The notes under the pieces are model-generated. The model did no database searches. It saw only the letters and a list, made by a program, of their open reading frames with translations, and had not been told where the DNA came from. DNA of 64,000 nt from Camelus ferus (lineage: Eukaryota): assembly GCF_009834535.1 (NCBI RefSeq), contig NC_045696.1:79238001-79302000 (forward strand). The letters run 5' to 3'. Shown here one piece after another: positions 1 through 64,000 of the stretch (positions are counted from its first letter, which is position 1; every line of letters starts with the position of its first letter). The position numbers and the translations under genes were made by a program.

Positions 1-453
1 ATAAAGAAAAAATAACCATATATGAAAGTGCAGAACATTTTCAAACGATATTTTTCTGATAAAATATTTATAATGTACAGAGTCAACTGCAAAAATTGCT
101 ACCAATTTCAAGAGTAATTACAATGGTGCAGGGAGACAGACATAGTAGGGGCAAAGTCTACATATTAAATATTTCTTCCTCTGACACATTCAGGGAGATT
201 ATTAGTTATCAGAAAATTCAGGTAAGCATCCACTGGCAGAATTAGGCAACCCACATACATTCACTGCCTACAGAGCAATGAATGACCTTTACTCTTGTTT
301 GCCTGTGGTGTAATGGAAAGCACAGAGATGCACCTTTTCTTATGTGAAGTCCACAAAATTTCTCCTTTGTTACATCCCCTGCTCAGTTTGTTGATACACT
401 TTTGCTTGCCTTCCTTTTTTCCTTGCTAAGAGTGATTTAACAGAAATAAATAC

Positions 454-700
454 AGTTTAGTACAGTAAGAGAGAGTGTGTGTTTTAAATACATGTAGGCC
501 TGGGTTTGATAATCAGTACTGCTTCCTACTAACTATGAACACATGTAAGATACTTAACTTCTCTGATGCTCAATTTCTCACTTACGTAATTACCTAGTGC
601 AAGAATTAAATGAGATAATGTGTGTAAAGCTTGCAGCATAGTTTCTGGAAAACACATTTCTCCCCAAGTGATCATCACTGTTGTTGTTATTATTATCATT
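454..700 (+). mobile_element. MIR SINE, degenerate
   Basis: Core-like tacttaacttctctgatgctcaatttctc and aattaaatgagataatgtgtgtaaagc. Confidence 0.7.
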
Positions 701-729
701 ATTACAGAATTTAGAAGAAATTTTGGTCA

Positions 730-1510
730 TTTATAAATGTGAAAGTTCACTAAACAAACAAGCTTTACATGAATAGATTAAAAAACTGTATCTATCATTT
801 ATAGAATAACTCAATATTATAAAAAACTTTCTTTCTTAGGTAAATATTTAATGCAATTCCAATAAAAATATGATAAAATTATAAAAAAGTAAGAAGGGAC
901 AGGGATGAGCCATGCCCAACATTAAAATGTGTTACAAAGCTACTACATTGAGTAAGTTGGTACGGGCATATGAGTATACAGCTAATCTAAGAGACAGAGC
1001 AGAAAATCTAGAATATGAAAATGTGTATATGAATATAATACAAATTTGGAATACAAAAAGTTAGCATTTTATTATAGTGAGAAATAGGTAAATTAATCAA
1101 AAATGGCATTGGGTCATCATTTGAGGAAAACGTGGTTTTGAAGGGAACAGTTTGATCTTTATTTTCCATATACCAAAGCAAATCTTATTTCCTGTACACC
1201 AAAATAAATCCTAGAACAATTATAAGTTTAATTGAAAATAAGTCAAAAAAATAGAGATTATTTTTAAAAGATAATCCTAGACTGATTTGAAAGACAAAAG
1301 AATCTTGGTTTTTGAAGCAAGATACAGAACATTAAAGAAGAAGGATAATAATAAATGTGACTAAAAAAACGTTAAAATCTTATCTGAGACTTTGAAGACT
1401 GTGAAGGCTATGAATCTGGGGTAAAAGGAGACATTTTTCTTCATCCCTTTTCTAATCTTTATTTATTTATTTACTTTTACCATACACATGTATTACTTTT
1501 TCAAACAAAA
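730..1510 (+). mobile_element. Ancient L1 (L1M-type) ORF2/3' fragments
   Basis: A-rich, with decayed L1 motifs tttaatgcaattccaataaaaat and cctgtacaccaaaataaatcc. Confidence 0.5.
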
Positions 1511-3704
1511 TCTAGTTATGTTTTTAATGTGGGCCAGAAGTTAACTTTTCATATTTCTCTAAACTAACAAAATTTAATAACTCAAGAAAATCTTATCTTT
1601 GATGATTAACAGTCATCTTTTATATCATGAATAATCTCTCTGCTCCTTAAAGGGAGGTTAAGTATTCCCTACGTGTCTTTTTGGTTTTACTGTTTATATA
1701 AACTTTTCTAGCAAACATCAGTCTCAAACTGAGAGGTTTCTTTTTGAAGGGATAAAAATACAAGCCTTGGGATAACTAAAGAGGAGCACATAATAAAGAA
1801 TAATAACCCTACCCTATGTGGTAGAGAATTGAGGTTGAATGATGTAGCAAAACGTTTAAGAAACAATAAATTGAAAAGACAATGTAAGGAAAGTTTTCCA
1901 ATGTTAATAGAATGTTGTAAATGTATTAGAAGAAACATGAGAACTTCAGTGACTCTATAGTCAGGAGAAATCATTTTTTAAAGAAGTAAAGTATAATATA
2001 AACGAAGCTGTATGAAAAATATTAATAATTAATGATGGGTTAGCCATTCAACCTCTAAAATGAATAAGGGAAACAACAAAAAAAAAGAAATCTAAGTATT
2101 TCTGTCTAGATTATGTACGTTATCAATAAATCATGTATCATTATGACATTCAGCAAGAATCTGTAATAAGTTCCCAAAAGTTCTACATAAAGGCTACTCA
2201 GTTTAAAGGCTTAACAAATACATGAGTGTATTTTTAACTGATAAAAAGTGGACTAGACGGCTAAGCAATGTATGGGACTTCTATGCAAAATTAAAAATTT
2301 CCTTATTCTCCACACGGCAAATAAAAACAACAGTAAGTCACTTTGTACTATACAAGCAACGTACTTTGTTTTATTTGAAACTTTATCAAGACTTTTATAC
2401 TATTTCAGAAAATGACATCACCCAACAGAACTGCCACTAATGGTATCTGAACCACCAGAATAACACATCGGTGTCCATCAGTCAGCCTTGGTGGCTGGGT
2501 GCTCACCGTGGTTCTAGCCATAGGGAAAGGCATATGACTGTTTCACTACATCTTCCAGCAAGGACCTGATGCAAAACTTGCACTTTGAAACACATATTTC
2601 TTTATAAGTTACTTTCCTTTTAATCTCTTTTATTCTACAGATAGAAAAATTGGTTGATATATTTTTAAAACATATGTGTAGGTAGGTAATACAATATTAA
2701 AATTTATTTTTTTCTAGGATAGCTATGGGTGATTTCAAGCTATTGCTTTTTAAAGGGGATACTGGGGCTGATCAAGTCAACAACTACAACTCTAGATCAA
2801 ATCTGAAATGATCTGTCTATTCTTATTGGAGGGAGGTTGGTGGTCAAGTATACTTCTCATTGATGTTACTGCTCTGCATTGGTCTCCTTAAAAGTCCTGA
2901 ACTTCAATCCTCTTATAGAACTAAGAGTAAAAATAAAGATCTCTGTTTGGAATACAAAGTAAACACACACTAGTTATTCGCATGCTCCCTCCAGTGTATT
3001 CGCTGTACTGACCAACACTTATAGCCAATACGTGCATATGACAGTTAAGTCATCATTAGCATTTTCTCTGTATACAATGAAAATAATATATGCATTACAC
3101 TAGCATGGATTGTTTTGTGTTGTAGAAAATTAAATTTATTTTTTCCTAAATTTTAAAAAGCTAAATATCACAACAGATTTTTTAAAAAATAGTTATGTTC
3201 CATTTGTTACATGGCTGAATTTCTTTGATATTTCTTGGCTATATGGTGTCATCATATTTTAAAAAAATAATAAAGCAACCATATGTTCTAAATAGATGGA
3301 TAATGCCACACTATTTTGTTGGGAGGGACATAGAAATGAGATTCATATTATAAGAGCCATATATTTTCAAGAGGCTCATTTCATAAATAACTTGCCTGTC
3401 GTGCATTGCAACTGACGCTGTAGGCATATCAAGCACTAACCTATTGTTTATTACAGGACTGCTTTGTCATTTTGATGGTACAGATTCAAGTATGGCAATC
3501 TTCTTTCCTCGCTCTGCTCCAGTGGCTACATGACTTTCCTTGACTAAAACTACACCAAAACATACACTTGAATGTCATAAGTTATGACAGCCTGGGAACT
3601 CAATGGGAATCCTATTAACTGACCTATGAAATTAGAGAATTATAAATCTTGATGAGACAGGTTGGGCTGTATGCATAGCTTACTATATTAAATAGGTATC
3701 TCTT

Positions 3705-3956
3705 GATTTGCAGGTACTAACTTTTATATATGAAATAGATAAATAACAAGTTTCTATGGAATAGCACAGGGAACTATATTCAATATCTTGTAGTAACCTA
3801 TAATGAAAACACTTTGAAAAGGAATATATGTATGCCTGAAACATTATGCTGTACACCCAAAATTGACACAACATTGTATGTAAACTGACTATACTTCAAT
3901 AGAAATAAATTAATTAAATAAAGCATCATTTCTAACATCAAAAAGGTAAATAAATG
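3705..3956 (+). mobile_element. 5'-truncated L1 3' end with 14-bp TSD
   Basis: gcacagggaactatattcaatatcttgtagtaacctataatg...aactgactatacttcaata; flanks aataggtatctctt (3691-3704) and aataggcatctctt (3957-3970). Confidence 0.85.
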
Positions 3957-4095
3957 AATAGGCATCTCTTCAACATATTCAGCTAAGTCCAAGTGAAAAT
4001 AAAAACATGATTTAAACACATGGAAACATATTGATAAGCTGAATATATATTCATATATATACACATCCATATATATATATCCATCCATTATATGG

Positions 4096-4096
<1 letters not shown>

Positions 4097-4146
<50 letters not shown>
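4097..4146. repeat. Compound microsatellite (TG)15(TA)10
   Basis: Read directly from the sequence. Confidence 0.95.
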
Positions 4147-4489
4147 AAATGCATATATTTACATACCCCAACACCAGTATTCTATAACCTGCTGAAATTC
4201 ATCTGGAAAATAATATTACAGCCATTCAGCAGGGCATCCTGGATCTATTAGCTATTTGCTGTAGGTAAGAAGAAATCACAGATGATTTTTAAAACCATTA
4301 GCTATGTGACTGCTCAAGGTCAAGTATTAAGTAAAATACGCTGACTGTTAACTGTCAGAATACAAGAAGGCAGAAGAAAAAATGAAAATGTGAATGAAAC
4401 AAACTTCAGAATACACATTGAGTAAGCCCTACAAGGGAATCCAAACCCTGAAAGTCATGATTATTTGGATTGTGAAAACCCAATAACTT

Positions 4490-5240
4490 TCCAAATTTTT
4501 CTTTCTAGCTGGACCTCTCCCCTAAACTCCAGATTTGCATATCCAATTACCAAATAGAAACCTCTACTTTGATACCGAATAGGCATTTCACATTCAATAT
4601 CCAGAACTGAGTTCCTGCCTTGCCATCACAAAGTTGTTCCTCCTGCCACCTTCTTCTTCTCAGGATATGGAGGCTCCCTCTTGCAAGTGGCCTAGAACCA
4701 TTCTTCAGTCTTAATCCATCCCCCAAGTCCTGTCAGCTCCATCTTCAACACATTCAGAATCCAGCCACTTCTAGCTGCCTCTACACTTACCAATTTGATC
4801 CAAGCCACCATCATATTTTGCCTGGAGTATTGCAGTAGCCTCCCTGCTGTCACTCTTACTCCCCTCTAATCTATTCTCAATACAGAAGCCAACGGATGAC
4901 AGGTAAAATGTAATGCAGGTCATTCTCCCAGATGTCTATTGGTGCAGACTATCAATCAGGATTTTATTCAAAGCCTTCCCTGGCCACCCTATGAAAATTC
5001 ACCACTCCTCTTTCAAATTTCCCATCCACCTTCTCTGGTGTATAAATTTTTCTCCTCAGCACCTGTCACTGTCTAACACGCTGTGTACTTATTCGTCTTG
5101 TTCATTGGTTTTCTGTTCTCACTCAAATGTGAGGCACAACAAGGAAAAGAATTCTGTCCCTTGCTTTCTGCTGTTTCCCTAGTACCTAAGACAGTTTCTA
5201 GCATGGTAGCGTGTTCTATGAACGTTAGCTGGATGGAGTT
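4490..5240 (+). mobile_element. L2 LINE fragment (RT remnant plus 3' end)
   Basis: gacctctcccctaaactccaga...atatccaa...aataggcatttcac...agaactgagttcctg follows the L2 ORF2 DLSPELQ...SNRHL...TEL segment; L2-like 3' end near 5120-5240. Confidence 0.7.
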
Positions 5241-6119
5241 TGAAGGACAATTCCTACCTGGGAATCACCTGTCTTCATCACACAGGAGGGGACTCCTATT
5301 TCTGGACATACACCCTCAGTCTAGTTTTTAAATTTCATAAGCTTTTGAAGGGCCTACAAAGTAGTTTAAGCTCTAAAAAAAAATGACAAAATTCACACTA
5401 CAGAAAGAAATCTGTAATGTCAAAAATCAATAAGTGTTTAAATAAATGTCTACATAATATGACAGCAACTCAAATCATGCCATTATATATACATATAATG
5501 AAGTTTCAAGCACAAGAATGAAATAACTTATTTTAGCAAACTCAAGATTATAAAAATTACAAAACATCCTTAAATTTTCTTTAGGTAAGCAAGGTATGAA
5601 TGTGGGAAATGGTACAATTTTGTTTGTTTGATATTTTTGTGGGATCCACAAAAATAAGTTGGGGGTCTTAAGGTGCTGTCCCTTTGCTATTCATGCCTTC
5701 AAATTCTTGGCATAGTCCAATATATCTTTACCTTTACCTTTCATTCATTTTCAGCTCTAATTACCATGTACAGCTTCAAGGTGCCCGCACGTGCTGACCC
5801 TCTACTCTTCTGGGCCAGCTGGTGCATGTTCATTCTTTAAAGCCTAGCTCAGCCACCCTCTCTCCCAGGCGGTCTTTCTCATCAATCCCTTGCCCTGCTG
5901 TAAAATAATGAGACCAATTCGGTGCCCCTACATCCCCCATGCTTATTTACATCTTTTCAATAGAACGCTAGCCTCATCTTACAGACTCTATATAATCTAG
6001 ATTTTGCCTCCACCTCCAAATTCAATCCCTACGTCTCTACTCCTGATGTATTATTATGCTCCAGGGTCAGTGGTCTCTTTTCTGTAATCCAACTAATCAC
6101 AGTTTAAGAAACTCGGTTC

Positions 6120-6600
6120 TTTCTGGTCTTTCCCTGCAATGCTGTGTCCCTGGATCTTGGAATGGCTGGCTCCTCAGGTCTCAGCAGAAGTGGCCCCAAC
6201 TTTGGGCAGTCTTTTCTGATCATCTAATCTAAAGTAGCTTTTCTAGCTTCCTCTCTGAGCATCATAATGTTTTACTTTCCTCACAGTACTTATAACTTTT
6301 TGAATGCTTTTTTAATTTTTATTCACCTCTCTGTACTCCCATATAGAATATAATCACTATGAACCAGAAACTTTGTCCTGATCCTGTTACAGGACCTGGC
6401 ACCTAATAGATGATAAATAGTTGTTAAATAAATGTGAGAATTCATCTACCAGTAAAATATACAAGTTTAAGCATCTTTTTCACAAATCAGTAGGCTTCTT
6501 GAGAACAGAAAGATTATGTCTCACTCCTCTTTGTATCCCCAGTATCCAGCCTAGGATAAATTAACCATTTAATCATTATTTTTCAAATGAATGAATCATC
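6120..6600 (+). mobile_element. L2 3'-end fragments
   Basis: acctggcacctaatagatgataaatagttgttaaataaatg and aatgaatgaat termini. Confidence 0.5.
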
Positions 6601-6734
6601 ATTGATATTCTCAGTAGAAGCCCTTATTTTAAAAACACTGCAAACTAGCTTAAAAAAAAGTATTTAGATGTAATCTAAGGATGAATCTCTGAGAAATGAA
6701 ACATAAAGTGTAAGCGTTGTCTTAAATGACTAAC

Positions 6735-7110
6735 GCATCATGGCTGAAACAGTAATGCCATGTCCTACTGCTTCCCTAGGTGTACCCACCCTCTTGCAAT
6801 TAGGTAGGTAGAGGCACTTGTTCTGGCCAATGTTACCAGTTATTCTGAACTGAGGCAAGAAAAAGGCTGTGTGCAATTCTGTGATCTTTCTCTGCCTCTG
6901 AAAACAAGGAGGCCATGTATTGAGATGGCAGAGACAGATCAAGAACAAGACAATTTGAGTTACAGAAACGTCACATGGAGGACAGATAATCAAGAGAGTT
7001 GTCTATATCTCCAGAATTTGAGTGAAAAAGACAGAAGGAGTTTGTTGTATTAAGCCACTGACATTTTAAGTTTTTGTTTTTTCAGCAACACAGCTTATTC
7101 TGACTAATAG
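6735..7110 (+). mobile_element. MLT1-type (ERVL-MaLR) solo LTR
   Basis: cttgcaattagg...ttctggccaatg, tgagatggcagag, and 3' tgtattaagccactga...ctgactaataga. Confidence 0.65.
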
Positions 7111-8520
7111 AGAAACATCCACCTACGTAGACACACAAACACACACACACAGTCAATAGTCATGCACTTTTTGTTGTAAAAAAAAAAAATCCTTCATTTA
7201 TACTCTGGAATTAAATTGCATGAAGTTGTCAGCTTTTTGAGTTAATGTCTTATGGGTGCAAGTTTATAAGGAAACTAGGAGATGAGATCCATTTTCAGCG
7301 AGGTGGCTTACTTTTGCCTATTTCCATCAGAGTCTTGACTCAAAATGCACTGTATTTTGCTCTACAACATGACCTGTCTAATAAACCGAAATCTCAGTTT
7401 CGGATTAAGCTCTCTCTTACCTATCCAGGGAGAAAATATTTTAGAGTGGAAGGCTGGTAATCTTTCACCTGGGAAACCTCAAGTATTTTAGGATCTGAAA
7501 TAATAGAACCATTCAAGTAATATGATGATTTGAATAATCAAAATGAGGCATATGGTGATTTCAATTTTATCCTTCCTTTGATCTAATCCTCTTAGATCTA
7601 CTTCTCGTTAGTGAGAAAAAGCATTTTAAGCACCATGTAAATAAAGATCCTGTTAAATGGAGATGAACGTCCAACTCATTTGGCTGGAAAGCTCTTGAGC
7701 TTTGGAGAGCAGGGTATAAACACCAACTAGTTTTGACTAATAAAAGGCGTTCTGTTGGGGGGAAAGGATGAAAAGGAAAATGTTAAATAATAGAATACAT
7801 TTTACTGATTTAGCCACTACAACTCTAACAAGGCTGAGCAAAGAATATAAAAATCACAAGTTGAAATTTTTAAAAAATGACATATTCTTAGTTTTTTTTT
7901 CTCACTGTGAAATACAAGAAAGGATCCTTTAAAATGCTCATTATCATAACAGCATTTACAAAAAAAAATAGTTAGACTTTATTTTAAAAGTAAATGAAAA
8001 TGAATCATACTACCAACATTAAAGTTTTCTCGTTGTTGTTGTTTGTTTTTTTGCTAAAAAACATTCTCAATCCCTTTCAGCAGAGTATCCTACTCTGAAA
8101 GGTAACAAAGCCTAATCTGAATCCTTAAGAAGTGAATAAAAGAGGAATATTTTAGAATAGAAATCTTAATTCCTCCACTCTTGCATTTATTCGTTGGCTG
8201 GCACAGTGTTCTGTGCTCTGCTCTTGGGCACAGTTTGGGGAGGTTTAAGTGGCTATTTGGACCCACTTAAAGGCTGTGAGGTTGCTGGATGGAGTTTTTA
8301 TATACTCACAATGCTCAAAGAACACACATAAAGTTTCTAGTTTGCTTTAAGAATACCATGGTGCTCATTGTTAGCCAATGAAAGATAGTTCTAGTTACTT
8401 ATATTAGATATATTAAAACTATTGCTAATGTTCAATAAGAGAAAAATCCTAAAGCTGTAATATCAGTCCATAAGGTCACTGAATCATACTCCTTATGATA
8501 AAGAACATTTGAACTTAGAT

Positions 8521-9480
8521 CAGTAGTCTTCATAATGGTAATGCTAACCCCAGGGAATCACAGTGTGATCCAAAGGAGTGGAAGAAGAAAACAGCAAACC
8601 ATATATTTATACACATCTTTTATAAAGGAAAAAAGAAATCTAACTTTTCTAATATACAGAATGACACTGAAGCCTTCCCTAAATCTGCAAATCAAACACA
8701 CCATTTAAGTGTACATCACCTACACATATCATATACAGGGCATGAGGACTCCTAAGGACAGAGAGGATGTTGCTGTGCAAGGCATATTGCACATTACATG
8801 AGCTCATCTAAGTGGATTTATTGTTTATGTTATCTAATTTTCATAAAACTAGCACTCACAGGGGGCAAGTGGCTCCAAAGGATACCTGCAAAAACCCCAC
8901 AGATTGAAGGTGTTACAAGGACCAATAAGCCACAAAAGTGACAAAGTGACACTTTTTTTGCTGTTAAAAGCGAGCTTGTAGCCAACCACATTCCAAGCTG
9001 AAACCACAACAATTTAATCCTATCTAACAAGAACTTAGCCTTCAGAATTATTAAGACTATTATATGGATTTAAATGTACTATGATTAATAATGAACTACT
9101 CCTTAAATGTACTTTGGTGTCTTTGTGAATCATCTTTTTCAGCCCTAACAGCCATTAAAAATAAACACTAGACTGATCTTAGAAACAGTCTTCTAAATCA
9201 CAAGATGACAAAATGTAAAACTACTATCTTAAACATAACAATACTTTTTTAAGCACATAGCTTTTAAAAAGTGTTTTAAAACGAGTAAGATAAAATAACT
9301 ATTATTTAAAAATGCTATTTCATCTTTAAAATCTGTCTTGTATGTATTTTATAATATAGATAATATATTAGTACCATAGTAAACATATATAATTTACAAA
9401 TATATTCATAAATTGAGGGTACTTGCAAAAAACTTTTATCCTAACAGGTGAGTATAATCAAAAAAAGTTAAGAAAAAACA
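8521..9480 (+). mobile_element. hAT-Charlie (Charlie4-like) DNA transposon remnant with transposase fragment
   Basis: Starts cagtagtcttca...ccccaggg; 9121-9168 translates LCESSFSALTAIKNKH (hAT C-terminal dimerisation motif); ends ataatcaaaaaaagtt followed by gtctagag. Confidence 0.6.
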
Positions 9481-9488
9481 GTCTAGAG

Positions 9489-9938
9489 TTATGGTACCCA
9501 ATATTGTAGCCACTATCCACATGTAGTAACTACTGAGTACTTAAAATGTGGCTTGTGTTACAGAACCACATTTTAAAATTCTATTTAATTTTAGTTGATT
9601 TAGATTTTAAAAGCAAAGCAGTGTCAAATAGTTTCTGTTCAACTCAACTGTGTTGTTTTGGTAGGACTACATTTTACTTTATCTGTTGGAAATACGAATT
9701 GAGATGTTCCGTTAACTATAAAATGTACACCTTATTGTAAAACAGAAAAATGCAAAATGTTCCATTAAGAATTTAATGTTGATTCCATCTAGAAATGATA
9801 GTATTTTGGTTCAATAAATTATTAAACTGAATTAAATAAAATTTTAAAAATTAATATTATCTTTTTGTACTTTAATGTGGCTACTATAAAATTTAAAAGT
9901 ACATACATGAATTGCATTATAATTCTATCAGACATCTG
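9489..9938 (+). mobile_element. hAT-Charlie non-autonomous element (MER33/Charlie1-like)
   Basis: ccaatattgtagccactatccacatgt...tgagtacttaaaatgtggct at the start; aatgtggctacta...ctatcagacatctg at the end; flanks gtctagag and atccagaa. Confidence 0.65.
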
Positions 9939-10566
9939 ATCCAGAAGCAGTAAATGGTAGACTGGGAGTTCTACAAAAGGAATATTTACAAGATTAGGTC
10001 CATAACTTTTGCAACATTCAAGACTAAACTAATAGATCAATTTTTTTTAACCTGTATAAGGTGTACATATACATACAACTTTAAAATAATGTGAAGATGT
10101 TTTTAATTGAGATTTACTCAGTTTAATGCAACTAGGAATTTCCGGTGATATCTACTGGGTCATATAGAAATCATGTTGATTTAACTGACCTGATGTTAAA
10201 TTGTAGTTATCCAATTTTAATTCTATTTCAGTAAAAAGGCAGATTTTTTTTTTACTTCTACGTAAAGACTAGAACAAAAGTAAATGACAGAAAAAAGGAA
10301 AAAAAAGATAATACAGCAAGTTGATCTTTTTAAGAGAATAACAGAAAGCAACAAGTTCGGGTTCTTGGTCATATGATACCATTTTTTTAAAAAAAGCTAA
10401 GCATATTATTCTTTCCTCTTAATTATAGCAGATGCAGTGGGCCAACCACAGAGAAGCTCTCTTTTTATCCAAACTCTCTGACTCAGTCTGCCTATAATAA
10501 TGGATCAGTAAAATAAAATAATCAGTAGTTTTCTTATACAAAACAAATATCCAATTAGAAAATTTA

Positions 10567-10681
10567 AAATGTGACAATGAATATATGTATGTTCATGTAT
10601 AACTGAAAAATTGTGCTCTACACTGGAATTTGACACAACATTGTAAGATGACTATAACTCAATAAAAAACGTTAAAAAAAG
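10567..10681 (+). mobile_element. Very short L1 3' tail with 10-bp TSD
   Basis: tgacacaacattgtaagatgactataactcaataaaaaa; agaaaattta at 10557-10566 and 10682-10691. Confidence 0.8.
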
Positions 10682-13600
10682 AGAAAATTTACCTATAGAA
10701 TGTGTACATAGCTTAGAGATCCATTTCTCTATGTGCTTTATTTTCAATAGCCCCTGCTCTCAACTGGTATGTATCTGGAAGATTCCTTTCGCTGGACTCT
10801 AGCAACAGGTAGAGGAAAGGTAACCCCCGGGGTAGACAATTGCAGGTAAAAGCAAAATATGGTGCACAAAGAAGCTTAAACAAGTGCTTGGGCTGTTTAC
10901 TTTTAAGCATTTTCATCATAGAATTCTATCTGTATAATTGTCCTCTAAAGATGAAGTACTATTACACGAGAAGGTGTTTTTTGAAAAACTTATAAATGCA
11001 GAAGGGTTTGTAACCTCAGTAATAGAACTGATGTCATTTACTCATTTTGGAGAAAGAACCTGCCTTGAAGTCCCTAACCTCTTTTGGTGAAGGGTTCCAT
11101 TTAGGACAAAAGGTGTCAAACAAGCCCCCACCACCACCTTTTTTGTATTTTCTTTATTATTACACCAAATACAAGTTGGGAATTCCAAGATCCCATTTCA
11201 GTTAAAAAAAAACAAAAAACCAACTTTGATTTCTTTGAAGAATTATGTTTCACAGTTCTTTTGATATTAAGAAATAAATGAAATTTGATAGAGTCCCAGC
11301 TCAGAGTCCAAATCATCATTTCTGGAAATGTATTGAGACTATGCTTTTTCCCCTTTTCCAGGTTTTCTATGTTCTCTAAACCCAATTCATTATTTATATA
11401 TGACCATACATTTATTGCATATACTCTGGTAAGCTGTCGCAAATACTTCCTAGAAGATGGAAGGATGAAAATGGATGTTCATTGATTATACAAATTACCT
11501 TTCTAAATATTAATATTGTATAAGTTATGGTGAACTATCACTCAGGTAGTATGTGGATGGCACTCATCTGAATGCAGACTAGCCTGGAATTAGGGAGCAG
11601 TTATATATACTTGCTGTGTTCCCTCTAAATATGTTCTCTAGAAAATTAACCCAAATGTAAACTGTAGACTATAAACAATCTGCTTTGGTAAATATTACAT
11701 ATTGGCTCTACAACAGAGAGTCAAATATACACTCTGTGAAACAAATGTTTTTATGATTTTTAAACAGACAAAAGTACAGTATATTTCAAGGGAAAACACT
11801 ATGTAGTGAAGTAATGTTTTTATTTTTGTTAAAAAAGGAATAATGAATATTTCTTAAAGCTTATTTTCATACAAAGTGAAAAACCTTAAATAATTCTAGC
11901 ATAAGTAAATAACATAAGAATAGTTATATATTCTTTTCTGTCAGAAAGATTGTCCCTAATTATGATGACATTAACACAAGAATCCTTTTAAAAACTTTTT
12001 TCTGTTTGAGTGTGTTGTTTATTCTCTAAGTGAACTGACTTTTCTAGAAAAGGTGCTGCTTTTCAAAGCTCAAATGCAAGAAGCTAGCACATATCAGAAC
12101 AGAAATTAATATTTCTCTTGAATCTGTCTCATCTCAGAGATATGCTTCAGCTTTTTAGGAAAGTTTCCAAATGGTGACTTTATTAATATATAAATCAGTT
12201 GAGAAATACAATTTGTCTTGTCTTTGGAATTTTTTTTTCCTAAGAATAACATTTAAATCTATGGTCCTAACTGCATTGTTAGAAAAAATGGGTGGGGATG
12301 TGGGTGATCAATAGTCAGTTTAAGATCATTCACTCCAACCTTGTCTGTTGTAGCAATAGTTGAGCACCTGTAATTCACTTCAAGACAGGTAAAGTATTAA
12401 AAGGCAAATTTAAAGAAATTGCAGAAAAGTTTTCCTTTTGTTTCCCTTTGTCTTTACAAAAGAACAAACTTAGATCTCATAGCCCGTTACACATATAAAG
12501 TCAGTAGTTATTTCTTTTTCTACCATACTGTATATATTTTAATTCAAAGAGTGGTGTTTTAACACTATTTTTAAGTTTATCTAATGCTCAGGAGCATGAA
12601 TCTTTTCACTTACCACATGCTAAGCAGGAAACAGAATAATGCAAATATTAAATGCATAGTAAATGCAGAAACTACTAATCAGTTTAAAATAAATGACAGC
12701 TTTCATATATTACAGTTCCAGTATACAGACTATTTCTCCAGAGGATCCAGGGGCTTTTCTTGCCGCTGCTATTGGGGGCAAAGTATTGGTACCATTAACA
12801 CGACCTAACTTCATTTATGTGGGACTAGACAGGGGGCCTGTGTGTGTACATGGTTAGTACTCTTTACCACCCATATCCTCCACCAGCAGCCACTCTTCCT
12901 ACCTACTATGTATATCCTGAGAAGAGGACAGAGTGAATTAATCTACATGCTTATTGATGATTTTTGATTTACATATGCAGAGTACTCTGCCAGTCTTAAG
13001 GAAAGCAAACCAGATGATATACAGGGTTTTTTTCTAGTTTGGGTTGCAAGGCACCTACTATATTAAGCAGTTAATATGGGCGACAATAAGAGCAGAATGG
13101 CTTCCTGCACGCCAAAGTGAAGGCTATGGAAGCAACAGGAACAGACAGATCAATCTGGCCTTGGCTAGTTTTGTAGGCAGGAAGGTGAACTATGGAGATT
13201 GGGCAAAATGTGGCAAATAAGTGGTTGGAATTGATCCTGTAGTCTGGGAAGAAGTTAGTCTGGATTGTGTGGGAGGGATTTTCCAGAAACTAATAGAAAA
13301 TACAGTTTGCTAAGAAGAGCAACATACTTTAGCAGACCTGGAATGGTAGGGAAAAATCTGGAATGGAGCTCAGAGTTGCTGAGAGCCACTTAGAAATACA
13401 GGCTAGAGGAAAACTAAACAAACTATCATATTTTTAAGGTAATCTGCCTGCTTGTGGTGTGGAATGAAATGGCACATAAATTTGAATCTAGAGGCTGGAA
13501 GGGCAGCTGGAAGACCTGGTAACCCGAGGTGAACAGTTAGTAGTGATACAAATAGAAGGAAACAAATATAAGGGACTTCAAAAACTACACTGTGCCAATT

Positions 13601-13875
13601 AAAATGCTGGAGAGGGTGTGGAGAAAAAGGAACCCTCACTGTTGGAGGGAATGGAAATTGGCGCAGCCACTATGGAGGTCAGTATGGAGGTTCCTTAAAA
13701 AACTAAAAATAGACTTACTATATAATCCAGCAATCTCACTCCTGGGCATATATTTGGAGAAAACTATAATTTGAAAAATAACATGCACCCCAATGATCAT
13801 AGCAGCACTATTTACAATAGCCAAGACATGGAAACAACCTAAATGTTCATCGATAGATGAATGAATAAAGATGCA

Positions 13876-13913
<38 letters not shown>

Positions 13914-14372
13914 GAACATTACTCAGCCATAAAAAAGAGTGAAATAATGTCATTTGCAGCAACACAGATGAACCTAGAGATGATTACATTAAGTGAAGTA
14001 AGTCAGAGAGAAAGACAAATATCATATGATCACTTATATGTGGAATCTAAAAAAATGACATTTTATTTACAAATGCAAAATAGATTCAGACATAGAAAAT
14101 AAACCATGATTACCAAAGTGGAAAGGGTGAGAAAGGGATAAATCAGGAGCTTGGGATTAACAGATAAACATAACTATATGTAAAATAGATCAATGACAAG
14201 GACCTACTGTATAGCACAGGGAACTATACTGAATTTCCTGTAACAACATATAATGGAAAAATATCTGAAAATATATATATTTATATGTATATGTATAACT
14301 GAATTGCTTTGCTGTACATCTAAAACTAACATGGTAAATCAACTACACTTCAATGAAAAATAAAATTAAAAA
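13601..14372 (+). mobile_element. L1 3' fragment (ORF2 C-terminus and 3' UTR), with (AC)17 at 13878-13911
   Basis: aatgctggagagggtgtggagaaa...cagccactatgg...gcactatttacaatagccaagacatggaaacaacctaaatg; A-rich tail. Confidence 0.92.
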
Positions 14373-14942
14373 TATAGAAAAACCAAGAAAAAGGAGAAGA
14401 ATTTAAATGCTTATGGAGTAAGTAGTTCAAGGAAAGACTTTAGAAAGAAAAAAAAAAAAAGCCCTTATAAGACATCCTGGCAGGTGAAATGAAATGACAG
14501 AATGTGCTTACGGAGACGCAGTGAAAGTGGGGGAGGATACCGAGGGTCGTGGCACCAGGTCACGGGAAGGTGGGGGGAGTCTTGCCTCAGTCTCTTATTG
14601 GGGATTCGTCAGAGGGAGGAAAGGATCATTTGAAAGCAAACCAAACCTAAAAGCAAAATCTAAGCCCTCATTGTTTGTTTGGAACAAAGACGAGAAACTG
14701 ACACTGGTTGAAGAGGAGACTCGCTTCTCCATTAAAAAAATCAGTAATGGGACTAACTTACTACATTTGCATAGGCTGTCTCAGGGACAGAGGGCAGGTG
14801 CGGGAGGACCTTCAGCTGTGTCTGAAAAGTACTACTGTTGTGCTCACAATCTATACATCCAAGGGCTAAGAGCTAGTCCCTCTCCTGGGGTTCTTTCCTT
14901 ATGTATTTATATTTCACAAACCAGTTTTGCTCATTTAATTCT

Positions 14943-15071
14943 TTTTTTGGGGGGCTGGGTGGTGGGGGAGGTATTTAGATTGATTGATTGATTGATTGAT
15001 TGACTTAATGGAGATACTGAGGATTGAACCCTGAGGCATGCACTCTACACTGAGCTATACCCTCCCCACCA
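14943..15071 (-). mobile_element. tRNA-derived SINE of camelid (Vic-1-like) type with internal (CAAT)n and perfect 14-bp TSD
   Basis: Minus strand GGGGAGGGTATAGCTCAGTG (A box)...GGTTCAATCC (B box)...TACCTCCCCC, A tail; gctcatttaattct at 14929-14942 and 15072-15085. Confidence 0.85.
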
Positions 15072-16569
15072 GCTCATTTAATTCTGATGGAGAATTTCGC
15101 CTGGTTGATTGTGGGTGGTCTGTTTGTTTGTTTGGATTTTTGTATTTTTACCCCAGCTGCTTGTTTAAATGACTTATTTTGCTTTTAATTATCTTACAAC
15201 TTTTAAAATTATTTCAAAATATTTAATGTCTTTTTAATATTTAACTTAGTAAATGCATGGGGAAAACCAAAAACTACAAGTGCATTAGCATGAGAGGTAT
15301 ATAGAGGCCTTTGCTGAAATCGTTACTCTACATGTCACCACAAATATTCTTTTTCTTAATATCTTGTACTCTTTGGAAATACAACTTATCAAAATTTGTG
15401 CTAGTAGTTTCATTTATTTATTTAATGCCAATCTTCCTACCCACTGTCAGGTCCAGAAAGGAAGAACTGAGTCTGATTTTTTTAAACATTGTGAACACAG
15501 ACCCCTCCAACTACCAGGAACCTATACGGGCACTTATCAAATATTTGTGGAATTAATGAATGAATAAGTGAATTACTGAGTTAAGATGATGGCCTCTGCT
15601 CTGAAAAGGAAATGAAATATCTTTTTGTTTATGGACCAGTTAGTTGCAGTCCTTTGAGAGTCTGAAAATAGTCATTCAGTTCTGGCCCCAGAAAAACAGT
15701 TTGACTAGAAATGAGGAAGATTTTTCTTCCATGTTCTGAGGTCTTATTCCAAACATCACTGATCTTAATGAAATCATAAACCATATTCTCCCAAGTTCCT
15801 CCCAGAATTAATTAAAAAAATTACTATCTTTTTTTTTCTTTAGGACAACTCAGAACTTACATGAGGTTATATTAGTAACACAGAAACTCAAATAAGGACA
15901 CATCATAGTACAGTCATTTATTACAATTTCTTATGTTGGTCAGTCTCTGGAATAATACTGATCATGTTGATCTACACTCCTCAATGCAAGAATTCAACAG
16001 CGCTCTCCATAATGCTGGCTTAATTCCTTCCATTTTCAAAAAGGAAGGGGAAATTGGCAAAATCCCTGTGTTGCTCTTCATATAGAAGACAGATTCCCAC
16101 ACTCACCTGAGTCAGGCAATGGTTAGAGTATCCCCCAATCTTCTACTAGCAAAGTATCTGTCTCATTCCCTGATGTTACCAAGCATCTCACCTGAATGAG
16201 GCACGAGCCATGATTCCTTTGTATCCACAGCAGAATGTCAACTTTGATCAAGGCCTAGGCCTACTCAACACACTTTTTAAAACGCAAATGGAATTATGTC
16301 ACTTATCTGTTCAAGGCCCTATCATTGTTTCTCTTTGTTCCTAGAAGTCCTAAATCTTTAATGAGGTGCCGCGTGGCCTGCTGGCTGTTTCCCGCTTTCC
16401 GCGACACTACTCACCCCTTACTCAGAGCATTGCAGCTGGATTTGCTGATGTCTTTTATCATGCCAAGCTTCTCTCTTCCTCTGGCTTTCACCCAGACTTT
16501 TCTGTCTGCCTCAAACTCGACCTCCTCCTCCCCATCAGAGCAATACCTATTGACTATTCAGAACCACTT

Positions 16570-18215
16570 TAAATTTATTTAATAAATATTTTCTGAGCAA
16601 ATACCATGTGCTAGGGACTATGTTAAGTTTCAGAGAGCCAGACAATAATAATACAAAAAATCCAAATGTAAATAGGAAATGATTGGGTATGAACAATGTA
16701 ATGCAGAGAATTTTTAAAAGTAGATGCCTTGTAACATGGTGGCTCTTCTTAGAGTGGATGAACATGGGGAGTCTCTCTGAGAAGATATTTAAACCAAATC
16801 AGAAGAATAAGGGACTGGCCCCACAAAGATCAAGGGCAGAAGGAACAGCAATTATAAAATCCCTAAAGTGGAAATGAGTTTGGTATATATCATGAGCAAA
16901 AATGGCTGGAGCAGAAAGGAAGAGCATTTTGCGATGAACTGAGGCACACAGGTACTAGAAAGAGGTACAGGTACTAAGAAATACAGATACCTAATCATGC
17001 AGGGCTGTGGCAGGCAGGTCAGGGAAGGAGTCTGATTTTTATTCTCAGTGAACAACGGGGAAGCCAGTGTCAGGTATTAAGTAGAAAGTCAGCTGGTAAA
17101 ATTTCTGTTTTAAAAAAATAATTGATTTTGCTGTATGGAGACTGGATTATAGGTAAGGAGCAAAAGTGAGAGAAAGAAATAACGTAAGAGATTCAAGGAA
17201 ACTTGGCTTAGTTTGGCAAAGGGGGAAATGAAAAGGAGATAGATCCAGGATGGATGCTGGAGCAATTCAGCAGGAGAAGCTGATGAACTGGATGTTCAGA
17301 ATCAAGGAAAGACACATCAGGGGGAAACTTTATAGAGATTTTACTTGATCATCCAGATGGATGACAGTGCCAATGCCACAGGAAAAGTGTTGTATTAAAG
17401 AGAAGACTGTCCGGGTTAGGATCCCACCTCTGCCACTTAGCACTGTTTGCCCTGGGTGACTGTGAATAAGTTACTTAGCCTTCTACTCATTTATTTCTGT
17501 TTTTATAAAACTGGGGAAGTAACAACCCTACCTCATAAGGTTATCATGGGATTTAGTAATGTAAGCCTTGGATTCCCCAACAAGTAGCCAAAAAAAAAAA
17601 AAAAAAAAAAGACCTATGTAAACTGCTTAAAACAGCTTTTGGACTGTAATCTTCAATGAATGTGGTTATTATTATTATTATCACTATTGTGGCAATTATT
17701 AGTATAACCTAGATGCGGAGAACAATGAAATACGCAGGCCTCAGAAAATCAACATGTATTAGCCATTAAGTTCGAGCTAGTCATTAGTCATCCACATGGA
17801 GGTGTTGGTAGCAGAAGTACACACGAGTTTGATGTTCTGAGGAATAGTCAGTCACGAAGATACAATTTGGAAGTCACTTCTATACAGATGGTATTTAGAG
17901 CCATGCATAAAATTCCCTAGGGAGATATTGTAGAGAGAAGGGAAGGGAGCCAAAATGCTGCTTAATAGCAGTTTGACATTTAGTTATCAGGATAAGAGAG
18001 GAGGAGCTAGCAAAGGAGGCAGAGAAGGAGCAGATAGTGAGGTAGGAGGAAATTCCGGGCTGATGCCAAGAAACAAGCATGCCAAAAAGGGACTAGTTAA
18101 CTGTGTCTGGTGCTGTGGAGAGATGAAGTAAGGTAAGAACAGAGAAGTGACCAACGGAATCGACAGTCTTGAAGCCTTTGGGAATCTTGACAAGGCCTTT
18201 CTCAGTAAGGTGTAA
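16570..18215 (-). mobile_element. Long L2 fragment interrupted by a MIR
   Basis: atttaataaatattttctgagcaaataccatgtgctagg (reverse L2 3' end), purine-rich L2 antisense body, gaggaggagctagcaaaggaggcagagaaggag. Confidence 0.7.
17385..17700 (+). mobile_element. MIR SINE nested in L2, containing an A21 tract
   Basis: atcccacctctgccactta...aagttacttagcctt...cctacctcataaggtt. Confidence 0.7.
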
Positions 18216-18224
18216 GAAATGGAA

Positions 18225-18535
18225 ACTTGAATGTCACCTCCTCTGGGAAACCTCTTCTGAGTGTCTAGAACAGATTAGCTTCCTCCTCATTGCATTTGTC
18301 ATTTCTCTAGCACTTATCATAGAGGTAACTGTAAAGAAACTCAACTTGGCACTAAATCATTATCTATGTAAAGGATATCACTTCCATAATTATTCATTTG
18401 TTTCCTATTGTCCCTAACAGTTAGTAATCTACTGCAGCAGGATCACACCTACACTCAACAGCTAGCCGAATGTCTGATACTGCTCAATTTGTATAGAATG
18501 AATGAATGGCTAAACGAATGAATTAATGAATGACA
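18225..18535 (+). mobile_element. L2 3' end
   Basis: aatgtcacctcctctgggaa...gaatgaatgaatggctaaacgaatgaatt. Confidence 0.55.
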
Positions 18536-21500
18536 CTACATGACTGTACCTAAAACACATTTTTTCGAAACAAACTTCTCTTAACTAACACCCACACTAA
18601 CTGACATGCTTACTTTCAGGCTTCCTAAGTTTTTGGCATAACTAAATATTGCTCTTATTGCAAGCCACCTGAAAGCATTTTGGAGGGAGCAGGTAGAATA
18701 AAAATAATGAACAGTCCACTTTGCACTGTATCATTATCTATCTAAAGTTTCTTTTTTCCAAAGGACAAACAGTATCTCCACTCCGGGAGCTCATTTTAGC
18801 ACTCAATCTAAAATTGATTACCACCTGGCCCTTATTAAAACTCAGCTGACACAACTGGTATTTGAGAGAAGAAATCTATGGACCAAGTTAACCATCCATT
18901 GCATTAAATTGGTTTTTAGCTCTATCCTATTGTAAGTGAAATCACCAAATATCTTACTTGAATTGCATTTGGTTAGCTCTTTGCTGAAATGACACTGTAG
19001 AAGTTGTGGGCATTTATTATTATGTTCTTGGCTTTTCAGAGGGTTAATATATAATTGTACACTGAGAATACTTTGGCAACTATAAAGATCATCACACTAT
19101 TTCTATATTGTTTAGTCTTCCAAATAAAAACAATTCATGATAAATTTCTTTATAATATAGGATGAGAAAAAACCTTGTGTATTCTTTTCTGAAATATATG
19201 TTTTCCTTATTTGATAATAACAATCATGAAATTCAATACATTATCCCTTTTACTTTGCTTCTGGGAAATTGAGGTATACTTTTATGTTCAACTGCAGTTA
19301 ATATATTCATAACCTTCGTTTCTGCATCTTTTCTCTATAGTATAGGGATTCATATTCAATATGAATTTTGCAACCTTATATATGTATTTGTCACAAATTA
19401 CCTGCACTTTTTTGAAGCAGCAAGAGTATGAATAAATAAAAATAAAAAGAATGTCCTTCCCTCTTCTCTTCAGTTAATCCCAGAGATAATCCATTCTTCA
19501 TGGTTTTGCTCAAATATTACCAATTCCATGACGACATCTTTGACTCTCCTAGGACAAACTGTCTCTCTCTTCGACTACCCAAGAACACTTTTGGATGCAT
19601 AGTAGGATATTATCATCTTATAATATTTAATATTTGATTATATATTACTTTCAGATATTAGGTCATGTTTAGAGTTTGTTTAAGAATTAGAGCCAAACAG
19701 AAATAAAAACAATGCAAAAACAAGAAAAAATTATGACAAAACATTGTGCCACTTGAGAAATGAATATGCTTTCTTTTTTGAATCATGACCATTACCTAGA
19801 CTTTGCCAAATCTCCTTGATGCTAGGTTGCCTAGACTCCAATATGAATCTTGATCATTGAATTCATATCAGTCCCTCTGATAGTCCATACTTCCTTTATT
19901 TCTGCATTGTTCTGATTCTTCTTTTTATATATCAAGTGACCATGTACACACAAATCAATTATAAATACAAATTATTATAAAACATGAAGTAGAATATCAA
20001 TTACTATTCTCTTTCAGAGTATTTATTTTTACCCTCAATTAGACTGAAAACTCTTTAAAGATACAGACTATATGGTTCTTACTTTCTATCCCTCATAGAA
20101 GATGTATATTGCTGGAAATAAATGTTATATATTTGATGACTAACCACACAGAAGTTATATTTATTTCTGTCATTTGTCTGATGATGCCTGAAGCATCATT
20201 ATTGCACACATATTTAGTTGTAAGAATTAACAAGTCTCAATAACCATTTCTAACAGAGGAAATATAAATTTAGGTGTTCCTTAAAATTGATATGCAGTAA
20301 TGTTAAAGGAAGTGGATCAAGTTTAGCCTTACATGGCATTATAAAGTTAACTAAACGTAATTCTTCAAATGCAACTAGTAGATGGACCAGCACTTCAATT
20401 ATTTTTTCCCATGGATGGGGTAGAGACTTTAGGTTACTAAGTAAAATATTTAACTAGACCCTTCACTAAAAAGTTGCCAAATATCTAGAGATATCAGTAG
20501 CTCTGAAATCTTTAAAATAATTTTTTCTAAAATAAATCACATGTACTTTAATTATGAATGCATAATTACCTCTAAAATATCCATATCAAAATAAAAATGC
20601 TTATTAAATTTCTATCAGATAAAAATCTTATGTTTCCCTAAGTTAGATCTCCACAGAGATACTTTTTTCTTTTTCTCTAAAAAACAAAAAATCATAAATT
20701 TATTTTAAATTTAAAGAGATGGCTGAAACACATTTTTAACACCAAATTTTTTTCATGTTTAAGATTTAAAAACATATTTGGATAGTTCAATTTTCAAAAA
20801 TATTAATTGTATAATATCTCATCGTAAGAGGAAGCAATTTATTTCATATTCCCTTTCAATTCCTGTCCGTAAGTATACACGCTTATCCTATTTACAATCA
20901 TAACATTTAATACTATTTTCCTCTTTTAAGAACACATAATCAAAGCATTTCTCACTGTTTCCATCAATAATTTTTTATTTTTATTTTTATTTTAACTATG
21001 CTAGAATATGAAAAATAACTCTGTTAATAATTATTTAAAATATATTTTAAAGGACTATTTAACAGTCTATTAGATAACAAAGGATGAAGAGTTAAACCTG
21101 GCTGAGGACAAGGAATGTATATAACCAAAAGTGAAAGGAAGCCTAAATGTTTACCAAAGGAAGTGTAAGGCTGACTGAGATGCAGTTACAGAGAACTCTA
21201 AGATGAAACTGGGGAGTGAGGTTAGCAGGCAGAGTCCTGTATCCCCTTGCCTTTATTTTTTTCCTGACCTTATTGCAGTTTTCCTTATCACCATCAATAG
21301 CCACTTCAACGCAATGATAGTGATAGTCTACGTTACCACTTCACAGGAAACCACAAAAGGGTCTTGGTTGAGAAAACAACTCCAACCTATTCCCAGCTTC
21401 TTCAGAACATTGCTTCCATAGGAGGTGCTTTTTTCTTCTATGCTACTTCTACTTTGTAATGAACAAAATATTTTTTTTAACCTGAACTACTTTAAACTGG

Positions 21501-24351
21501 AACCTTGGCTACTCAATAGCTGTATGAGTTTTTTGACAAAAACATTATCATGTTTTTAGTTATTGCTAAAACAGACAAACCAAAAAGTTTGTAATATTTT
21601 TCTTCCCAGATGACAAATTCAAATCAACACTAATTACATTACCTGTTTCAGACATCCTGATTTTTCCTGTCAGTCATTCGAGGGCAAGAGTCTTATAATT
21701 AGCAAATTTGTATACTGGACCCCAAAGTTCATTTTCTTAACGCCAAAACATCCAGACCAAAACACAGCTCAGGATTTCCTCTAGCATGGGATCAAATACT
21801 GTTTTCTACTTAATGTTCAAAATTCTTCCAAGTGCCACCTAAAGAGCAATACTTTTGGATCTCATACCCGAGAACCTTGGCTTACCTTGTTATTGTTAGA
21901 CAAATTATTAACAACGAAAACCCTACGGTCTTTAATGTTGTAGTTCTCCTGGTAGATGAGCTGTGGATCTGGTTGTGGTATATCACACATGACAAGTGAG
22001 CTGAAACATATGTTCTAATAATTTAATTTTTCATGAATTAATTCATTTAAATACGTTGTCACAAGGTCCAACACATGTTTCACAAGTCACCAAAATACAT
22101 CTTTTCTAGAACTAAGGTCCCAAAACACACCTAAAAACATTTCATGAACAAAGTTTTATACTTTTTCTAGTTGAGAGGAGGTCTATAAAGGACAGTTGAT
22201 ATTTAGCAGCGTTTAAGAGGAACAAAGGAACCAACTAAAGGTCAAATCCTAAACTGCAGGAGAACCAGAAAAAAATATTTAACGTTGGAAAATGCATCCA
22301 TCATCAGCACCAACACTGCCTGCCATTATAGAGACCAAGTCACTGATTGAGTTCTTCATTTTTTAACTGGTTGATCATTTGTCCTGTAAGTCAGTCATTT
22401 AAAGTGTGGCATTTAAAGACAGGATATAAGCTTGAATAGGATTCAAACTGGATCAGAGTCAGGTTCCCATCAGTTCTGAATACATTTTGTTTTTTTAATG
22501 CGCAAACCTTATACTAACATAACAACACAGTTCATTTTATGAGATCTTACTTAATGTGAGTACAACCGAGAACAGAGTTAGGCAGCATAACGTGTGGCCA
22601 AAAGATTTTTTTAAATAAAACAAATTTATATGAGTAAATGGATGAAACACTGTTACCACAATTTGGCATTTAATTTTCAATTTACAATCGGCAAACTAGT
22701 CACAGGATTTTCCATTTGAGAAATTTAGAAAGATAGGAGAATAATAATCATTAAAAACAACTTAGCTATAGCTATAAATGCTATAATTAAAGTTAAATGC
22801 ATTAAAGATAGTGAAGGTCTTCATATTAAAATCTTGCCTAAGAAACAAATGACAACACTACATTATTTAAGAAGATTAATTTAAGAAGATTATTATGAAC
22901 ATCTCTCTATACGTCTTCCAACAGAGAGAATATTCATTAGTAGGAAGGCATTCATCTCTACCCACTGAAATTATAAGAACATCTGAAGCAATGTATGATT
23001 AGACATGATGGGGAAACTAATGTGTACTTGAATAATGCTACAGAAATGTTTTATACCTGTATTGAGAGAATGCATCTATTGTATTGTCCACCATACTCCA
23101 AATTTAAACGAGCAAACTAGAAAAAGATCAGGATTTCACTTTGCACGGCTAACATACCTCCTTCCCCAAGACACACAAACTTGATTAATGAAATTATTAC
23201 CTTTTATATTTTGAGACTGGTATAAACACAGGATTATGATTCCATAGAACAAATTAGAACAATAATAACTAATACTGAGAAGAAATAAACCGATTCTCAA
23301 TAGGTAAAATAAAAGATATTAACAATTATTATAAAGGATAATATAATTTGAATTCCCTTTTCAAAATATTTCAGAGTAAAGAACGAGTCAGCTGTCTCTT
23401 TGTGCCCAAACAGCATAATAAATTATTACTTTTTAAATGTATAATAAGGGATAAGAGTTTGAGGTCAATTAAGATTTAAAAATAGCATTTTGTGATAAAT
23501 TGTACTCTAAGCAAATACGTTTAACTAAAATGCCACAGATATTGGTGTTTGATTAAATTATATAGTTATTTCACTCTCTAAATTGTGAAAATATTATAAA
23601 AAGTAAACTTATACAAGTAGAAAGGCAAGTTTATCTTTTAAAAATTGATTATTACAGAAAACAATATACCTATTTCAGAATACTTGATAATGTATTTTAA
23701 ATAATATTTCTCTATACTTCTCTTCAAAACTAAAGATCTCCAGTTTGATTTTGTTTTATGTGTGTATACATTATCAAACTGAACCCTTTGACACTTTATG
23801 AAATCAATGCATGTTTTCCAAACCAAATAATTCAATCAAAATGCATTTAAACAAAATATTTCTAATTACAATTGATAAATTAAAAAAAAGAAACAAACCT
23901 ACACAGCAATGGCAAACAATCATTCCCCAAAGCTAGTCAATACACATATTCCTGAAGAGGATATACACTTGTTTCTACATTCATGGCAAACCTCAGGCAA
24001 CTTTATAGCACCATAAAAAAGAAAAGCAGAAGAGAGGAGAATCTGCCCAGGGACTAATTCTTCTTAAAACAGGCCCTGCCACTGTTGCCTTTTGCAGTTC
24101 TACATAGCCAAGCTAAGAGAAGCATTCCTCAACACTGTGAACAATTCATTACCTTTTACTTTTAAATATTAAAATCAAAACTTTTATCAAATTATTTATG
24201 AACATTTATAGAAATTATTGAAAATATCAAAAATTTTGGCTCAAAGTCAGCAAACATAGATCAATGAGTGAAAGAAAGCAAAGCAAAACAATTCAAAACA
24301 AAACTAACACATACTTCATGGATTGATGGTGAAACAAGAGAAATTTCTTAC

Positions 24352-24504
24352 CAAGTACTCCAAGTCGATAGTTGACTGTGATGACGATCACATTGCCATA
24401 ACTTGCCAAGACACTCCCATCATATAAATTTCCAGTCCCTTCCATATATGAGCCACCATGGATATACACCATCACTGGTTTGGGACCCCCACTGTCCCGA
24501 ATAT
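24352..24504 (-). CDS. NLGN1: NLGN1 153-nt coding exon, cholinesterase-like ectodomain: (D)[50 protein letters not shown](G)
   Basis: Acceptor TTTGTTTTTCAG| (AG at 24506-24505), donor CTTG|GTAAGA (GT at 24351-24350), phase 1-1. HGGS and NYRLG carboxylesterase-fold motifs. GGPKP and NLYDGSV match NLGN1 rather than NLGN3/4 (NMIDGSI), from recall. Confidence 0.97.
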
Positions 24505-27500
24505 CTGAAAAACAAATGGTTGGCAATTGTTCTTATCCTCAAAAAAAAAAAACATAATGAAGCAGAGAATATATTTTCCATTTTAGGGACAAAAGGGTAT
24601 GATTTCAACATAGTTCTTTAAATTGCTGCCTTTGTTAAAGTGTTTCTTAAGCAACTCATATTAAAAAGCTACTGTGGAAGAGAGCAATAGATAATCACTG
24701 CTTTCTACCTAAACTTTTGTTAAAATTATAAACTAAATTTCAAAACTTGGACAAATTAGAAGTAGGTGTGAATGTTAGTGCTTTTTTATTGATTCCTGAT
24801 GTGACAGTAGAATGAAAAGAAATAATACAACGATAATGATTCTTAAAATTTCTTTTTACAAATATCACAGATGTCATATGAATCTCACATTGAACCATAA
24901 ACTAAGGACAATGATATCACTGCTATTGTGAATAAAACACTCTGCTTTTTCATTTCTTATTTTTTAATGAAGATTTGTATTGAATACATCATAGTTACAT
25001 TGAATAATTTACGTTCCAATTTGTGAACATAATTACATCACTGTGTTAGAGAAGTTGCAAGAAGTTTCATTTAACTATTCAAGTGCTGTCAGATGAATAT
25101 TTAGGTAGTAGAGTCCACACATCTATATTTCTGTCTTTGTTGCATTTAGGGGACTGTCACATAAATTATATTTTTCAGTTAAGTCCAGGTCATCTGCTCA
25201 TTCCAACCATCTTTACTCGTTGGAAAAAGAAGACAGACTAACATATATTTCACCCTCTTTGTGTAACTATTGTACTTCTAGCCCCACTTTGGCTCTAAGA
25301 GTTTGACATGTAGACATGAAATAGAATATAGCTAAGTCCAAGTGTAAAGTGACAAAGTTCAAGGTGACATTGAAGTGATTTCTACAGTTCTAGATTTTAA
25401 TCAGCAAAATCTAATTTTGCTCTTCTAAGATGCTTTACCCCAATTATGTAGTTTTCAACAAGGATCTAGGAATAATACATAAGAGAAACAGGAAAATTTT
25501 GATTGGTATTAAAAATGTACTAATTTCTAGAGAAAAATGCTAAACTGTATATTGATGAATGTGGTTTTAACTATTATATAGACTAAAATATTATATGTGT
25601 ACATATATTCTATGATTATGAATATATATACATAAAACATTACTATTATGTAATAGTCTATGACTTCTACCCACAATTGAAACAAAATTACATCCAGTGT
25701 ATTATTTTTTTAATGCCAATATTAAAAGTATCATTTAGAAGTATGGCTTTGTTCCTTTGCTTTTGACATTTTTTATCAAACCAATCTCCTACATCATTAT
25801 GATTGAGGTTTCAGCTTTCACAATGGATTAATATGATACAAACTCATCAAAAAAACTGGTGATAATTTAGAGGCTGCTTTACATTTCCTGCAAAAAAAGA
25901 GATGACTAATGTACATAGTTCAATTTTTCTACTATAATAATAAAGTGATTTCTTTCAATGAAAAATCACTTTAAGATCAAGAATTTCAGCTCAACTTGTT
26001 TGTCTATATTTTCAAGTTATGGAAAATAGCTAATGACAGAATTTAGGGACTTTTTTAAAAGTCTACTTTAAATTTTGCTTAATACTTAATACCAATGTAT
26101 ATATTTATCATAATCTGCCCCCTCCTGGAAGGGTGTACTTAAGAAGAGTATCTTATTTGTAAGTGGTGAGAGGAGGACAGTTTGACATAAAAACTATCCA
26201 CCAGACACAGCTACATTTACTGGAAAAACCTAAATTTATTGTCTCTTTAAATCCTTGGGAGGGAAAATGATATTCATTCATTTGTTAAGATCTGGGGACT
26301 TGTGGAGATGTTGGGCTTACAGAGAGAAAACAATCCTTCTGAAATTGTCAAACTCTCCTTAAATGCCTGGTTGCTGCATACAGTTTTAGCTTATTTTTCT
26401 AGTATGCTGGCACTGAAGAAGCAATAATAAATTATTAAACTGAAGTCATTAACTGACTGTTCACAGCAGACACTGTACTCTGCTAATTGTATGCTTGGAG
26501 GTAGCACAGAGGGAGGCTGTTTCAGAATTCTTCTTTAATTAAAATTACATAGAATTACACAGTACCAACTGTGAACAGTAATGAAATCTTGGTAGAACCA
26601 TTCTGTTCACCTGGAAAACAATACAGGCACACACTGAAAAGAACTGCCACATTTTATACCTACCAACAGAATGAAGAGGACATTGTCAGGAAACACTGAA
26701 AATATGACAGTAGATTCTAGGAACTATTCTGAATCGTATCTTGATTTTCCTTTGAAAATTAAACTTGAAAGGATTACTGATCGTTTGGGTTGATTTTAAT
26801 TTCCAATTTGTCCTTCCAGACTTCTCTATGATTTCAACTTTCTCTAAGAACTTAACATATCCAGCAGTTCTTTTCCAGAAAGTTCTCTAAAATTCTAATA
26901 ATGTGTTTTGAACAGTATTTCTTTTTGATTGAAGTAATCCTAAAGTTAATGCTATATGGAGTATTAATTACCAAAATAGGTATAATTTTTATGCATACCA
27001 GCTCTTAATATCGCTAATAAAGTTTTGGACATGCCATATTTGTATTACAAAACAAATGGAATTATTTAATAGTGTTTTATCAGAGTGGTCCACCGTAGAC
27101 TTTACTTTTGATAGTGTTTATCAACCTCGTGTTATCAAATATACTGCTGATAAGGTCTGTCTTAGACCTAACTTTTCTTCTTGGTCTACTGTTCTTGTTG
27201 ATATAAAAATAAATAGAAAATAGTGTAAATATAATAACATAATAATAATATATTACAATAAATGTAAATAGTTCAAATTACAGCTATATTTACTTTGGTT
27301 TTAGAAAGAACCAGACTCTATAAATGAAATTGATACATCAGATAGCCTACTATTGAATACTATCTGCTAATGCCATCATTTTAATAAAAAAATTTGGGGA
27401 GCCGCTATGTCTTTGTGCAAATATATTAGAGGTAGTAACTTATAATAAATGTATTAGAGCCCTATTGTCCCTCTAAACTTTGTCTCACATTTTCCCCTAG

Positions 27501-29977
27501 AAATAAAGTAGATTTCACCTAGGATTTCTGACTTTGCCAAAACAGCTGCTACTGACTGTACTAAAATCAAAAGATACTCTCAGAGACTAACAGCAGTTCA
27601 GGGCCAGTAAAACTATAAATATTCAGAAAGCATGTTTATATTTTCTGTTATTTGCAATGTTTTAAAGCTTTGCTAAGCATCTAGGTCTCTGAAAAAAGTT
27701 GGAAAGTAAAAGAGAAATACTACAGTGATGATTATTTTTCTTCTAAAATTTTTATGGTAAGAAAGTATTTATGTTTTTCACGTTAAAGCATAATAAACTT
27801 GGAATCTGAGTAGATAACCTTGATTTTAAATTTTAGTAACTATTTTCTTTTTCTGATAAACCAACATTTTAAGCCAATATAGCAAGTATCAATAGTTCTT
27901 GAGCAGTTAATGGGGATTTATTTTTGCCTGACAATCAAGAGTTTGGAATCACAATTCCCTTTAATGGTTCTAGTGAATAATTTTTAGTCACATAACTCTT
28001 TGAACATGTTTACTGGCTTATTTTTTTCTTAAAGGACTCATGAAATTTTTTATTGTCCTTAATTTGGTAGTTTGGGGGCTTTAATAGTTTTTAAATTATG
28101 TGGTATTGCCTTAATTAAATCTTTCTATAAAGATATTTCAAGATTTTTTTCTTCCCCCTACTCATTGGATGAACCTCAAATGAGTAGGGAGGGTCAGCAA
28201 AAGTATATGGAAGTGTTGGATGAATTTGTGCTTGTTAAACTGGACTTAACATGATCAAAAGTATAATTTTTAGTTAAAAAACACAAAAATCTACAAGATC
28301 AATTTTTTAAAAAGCTCTATGTAGGATGTAAAATTGCATTTGAATATTGAAATATTAAGTTTTTCCCAGCACAATTTGAATAAACTTTAAGTCTCTTAAA
28401 TTCCCAAAATAAATTGGTAGAAATCTAGGATGTTGCTTTGACCCATTTTTGTCACTTCAGATTAGTCTTTTTGAAACTATGGAAACAGCCTACAAAATAT
28501 GCAGCTCTTTTGATTATTATAAAATACAAATGAGAAGTGATAACATTGTGTTTGGCTTAAAACTGGCATAAGAAGAATGGAAACAACACAAATGAGAATT
28601 ACAAGTAAAGAATAGTGCTCCACTGAGAAGCTTTGGGTTAGTTTAAGCGAATGAGGGGCACGCCGCAGCCAAGGTCTCAGGTAGCCTCTGACTGCAGTGG
28701 TTGAGAGAAAACCAGAAATCAGGTAAAGCGATGGGCTATCAGGAAAAAATGGAGAACTTCATGTAAATGACCAAATAACTAGACTTCTGACTGAAATAAA
28801 CAAAGTAGTTTATCAAGTAGTTTTTATTTGTTGCTTTTTCCAGTAATGTTGATTTAAGATTTGGAACAAATTAAATGTGAAAATTGGCCTTGACTTTCAT
28901 TCATCTTCACATCTACAAAATAGTTGTCAAATGAATTGAGTAGAAGATGCTCAGATTTTTCTATGAAGGTTTTTGCTTTTATTTTTGTTTTTAATCCTGG
29001 AGGATATTTAAATTTATCTTTCCTGTCTTCTAAACAATTATCCAAAATAACAACACAGAGGAATAGAGGGAATTTGAGTTGACTGTTTTGATATTCCACA
29101 CTTTTGAGCATTAAAAAACACTTACTGATTTGATAACTCTTATGACTAACTGGCTTAATACTTAATCTGAATACTACCTGCCAATTTAAAAAGGTGTTTA
29201 GGACATTTTCAATGGCTATTTTAAAATGCTAAATGTATTTCAAATAGGTCTATGAAATATATTCACAATTACAGGGCTTAGCTCACTAGGGTTGTTCAGA
29301 GGTATCATTTGTAAACATGTAATTGTCTTATTTGATGATGTTTTGCCAAAAAAAAAGAAGCATATTAAATCAACCATCAAAATATTTTTTAAACAGGAAA
29401 ATGATGTATATTAACTGTTTGAGTACTCTGGGAAATTGTGGAGTTTACAAAGCTACACACTAAGAAGCCCTTGATACCTAGGCATTATTTAGATAACAAA
29501 TGTCTGAGAGTCAAGAATTTTCAGAGGGTTCAACAAACCCCAAAGTCCCCAAATGGAAGCACTCTTCTTAGAGCGCTGGGAACAATAACACATGTCCTCA
29601 CGTCAATAAATGCCTTTGATGTTTTGATAGTTTAGATTTCCAACAGTACTTTTTTTTAAATCATTTTTAAATGATTTTTTAAAATTTGCATTTTGACATT
29701 GTAAGTTTATTTTTAGCGATTTAGCATTCAAAATTATAACTTTGGGCAACTCTAAGGATTTATTTCAAATATTAACTTGAATATTGTATTTAATCTTAAA
29801 TCCATCAGTGTGGTTCATGGTAAACGAACTTTTAATCAACTGTCATAATTTTCATTTAATCAAAATCATTCTTAAATGTTATAAAAAATACTAACAGCCA
29901 GTATAATTATCGAGCTTTCCATACTTCACCTCTACAATTTAATTTTCTACTGTGAAGTAGTTTATTTACGATACAAA

Positions 29978-30095
29978 TTTTTTTTTAATTGAAGTTTACT
30001 TGATTTACAATGTTGTTAGTTCCCAGTGAATAGCATAGTGACTCAGTTCTATATATATATATAATATATATACACACACACACATATATATATCT
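29978..30095 (-). mobile_element. Short L1 3' tail with (TA)n/(CA)n microsatellite
   Basis: ttttttttaattgaagtttacttgatttacaatgttgttagtt...agcatagtgactcagtt. Confidence 0.75.
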
Positions 30096-31252
30096 TAATG
30101 AAAACAATTTAAATTGTTTGGTGAGGAAGCTTTCAGTCATAGCTGTAGCCCATGGATCTAGCACTTCTGTTGGTCTGCTTGTGTATTATTTTATTTCAGA
30201 AAATTTTTCATACCATATTATTAATATCTTTATGAAATTTAATTTCTAGGGTTCTGGAAATTATTTTAAACATGAGATTACATTAGTCATCTACATAAGA
30301 ATCATAATGAGGGTAGCATTAAAAAAAAAAAAAAACCAAAAAAACTATTGGAACCAAAATGAACTGAAAGAATCAATGGGCCTCTCTAGACACTCCATTT
30401 AATACCAGGTAAAGGTATATAATGGAATGAGAAACGTCAAATCGATCTAGTGAGTACTTACATTTACAGGGTGTATCAGAATTGTATGTCAAAAGAAAGT
30501 TGGAAAGAAAAAAATTTTTGATATTAGTACAATAGGAAATACATTATTACTTATAGGTGGCAACAGTTTAAAATCCAGTATATTTTCATTTGCCAATCTC
30601 AAAATTACGTGCCTTTGAAATTAAAGGATATCCATCTAATCTTCTCAGAGTATTTAAATGTTTGCACAGTGTTTACTACAGTCATCTAAATAGCTGCAAT
30701 GCCTTTCGTATCTATATCTATACAATTTCATTTATTTACATGATACTTAAGCAAATCAACAGAAAACAGTATTTTTAAAATCTAAATTATATTGCTCAAG
30801 AAACACTTTATATCAGCTTTTACCTTGTCCTTCATTTTATTGGTGAGGGGTTCTTTTTAAACAAATATCAAATGTAAAAATGAAACATATTTTCATATTG
30901 GGTAAAATATTTACAAAGATTAGAAAACATGCAAAATGGGTACAAAGAGACTACGGTGGGGGGATTGTTAGTTCAAAGAATACGGACAAATTTCAGTCAA
31001 AACGTGGGATGAAACGTATCAAAAGTCAGTTCAAGAAAACAAAAAAAAGCCCCTCTTTTTAAAACGTTGTAATGGTTGGCATCAAAAGCAAAACTTAACA
31101 TTCATTGTTTTAAAAATTAAAAATGTATATTTATATGTAACAACAAGCAAGAAGACAAAACACATCAAAAACGGGAATTAAAAACAACTTTTCAAAAAAA
31201 GACAAGAAGTAAAAAAATAGAAAGGGGTGGAAAAAGTGATTGAGGCCCTTGT

Positions 31253-31258
31253 CATGCA
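31253..31258 (-). promoter_or_regulatory. RBFOX-type UGCAUG intronic element downstream of exon A2
   Basis: Plus-strand catgca = TGCATG on the transcript strand at intron positions +24 to +29; function inferred. Confidence 0.6.
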
Positions 31259-31281
31259 AACAGATTTGGTGGAAAAAATAC

Positions 31282-31341
31282 CTTCATCTTCAGCACCGTC
31301 ATTATCACCTAAATCATCTGTCTGTTTCTTTGTAAGGGGAC
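31282..31341 (-). CDS. NLGN1: NLGN1 alternative exon, splice site A insert A2: GPLTKKQTDDLGDNDGAEDE (20 aa)
   Basis: Long pyrimidine tract ending CAATCCTAG| (AG 31343-31342), 60 nt, donor GAAG|GTATTT (GT 31281-31280), phase 1-1, splices in frame to the 153-nt exon (G|AT = Asp). Peptide matches the known acidic A2 insert. Confidence 0.95.
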
Positions 31342-34300
31342 CTAGGATTGAGAACGGAGAAATGGAGGGGGAAAAAAAAGACAATTCAAGAATAAACAAG
31401 ACTGAGGGGAAAAAAATAAATGTAAATACTAAAATTCTCATGGGTTATTTCCAAAAAGAGTGGGGAAGTGCTTACATCAAAGTTGATTATCTGATTTGTT
31501 TAAGGAAAAAAAAAATCCCTTTTCCCAAAATATCTCATAGAAGATTTGGTTTGTGAGTATATCCAGCATAAAAAATACATTATGATTTGAAGCTCAAGCC
31601 ATAAGCAAAGGAAATGATTTTTTTAAAATACCCACTGCATACAAAAAGCAAACAGTTTTATTAGCTGAAAGAACTTAATTTATTCAGCGTCCTTTCTAAT
31701 TTGAATTGGTGACAGCAATAAAGAAAGTAGGCCAAACTCATTCTTTAATTTGGGACAATATAATAGCATTAGGGAAAATAGAGATATGAACATTTTTAGT
31801 TTTTTTTTTTCTTTTCTTTTTTTAAACAACATTAACACCTGGGTTTTGCACATTTTTATATCATACATTTTTCAAAACTGTGACTTTAAAATTACTTGTC
31901 ATTATACAAATGTTTCCCCATGTGTTTTTATTAAATACTAGCTATGTATTTAAGACATCTGCAACCTGCACAGATGTATGAACAGATAATCTTATCACCT
32001 GGTAGGGCAAAGGTACCATTGGTAGAAGTCAGTGTTTGGCAATTAAGGCAGTTACAGAGTCAGGGCTTACATTTTATAATCAATTTAGAAATATAATAGA
32101 ATTAGGCCCTAGTGCAATTTCATGCCCAGTATGGTTATTTATAATGGGATCATGTTTTAGGATAATAATTGTATTAAAATAGTGTGAATGTTTAATAAAT
32201 GTTTTATTATACTTAACAATACTAATTTGCTAGAATAAAGGGGCACACCAAAGGGGAAGTCAAAGGCCATATGAAAGTAATTTTAAGCGTCACATAATTG
32301 ACATATTAAGCACACAAAAATGCAATTGAAGCCCTACATTTCTTTTTGTTTCCACAACCATTTAATTTGTATGGCATTTCATAATCCTCATGCAAAAAAC
32401 AATCATTACAAACACAGGTCACTTAAGTTAAAAGACAGCCAGCCACATAACAGTAAGCAAGAGAATTCTGTCATGCATAAAATAACACTCATAGAAAAAG
32501 GAAGAAAAAAAGGAGGACTGAAAGTCACATGTCGCTTTCAATAATACAAATAGCAAAGAAGCAGGCATTAACTCTAAGCACACTTCATAGGGAAGGATTG
32601 TTAAACATTCTGAGAGATTTCCAAGGCTTTTCAGCGATTACTATGCATTCTGTTTTTAATTCAAAACTACACCTAATACCACAGAACTCAAAGAATAAAA
32701 AACACCATCCCAGAAAACAGAAGGAAAAAATGAGATATAGTGCAGTTATGTTTCATCAACTCAGAGAGATAGCCTTGAAAAATAATAATAACTAGCAAAG
32801 ATCAAAAAATTGGCAATGGAGAAATTGATGATGTAATTTAAGGGACCCATTGACTACTCAACTGTAAGATCATGGTTTCAAGACCATTTCAAATACAGAC
32901 GGAGGAGCTGGACACAGTAAATTAAATGATATATTTTACAATCCTCAAGCAATCATTCCATTAAGAAAAAAACTTAGATGAAAGCAATAGTTTAAGTTAA
33001 TTAGCACTCAGTTACAAGCTCACAAAAATCTACATTTCTTTAGTATGACCCCGTTTAAATGCAGAAAGTACCCTCAGTATTATTTGATGTTCGTACAATG
33101 ATGTTGCTCCATTTCTGAAATAGAAATATTTTTATTTTAAATTTAAATACTGCTATACCAGAACTGTATTTGAGATATTGCCAACTTTAAGTCATCATGT
33201 AAAATATTAGAAAATTTTCAAGCTTTTCATTTTTCTATAATTACCTAAAGTAGTCAACAAATAAACCTCAACAAACATATTTTCTTGCATTTCTATTTTC
33301 AATGATTCTGTGTAGAAATTATGGTTTTATTTGCTGGTTAACGACATGGATTAAATGCAGTGGTAGTTATTTATTGCTGACAAAACCACACCTGTTTTCC
33401 AATTTTAGTTAAATTACTTAATTTGTTTAACTCGGCTATATTAAGAAACCCCTAAAGTGAGCTCAAATTTTTTTTTTCTGAATCCTCAGTTCAATAATTT
33501 TTGGAGACAAATGTAAAACCTACTACAATTAAATTAAATGTGGGGCTTTATAAGATATCTCTCTTGGATGATTAACATGACTCTTTCCCCCACTAGGGTA
33601 CCCAAGGCAAGTTACATGACTTCTTTGGGAAATAGTTCAGGTTCTACAGCCAAGAGACAATAGCTTTACCTACTTTACACTCATTCAGAATTGGTAGCTC
33701 TTGGTCTACATGAGCTGTAACAGTAAAAGAATGTTTTATTAAAACACGATCTCCCACTTATTTGCATGTGGGACTTAATTCTCAGTTGCTATTTGACTCT
33801 GGGTCTGCATAAGTGGATAAGCCATGGAAATGATACTGCGTACTTGAGAGAAATTTTCCATGAAGGCAATGGGTTAACTAGTTTTTTACTACTTTATTTA
33901 TTCTCATCTTCCCTACTCAGGAAGCTGCATGCCTCTTAACTGATGTGGGGTAATGATCACATGCATACACTACATGGAACATGTCCTAATGTAGCAAATC
34001 TGAAGAGTCAGAAGCAGCTACAGATATTGCTTCAGCATCATAAATAGATGAGGACATCATTTTTCTATAGAAGGATTAAGTCACTCTTCCAAATAAAGAA
34101 TTTCACTTATTGATACTATTCAGTAGGTTTTATTTAAAACCTTATTATTGGACGATCTTAAATTGTTCCCACAGTATGAGTTCTGGCAGTATTTTAGTGA
34201 GTCAAGCATAGCTGGGTTTTCTTAACATCAAGAATTGTTTTAGAAATCTGATTTTTTGAAGGTTACCTAGGAAGAAGAGGGATGATAATGGTTTTTCTGC

Positions 34301-37169
34301 AAAAAAATAAAAAAGATTATAAAAAGAAGGAAAACAGATTTCTTTTATCTTGTGTGCCTAAAGGCACTGAGAATAAATATCTGAAAGGTTTTGGGTTGCA
34401 AATTGACTAACTCAACATTGGTTTTTCAGAGGAAGCCTCAGCAGGGCGAACATATGCTTGTGGATTACAGAAACAGATCCTACAGGCTCTTCGGATTCCT
34501 TATTCCCCAGATGGGAAGAAAACCCATTGCCTTGATCTCCCTTCTTCTTTGGATATTAACAACTTTGGCTTTTTTAAATTATATTTTAATCTGTTACTAT
34601 CGATGCAATTACTGATGTGAAAAATTTTTAATAGAAATAAAACATTGAAAGAGGTAACTGCCATTACGTTTCTTATGAAAAGCAGGCAACCACATTTTAG
34701 AGACTATGTATTCCTGCAAGTTGATCAACATGACTTCCCCAAAGGGGAAAACACTTACCCTTAGACATAAATAACAATCATTATCAACATTCCAAGCACA
34801 GCTTATGCTTCTTTTAAACTACAAATAGTGCATCTTCAGTACCAGCAGTTTAAATGGGTCTCTTAAATCACCAAAACATAAAGCAAATGAGTCCTCTAAG
34901 ACCTCAGTGCAGAAGTGATTTACTCTGTCTCGAAACTCTGTAGGGTCTGTCCTCCTTGAGGAACTCACACATAACTCTTATCAGAGTTAATAAGAAAGCA
35001 GACCTCGTGTCTTTTTGAAAGGGAGTGAGAGTAATTACTATACTTTATATCTCCCATAGGCAATAAATAGTCAGTGATGAAACAACAGGACTAAGAAAGG
35101 TGCAAAGGTACTCCTAACCATGAACTTTGAACTCATTTAAACCCAAAATACTTCCTTTGCCATTAACATAAATATAACTCAAAGTATCAGCCTATACAAA
35201 GGATGTATAATGCATTCTAACATTTTAGAATCTTAAAAAAAAAATCAATCTGACCACAGTGCCTTTTATTTTTTAAGAAAGGAATAAAAATATCAGCATT
35301 TCCCTGTAGTTAACTGGAGAATAATTATAAGCTCTGAAATAATTACTATCTACCCACATTAACGTGGCTTTTTATCATTCCCTTTGATGAAGGTCTAATA
35401 CACTTTAGGTCTCAAATACATTAGAACTGATTATAAATTCCTTCATTACAGGTTCAATTCAGCAGAAATCATCTGTACTTTGTGTCACGCATATCTGCAA
35501 AAGGCAAATAGGTTGAGGTATCATTAGCTCCTGACTTAGAAAGGCCTCCATGAGAAATGTGTCCTTCTTAAGAGAATACGTCTTTGAAATTTTGGGGATT
35601 ATTTAGAGGTCCAGGCTCCAGTGAGTCCCACCGTGATAGATAGAGAGCCCTGGCTAATGACACTGCTGTGCTCTTTCCCCGCCCTCTTTACCTGACAGCC
35701 TTTGCAGTAAATGGACTCCGAAGGATTCCTAAGGCCATTTCCACAGAATGGGGAAATGCAAGCATGCTGCCACTGTTCTGGAGCGACTGGAAACAGGCTA
35801 AATTTTTCCAGGGATGTTCTTAGGAAAAATTTACTTTATAAAACTAGGATCAAGAATGTAAAACTCTATGTCTGATGAACATATAGAGGACAATGCCAGA
35901 ATTCGATACACTTTAAATAAAAATGGCAGTATATTATCATATCTAATTTTTTTCCAAATTAATAAACCTTAAAATACAATGACTTTAAGAAATCAGATAT
36001 CACAACAATTGGTGTCCACGCAAAGGTATTGAATTTTACCCACTGAAATTTAGTCGATTTTCTATAACTACAATATACACCTCGTGAAAATAGAGAAATG
36101 GGTAAAAGTAACTGATTTGGAATACTTCTCATTAATTTGATATTACTATATTATGTAACTAAAAGTTATCACAATTCTTAAACTGTCAATTACATGAACC
36201 TATATTTAAATATCATAGCTGAAAAATAATTTTCTTTCTTGAAAATTTTTTAATTAAGAAATTTTTGAGTAATGTCATAAATCTGCATTATGATAAAATA
36301 ATGCAAACGGCTATGACGAGATACTGAAAGTTTGGAACAATTAATGGTTTTCAAAGAATCCGTATCTGTGCAAATTTCGGTGGCATATTATGACATTCAC
36401 GATGTTTGAGTATCTTTTAGGCAAGCTGCCTGCTTAGGCTGGTGGCTCATATGTACACATGCTATGGAAGAGACTGGCTTCCAAGGGTATGAAAGCAGCA
36501 GGCATGCTCCATGCTTTATCTTTTTGTTGGAAGAAAACACCTACGTGAACACAAAACATTCCCTCAGACAGTTTTTCAGAGGAAGAGCACAGCTGAAAAC
36601 ATGACTTTTGGGAAAAAGAGAATCTGATGTTGAAGTCAGGAAAGAGGGAAGGAGAAATCTTTTTGAGTCCAATACACTGAGAAGAGCTCATTTATGTTTA
36701 TATGATAAAGTTTTTTTCTTCCTAAAATTACCTTGATTACCACACTTTGAAGTCAAAAACAATCCTGTCTAAAATAAAAATGATCAGATCTGGGGGAAAA
36801 AATGTTAAGTAGGTAAAAAGGAAGCAAAATAGGTTAACCCTAATCTAAGCATCACCAAATTTGCATAAGCTCATTATTTTTAATACTATATTTGTTTGAT
36901 TGTTTTAAAAAATGCAGATGCAGTATTTTTATAACTTGAAGAATGTCAGAAAAATGTTTCCTTCCCCTCTGGAACCACATGGCTGTATGCTGCATAAATC
37001 CTTTAGTACTTTGGAAAGATACACTTTCCACTGCCCTGGCTTTCCACGTATTAGCCAGAGATGCACCCGGAGTATGGTAAGGGCACAAGTGCCACCAGAT
37101 GCTCAGAACTCCCTTAGCCAGGCTGAAGGACTGAGATGGCATCAGTAGTCTAACCCTCATCGTGGCTGC

Positions 37170-37720
37170 CAGTGTTCAGTCATTCAACACACATATATTA
37201 TGCTAGGTCCTCGGGATACATGGTGAGCCAGTAAAGCAGGACCCTTGCAATCATGAAAATTAATTTTGTTGGAGAAAGAAACATTTAACAAATAATCACA
37301 CACATAAACACATAGAAATTGTGTTAGGGATTAAAAAGTCTTGATGCTACCAGAGGCTATACAAGGGAACCTGGCTGAACCTAGGCAGTCTTCATGGACT
37401 AAGTGCAAAGCGGTGCAAGGACTGAAGGATAAGTGAGTACTAAGCTGGAAGAGAGGCTGGGGGTGGGTAGGGAGGGTGGGAATAGGAGGCTGGCCAGAAA
37501 AAAATAGCACGTGAAAAGCGCTAAAATGGGAGGGAGCCTGAAGGTCAGTGTGGCTGGCACAGGGGAGAACAGAGAGTAGTGGGCGATGAGAACAGAGAAG
37601 CAGTCAGACATCATTCAGAGCATGCAGCTCCTCGAGCCTGGGGACTTTTGTCTTAATCCTAAAAGCAATAGCAAGCCATTTGAAAGGTTTAAGCGCAGAC
37701 TGATAAACTCTGCCCTATCT
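37170..37720 (-). mobile_element. L2 fragment
   Basis: ttcagtcattcaacacacat...tgctagg; aaaagcaatagcaagccatttgaaaggtttaagc. Confidence 0.6.
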
Positions 37721-37965
37721 GAATCTTAAACAGAAAATCAGAAAGAGGCAAAGTCACTAAGAAATATGGCAGAGAATATTTTATACAGAGGCCTTGCATT
37801 ATGTCTTCATCCGATGAGAATAGCTTTATGACAAGAAATTAGATCAGGAAAAAGAGCCTATAACATCTTATTCTATTTTTGTTTGCAAATAAAGTGAATG
37901 TCACCAAAAAGTAAAATCTAAGACTCCAGTATATCAGATTTTTATAAATATTTATAAATATTTAA

Positions 37966-38066
37966 AAGCATATGAAAAGGAATATATATATGTACCTGTA
38001 TGATTGAAACTTTATGTTGTACACCAGAAATTAACACAACATTGTAAACTGACTAGACTTCAATAA
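37966..38066 (+). mobile_element. Short L1 3' tail, similar to the one at 3705-3956
   Basis: gaaaaggaatatatatatg...tgtacaccagaaattaacacaacattgtaaactgactagacttcaataa. Confidence 0.8.
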
Positions 38067-38159
38067 CATTTTGTTCTATTAAACACATATTTAGATTTAT
38101 TTTGCCTAAGAATTAACATACTGAGAATTAAAATATCCTAACTGTTCTTATATTCATAG

Positions 38160-38530
38160 AAAAATATAGTCCACAAGATCTTTCTGCTTGGATAGCTCAC
38201 TTCCTTCTTAGTACAACAGAGATGCTCAGCATGTCCACCTCAAGCCAGTTTTACCTCCCAACCTAGGTTTTGCTTTCAGAGGTCTAACCATTCCCTCTGT
38301 TTCTAAACTGTAAATCTGGAAATAATCTTTAACTGTTCTGTCTTCCTCCCTTTCATCTTAGCCAGATTTTATCAATTTTCCAAGATAAATTTCCCTCCTC
38401 TCACCCTTTCCCCGAAGTGTTTTGTCTGTGGCCACCATTAGTACATGCCTGAATTATTACAGTAGCCTCGTGGTTGCTCCCATTGTCACCCAGACTCTAG
38501 ACTGTCTTCCAAGCAGTCTCCCGTATCCTG
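38160..38530 (+). mobile_element. L2 fragment
   Basis: tgcttggatagctcac...cagcatgtcca; gccaccattagtacatgcctgaattattacagtagcctc. Confidence 0.5.
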
Positions 38531-39024
38531 TAAGTTTTGAAGTAGTAGATAATGATAGTGATGAATTCAAACAGAAAAAGATTTAATAGTTATCATCAGC
38601 TAAAATGTATGCACATTCAAGTCCTTCTAAGACTAAAACTGCAAGCACTCCATGGGAACAGAAATGCAAAAACATATACAACAATCTTGTACTGTGAGTC
38701 TTAAAATAGCTATAACAAGACAGATGAAAACTAAATATAGTTTAACACTCATTTTGAGGTTTTAGAAATTCATGCAAAATAAGATTTTTTATTCAAAATG
38801 GAAACAAATCATGTAAAATATTTTTCTAAAATGCAGTCCAAATTAGTGTTCATCAAACACCACTTTCATTGTTTCACTACTCTGTTTAAAAGTCTTTACT
38901 ATCTCTTTATTCCTTGTTATCTTAGACTAAATGCCCCAGACTGACTATAAGACCCTCCTTATTCTTTCTAGATTTTATCTTTTCATTCCACTGCTTTCCA
39001 AAATACATCATTTCTGAATTCTAG

Positions 39025-41650
39025 CATTTAAAGAAGAGCTATACCAGTCCTTTGTAAACTCTTCCCCCCCACCAAAAAAAAAAAAAACCAGAACAGGAGG
39101 GAATGCTTCAAGATCCATGTTACAAGGCCAGCATTATTCTCAATACCAAAGCCAGACAAACACACTACAGGAAAAGAAAATTACAGGTAATATCCCTGAT
39201 GAACATAAATGCAAAATCCTCAACAAAATGTTAGTAAACCAAATTCAACAATACATTAAGAGAATCATACATTATGATTGAATGGGATTTATTCCAAGGT
39301 TTCAAGGGTGGTTCAACATTTACACATCAATGTGACAGCACCACATTAACAAAATGAGGGATAAAAATCATAGGAACATCTCCAGAAATACAGAAAAAGC
39401 ATTTGGAAAAAATCAACATCTTTTCATAATTAAAAAAAGAAACTTTCAACAAATTGTGTATAGAGGGAAGGTATCTCAACCCAGTAACGGTGATATATGA
39501 CAAGTGTGCAGATAACATCATACCCAATGATGAAGTGCTGCAAGCTTTTCCTCTGTGACCAGAAACCAGACAAGGATGCCCACTCTCACCACTTTTACTC
39601 TACATAGTACTGGAAGTCCTATCCAAAACAACTAGGCAAGGAAAAGAAATACAGGTTTCCATCAGATAGAAAGAAGTAAAATTGTCTCTATTGGCAGATA
39701 ATCTGATATTATATACAGAAAACTTTAAGATTCCAAAAACCTACTAAAACTAACAAACTATTTCAGTAAGTTTGCAGGATACAGTATCAATATACAAAAA
39801 ATCAGCTGTGTTTCTATAACAATAAAATATCAGCAAGAAAATTTATGAAAACAATCTCATTTATAATACCATCAAAAAGATTAAAATTCTTAAGAATAGC
39901 TTTAACCAAGGAGGCAAAATATCTGCACACTGAAAATTATGGCATTGCTGAAATTAAAGAGGACACAGATAAATGGAAAGGTATTCCATGTCCATAAATT
40001 AAAAGAAGTAATATTATTAAAATGCCCATACTACCCAAAGTGATCTACAGTTTCAGTGCAATCCCTATCAAAATTCCAGTGACATTTTTCACAGAAATAA
40101 AATAAACAATCCTAAAATTTGTACGGAACTCTAAAGATCCCAAATAGCCCAAACAATTTTAAGAAGAACAAAGCTGGAAGCATCGCGGTTCCTGATTTCA
40201 AACTATATTGCAAAGCTACAGTGATCAAACCAGTATGGTATTTGGTATTAAAAACAGACACATATCTCAATAGACCGGAATAAAGTCTCCAGAAATAAAC
40301 CCATGCATATATGGTCAATTCATTTTCAACAAAGGAGCCAAGAATATACAGTGGGGAAAGGAGAGTTTCTTCAATAAATGGTGTTGGGAAAACTGGACAG
40401 TCATGTGCAGAAGAATGAAACTGGACTCCATCTTACACCATACACAAAAGCAACTCGAAATATTAAAGACTTGAACATTAAACATGAAACATTAAAACTC
40501 CTAGAAGAAAACATAGGGGGTGAGTTCTTTAACATTGGTCTAAGGAATTATTTTTTAGATTTGATGCCAAAAGCAAGACAACAAAAGCAAAAATAAACAA
40601 GTGGCACTACATCAAACTGTAAAACTGTGCAGAAAAAAAAAGAAACCATCAACAAAATCAAAAGGCATCCTATAGAATGAGAGAAAACGTTTGCAAACCA
40701 CATATCCAATAAAGGGTTAATATCTTAAAATATATAAAGCACTCATTCAACTCAGTAGAAAAAAAACAAAAAAACACAATAAAAAATTCAGGACCTGAAT
40801 AGACATTTTTCCAAAGAAGACCTACAAATGATAACCAGGTACAGGGAAAGGTGTTCAGCATCACTAATCATCAGGGAAATGCAAATCAAAACTATAATGA
40901 GATATCATTTCACATCTCTTAGGATATCTCTTATCAAAAAGACAAGAGCTAACACATGCTGGTGAGGATGTAGATGAAAAACCCTGTACACTGTTGGTGG
41001 GAATGTAAACTGGTACAGCCACTATGGAAACAGTACAGAGGTTTCTCAAGTAGTTAAAAATAGAAATACCACATGATTCAGCAATCCCACTTCTGAGTAT
41101 ATAACCAAAGGAAATGAAATCATTATCTCAAAGAGATATCTGTACTCCCATGTTCATAGCAGCATTTATCACAATAGCTAAAGTATGGAAACAACCTAAG
41201 TGTCCACAGTACATTAATACATAAAGAAAATGTAGTGTGTATATACACAATAGAATATTATTCAGCCTTAGGAAAGAAGGAAGTACTCTTATTTACAGTA
41301 ACATGGATAAGCCTGGATGGCATTATGCTAAGTAAAATAAACCAGACAGAGAAAGACAAATAAACAAATACTGCATGGTATCAATTGATATGTGGAATCT
41401 TGAAAAAAAAAAGCCAAACTTATAGAACCAGTAGAAGAATAACTGGTATGTCTGGGAACTGGGGGAAGTAGGAAGTGGTTCGTAAAAGGGTAAAAACCTG
41501 CAGTCATAAGGTAGATAAGGTCTGAGGATCTAATACATTACATGGTGACTATAGTTGATAACACTGTATAACTGAAATTTGCTAAGAGAGTAGAACTTAA
41601 ATGTTCTTACCAAAAAATGGGAGGAAAAACAAAACAAAACAAAAAATAAT
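39025..41650 (+). mobile_element. 5'-truncated L1 (L1MA-like), decayed ORF2 RT to C-terminus plus 3' UTR
   Basis: aatatccctgatgaacataaatgcaaaatcctcaac, caaggatgcccactctcacc, ORF-track fragments such as [24 protein letters not shown]; 3' tgctaagagagtagaacttaaatgttcttacc and A-rich tail; many stops and frameshifts. Confidence 0.93.
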
Positions 41651-43894
41651 AAAATATTTTTTCCATTTTGAGTCTTGTAAATTGCACAGAAAAGTGACTT
41701 CACACTCACACCGTGTGTGTTTTATCCCATAGAGTTAATTCTTCAAAGTTCTAATTATAATCAACTCACCTCAGAGAGGGGGAAAAGAGGTGGATGAGCA
41801 TAGGGCATGTCCTCTAGAATATGTGCAAAATGTTTTTACATTGAGAAAAGGAGTACTGCTGCGTGTTTTGCACTAAACTGCTATCTTCAGGATATGAACT
41901 AGAGGTAGTTCCATAGCGCTCAGCAAGATCTGATTGTGAAAATACCTTAATTCCTGGACGTTACTGCATTTTATCTTCACGAGTAAGATAAATAAATTGA
42001 ACAAGTAATTATTAAGATCCTATTATCCGAGTGGGTCTCACCAGGAAATAAGCCAGTGAAGACAAGCCCTCTAATGCTGAAGTCCTGAGGAAGCTGCACT
42101 AGTGCTGACTGTGTCTTCCTAAAATGACTTCTTGACTTTCCAGGCTCACACATGCTCATCCTTGTTAAACATCTGTGGTCCTCAGTGGGGCAGTCTCTTT
42201 CTACTCCATGTACTCCACTCCTCATGGGTTGACTTGCCACGCACACTGGAGTCCTCTGGGGACACGAGTCTGTGCTCCTTCTCGCCTGATACAGCAAATG
42301 TTAAGCTTACAATAGATACTGTAGATACATTTTTGAATCTAGTGATTATATGCCCAGATTCACAGGACAGACACTAGAGCTAAAAAGGACCCTGCCGCAC
42401 AACTATGACTCTGACTTCACAGGTCATCCAGAAAATACAAATAGAGTGTGAACTGATTTTGTCCAGCCCCAAAGCTGGTCAAAAGCAGAGGTAGGTCTAG
42501 ACCTTAGTTTCCTATAACCCAGTCTATTTAGCTCCTTTACCGTAAGTCACAAGGCAGTAAAAGACAAGCAGAGAAATGGAAAAATCAGGTGTGGAAGTAC
42601 CTGATGTAGTATAGATCTCTTTTAAATAAACCACAAACTAATAAACCTATCATAAGTATATTACAACTATAAAACCTTTAGTACTCCCCTAATCAGCATT
42701 TTACTTAACATCATTAAAATTAAAATTTAAATAAAAATAAATATTTATAGAAGTGCTTTTAAAAGGAAAAATAGAAAAATACTAAAACCAAGCCAAGATT
42801 TGGAAAGATAAAGATCATAGAGTTTGAACCAAATCAGTAATACAAGTTAAGAGGAATGATTTCCCAGTAATGCATGTTATTACACTGAATTGTTTATGGA
42901 ATAATTTAAGTGTGGACAAATTAAGTAGTCAGCTTGACTTAAAAGAAGAACAAGAATAGCAGGGCTAATGTTTGGCCATATAAGCCAGTGAAATAGTGAA
43001 ATGCCCTGTACAAGTTAGCAAATTACTATTATCCAGAACGCCTGGAGTCCCTCTACTCTGTCACCTAAGATGCGCTGGATCTAGGCTACCCCACCTCCCA
43101 CCCCGATATCCTCACTGGGGCCAGTTTAAGAAACTAAAGAGTTGATGCGTGGCTTAGCAGGAGGCTCCCAGCACCCAGCCACAGTGTTATAGGCTGATAT
43201 CCTTTCCAGGTAGATAGTTTATATTTTTAATATTACCTCGGATTAATCTCAAAGACCCAAAAGTCCATTACTCTATGTATTTCCTAGAATATGTGTTAAT
43301 ACTACTTGATATTGTGCCTGTATTGTAATGGGCTTGGAGGCAGATATACACAGGTTTAGATACTGGTTCTTTCATGTGCTAGCTGTGTAACCTTGGGCAT
43401 GTTTTTTAATTCCACAGAGATTTAGCTGCCCCATGCTAACTCTCCTAAAAATATTGTTATAATAATTAAAAGCGCCTAGAAAAGGGGTTAACATAGAGAA
43501 GGTTAAATTTTTGTTTGTCTTTCACTTCTTTTCCATCCATTGCCTCAAATCAAATATACCTTCTATCATAGTATGAATTAAAATAAAAAGACTTAGAGTT
43601 AGGTCATTCCCACGCAGCCATATACTAGCTACATGACTTTATAATGTTCTTACCCTCTGCATTACTCAGTTCCGTAAATGCAAATGCCCACAGAACAGAG
43701 CAGAATCCAGAAAGATTACGTTAAAGTACTTCTTCGCCCAAGAACAATTTCCATATTAGCTACACATAGCTCCGTATTCTGACAATGACAATCTGGCAGA
43801 AGGAGTTTTAAGGATGAGTCATCAACTGAGTGTTTATTTTGTGCCTAACACACAACGGGTTTTCATAGATTTTTAATTGTTAGGCTAAGCCAAG

Positions 43895-44145
43895 CGATAC
43901 AGAATAGTGATTAAAAGTACAGGTTCTTGAACTATGCTACCTGGTTTCAGATCCTGCCTCTGCTACTTACAAGCTCTGTGATCTTAATTTCTCCAAGTCT
44001 ATGACTCATTTCCTTATTTGTAAAATAGGGGTATCAATAATGGTACCTACCTATGGAGCTGTTAAAAGAATTAAATTAGTCAATATACCAAATTGCTTAC
44101 TTGATACAATGTAAATGGTCAACCAAATGTTAGCTATTATAATGA
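43895..44145 (+). mobile_element. MIR SINE
   Basis: agaatagtgattaaaagtacagg...atcctgcctctgctacttac...atttgtaaaatagggg...tacctacc. Confidence 0.75.
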
Positions 44146-45039
44146 AGTAGGTGGTATTATCTTCATTTAATAGTTTGGGACGTAAAGATTAATGAACTTG
44201 TTCAAGAAGACTGACTCTATACTGACTACCCCACAAGGATTATCTCACTGACTCCTTCTAACTGTTTCAAATACCAGAATTACTATTATTCCATTTATAG
44301 GTGGGTTGGAAAGGGAGTCTAGGGTTTAGAAAAATGATAGATTTGTCCAATATCTTCTATCTAATAAGTAGGGAGCCAGGATGTGGAGCCAGATCTGTTT
44401 TATTCTGAGATTCATACCATCAGGACTATTCTGTGACCCCACAGAATATCAGAGAAACGTCATAAAATTGCTTTCAGAGAGATCAATACAACAGCAGTTG
44501 AAACCCAGGAGTGTCACAATGGGATATATAGAGAGAGAGGTTCCCTACCCACTGAGAGTAAACTCTGCTGCTAATTTTTCACATGGCATTAGGTGCATTG
44601 AAATGATGAAGAAAACACATGAAACAATTACAAATGAGAGGAAGCTGAAGATAAGATGTGCTGGGTAACTCTTCTCTGGTATGAGGAGAGAGAAACAAGG
44701 TTGTATACTATATACAGGATTAAAAAACATACATATGTGAGTACTGTGCTCTGCAGAAGGAATGAGCCTCACAGATTTCCTGTCCTTAACAGAGATGCTA
44801 AGTAAGCAGGAAGTTAGCTTCATGCAAGCAAGGCAGTTGGAAGAAGGCAGGAAGCATGATCCACTGAGATGGAGAGCATCACACCTGAACCTGAGTCTGT
44901 GACTTTGTCCCAGTGCTGTGGACTCCATAGGCCCGCTGGGGCCCAGATGCTGAAGCCATGAGGCAATTGCTCCCACAATACACAGAGGCCTTAGCGGCAT
45001 GAAATGGCTCATCTTAAAATGACAGCTGCCAAGTTTTGT

Positions 45040-45270
45040 AGCGAAAGAGCCCAAAATTAGTAACTGAAGGCCTGGGTTCTAGTTTGAGCTCTGCCACTTA
45101 CCTACGTGTTAATCTGTGTGACATTGTTCAAGTCACTTCACATCTCCAAGCCTTCATTTCGGTAGCTGTTAAAGGAAAAGACAGTACCTTCTAGCCACTT
45201 CAGGAATTTACTGTAGAACTAGATAAGATGCTGTTTATGAAGACACTGTGAAAAGCTTTTCGCATGTAAC
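45040..45270 (+). mobile_element. MIR SINE
   Basis: cctgggttctagtttgagctctgccactta...caagtcacttcacatctc. Confidence 0.65.
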
Positions 45271-45464
45271 GTGGAGCTTTGTATGACTGACATTAAGTGA
45301 AGTGGAAATAGTGGGGACTGCCAATTATAAAGGTCAAGGCAGTGACACAAAGAACTGAATGTATCACACATTCAAAAGAAGAGTAATCTGTATTATCTTA
45401 AAGAAAACAGTCCATATATACTTAAAACAATTTTTAAAAATTAAAATCCTCTTGTTTCCTTATA

Positions 45465-45710
45465 TGCCTGTTAAGAACACAAGTTCTGGAATCAGATTTC
45501 CTGATGCTGCACCTTGGCTCCGCTATCCTACGTGCCGTCAGACTTTTTGCAAGTGACTTGACAACCCCGTCCTTGATTTATCCATCTGTTAACTGGGGAC
45601 AGAAATAACAACAAGCTTGTACATTAAAGGTGGTAATATATGTGGAGCTCTTAGGCCAGTCTCTGGCACATTTTAAGGATACACTAAATATTAAGAATTA
45701 TTATTAAAAC
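45465..45710 (+). mobile_element. MIR SINE
   Basis: gttaagaacacaagttctggaatcaga...gcaagtgacttgac...catctgttaactgggg. Confidence 0.6.
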
Positions 45711-47548
45711 TCATTAAGTGAAACATTTAAAAAATTAGATTAATTGATACTAGAACAATTGCAGGAGAAAAAATTGGTATTTTATGGTGTCTTTATAAAA
45801 GTGGAGGTTCCAAATGTATTTAATAAAACTCTTACCCGTTTAATACTTAGTCATTATAGATTTGAAAATAATTGCCAGCAAATGAGGATTAAAAAATACC
45901 TTTTCTCTTTCTGGCAAAATATCAGGTCTGAGTTTGCAGCATTAGAAAAAAAATTACAGAAAATTTAAAAGCAAAGTATTATAGCAATTCTTTCTTTCCA
46001 TTGTAATAATACGCACAAAGAAGAGAGTTGACAGGTTTTGGACAAGCCAGCAGTTCTAATACTTTGTCCAGTTAAAATGCCAAAAATTTTTGTGGAAAGT
46101 TTTAAGAATGATATTCTGAATGAAATGACACTTTTAAATTATTTGAATATTAAAACTTTTTGCTAGTTCGATTACCGACTTTGATGTTCTAGCTTTATTT
46201 TCATAACTCGTAGCATCATTTAAAGGGCAATCATGTTTACCAGCGCTGTAAGAAGTGACTGCTTGAGGGTAACCCCAGTCACAGTGTGCCTCCAAGACAC
46301 TTCGTTTAATATCTGAACTAGGAAACATGGCCACTGAAAGCTTGCATTCTGAATTGTGCATGAACTGAGTTTTGGGAAACCCATGAGCAAAATTAAGGTA
46401 TTTGATCTTCAAAATATAAACATGCCATCTTAAAAGAGGCTTATCTCTCAAGTATTTAATGGTTACTGGATTACAAGAATCAATATGGGATAAGAGGCCC
46501 CATGCTTTATTGATTTCTCCTTCCCTGTATTTTCATTCTTCCCTTTAAGCTATTAAAATGCCTCGAATCAAGCTACTTCTTGTAAGATAGTCCAGAATAA
46601 TATTTATCAAAGATAACATATTTCATACTAACATATTGCTATTGGCAGTCAAGACTGCCTTTGAAGGAAAAAAAATCTTACCCATAAAAATACAAATGCT
46701 TTTGCACTTAGTCTTCAGTATTTTTACAGTGAAAACAGAAAGCACATTTTTTTCAAATATAGGGAAATCATATTGGATTTTGTAAAACATTTCACATTTA
46801 AATAAACAGCCGTATCCTGAATATCACAGAATTTTTGTTTTAATATAGAAAGCTTGAAACAGCTGTATTAAAATTTAAAGCAATAAAAAATATGCAGTTG
46901 ACTTCAGGCAAGAGATGTGTTTCAAAAATTTGCACATGAATCACTGTTTGTAAATTTTAAATACACTAAGAGATGCTGCAATGTCGAGCACCCTGTGGTG
47001 AATTATTTGGATAAATAAATCCCTTTTAAGAGAGAATAATCATCCAATATGTGTTTCCTAAGTTACCATTCCTACGTATTTTTCCCTTGAATAGGAATAC
47101 ATCTGTATTTATTCAGTATTAAAACTAATCTGTTTGGAACATGTTAAGAAATAGTATCTAATATTTTAATTGCATAGATCGAGGGTTCGTTTATCCTCTG
47201 TGATTCACTTAAAGATAACTTTTCACTGGGAATGAATAATTTTCAACATTATTTTGTTGAAATGGAGTAGAAATTTGTTTCTGCAAGGCAGCTTAATTGT
47301 TCTGGACATTCCTTCTTAAGCAGAAGGGCAGAGGAAAAACTCACAAGAGAGAAGGTACAAAAAAGGGTAAAATGGTTCATCATTAAAAAAAGGAAAAAAG
47401 AAAACTGAATAGACAGGGATATTCAGGACAATTTCAATGCACAAAGTTCGCAGCTGGAATACTTCCCTCACACTGTCCTTTCTCTGTATTTGAACACCTT
47501 TCAGAATGAATCCTGGTAAGAAAATCAGTACAATTTAGTTCTCAAGAC

Positions 47549-47710
47549 AGTGCTTTTCCAATGTGGGTGTTCATAAAAAATATCCAGGGAGCTTATCAAC
47601 AATGACAATTCCTACCACCCCTTACCCCTGAGATCGGTCAGGGTTCAGCCTAGAATTCAGCAATCTGGTGATGAATGAGGTCCATGAACCACACCTTCAG
47701 GAAAATCTGG
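47549..47710. mobile_element. MER5-like hAT-Charlie MITE
   Basis: cagtgcttttccaa...ccagggagctt...ggtgat...accacaccttcaggaaaatctg followed by ttctagac. Confidence 0.55.
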
Positions 47711-48639
47711 GTTCTAGACCCTTGTCCTACTTTGGGAATCTTGACTCTTTTTCAGTTATAACTCTCAAATGAAAAGCTGGACATAAATATATGAAATTGA
47801 CCACACTGTGTACAAGCTTGGCTATGACACACACCGGCTAGAAATGTCCGTGTGACAGCAAGCTCCAGTCGAATGGTGCCTTCTCTTCAAGAAGACAATG
47901 CCCAGAAGAAAAGAGCTGCCCACTTCCAAGTAAGGTTTTATTTCATGGGAATATTTTAAATAGATAGAAAGGTAAATAGATAGATATAAACAGATAGATG
48001 TGTGTTTATACACATAAATACAAACATATCATATATATAAACTCATGTAAATATGTATATGTCATTAAATGTGTTAAATAGCTCTATTCTTTTGGTTTCA
48101 TAATCTAGTCAAAAAATAATCTTTATCTCAAAACATTTCACATCAGACTGGTTTAAAATGTATTTAATATTGACAATATTTTTTATTCTTTGAGGGTTGA
48201 CCTATTACCAAGAATATCCACTTTGCTATCTCAAAGATCATAGGAAGAAATCCTACATAGGAAATTCTAAATAGAAAAAGAGACATTTTTAGACAAAGCA
48301 ATGACCCCAACCTGAAGCAGTTCAGAACCTACTTTTAAGAAAATTAAGGAATGTAATGTAAGGAAGAAGTGAAAATTATCAGGAAATACCTAAGTGGGAT
48401 AAATGTCAAAGAGTGAAAGAAATTTGCTCCCTGGAACATAATGAAATAAACAGGAGTATAAAAATACAATAAGAACATAGCACAGTGATCCAAGGGTGGT
48501 GGCACCATCTGTGGCCTGGGAAACGGGGAATTCTTGGCCCTCAGCCTAGTGCAGGAGGAGCCAGGGAAGCAGGGAAGCTTTTGAACCATCATTATGTTAA
48601 GAACTAAAGTTTTATTCTTTTTGTCTACAGGCTACAGAT

Positions 48640-49270
48640 ATATAGGTCTCTCTCCCTGTTTATGTGTGTGTCTGTCTTTGTGTGCGTGGATGTCACACCT
48701 GTCTCTCTGGGTATTTCTTTGTGTGTGAACGTGAATTTTTCTGTCTAGTTAAGCGCGTGTTCCATTCTTGTGGAGTTACATGTTACGCACTTCGCTTCAT
48801 GTATAAATGGCTCTGAATGCATGAGACTCTGCCCCATTGTGTCTTGCTGCTCATTGGCCTGCTTCATTCTGCCTGTGCTTTTCTCTGACCAGGTGCGTGC
48901 TTTTTCCCTCTCTGTTGTATACATTTCTCTGTGTCTCCATTTATGCGTCTCTCTTTTTCTGCTTCTGAATGTCTTTGACACCCGGTGTCCCACTCTATCT
49001 GTATGTTTGTGTATTTCTCTCTGTGAGCCTCCTGGATCCATCTCACTGCACCAGTCTCTACGGTGGGGGGGGGGGGTAGCTTTGGGTTTGTGTTTTTGAT
49101 GGCATGGATTTCTGTGTCTGCATTCTTCCCTGTGTGTATCTCTCTCTCCCTCTTTCTGTACGGTTTGTGTGTGTGTCTTTCTTGCTTGTTTGCTCCCATT
49201 GATGTGGGCATCACTGAGTGGGTCTCATGGGGTGTCCACTCTTCTCAGTATGTCTCTCTGTTGAGCATGC
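48640..49270. repeat. Degenerate TC/TG low-complexity array
   Basis: Recurrent tctctctgtgtgtct-type motifs and very A-poor plus strand over about 630 bp; G11 run near 49066-49076. Confidence 0.75.
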
Positions 49271-50149
49271 CTGTGGGAGAGCAGGTAGACAAGAGAAGCT
49301 CCCATGATATATACTATACCCTCTCTCACATCCAGTCTGTCAGGGAAAAGACTCAAGGAAATTATCTAGCCCTTTATTGCCTCTAGACACAGCTAAGGCT
49401 AACACATTCCACAGAGAGATGTTAATATTCATCTTTCTCACCTTCCCTAATACATCCTGTTGACACTCGCGTTTTACACTTAGAGTTATCTATTCCACGA
49501 TGTAAGTATCTCGAAGCCCCATTTCCTCAAGAGGAAAAATTAGGGTAAGAGCACCTTTTTGTAGGATTGGTGTGAAAATTACAGATGTAAACTTCCTAGC
49601 ACACTACCTAGAACATAGCTGGTGCTCCACAAGTTTTGTCACAACTATCAGGGCCCATTTCTAGGCTAAAATTTTATGGAAAAGTTGAATTCCTCTAAGG
49701 AAAACTGCTATACAATCAAATATTTTAAGAGAGGTTATTTCATGCAATCTCCCTACTTAAAAAAAAATACAGCTAGAAGAAATTATAAAACGGAACTCTT
49801 CAAAGAAATATTATTTCTTTTTGGATGGAAAATTTATTAGAACATATGTTTCCATGCTTTCAGTGGCCCATGGCACTAAACCAGTGGCTCAAGATTATGC
49901 ATAATCTTAGATCAATTAAAATACAGCCTAAATTGGCATGTAGGGTATGAGATAGTCTACTGCCTCCTCGCCTGGAGCAGGTGAGGACGTGGAGTCTGGG
50001 AGACTAAGAGTCTCAGTGGCTTGTCCTAAGTTACAGGCTCCAAAAATGTGGCAAATATGCTACAAAACCCCATGGCCCTTAGATTTATAGTCTATACTGC
50101 TTCTAATGCATTTTGCTGGCTCCACTATGGATTTCAATTTTTGTCACTT

Positions 50150-50560
50150 AATTGTATCTTTTAAATAGATAATTCATTCACAAAGTTGAAAAAAATCAAA
50201 TCAATAAATATCAAGGTACATCAAAAAGTCATAGTCCCATCTCATCCAGCTTTACCTCCCCTGTCCCTGCCTCTTATCCCCAGTCCTGTAGGTGACAGCT
50301 TGGCTCTGTGTGTGTCCTTTCCATATCCTTCATGCAAATTCAAGGAAAGTATTTATACAGACACAAGCAATTATAAACTATAAGTATTTTTATTTCTTCT
50401 TTTTTACATAAAAGATAGTACTCTAAATTCACTGTTTTATCCCTTGCTTTTTTAAATTAATGCTATATCCGAGAAATCTTTCTATATCAGCCTATGAAAA
50501 ACTTCATCTTTTTTTTTATAGTTGCATACTGATTTTAGCTTTTTTGAAAATAAATCTAAT
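50150..50560 (-). mobile_element. Ancient L1 (L1MC/ME-type) 3' fragment
   Basis: tttaaatagataattcattcac...ctttccatat...cactgttttatcccttgcttttt. Confidence 0.5.
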
Positions 50561-51569
50561 TAGTTGTGAATACTTAAACCAAAGGAGGTGGGGATGAAGT
50601 GTGGTAAAAAGACATAAGTCTATAGTTTGAAAAACTTCTATAACAACTTTAATTCGTGGGTGGTGAAGAACAATGCAAAGAAAAGGGACTAGGCAAGCTT
50701 TGAGCACACAATAGAAGATGCCTGGCCACACCTGTTCCCTCTCCTGTTCTCCCAGGGGCTGCCTGAGATATGGAACGAGTAGCTAAAAATACCTACAGTT
50801 ATTTTACTATTTACTCCCAGGGAGAAACTCTATAAAATGCAAACGTTCATAAAACAGGAGCCGTTAGGGGAAATGAAATTTTGAAAACATTCAGTGCTCA
50901 GAACTACCATATTAAGTTATTAGTTTACCAAGACACATATACAGTTTTTTTTTTTACTCTTTTTACAATAAATTTTTATGGTTTTATAGTAAAAGTATCT
51001 TGCTGAGATTTTTTTTTTTAAACTATAATTCCATTACCCATTGCCTTTACTACCTTTCAATTAATTTGGTTATCTATATAATTTCAAGGAATTAACATCT
51101 GAATGCCTATCAGTCTGTCAGGGACTTTGCTCTGTGTTATATGGACTTTATCGTATTTAGCTCATTTAAAGGCCTATCTTCGCCAATTGTCACAGGGCAA
51201 CACAATTAGGTTCCAGATCCGATTTGCCTTACTCGTCTCTATCCACAACTTACAGTAGACAAAGATAACTAAAAATTTCAGAAGCCTCTTCGATGGTAAG
51301 ATTGCATTTGTGGGAATCACAGGACCAGCTGTAATAACAGTAACCAAAGGAGCAAGGAGAGGCAGATTCATCCACTCTGTCATGTGTGTTGCCCAGTGAA
51401 ATCTCAAACTTCCCTTAAATCTCAGATGAAGTCTAATAAAATAAAACTACCTTAAGTTCTTTTTCCATGACCAAGGCATGTAACATTGCCCAGGTTTGAG
51501 CTAACAGTCTATGACTCTTATCAAGAGCATTGGATGCTAAATCTACTTTATGTTTAAAAGAGATTTCAT

Positions 51570-51780
51570 CTTTTATCAAAATACTTCAACACATATTACT
51601 TCACTGTATTTTCCTAACCACCTTGGAAGTCAAGGGTTGATGTTTCTGCTTTATAAATATATCCATCTTATAAATGTAATCACAGAAGCATGGGAAGTTA
51701 CTCCACTTGTCTAAAACTCCATCACTGGGTAGTGACGGCAACTCTATCACCCATGTTTGATCCACACTCTTCACAGAGAC
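51570..51780 (-). mobile_element. MIR SINE
   Basis: catcttataaatg...cacagaag...gaagttactccacttgtctaa. Confidence 0.5.
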
Positions 51781-51869
51781 CAACCTAACCTGTCCTCCAA
51801 TCCAGAAATGAACTGGCCATGATAACAGCATGGTCATTAAGTCAATCCAAAAATGGGAATGATAAAAAG

Positions 51870-52260
51870 ACAAAATGGCAACTAAAATGTCCATCAAAGT
51901 TCATCCATCCAAAGCAGTGAACCAACTTAGTCCCATGAATTTCTTAAAATGAATTAGATATGTCCACATGTTCTAATATTAAAGTTATGTAACACACATG
52001 ATTAAGAAGAAAAGGCAAATTTCAGAATAATATGAGAAGCATTATCACATTTGTATAGAAAAAGAATTAAGTACACATGTTTAAATGTACACAGACATTC
52101 CCTGGAAGGATATCCAAAAACTATTATAAATTGTTTTCTCTAGGGAGTAAGTATAATATGTGATGTGGGGAAAGACGTTCAACTTTCCCTTTTTCACTCA
52201 CTCTCATCTCAATGTTTCCATTTTTTAAATCATGAACATATATTATTTTTATCACTTAAA
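51870..52260 (+). mobile_element. Ancient L1 (L1MC/ME-type) 3' fragment
   Basis: caactaaaatgtccatcaa...aaaggcaaatttcagaataatatg...ctggaaggatatccaaaaact. Confidence 0.5.
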
Positions 52261-55200
52261 ATATCATAATGGTCATAATTTTTAACTTGCTGTAAAACCT
52301 GGGACAAATCAAGTAAACACTCTATGCATATCTTTAAACATCTGCTTCTCTTGGATTACTTCTTGCTCTGTGATGCTTTTATTGTGCCAAAATCTCTATT
52401 GACTCTTTGAATAAATATTTAATTTCACCAATTAATTATAACGCTAGTGGGGAGTTTAAACTACACAGAGTTAAATCTGTTGAGTGTTAAACTCATCAAT
52501 AAAATGGCCACTCAGAATGACATTCTGGTTGGATTAGGAAGACACACACTATTATCTTGATTACCAGTGCACATGACATTGAAGACGCAGATGGGCGATC
52601 AAAAGTGTATGTTTCATGAAACACTCTCTAAATCTTTAAAGTCTTCCAGCTATTTGCACTTACTATAGAAACTATTTCAGCTTATAAGTATTGAGTGTGA
52701 TTTGAGATTCACATTCAGGACGTAAGTGTAACATTTGAACTCATTTATGATCGCAACAAGCACATACATATACATGGATGCATGTGTTTTTGTATCATAC
52801 AGAGAGAAACATGTACAAGTCATTCTTAAATATACGAACCAAGTGACAGCACTAACAACTGTAGATTAATACATTCCTTAACTCACATTATTACGTAGGG
52901 AGTTAGAAGCATTGCAGCGTGAATTAAGGACAAAGTGTCAACCTTAGTTTAAATGTGGACTTTTCAAAGAACAAATGACACATTCCATGGACAGCTGTCT
53001 AGAAAAAGTGTAGCTTTTTATGCATGCAATTTTGAAAGTCTATTCATGTATTTTAATTTCCTGATTCACAGAACTTGCAGGTAAATGGATAGCAGCTTTC
53101 AGAAAAAATTTTTAAAAATTAAAAAATGACTGATAAATTTTAAAAATGGTTAAAGGAAGTCGTAAAATGAAGCATCAATTTGTGAACATTCTACATAATC
53201 TTGTAAAAATGTAGTTAATGAGGAAAAACTAGTGAACATTTTTTGTTATTTGATTCCTTATTCAGCTACACATCTGTTATCCAGTGCATGGGATCTACAT
53301 AGTTAGATTTGCAGCTGATAACTCTTTTCAAAATCTACTCAACTGAAATACAATCAGCTTAATTTTACCACTTTGTAACATCCAGACTTATGCTCCATAA
53401 TAGTTAGTTCAAACCACATTATCCTCCCTGCTTTCAGTTTTCAGTTGATTTGAAGCTTCTCTGGTTTTTCCAATAGATTCTAAGCATCTGAAGGAGAGAG
53501 GGCATGTCAAATTCATCTTTATACCTGAAGTTACTGCCCAAAGCTTGATGCATTTTAGAACTCGGTAAAAGTTTGTTAAACAAATAAAAGGGGAGTAGGA
53601 AATATTAAGAGAACAGACTTAAATAAAAGTAACCCTTCACCTAAACCGGATGCCTTCTAAAGAGTCAAGTAAAACTCTTCTACCTAGTTAGTTACAGATA
53701 ACACATGCTATAAGTTTAATTGATATTCACAATGTTTATTCTGAGGCTTTTCAGACACCTAATATGAGAGAAAAATAAAAACAAGAGAGAAATGCAGTCT
53801 GTGTTCAATACAGTGTACTCACTAAGACAAAATTGGTTTTCTATTTTTTCTAGAAAATATTTTCTAGAAAACTAATGAAAAATATTAAAATAAACTGAGT
53901 TTTTGAACTAAAATCAAATTAACCAGACTATCTGAACTTAAAGATTCCTTGCTTAACAAAATCTTAGTATTTCTACAATTCTACAATTTCTATTATTTAT
54001 TTCCACAGAATATTTACATAGAATATATTAAGTATAATTAACTCATTTAATGAATGTTCTTAAAACATTTGATATTTTATGAATAAAACATTAAATGTGA
54101 TACTAGCCCACTCATCCTAATTGTTTATTATACCAGGGATATATCAGATATGCAAATGAAGGTATATAATTTTGCATTTATTTTACTCCATAAGAATAAT
54201 TTTTACCATTATAAATATTATTGGTTAAACTATAATATATCAAAATCTTTGATCAAGTCAATTACCCATGTTATTTTTTGTAAAAAAGTAAATTCTAGTT
54301 TTGTTCCTACATTTAAAGAACATGAAGTGATTTAAGTTGTTTATTGAAAAATCATTAACTGCCAGTTAAGATCGATTTTTGCCATCCATTTTTGGAACAC
54401 TAACGTCATTGTTTAGAAAAGAAAGACCGAGTGACAAAGTACACTCAATAGTGATATAATATTTTTGACAAGAAATATGGAGGTTAAATATTGTCTTTGT
54501 ATAACAACCTTAAGGCAGATAAACAAGAGGAAACACGTATTAGAGAATTAGGGCAAAAATTTGTTTTTAGGAGCAATATGCTATATTATTCATATCTTCT
54601 TAAGGAAAAGATGGCAAGTTTATTGGTTTCCTTCTGCCCTTATCCTCTGCCAGCAAGAGCCATCTGTAGTAAGATGGAAACATTGGCACACACAAAAAAT
54701 CACTCTGCTTCCTAAAACCATTGCCTAATACAGTCTACTGCATATTTTCTAAGGCTCTTGTCTTTTTCACTTTTCCCATTTTTCAACAATGACAGGGACC
54801 CTGAGGTACTTCTTTGGGGCAATTTATAGTCCAATTCCAAAATAAACAAGAGATTCATAAAACTAGGAAAAATAAAGTGAACACACATTAACAAGATGTT
54901 TATATTTGTAAATATAAACATATGATCACAGACCATGAAAAAAAGTTTAACACCTTAATTGGAAAATGAATTTGATTAATGCTTCATAGCATCATACTCC
55001 TTAGGAGTGTGCTATAGCCACTGGAGCACTGGTTGCTTAATAAAATGATTATTCTCATTATTAGTCACAAATGTGCAAGATTTTTCATGCATGAAATAGA
55101 TACTTGGGAAAGTTGCACGAACCCTTTCAAACCAGCATGGGATTTGGAAAAGAATGGTACATGCTCTTCAAAAACAGTCATATCAGTGTTCAGGGATAGA

Positions 55201-55294
55201 TCCTACCACTTATTTATGAAGATTCACTCACAGAATCCATAAGACACAACTTTGGATATTCAAAGTAGTGTCATGATTGCAATAAAACCTAATA

Positions 55295-55520
55295 AAGCTA
55301 GCTTTTATTATCTATTATATTCTGGGCACTGGGAAACAACCTTGTATGAATGACCCCGTTAATTCTACTCAACAACCCTATGGGGTAGGTATTGTAATTA
55401 TTCCCATTTCATAAATGAGTAAACTGATACCTCTAGAAAGACTAAGTGACTTGCCCAACCCAATGTGTGGAGAAGCTGAATTTAAGGCAGTGTTAGAGAG
55501 CCTGCAATTTTAATCACTAT
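55295..55520 (-). mobile_element. MIR SINE
   Basis: caacaaccctatggggtaggtatt...cccatttcataaatgagtaaactga...taagtgacttgccca. Confidence 0.8.
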
Positions 55521-57360
55521 TATTGTTTATTATATAGACACTCTATTTTGACAGAGTTTTTTTTTTTTTTTCCTTTCTTTAATTGAATTCATCAGCACCT
55601 CTCTGTGTGGTCTACAGTTTACATTGTCTGTTGGCTTGGATATAAAGATAATGGCAATAATGAAATCAGGGGCACACCTTTTTGATTTGTATTCAGTTGA
55701 TATTGTCCAATGAAAGTCTATACCATTGCTACCAAAACTCACCTATCAAACCTCCCTACAAGAGTTATTTTTCAATGAATCATAAAAAAAGATCAGAGAG
55801 GTATTCGCCTCTAGTTTGGTAAAATCAGTCACTCTTGTTGGAGAATCACTCTAGGGTCACACATTATTTTTGTGTATAGAGGAAAATAAACATATAATAG
55901 CCAAGTCATTTACACGGCTTCCAAAGAAATCTGATTTGCCATCAGAGGATGATCAAATGTAAGGAATTTCCTTTTATTCACTTAATTGGTTTTCTTCTCT
56001 TAAATTTAGAGCACTGAAGGTTGACCTACATGGCAGAGTACGAGGACATGGTACTCATCTCCCCCCGTGAACACATCAAAAATATACCAACATGTGGAAA
56101 ACTTCTCACTGAAAAACTCCTGTAGAGCCAAGGCTGTAAGAAAGATCCACATGGAATTGGGTAGAAAGGGAAAAGAAGTGATCAGGTTAGGACCTGTGCC
56201 CCTGAGAGGGGACTCAGAGGAAAACGGTTACAAATGCAGAGATCTGCCCTGGGGAGTGAGTGGTTCGAGCAATATTTTGGGTGCCCCAGTCCTAGGTCCG
56301 ACATGAAAACCAAGTCCCTTTGGCTGATTGGAGGGCCACTAGTATTAACAAGAGGGCTATGAGAAGCCTGGACTCCACTCATGAGAAGTGTGTAAGCATT
56401 GGCTTGCTCCCAGGACAGGACGGAGAGGGCAAATTGAGGACTGCTCCAGTCACTGTCCAGATTCCCATGACCACTCCAGCACGGGCCACCGCCTGAGTCA
56501 AGTGAATGCTCCAGCTCTGCTTGCTTCAATTCACAACTCTGCACTGGAGCAAGAGCTGCCATAAATGGGGAAAGAGGTTGGCCCTTGGCCCTTGGCCCTG
56601 GAACGCAGAGGTGACTCGGACCCAGGGCAGTGTCTAAGTACCGTGGGGCTGCCACTGCTGGCAGTTATGCTGGCAGTGTGGCAGGGGTGGTCAGTATCTC
56701 TGACAGTGGCTGGACTGTCACAGGCTGCACATGGATACACACCGAGCGCCCATGTGGCCCCACTTGCTCCACATCAGGGTAGGGGCAGTGGAGGCCAGAG
56801 AGGGAGTGATTGGAACAGAGACTCTGACGCAGTGGAGGCTGTCATTGCCAGCACCTGCACAGGCAGCACATCAGAGGCAGCCTGGATGTCATCTGTGGCT
56901 GCCTGCTGCAGCCCACTCCCTGTCATGAGCCAAGAGCCTGCATGGGCCCCTCTTGCTCCATTACTGCTCCTGTTTGGGACAAGGTTGCCAATGCTGGGAG
57001 AGAAGAGACCACACATTTAATGGCAACACAGCCAGCTTGGAAGTGGCCCTCACAGCTTCTGTTCCATCAATTTCATATTGGACCCCATCCCCAATATGGA
57101 GGTGATGACCAGTGAGAATAGGGGAAGCCCTGTCTTATACCTAGCTCCAGCTCTAGTACCTCCATTTCCAACCCCATCTCTGAACAAGGTAACAGATGTC
57201 AGCATACCATGAAGAAAGACATGATTTCTGTTCATGTCAAATCCAGCTCTCCCACCAAAAGCACGGGTACATACAGACTGAATAGGGATGCTTCTACATA
57301 AGGACACCCCTTCAAAACTGCAAGAGGCTTCACCTAAATTCATAGAGAAAGTTAAGCAAA

Positions 57361-58210
57361 ATGAAAAGACAGAAATTGTTCTCCACTGAAAGAGCAAGAG
57401 AAAATCCCTGAAAAAATAAATAACAAAACAGATATAAACAATTTACCAGATGAATTCAAACCATGAGTAATAAGAATGCTAACTGAATCAGATAAAAGAA
57501 TGAATGAACAAATGAGAAATTTAACAAGGAACTAGAAGATATAAAAAAGAACTAGTCAGAGCTGAAGAATACATTAACTGAAATAAAACACACTCGAAAG
57601 AATAAACAACAAACTAAGTGATATAGAGGAATGCATAAGTGATCTGGAAAATAGAATAATGAAAATCACCCAATCAGAACAGCAAAAAGAAAAACAAATT
57701 TTGAAAAATGAAAATAGTTTAAAGAGCTCTCTGGATGACACCAACATTCGCTTTATAGGGGTCACAAATGGGGGGGTCAAAAATAAATTGGATAAAGTTA
57801 TAGCTGAAAACTTCCTAAATCTGAAGAAGGAAACACATGTCCAGGTACAAGAAGTACAGAGGGTCCCAAACAAAATAAACCCAAACAGACCTACACCAAA
57901 ACATATCATAATTAAAACGGTAAAAGTTAAGGATAAACAAAGAATTCTATAGTCAGCAAAAGAAAAACAGTTATATAGAAGGGAACCCTCATAGGGCTAT
58001 CAACTGGTTTTTCTGCAGAAATTTTGCAGGTCAGAAGGGAGTGGCATGATATATTCAAAGTGCTGAAAGGAAAAATCTTCAACCTAGGGTACTGTACCCA
58101 GGATGATCATTTAGATTTGAAAGAGAGATAAAGAACTTCTCGGACAAGAAAAAACTGAGTTCATCAATACTAAATCTACCCTAAAAGAAATTTTAAAGGG
58201 TCTTCTCTAA
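57361..58210 (+). pseudogene. L1 ORF1p remnant
   Basis: ATG at 57361; fragment NIRFIGV...IAENFLNLKKETHVQVQEVQRVPNKINPNRPTPKHIIIK; terminal ...KGLL-TAA at 58208-58210; disrupted. Confidence 0.88.
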
Positions 58211-58682
58211 GTGGAAAAGAAAAGGCTATAACACGACATAAGAAACAATGGGAAAGAAAAAAAAAATCCCACTAGGAAAGACATATAGAGCAAGGACTAA
58301 GGATCAACCACTTAAATAAGCTACTACAACGGTTGAAAAACAGAATATTGTAAAAACAGCTGTAACTAGAACAAGCAGTGGAAGGATGAACATGAAGATG
58401 TAAAATACAGCAACAAAAACACAAAATGTAGGGGAGGGGAGTTAAAAAGACAGATCTTTTAGAATGCTTATTAATTTAAAGGACTACAAATTTAAAACAT
58501 GGTTTATAGTTCAACATTTATGAACCCTGTGGTAACCACAAGTCAAAAACATACAATAGATGCACAAAAACAAGAAAGAAAGGAACACAACACCACTATA
58601 GAAAATCATCAAACCACAAGAGAAAAACAAAAAGAAGAAATAGATAGAAAACAATTCCAAAAACAACTAGAAAACAAATAAA

Positions 58683-60990
58683 ATGGCAACTAGTACATAC
58701 TTATCAACAATTACTCTAAATGTGCATGGGCTAAATGCTCCAATCAAAAGCTATAAGGTGGCTAATTTAATTAAAAAAAAAGATCCAACCATATGCTATG
58801 TCACTTAAGATCTAAAGACACACACAGACTGAAAGTGAGGGAGCAGAAAAATATATATCACGCAAACAGAAATTACAAGAAAGCAAGCATAGCAGTATTC
58901 ATATCATTCAAAATAGGCTTTAAAACAAAGTCTATAATAAAAGTCCAAGAAGGGCATGATGTAATGATAAAGGGATCAACACAAGGGAGGATATTATACT
59001 CATTAACATATATGCACCCAATACAGGGGCATCTAAATATATAAAGCAATATTAACAGATATAAATTGAGAAATTAACAATATACAATAATAGTAGTGGA
59101 TTTTAACACCCCACTGACATCAATGGACAGATCATACAGCCATAAAATCAGTAAGAGCAACAGTAGTCTTAAATGATGCAATAAACCTGTTGGACTTAAT
59201 AGATATCTACAAGACGTTCTTTCCAAAAATAGCAGAATACATATTTTTTTCAAGTGCACGTAGAATGTTATCCAGGATAGATCCCATGCTAGGCCACAAA
59301 ATAAGTCTCAGCAAATTTAAGAGGACAGAAATTATATCAAGCAAATTTTCCAAACACAATTGTATGAAACTAGAAATTAATTACAGAAAGAAATATAAGA
59401 AAATAATAAGCAGATGGAGACTAAACAACATGCTAATTTTAAAAAAATGTATAGATGAAGAAATTAGAGAGGAAAATAGAAAAACTTCAAGACGAATGAA
59501 AATAAAAACACAACTTTCCAAAATCTATGGGATGCAGCAAAAGCAGTTCTAAGAGGGAAGTTTACAGTGATACAGGCCTTCATCAAGAAACAAGAAAAGT
59601 CTCAAATAAACATCCTAAATCCACCAAGGAATTAGAAAAAGAAAATTAAAGCTCAAAGTCAGCAGAAGGAAGGAAATAATAAAGACCAGAGAGGAAATAA
59701 AATAGAGACAAAAAAAAAAAAATAGAAAAGATAAATGAAATCAAGAGATGGTTTTTTTTAAAAGATAAACAAAATTTATAACCTTTAATCAGCCAATCAA
59801 GAAAAACAAGGAGAGGACCCAAAGAAACGCAATAAGAAATGAAAGAGGAGAATAACAACTGATACCAGAGATACAAAACATCATAAGAGAAAACTGTGTG
59901 GACAGTTAAATGCCAACAAATCGCACAACATAGAAGAAATGGACAAATTTCTAGAAACACACAAACTGCCAAGACTGAATCAGGAAGGAACAATAAACAG
60001 ACTAATCATTAATACTGAAATTGAATTTGTAATTTAAAAAAATCCCAGAAAACAAAAGTCCAGGACTGGATGGCTTCATAGGGGAATTTTATCAAACATA
60101 TAAAGAAGAGCTAATGCCTATCCTTTTCAGAATATTCCAAAAAGCTGAAGAAGATGGAACATTCTCAAATTCATTTTATGAGACCACTATTGCCTTGATA
60201 CCAAAATCAGACAAATGCACTACAAAAAGTAAATTATGGACCAATATTTCTGGTGAATATAGACAGATGCAAAAATCCTCAACAAAATATGAGCAAATCC
60301 TATCCAACAATACATAAAAAGGGTCATATACCATGATCGAGTGGGATTTATTCCAGGGTTCCAAGGATGATTCAGTATTTGCAAATCAATCAATGAGATA
60401 TACCACATCAACAAAAGAAAGGATACAAATCACATGATATCTCAAATAATGCAGAAAAAACATTTGACAAAATTGAACATCCATTCATGATAAAAAGTCT
60501 CATCAAAATTGGTATAGAGGGAATATATTTCACCATAATAAAGACCACTTATGACAAACCCACAGTTAATATCATCCTCAGTGGTGAAAAGCTGAAAGAC
60601 TTCCCATTAAATTCAGGAACACGGTAAGAATGCCCACTCTTGCCACTTCTGTCTAACTCAGTATTGGAAGTCCCAGCCACAGCATCAGACAAGAAAAGGA
60701 AATAAAAGATATCCAAATTGGAAAACTGGAAGGGAAGTAGTTAAACCGTCACTGTTTGCAGATGACATTATACTATATATAGAAAACCCAAAAGTCTCCC
60801 CCCAAAAGCTATTAGAACTAACAAATGAATTCAGCAAAGTTGCAGGATACAAAATTAATGTACAGAAATTTGTTGCACATAGTAATACTCAGCCATGAAA
60901 AAGAATGAAATTCTGCCATTTGCAACAATGCAGGTGAACCTAGACAGTATTATGCTTAGTGAAGTAAGTCAGACAGAGACAGACAAATAT
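58683..60990 (+). pseudogene. L1 ORF2p remnant (APE endonuclease and RT), internally deleted
   Basis: ATG at 58683 MATSTYLSTITLNVHGLNAPIK; VDFNTPL; SRIDPMLGHK; FADD at 60755-60766; jump to the C-terminus at about 60880. Confidence 0.9.
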
Positions 60991-61344
60991 TGTATGTTGT
61001 CACTTATATGTGGGACCTAAAAAATGAAACAAATGTATATAACAAAACAGAAACAGACTCTCATATATAGAGAACAAACTAATGATTATCAGTGGGGAGA
61101 CGGAAGAGGGGATTGGCAACATAGGGATATGAGATAAAGAGACACAAACTACTATATATAAAATAAATAAGCAACAAGGATACATTGTACAGCACAGGGA
61201 AATATAGCCATTATTTTGTAATAACTTTAAGTGGAGCATCATCTATAAAAAAAACATTGAATCATTTGTTGTATTCCTGACAGTAATATCATATTGTAAA
61301 TCAACTATACATTGACTAAAAAAATACATGGACCAAGGTTGTTG

Positions 61345-61466
61345 AAAGAAAGTAGAAATAAAGGAAGAAAGGAAGAAAGAAAGAGAGAGAGAGAGAAAGA
61401 GAGAAAGAGAGAGAAGGAGGGAAGGAGGGGGGAAGGAAGGGGGGAAGGAAGGGGGGAAGGAAGGAA
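61345..61466. repeat. Polypurine (GAAA/GA/GGAA/G6) simple-repeat tract
   Basis: Read directly; includes repeated GGGGGGAAGGAA units. Confidence 0.9.
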
Positions 61467-62791
61467 CTACAAATGTGTAGTTAATTGCAATTGCTGAGGG
61501 ATCATTAACTAACTCAATTTCCCCATACACATTACTTGAGTAATCACAGTTGTATTAGGTTATCAATACTAAACTAGATTAGACCTTATTATTGATGTCA
61601 ATTGATTACATTAACAGTAAGGAAACTAAATCTCTTCAAATAACTAATATTGTTAAATATTAAAATAAGAAAGTAAGAAAGCTGCAGTTACAATTTTTAA
61701 AAAGTCATTATTCCTTTATTAAATCTTATCAAACACTTCATAAAATCCATATTAAATAAATCCCATTCATTGTCATATTGTTTATATTTAGCTTTGTGCC
61801 TCCCTAAAACTTGTTGACTAAGTTTACAAATGACAGGATATTGGAGCTGGAGTGGGAGGAAGAAGGCCACCACACCCCATTCTCTGGTGCAGGCTTCTGA
61901 CCTGAAGCAGCTGGGGGAGAAGAAAGCTTCACTTTGAAAAAATGTGGGATTTTCAGAATTACAATGGTCTGAGCATATATTTTTTGTCTTATGTTTTGTA
62001 ATCTATGTGTGACCCAATAGAGATTTCCTCCAAGGAACAGGAAATAGTCCATCAAGTGGGCTGAAAGGCACAGTAGGAAAAAAAAGAAGTTGCTTTATGA
62101 TTGATATAATAAGTCATTATCTCCATCACTGATTCTACTCAGTAAAGTGGAATTTTATGCCGAAAAAGAACACCATCCAAAAATATGTATGTATAGGAAA
62201 GGAAGAAACAGCATTTTCAAAATCTGTAAGAAATATTAGCATTTACACAGATGACTTAATACAATCAATGTCAAACTGTAAGAATGAATTCAATGTGTTT
62301 GACACATAAAAACCAAAAGCTTTCAAGTATGACAATAATGAGCAATCAGAAAATATTATAAACAAAAGGGTCCATTCATAATAGTAACCAAAACTATAAG
62401 CTACACTTAAAAATATTTAAATGCATTATAGATAAAGGTATTAACTTACTAATGTACAAAAAACAAAAAAAAAAGCAAAGAAAAAGGTGCAGAATGATGT
62501 GTTTAAAATGTTTTAAAATATACATAAAATGCTCTTGCAATATCCTTGAGTAGGCATGTAAATAAACAGAAAATGATGGCAGATATACTGATTACAGTAT
62601 TTTCTGGGAATGGAATGGAGATTGGATAAGAGTTAGGGAGATTCTAACTTTATCTTTAGAGTTTGCATGTTTATAATCACAATATAGTCATTTTTTTGTA
62701 ATTATAATTTTGCAAAGCTAAACTAGAATAAAGAGATTATACAGTTCTGAATGTCTGAATGCACTGATTTGTTAAGAAATATGAATTTAAG

Positions 62792-62995
62792 GGGACTTTA
62801 ATCTTGCTAAAAACTTGGAAGGAGGGGTCCCCTGAAGACCAGCTGCAGCCAAAATGGAAGGGATTATATCAGGTATTAATGAGCACCCCAACTGCCGTTC
62901 AGCTACGAGCAATTGCTAGTTGGGTACATCTGTCCAGAATAAAACCTGTAATTTATAAACCCCAACAGGAGCCAGGAGAGACCTACACTTGCTAG
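62792..62995 (+). pseudogene. Gammaretrovirus-like integrase C-terminal (GPY/F module) remnant
   Basis: LLKTWKEGSPEDQLQPKWKGLYQVLMSTPTAVQLRAIASWVHLSRIKP matches the class I ERV pattern LxPxWxGPYxVxLxTPTAVK...WIHxSRxK. Confidence 0.88.
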
Positions 62996-63386
62996 GCAAT
63001 ACAAGAACTCAGGTATCCTGAGGCGGTGATTACAAATGTTTAACCACGCCTTTGAAGTCTTTTGTCGTTACAGACTGTCAGACTGCTGTTACAAAGGTGC
63101 TTCATCTTTAAGAAAATTCATCAAAAGTCAATAAAAACAGTGGGTTACAGCAGCCCCACATCAGATAATGGCTGTGTGAGGATTCCAGCCCACACCCTCA
63201 GCCCTCAGATGCAAAAACAAAAAGCTGGCCTGCCCCTGAGGCCCCTAGATTAGACATTCAGAGATTTTTTTACTCCCTGATAGGCAGGGTCAACGCCTCT
63301 ACTCAGCCAGTAAGCAGCTCCAGAAGATGGACCTTCGCCCCTCTGCACCCCCATAAGATTATGGGAGTAAAATCTTTGAGGGGGGA

Positions 63387-63862
63387 TAAGACAGGAAGGG
63401 GGCAGGGCACAGCCATTCAAGGAATGCTACAGCAATTAACATCAAAATGGTGAAAGGTTCAACCCCCAGAATGCCTTGAGGCTCAGGATGATGAGAGATT
63501 TTGAGCTTCATTATACGCCCATTGTAATATATTAACATGGTGAATAACACGCCCACAGGCACCAGGGAAGTCCCAAGGCTAGTCACAAAAGGCCACAGAG
63601 TGGGAAATGGCCAACTTCCTGGGAATCCCAGCCCCTTCCCCGGGCTACTTAGACCTGTCCTTCCACTTAATTAGCATATGAAGCCACTAAGCCCATAAAA
63701 ACTATCCACAGGGCACCTCGAGGCTGCCTCTCTCTCTCCATTCAGCCTACACTCTGTCTATGGAGTGTGTACCTATTTTCAATCTGAACACCCAACCCCC
63801 ACACCTCGTGGCCTTTCTCTTGCCTTTCAATGTATCTCCCTGAATAAATCTACCTTTACTCA
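63387..63862 (+). promoter_or_regulatory. ERV1-type 3' LTR, U3-R only (no U5)
   Basis: Starts right after the PPT (taagacagg, likely mutated TG start); TATA-like cataaaaa 63694-63701; poly(A) signal 63843-63848; ends at the cleavage site. Confidence 0.75.
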
Positions 63863-64000
63863 AAAAAGAGAAAATAAAAAAGAAATATGAATTTAAATAT
63901 ATAAGAAAATTTGATTTTGTGTAAATTTGAAAAGCACAATATTTATAACTTTGCTCTATTCTGTTTTTAAACAAAGTACCTTCTAAAATTTTATTACTCA

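What the first reader, a model, noticed from the sequence alone, without database searches (positions are those of the whole stretch)
62774..63896. ERV transcript mobilised in trans by L1: polyadenylated U3-R retrocopy with 17-bp TSD inside NLGN1
Seen: the element begins abruptly inside integrase, runs through the PPT and LTR, stops about 13 nt after AATAAA, has an A-rich tail (63862-63879), and is flanked by an exact 17-bp direct repeat; the reconstructed site reads TT|AAGA. Known: retroviral integrase gives 4-6 bp TSDs and complete U3-R-U5 LTRs, whereas L1 target-primed reverse transcription gives 5' truncation, poly(A), longer TSDs and TT|AAAA-like sites (as for HERV-W processed pseudogenes). 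Inference: this ERV RNA was copied by L1 ORF2p, and it could be one member of an ERV-derived family spreading by this route in this lineage. I cannot tell whether such a family has already been described.
Basis: partly seen in the sequence, partly recalled or inferred. Interest (0 to 1): 0.72.

Follow-up and report, generated by a model that had tools for sequence, protein, structure and literature searches.

The report
L1-copied retrovirus RNA in NLGN1 intron
The tail end of an old endogenous retrovirus RNA was copied into an intron of the NLGN1 gene by the LINE-1 machinery instead of by the virus's own integrase; this is a clean single case of a route well known from primate HERV-W, here seen in a non-primate mammal, and nothing yet shows that the family spread this way often.

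Summary
Observation confirmed. An exact 17-bp direct repeat (62774-62790, 63880-63896) brackets a 1.07-kb piece. The piece starts abruptly inside a gamma-type integrase C-terminus, has no recognisable env, runs through the PPT and U3-R, ends 13 nt after AATAAA and carries an 18-nt A-rich tail. The empty site would read TT|AAGA. It lies antisense to NLGN1, most likely in an intron. The 5' junction is shared by three runs; no empty allele was seen. Best reading: L1 target-primed reverse transcription of an RNA polyadenylated in this LTR, as for HERV-W processed pseudogenes. An orphan 3' transduction cannot be excluded. The family extension is untested, and what is visible leans against it: the family is dominated by ordinary LTRs with an intact U3 start and a U5. 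I found no report of such copies outside primates, in a limited library. New member of a known kind; modest interest.

The parts
62774..62790 (+). 5' copy of the 17-bp target site duplication; preceded by TT, giving TT|AAGA (5'-TCTT/AA-3' on the nicked strand)
   Evidence: TCTT/AA is listed as the L1 endonuclease site of several de novo insertions in PMC4859970 Table 1 (passages)
62791..62995 (+). 5'-truncated end of pol: C-terminal domain of a gamma-type (class I) integrase, open up to a stop at 62993-62995
   Evidence: Pfam MLVIN_C E 5e-12; PDB 2m9u E 5e-9; tblastn of relatives begins at 62789-62804
62996..63377 (+). short 3' internal region with no recognisable env (about 380 nt between integrase and PPT); holds a weak SPRE-core-like motif at 63303-63320
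   Evidence: no Pfam family at its cut-off in 5 of 5 plus-strand frames scanned; one paralogous contig spans 62867-63099 (table 8); motif 14 of 17 with one gap, 23 of 2000 shuffles
63378..63386 (+). polypurine tract
   Evidence: purine run directly before the mapped LTR start
63387..63861 (+). 3' LTR, U3-R only; TATA-like box 63694-63699, poly(A) signal 63843-63848; U5 absent
   Evidence: 114 and 72 contigs (X1), 110 and 83 (X13) carry unrelated flanks before 63389 and 63394; 30, 32 and 14 contigs (X1, X13, X17) continue behind 63863 into one shared non-A sequence, agreement 0.81-0.89 (table 7); motifs
63862..63879 (+). decayed poly(A) tail, 15 A of 18; its first two A are shared with the family, so cleavage falls at or just after the CA at 63861-63862
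63880..63896 (+). 3' copy of the 17-bp target site duplication
24362..24508 (-). internal coding exon of NLGN1 (host gene context; the element is antisense and upstream of it in transcript direction)
   Evidence: identical to neuroligin-1 over 48 residues

Best explanation
A processed copy of a class I (gamma-like) ERV transcript, made by L1. (1) An env-less provirus of an abundant LTR family was transcribed in the germ line or early embryo (inferred). (2) The RNA was cleaved and polyadenylated at the end of R in the 3' LTR, 13-15 nt after AATAAA, so U5 was not in the RNA (U5 in the family and its absence here are shown; the RNA step is inferred). (3) L1 ORF2p bound the poly(A) tail, nicked the bottom strand at TCTT/AA in an NLGN1 intron and primed reverse transcription on the tail (site shown; enzyme inferred from established L1 biology). 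(4) Copying stopped after about 1.07 kb, inside integrase, and top-strand cleavage 17 nt away made the duplication (anatomy shown; order inferred). The copy lacks a 5' LTR, PBS, gag, pro, RT and env, so it cannot move as a retrovirus; no function is indicated. It is probably a sporadic event in a family that spread mainly by integrase.
For: All L1 hallmarks sit at one place: exact 17-bp TSD, A-rich tail, endonuclease-type site, 5' truncation. TSDs of 4-20 bp and YYYY/RR sites are the L1 norm (PMC4859970, passages). The family LTR continues into a shared U5-like sequence exactly where this copy turns into A's (30, 32 and 14 contigs in 3 of 4 runs). The same anatomy defines HERV-W processed pseudogenes (PMC5016936, passages). 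One paralogous contig spans the integrase-to-3' region junction (62867-63099, 19 differences, 19 gap letters), so the env-less layout predates this copy. A short SINE-like insert with an exact 14-bp TSD elsewhere in the window points to the same machinery at work in this lineage.
Against: No empty orthologous site was seen, so the TSD is inferred from the filled site only (no genome; joints list cut, 141 rows not shown). The 5' end is lost, so the promoter that made the RNA is unknown. 17 bp is slightly above the 5-15 bp quoted for HERV-W. TT|RRRR sites are common here (516 on the + strand, 0.8% of positions), so the site alone is weak. The 3' junction was not among the listed contig pieces; only bin means suggest single-copy cover a few bases into 63908-63958.
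Confidence: 0.8

Rival explanations
1. Orphan 3' transduction or read-through RNA: an L1 (in cis) or a host transcript ran into a downstream env-less provirus, used the LTR poly(A) signal, and the copy was truncated so far that no L1 or host sequence remains. Same enzyme, different RNA.
For: Gives identical anatomy; orphan 3' transductions are documented (PMC4859970 Table 1 rows). L1 prefers its own RNA (established knowledge, recalled).
Against: Needs a provirus in sense just downstream of an active L1, and more than 1.1 kb of read-through; nothing in the insert is non-viral. An abundant LTR family supplies its own transcripts: family-like contigs are laid from an RNA library (X17; DNA in that library is not excluded).
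Confidence: 0.13
2. A decayed ordinary provirus: 5' part and U5 deleted later, with a chance repeat and a genomic A-run.
For: The family is abundant and spread by integrase (more than 180 contigs with unrelated flanks at the LTR start in X1); the flanks are AT-rich.
Against: Needs two independent deletions ending exactly at the two copies of a 17-mer, one of them exactly at the poly(A) site, plus an A-run there. Any exact 17-mer repeat arose in only 5 of 2000 simulations.
Confidence: 0.03
3. Capture of ERV RNA or cDNA at a staggered break without the L1 endonuclease (repair-linked insertion, or aberrant retroviral integration).
For: Could also give 5' truncation and a longer duplication (inference).
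Against: Retroviral cDNA has no poly(A) and ends in U5; the tail abuts the nick side and the site fits YYYY/RR.
Confidence: 0.04

Closest known systems
HERV-W (ERV-W) processed pseudogenes of catarrhine primates (PMC5016936, PMC5537654, PMC5775608, PMC6995185; passages read)
   Same: Class I ERV RNA copied by L1: 3' LTR reduced to U3-R, poly(A) tail, TT/AAAA-like site, long TSD; the 5' LTR is often lost (over half of HERV-W pseudogenes); intronic HERV-W copies are mostly antisense (43 of 55).
   Different: Non-primate host and a different ERV family. TSD 17 bp against 5-15 bp. One copy seen, against 135 of 213 HERV-W loci. The family here looks dominated by solo LTRs and ordinary proviruses.
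L1-made processed pseudogenes and orphan 3' transductions in general (PMC4859970, passages)
   Same: TSD of 4-20 bp, poly(A) tail, YYYY/RR site, 5' truncation.
   Different: The cargo is retroviral (integrase end, 3' internal region, U3-R), not a cellular mRNA or L1 flank.
MER41-like ERV1 families of cetartiodactyls, including MER41_Vpa (names from bioRxiv 10.1101/2021.10.01.462810, passages)
   Same: Abundant class I LTR family in a probably camelid genome; LTR ends resemble MER41-type LTRs (both the resemblance and the lineage are recalled, from no call).
   Different: No Dfam or Repbase library was on hand, so the family name is untested; no L1-made copies are mentioned in the passages read.
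SINE-R part of SVA (PMC4859970, passage)
   Same: An ERV 3' internal piece plus right LTR that supplies the poly(A) signal and moves by L1.
   Different: SVA is a composite family of many copies derived from HERV-K; this is a single, purely ERV1 piece with no promoter module.

Membership tests
L1-processed ERV pseudogene (HERV-W type) | 3' LTR is U3-R, U5 missing although the family has one | tested here: met
   table 7: 30, 32 and 14 contigs continue behind 63863 into a shared sequence; the window goes into A's
L1-processed ERV pseudogene (HERV-W type) | poly(A) tail at the cleavage site | tested here: met
   15 A of 18 at 63862-63879, 13 nt after AATAAA
L1-processed ERV pseudogene (HERV-W type) | long TSD, not the 4-6 bp of integrase | tested here: met
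   exact 17 bp; within the 4-20 bp L1 range, slightly above the 5-15 bp given for HERV-W
L1-processed ERV pseudogene (HERV-W type) | TT/AAAA-like insertion motif | tested here: met
   TT|AAGA; TCTT/AA listed for de novo insertions
L1-processed ERV pseudogene (HERV-W type) | 5' end is R-U5 (full-length mRNA) or truncated | tested here: inconclusive
   truncated inside integrase; R-U5 is not there, so the transcript's start is unknown
L1-processed ERV pseudogene (HERV-W type) | orthologous empty site with one copy of the TSD | not testable with these tools
   no genome held; the three runs that cover the left flank all carry the 5' junction
HERV-W / ERV-W group itself | catarrhine host, LTR17/HERV17 sequence, RT clade | not testable with these tools
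   no RT in the copy and no ERV library on hand; the host does not look primate (recalled reading of its SINE and L1 ends); not filed as ERV-W
class I (gamma-like) ERV | MLV-type integrase C-terminal domain | tested here: met
   Pfam PF18697 45.7 bits against a cut-off of 29.2; PDB MLV integrase
ordinary provirus or solo LTR | complete U3-R-U5 LTR with 4-6 bp TSD | tested here: not met
   U5 absent, TSD 17 bp
MER41-like (MER41_Vpa) | nucleotide match to the Repbase/Dfam entry | not testable with these tools
   resemblance recalled only; the name exists
ERV family spreading mainly through L1 | many independent tailed copies with long TSDs | tested here: inconclusive
   none displayed (1112 loose-end rows not shown); no relatives found

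The most novel reading that the evidence does not exclude
This copy is one of many: an env-less subfamily of this ERV1 family was repeatedly mobilised by L1 in a non-primate lineage, making it a second ERV group after HERV-W with systematic L1 mobilisation. Comparing its 3' region and LTR with ERV-W, and with the platyrrhine ERV-W relatives that were not mobilised, would then make the open question of what lets L1 pick an ERV RNA directly testable. Not excluded, because tailed copies scatter their loose ends and would hide among the 1112 rows not shown, and the 3' internal bins are about 2.5 times deeper than the integrase bins in run X1, as 5'-truncated copies (but also pol-less proviruses) would give.
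Probability: 0.12. Interest if true: 0.62.

Novelty: new member of a known kind. Interest (0 to 1): 0.3.

Why it matters
Reviews call HERV-W the sole HERV group mobilised by L1 and say that the determinants are unknown (PMC5537654, passages); close platyrrhine relatives show no such copies (PMC6995185, passages). A clean case from another ERV family in another mammal shows that the route is not tied to ERV-W sequence. As a single copy it is what established L1 biology predicts for any polyadenylated RNA, so it changes little. It would matter if a genome-wide count showed a sizeable tailed fraction. No effect on NLGN1 is indicated: the copy is antisense and about 31 kb from the nearest exon found.

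Tried and rejected
No whole genome is held for the window, so no copy census or ortholog check was possible. Self-BLAST found no second copy of the element in the window. Searches for relatives found nothing: plasmids, two patterns in metagenome contigs, one in viral contigs. Rfam gave no match in the window. A protein search with the non-coding frame over the R end, meant to catch chance ORFs that read on into U5 or poly(A), found no candidate; this is weak evidence. The integrase search gave 5 unnamed relatives and 22 unnamed cluster members, so no family name. Depth ratios (LTR bins 362-15191 times the flank, internal bins 6-288 times) are not copy numbers, as the tool says; I use them only for 'LTR far more abundant than internal'. 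Lack of cover beyond 63959 and at 62990-63040 in run X15 proves nothing (filtered records). RNA-labelled runs X15 and X17 are contigs and cannot show a transcript end or strand; X17 does not cover the left flank, so its family contigs say nothing about this locus. A Bim_N hit below cut-off was dismissed. The SPRE-like motif is not unique in the window (one tile scores higher, two other places equal) and is only a hint. Earlier scan notes held nothing on this element. Pavlicek et al. 2002, the original paper on LINE-made HERV copies, is not held; that it reports rare cases outside HERV-W is my recall only. No supplementary files were opened; those of the camelid TE paper (PMC8605555) and of the bovine MER41 preprint may bear on the family name.

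Full report
Observation. The sequence at 61500-64000 was read directly. An exact 17-nt direct repeat lies at 62774-62790 and 63880-63896 and nowhere else in the window. In 2000 simulations of the last 4 kb with the same dinucleotide make-up, any exact 17-mer repeat appeared 5 times. A window-wide scan for exact repeats with an A-rich run before the second copy gave 5 hits, this one the longest. Before the second copy lie 18 nt with 15 A (63862-63879); AATAAA is at 63843-63848, 13 nt before the tail. The base pair before the first copy gives TT|AAGA.

Anatomy. The frame 62768-62995 matches Pfam MLVIN_C above its cut-off and the MLV integrase C-terminal domain in the PDB, so this is a class I, gamma-like ERV. 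All 22 related proteins found begin to align between 62789 and 62804, 11 of them at 62789-62792, although they carry more residues upstream: the insert starts abruptly within integrase, at the edge of the repeat. Only about 380 nt separate the integrase stop from a polypurine run at 63378-63386, and 5 of 5 plus-strand frames scanned from that stretch have no Pfam family at cut-off, so no env is recognisable. [quoted passage not shown]

Host context. 24362-24508 on the minus strand is identical to neuroligin-1 over 48 residues and scores above neuroligin-2, -3 and -4. A small exon-like frame lies near 31340 on the same strand (motifs recalled). No upstream-exon motif hit between there and the window end, so the element most likely sits in a long intron, antisense to the gene (inference). 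The host looks like a camelid from a SINE at about 14943-15071 and from L1 3' ends; this reading is recalled and no call confirms it.

Family evidence. No genome was held. Of 24 runs listed, 14 hold 0.71-0.77 of the stretch's words under three organism labels. I laid 4 of them, all contigs, at 80% likeness: 4959, 5372, 1239 and 1444 contigs. (i) In X1, 114 and 72 contigs carry unrelated sequence before 63389 and 63394 (agreement 0.38 and 0.54); X13 gives 110 and 83. This maps the LTR start to about 63387 and shows many independent LTRs with an intact U3 start. (ii) Behind 63863, 30 (X1), 32 (X13) and 14 (X17) contigs go on into one shared, non-A, G/T-rich sequence (agreement 0.81-0.89); X15 shows no such row among those listed, but one of its listed contigs aligns to 63861. 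The family LTR therefore does not end at 63862, and this copy switches to A's where the others enter U5, at a CA 13-15 nt after AATAAA. (iii) Single contigs bridge the 5' junction in X1 and X13 (62480-62836, 0 other letters) and X15 (62545-62836, 2 other letters), so the insertion is shared by organisms A and C and the X15 sample. No joint that skips the element is displayed (15 shown, 141 not shown). The 3' junction is not among the listed pieces. (iv) One paralogous contig spans 62867-63099, so the env-less junction exists in another copy; others leave the alignment after 63015 or join at 63082, so the family has structural variants.

Age. Thirteen long paralogous contigs listed for X1 and X13 (all listed pieces except the three from this locus) differ by 374 of 2794 letters, 13.4%; long contigs favour divergent copies, and the commonest class in X1 is 90-95% alike (2095 of 4959). 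At 35 of the 40 listed places the window letter is the minority, at least 3.3% of 1071 nt (304 rows not shown). The family is thus old, tens of millions of years at a recalled mammalian rate; the insertion may be younger than that if its source had already diverged. An exact 17-bp TSD is expected with probability 0.10-0.50 for 6.7-2% divergence per copy, so there is no conflict.

Mechanism. TSDs of 4-20 bp, poly(A) tails, 5' truncation and YYYY/RR nick sites are L1 hallmarks, and TCTT/AA is the recorded site of several de novo insertions (PMC4859970, passages). HERV-W processed pseudogenes are defined by a U3-R 3' LTR, a poly(A) tail, a TT/AAAA motif and a 5-15 bp TSD (PMC5016936, passages). 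I put about 0.93 on L1 target-primed reverse transcription of an RNA polyadenylated in this LTR, split into 0.80 for the ERV's own transcript taken in trans and 0.13 for an orphan transduction or read-through RNA, which one truncated copy cannot tell apart. A decayed provirus with a chance repeat (0.03) or capture at a break (0.04) need several coincidences. Against my reading: the TSD is inferred without an empty site, the nick motif is common in this AT-rich DNA (516 TT|RRRR on the + strand), and the TSD is a little longer than the HERV-W range.

Family extension. Not shown. The only large displayed group of ends at R is the U5 group, and LTR bins are far deeper than internal bins, as expected for a family dominated by solo LTRs made by integrase and recombination (depth is no copy number). 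Tailed copies would end at scattered places and could be among the 1112 loose-end rows not shown, so they are not excluded. The 3' internal bins of X1 average about 2.5 times the integrase bins (my arithmetic, table 2), which fits 5'-truncated copies or pol-less proviruses equally. Five other searches for copies found none, in collections that are not built to hold mammalian genomes.

What is known. HERV-W has 135 processed pseudogenes among 213 loci, is called the sole HERV group so mobilised, with unknown determinants (PMC5537654, passages), and its platyrrhine relatives show none (PMC6995185 and PMC5775608, passages). The camelid TE survey mentions short non-autonomous ERV1 clusters and does not contain the word 'pseudogene' (PMC8605555, passages). 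MER41_Vpa exists as a library name (bioRxiv 10.1101/2021.10.01.462810, passages); that this LTR belongs to it is recalled and untested. PMC10194239 and PMC6298018 (passages) added nothing. In the listings I saw no report of L1-made ERV copies in camelids or other non-primate mammals; the library lacks most subscription papers, including Pavlicek et al. 2002, and Repbase or Dfam notes were not searchable, so this is weak evidence of absence.

Side observation. Of the 35 places where the window letter is the minority, 10 are window A against contig G, and 9 of these fall among 10 consecutive listed places in about 62950-63260 (6 of 200000 permutations; the test is after the fact and the list is cut). 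One of the 9 is in a CpG context and a purine follows in 7 of 9, against a background of 31 of 62. This could be a patch of APOBEC3-type deamination on the minus-strand cDNA, in the source provirus or during insertion (APOBEC3A acts on L1 cDNA: PMC4003774, abstract), or a subfamily difference. It is untested.

Verdict. Real, well supported and of a known kind: an L1-made processed copy of a class I ERV RNA in a non-primate mammal. New member of a known kind, interest 0.30. If a census showed systematic L1 mobilisation of this family (probability about 0.12), interest would be about 0.62.

Noticed in passing
window 62950-63260: Cluster of window-A against family-G differences (9 of 10 consecutive listed places; 6 of 200000 permutations; purine follows in 7 of 9). 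Possible APOBEC3-type patch just upstream of the PPT; the list of places is cut, so this is a lead.
   Followed up: partly
window 63303-63320 (+): Weak SPRE-core-like motif with C-rich stretches on both sides, at the usual place in an ERV 3' region.
   Followed up: partly
window 14929-15085: Short SINE-like insert on the minus strand with a microsatellite and an exact 14-bp TSD; recalled as a camelid-type SINE, not tested.
   Followed up: partly
window about 56000-61320 (+): Old L1 with a GC-rich 5' end, ORF1 and a broken, internally deleted ORF2, ending about 1.45 kb upstream of the element on the same strand; it lies outside the TSD and shows no link to the insertion.
   Followed up: no
window about 31283-31342 (-): Small exon-like frame that resembles an alternatively spliced site-A insert of NLGN1 (identity recalled).
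   Followed up: no
window 62990-63082: Depth dip and contigs that leave or join the alignment here point to a structural breakpoint between family variants, possibly the place where env was lost.
   Followed up: no
window 63416-63424 and 63616-63625 (+): STAT-type motifs (TTC-N3-GAA and TTC-N4-GAA) in U3; MER41-like LTRs are known STAT1 sites, but single short motifs are common by chance.
   Followed up: no
window 13600-14300, 39100-41400, 60200-61200: Several older L1 3' fragments, 67-77% alike to each other.
   Followed up: no
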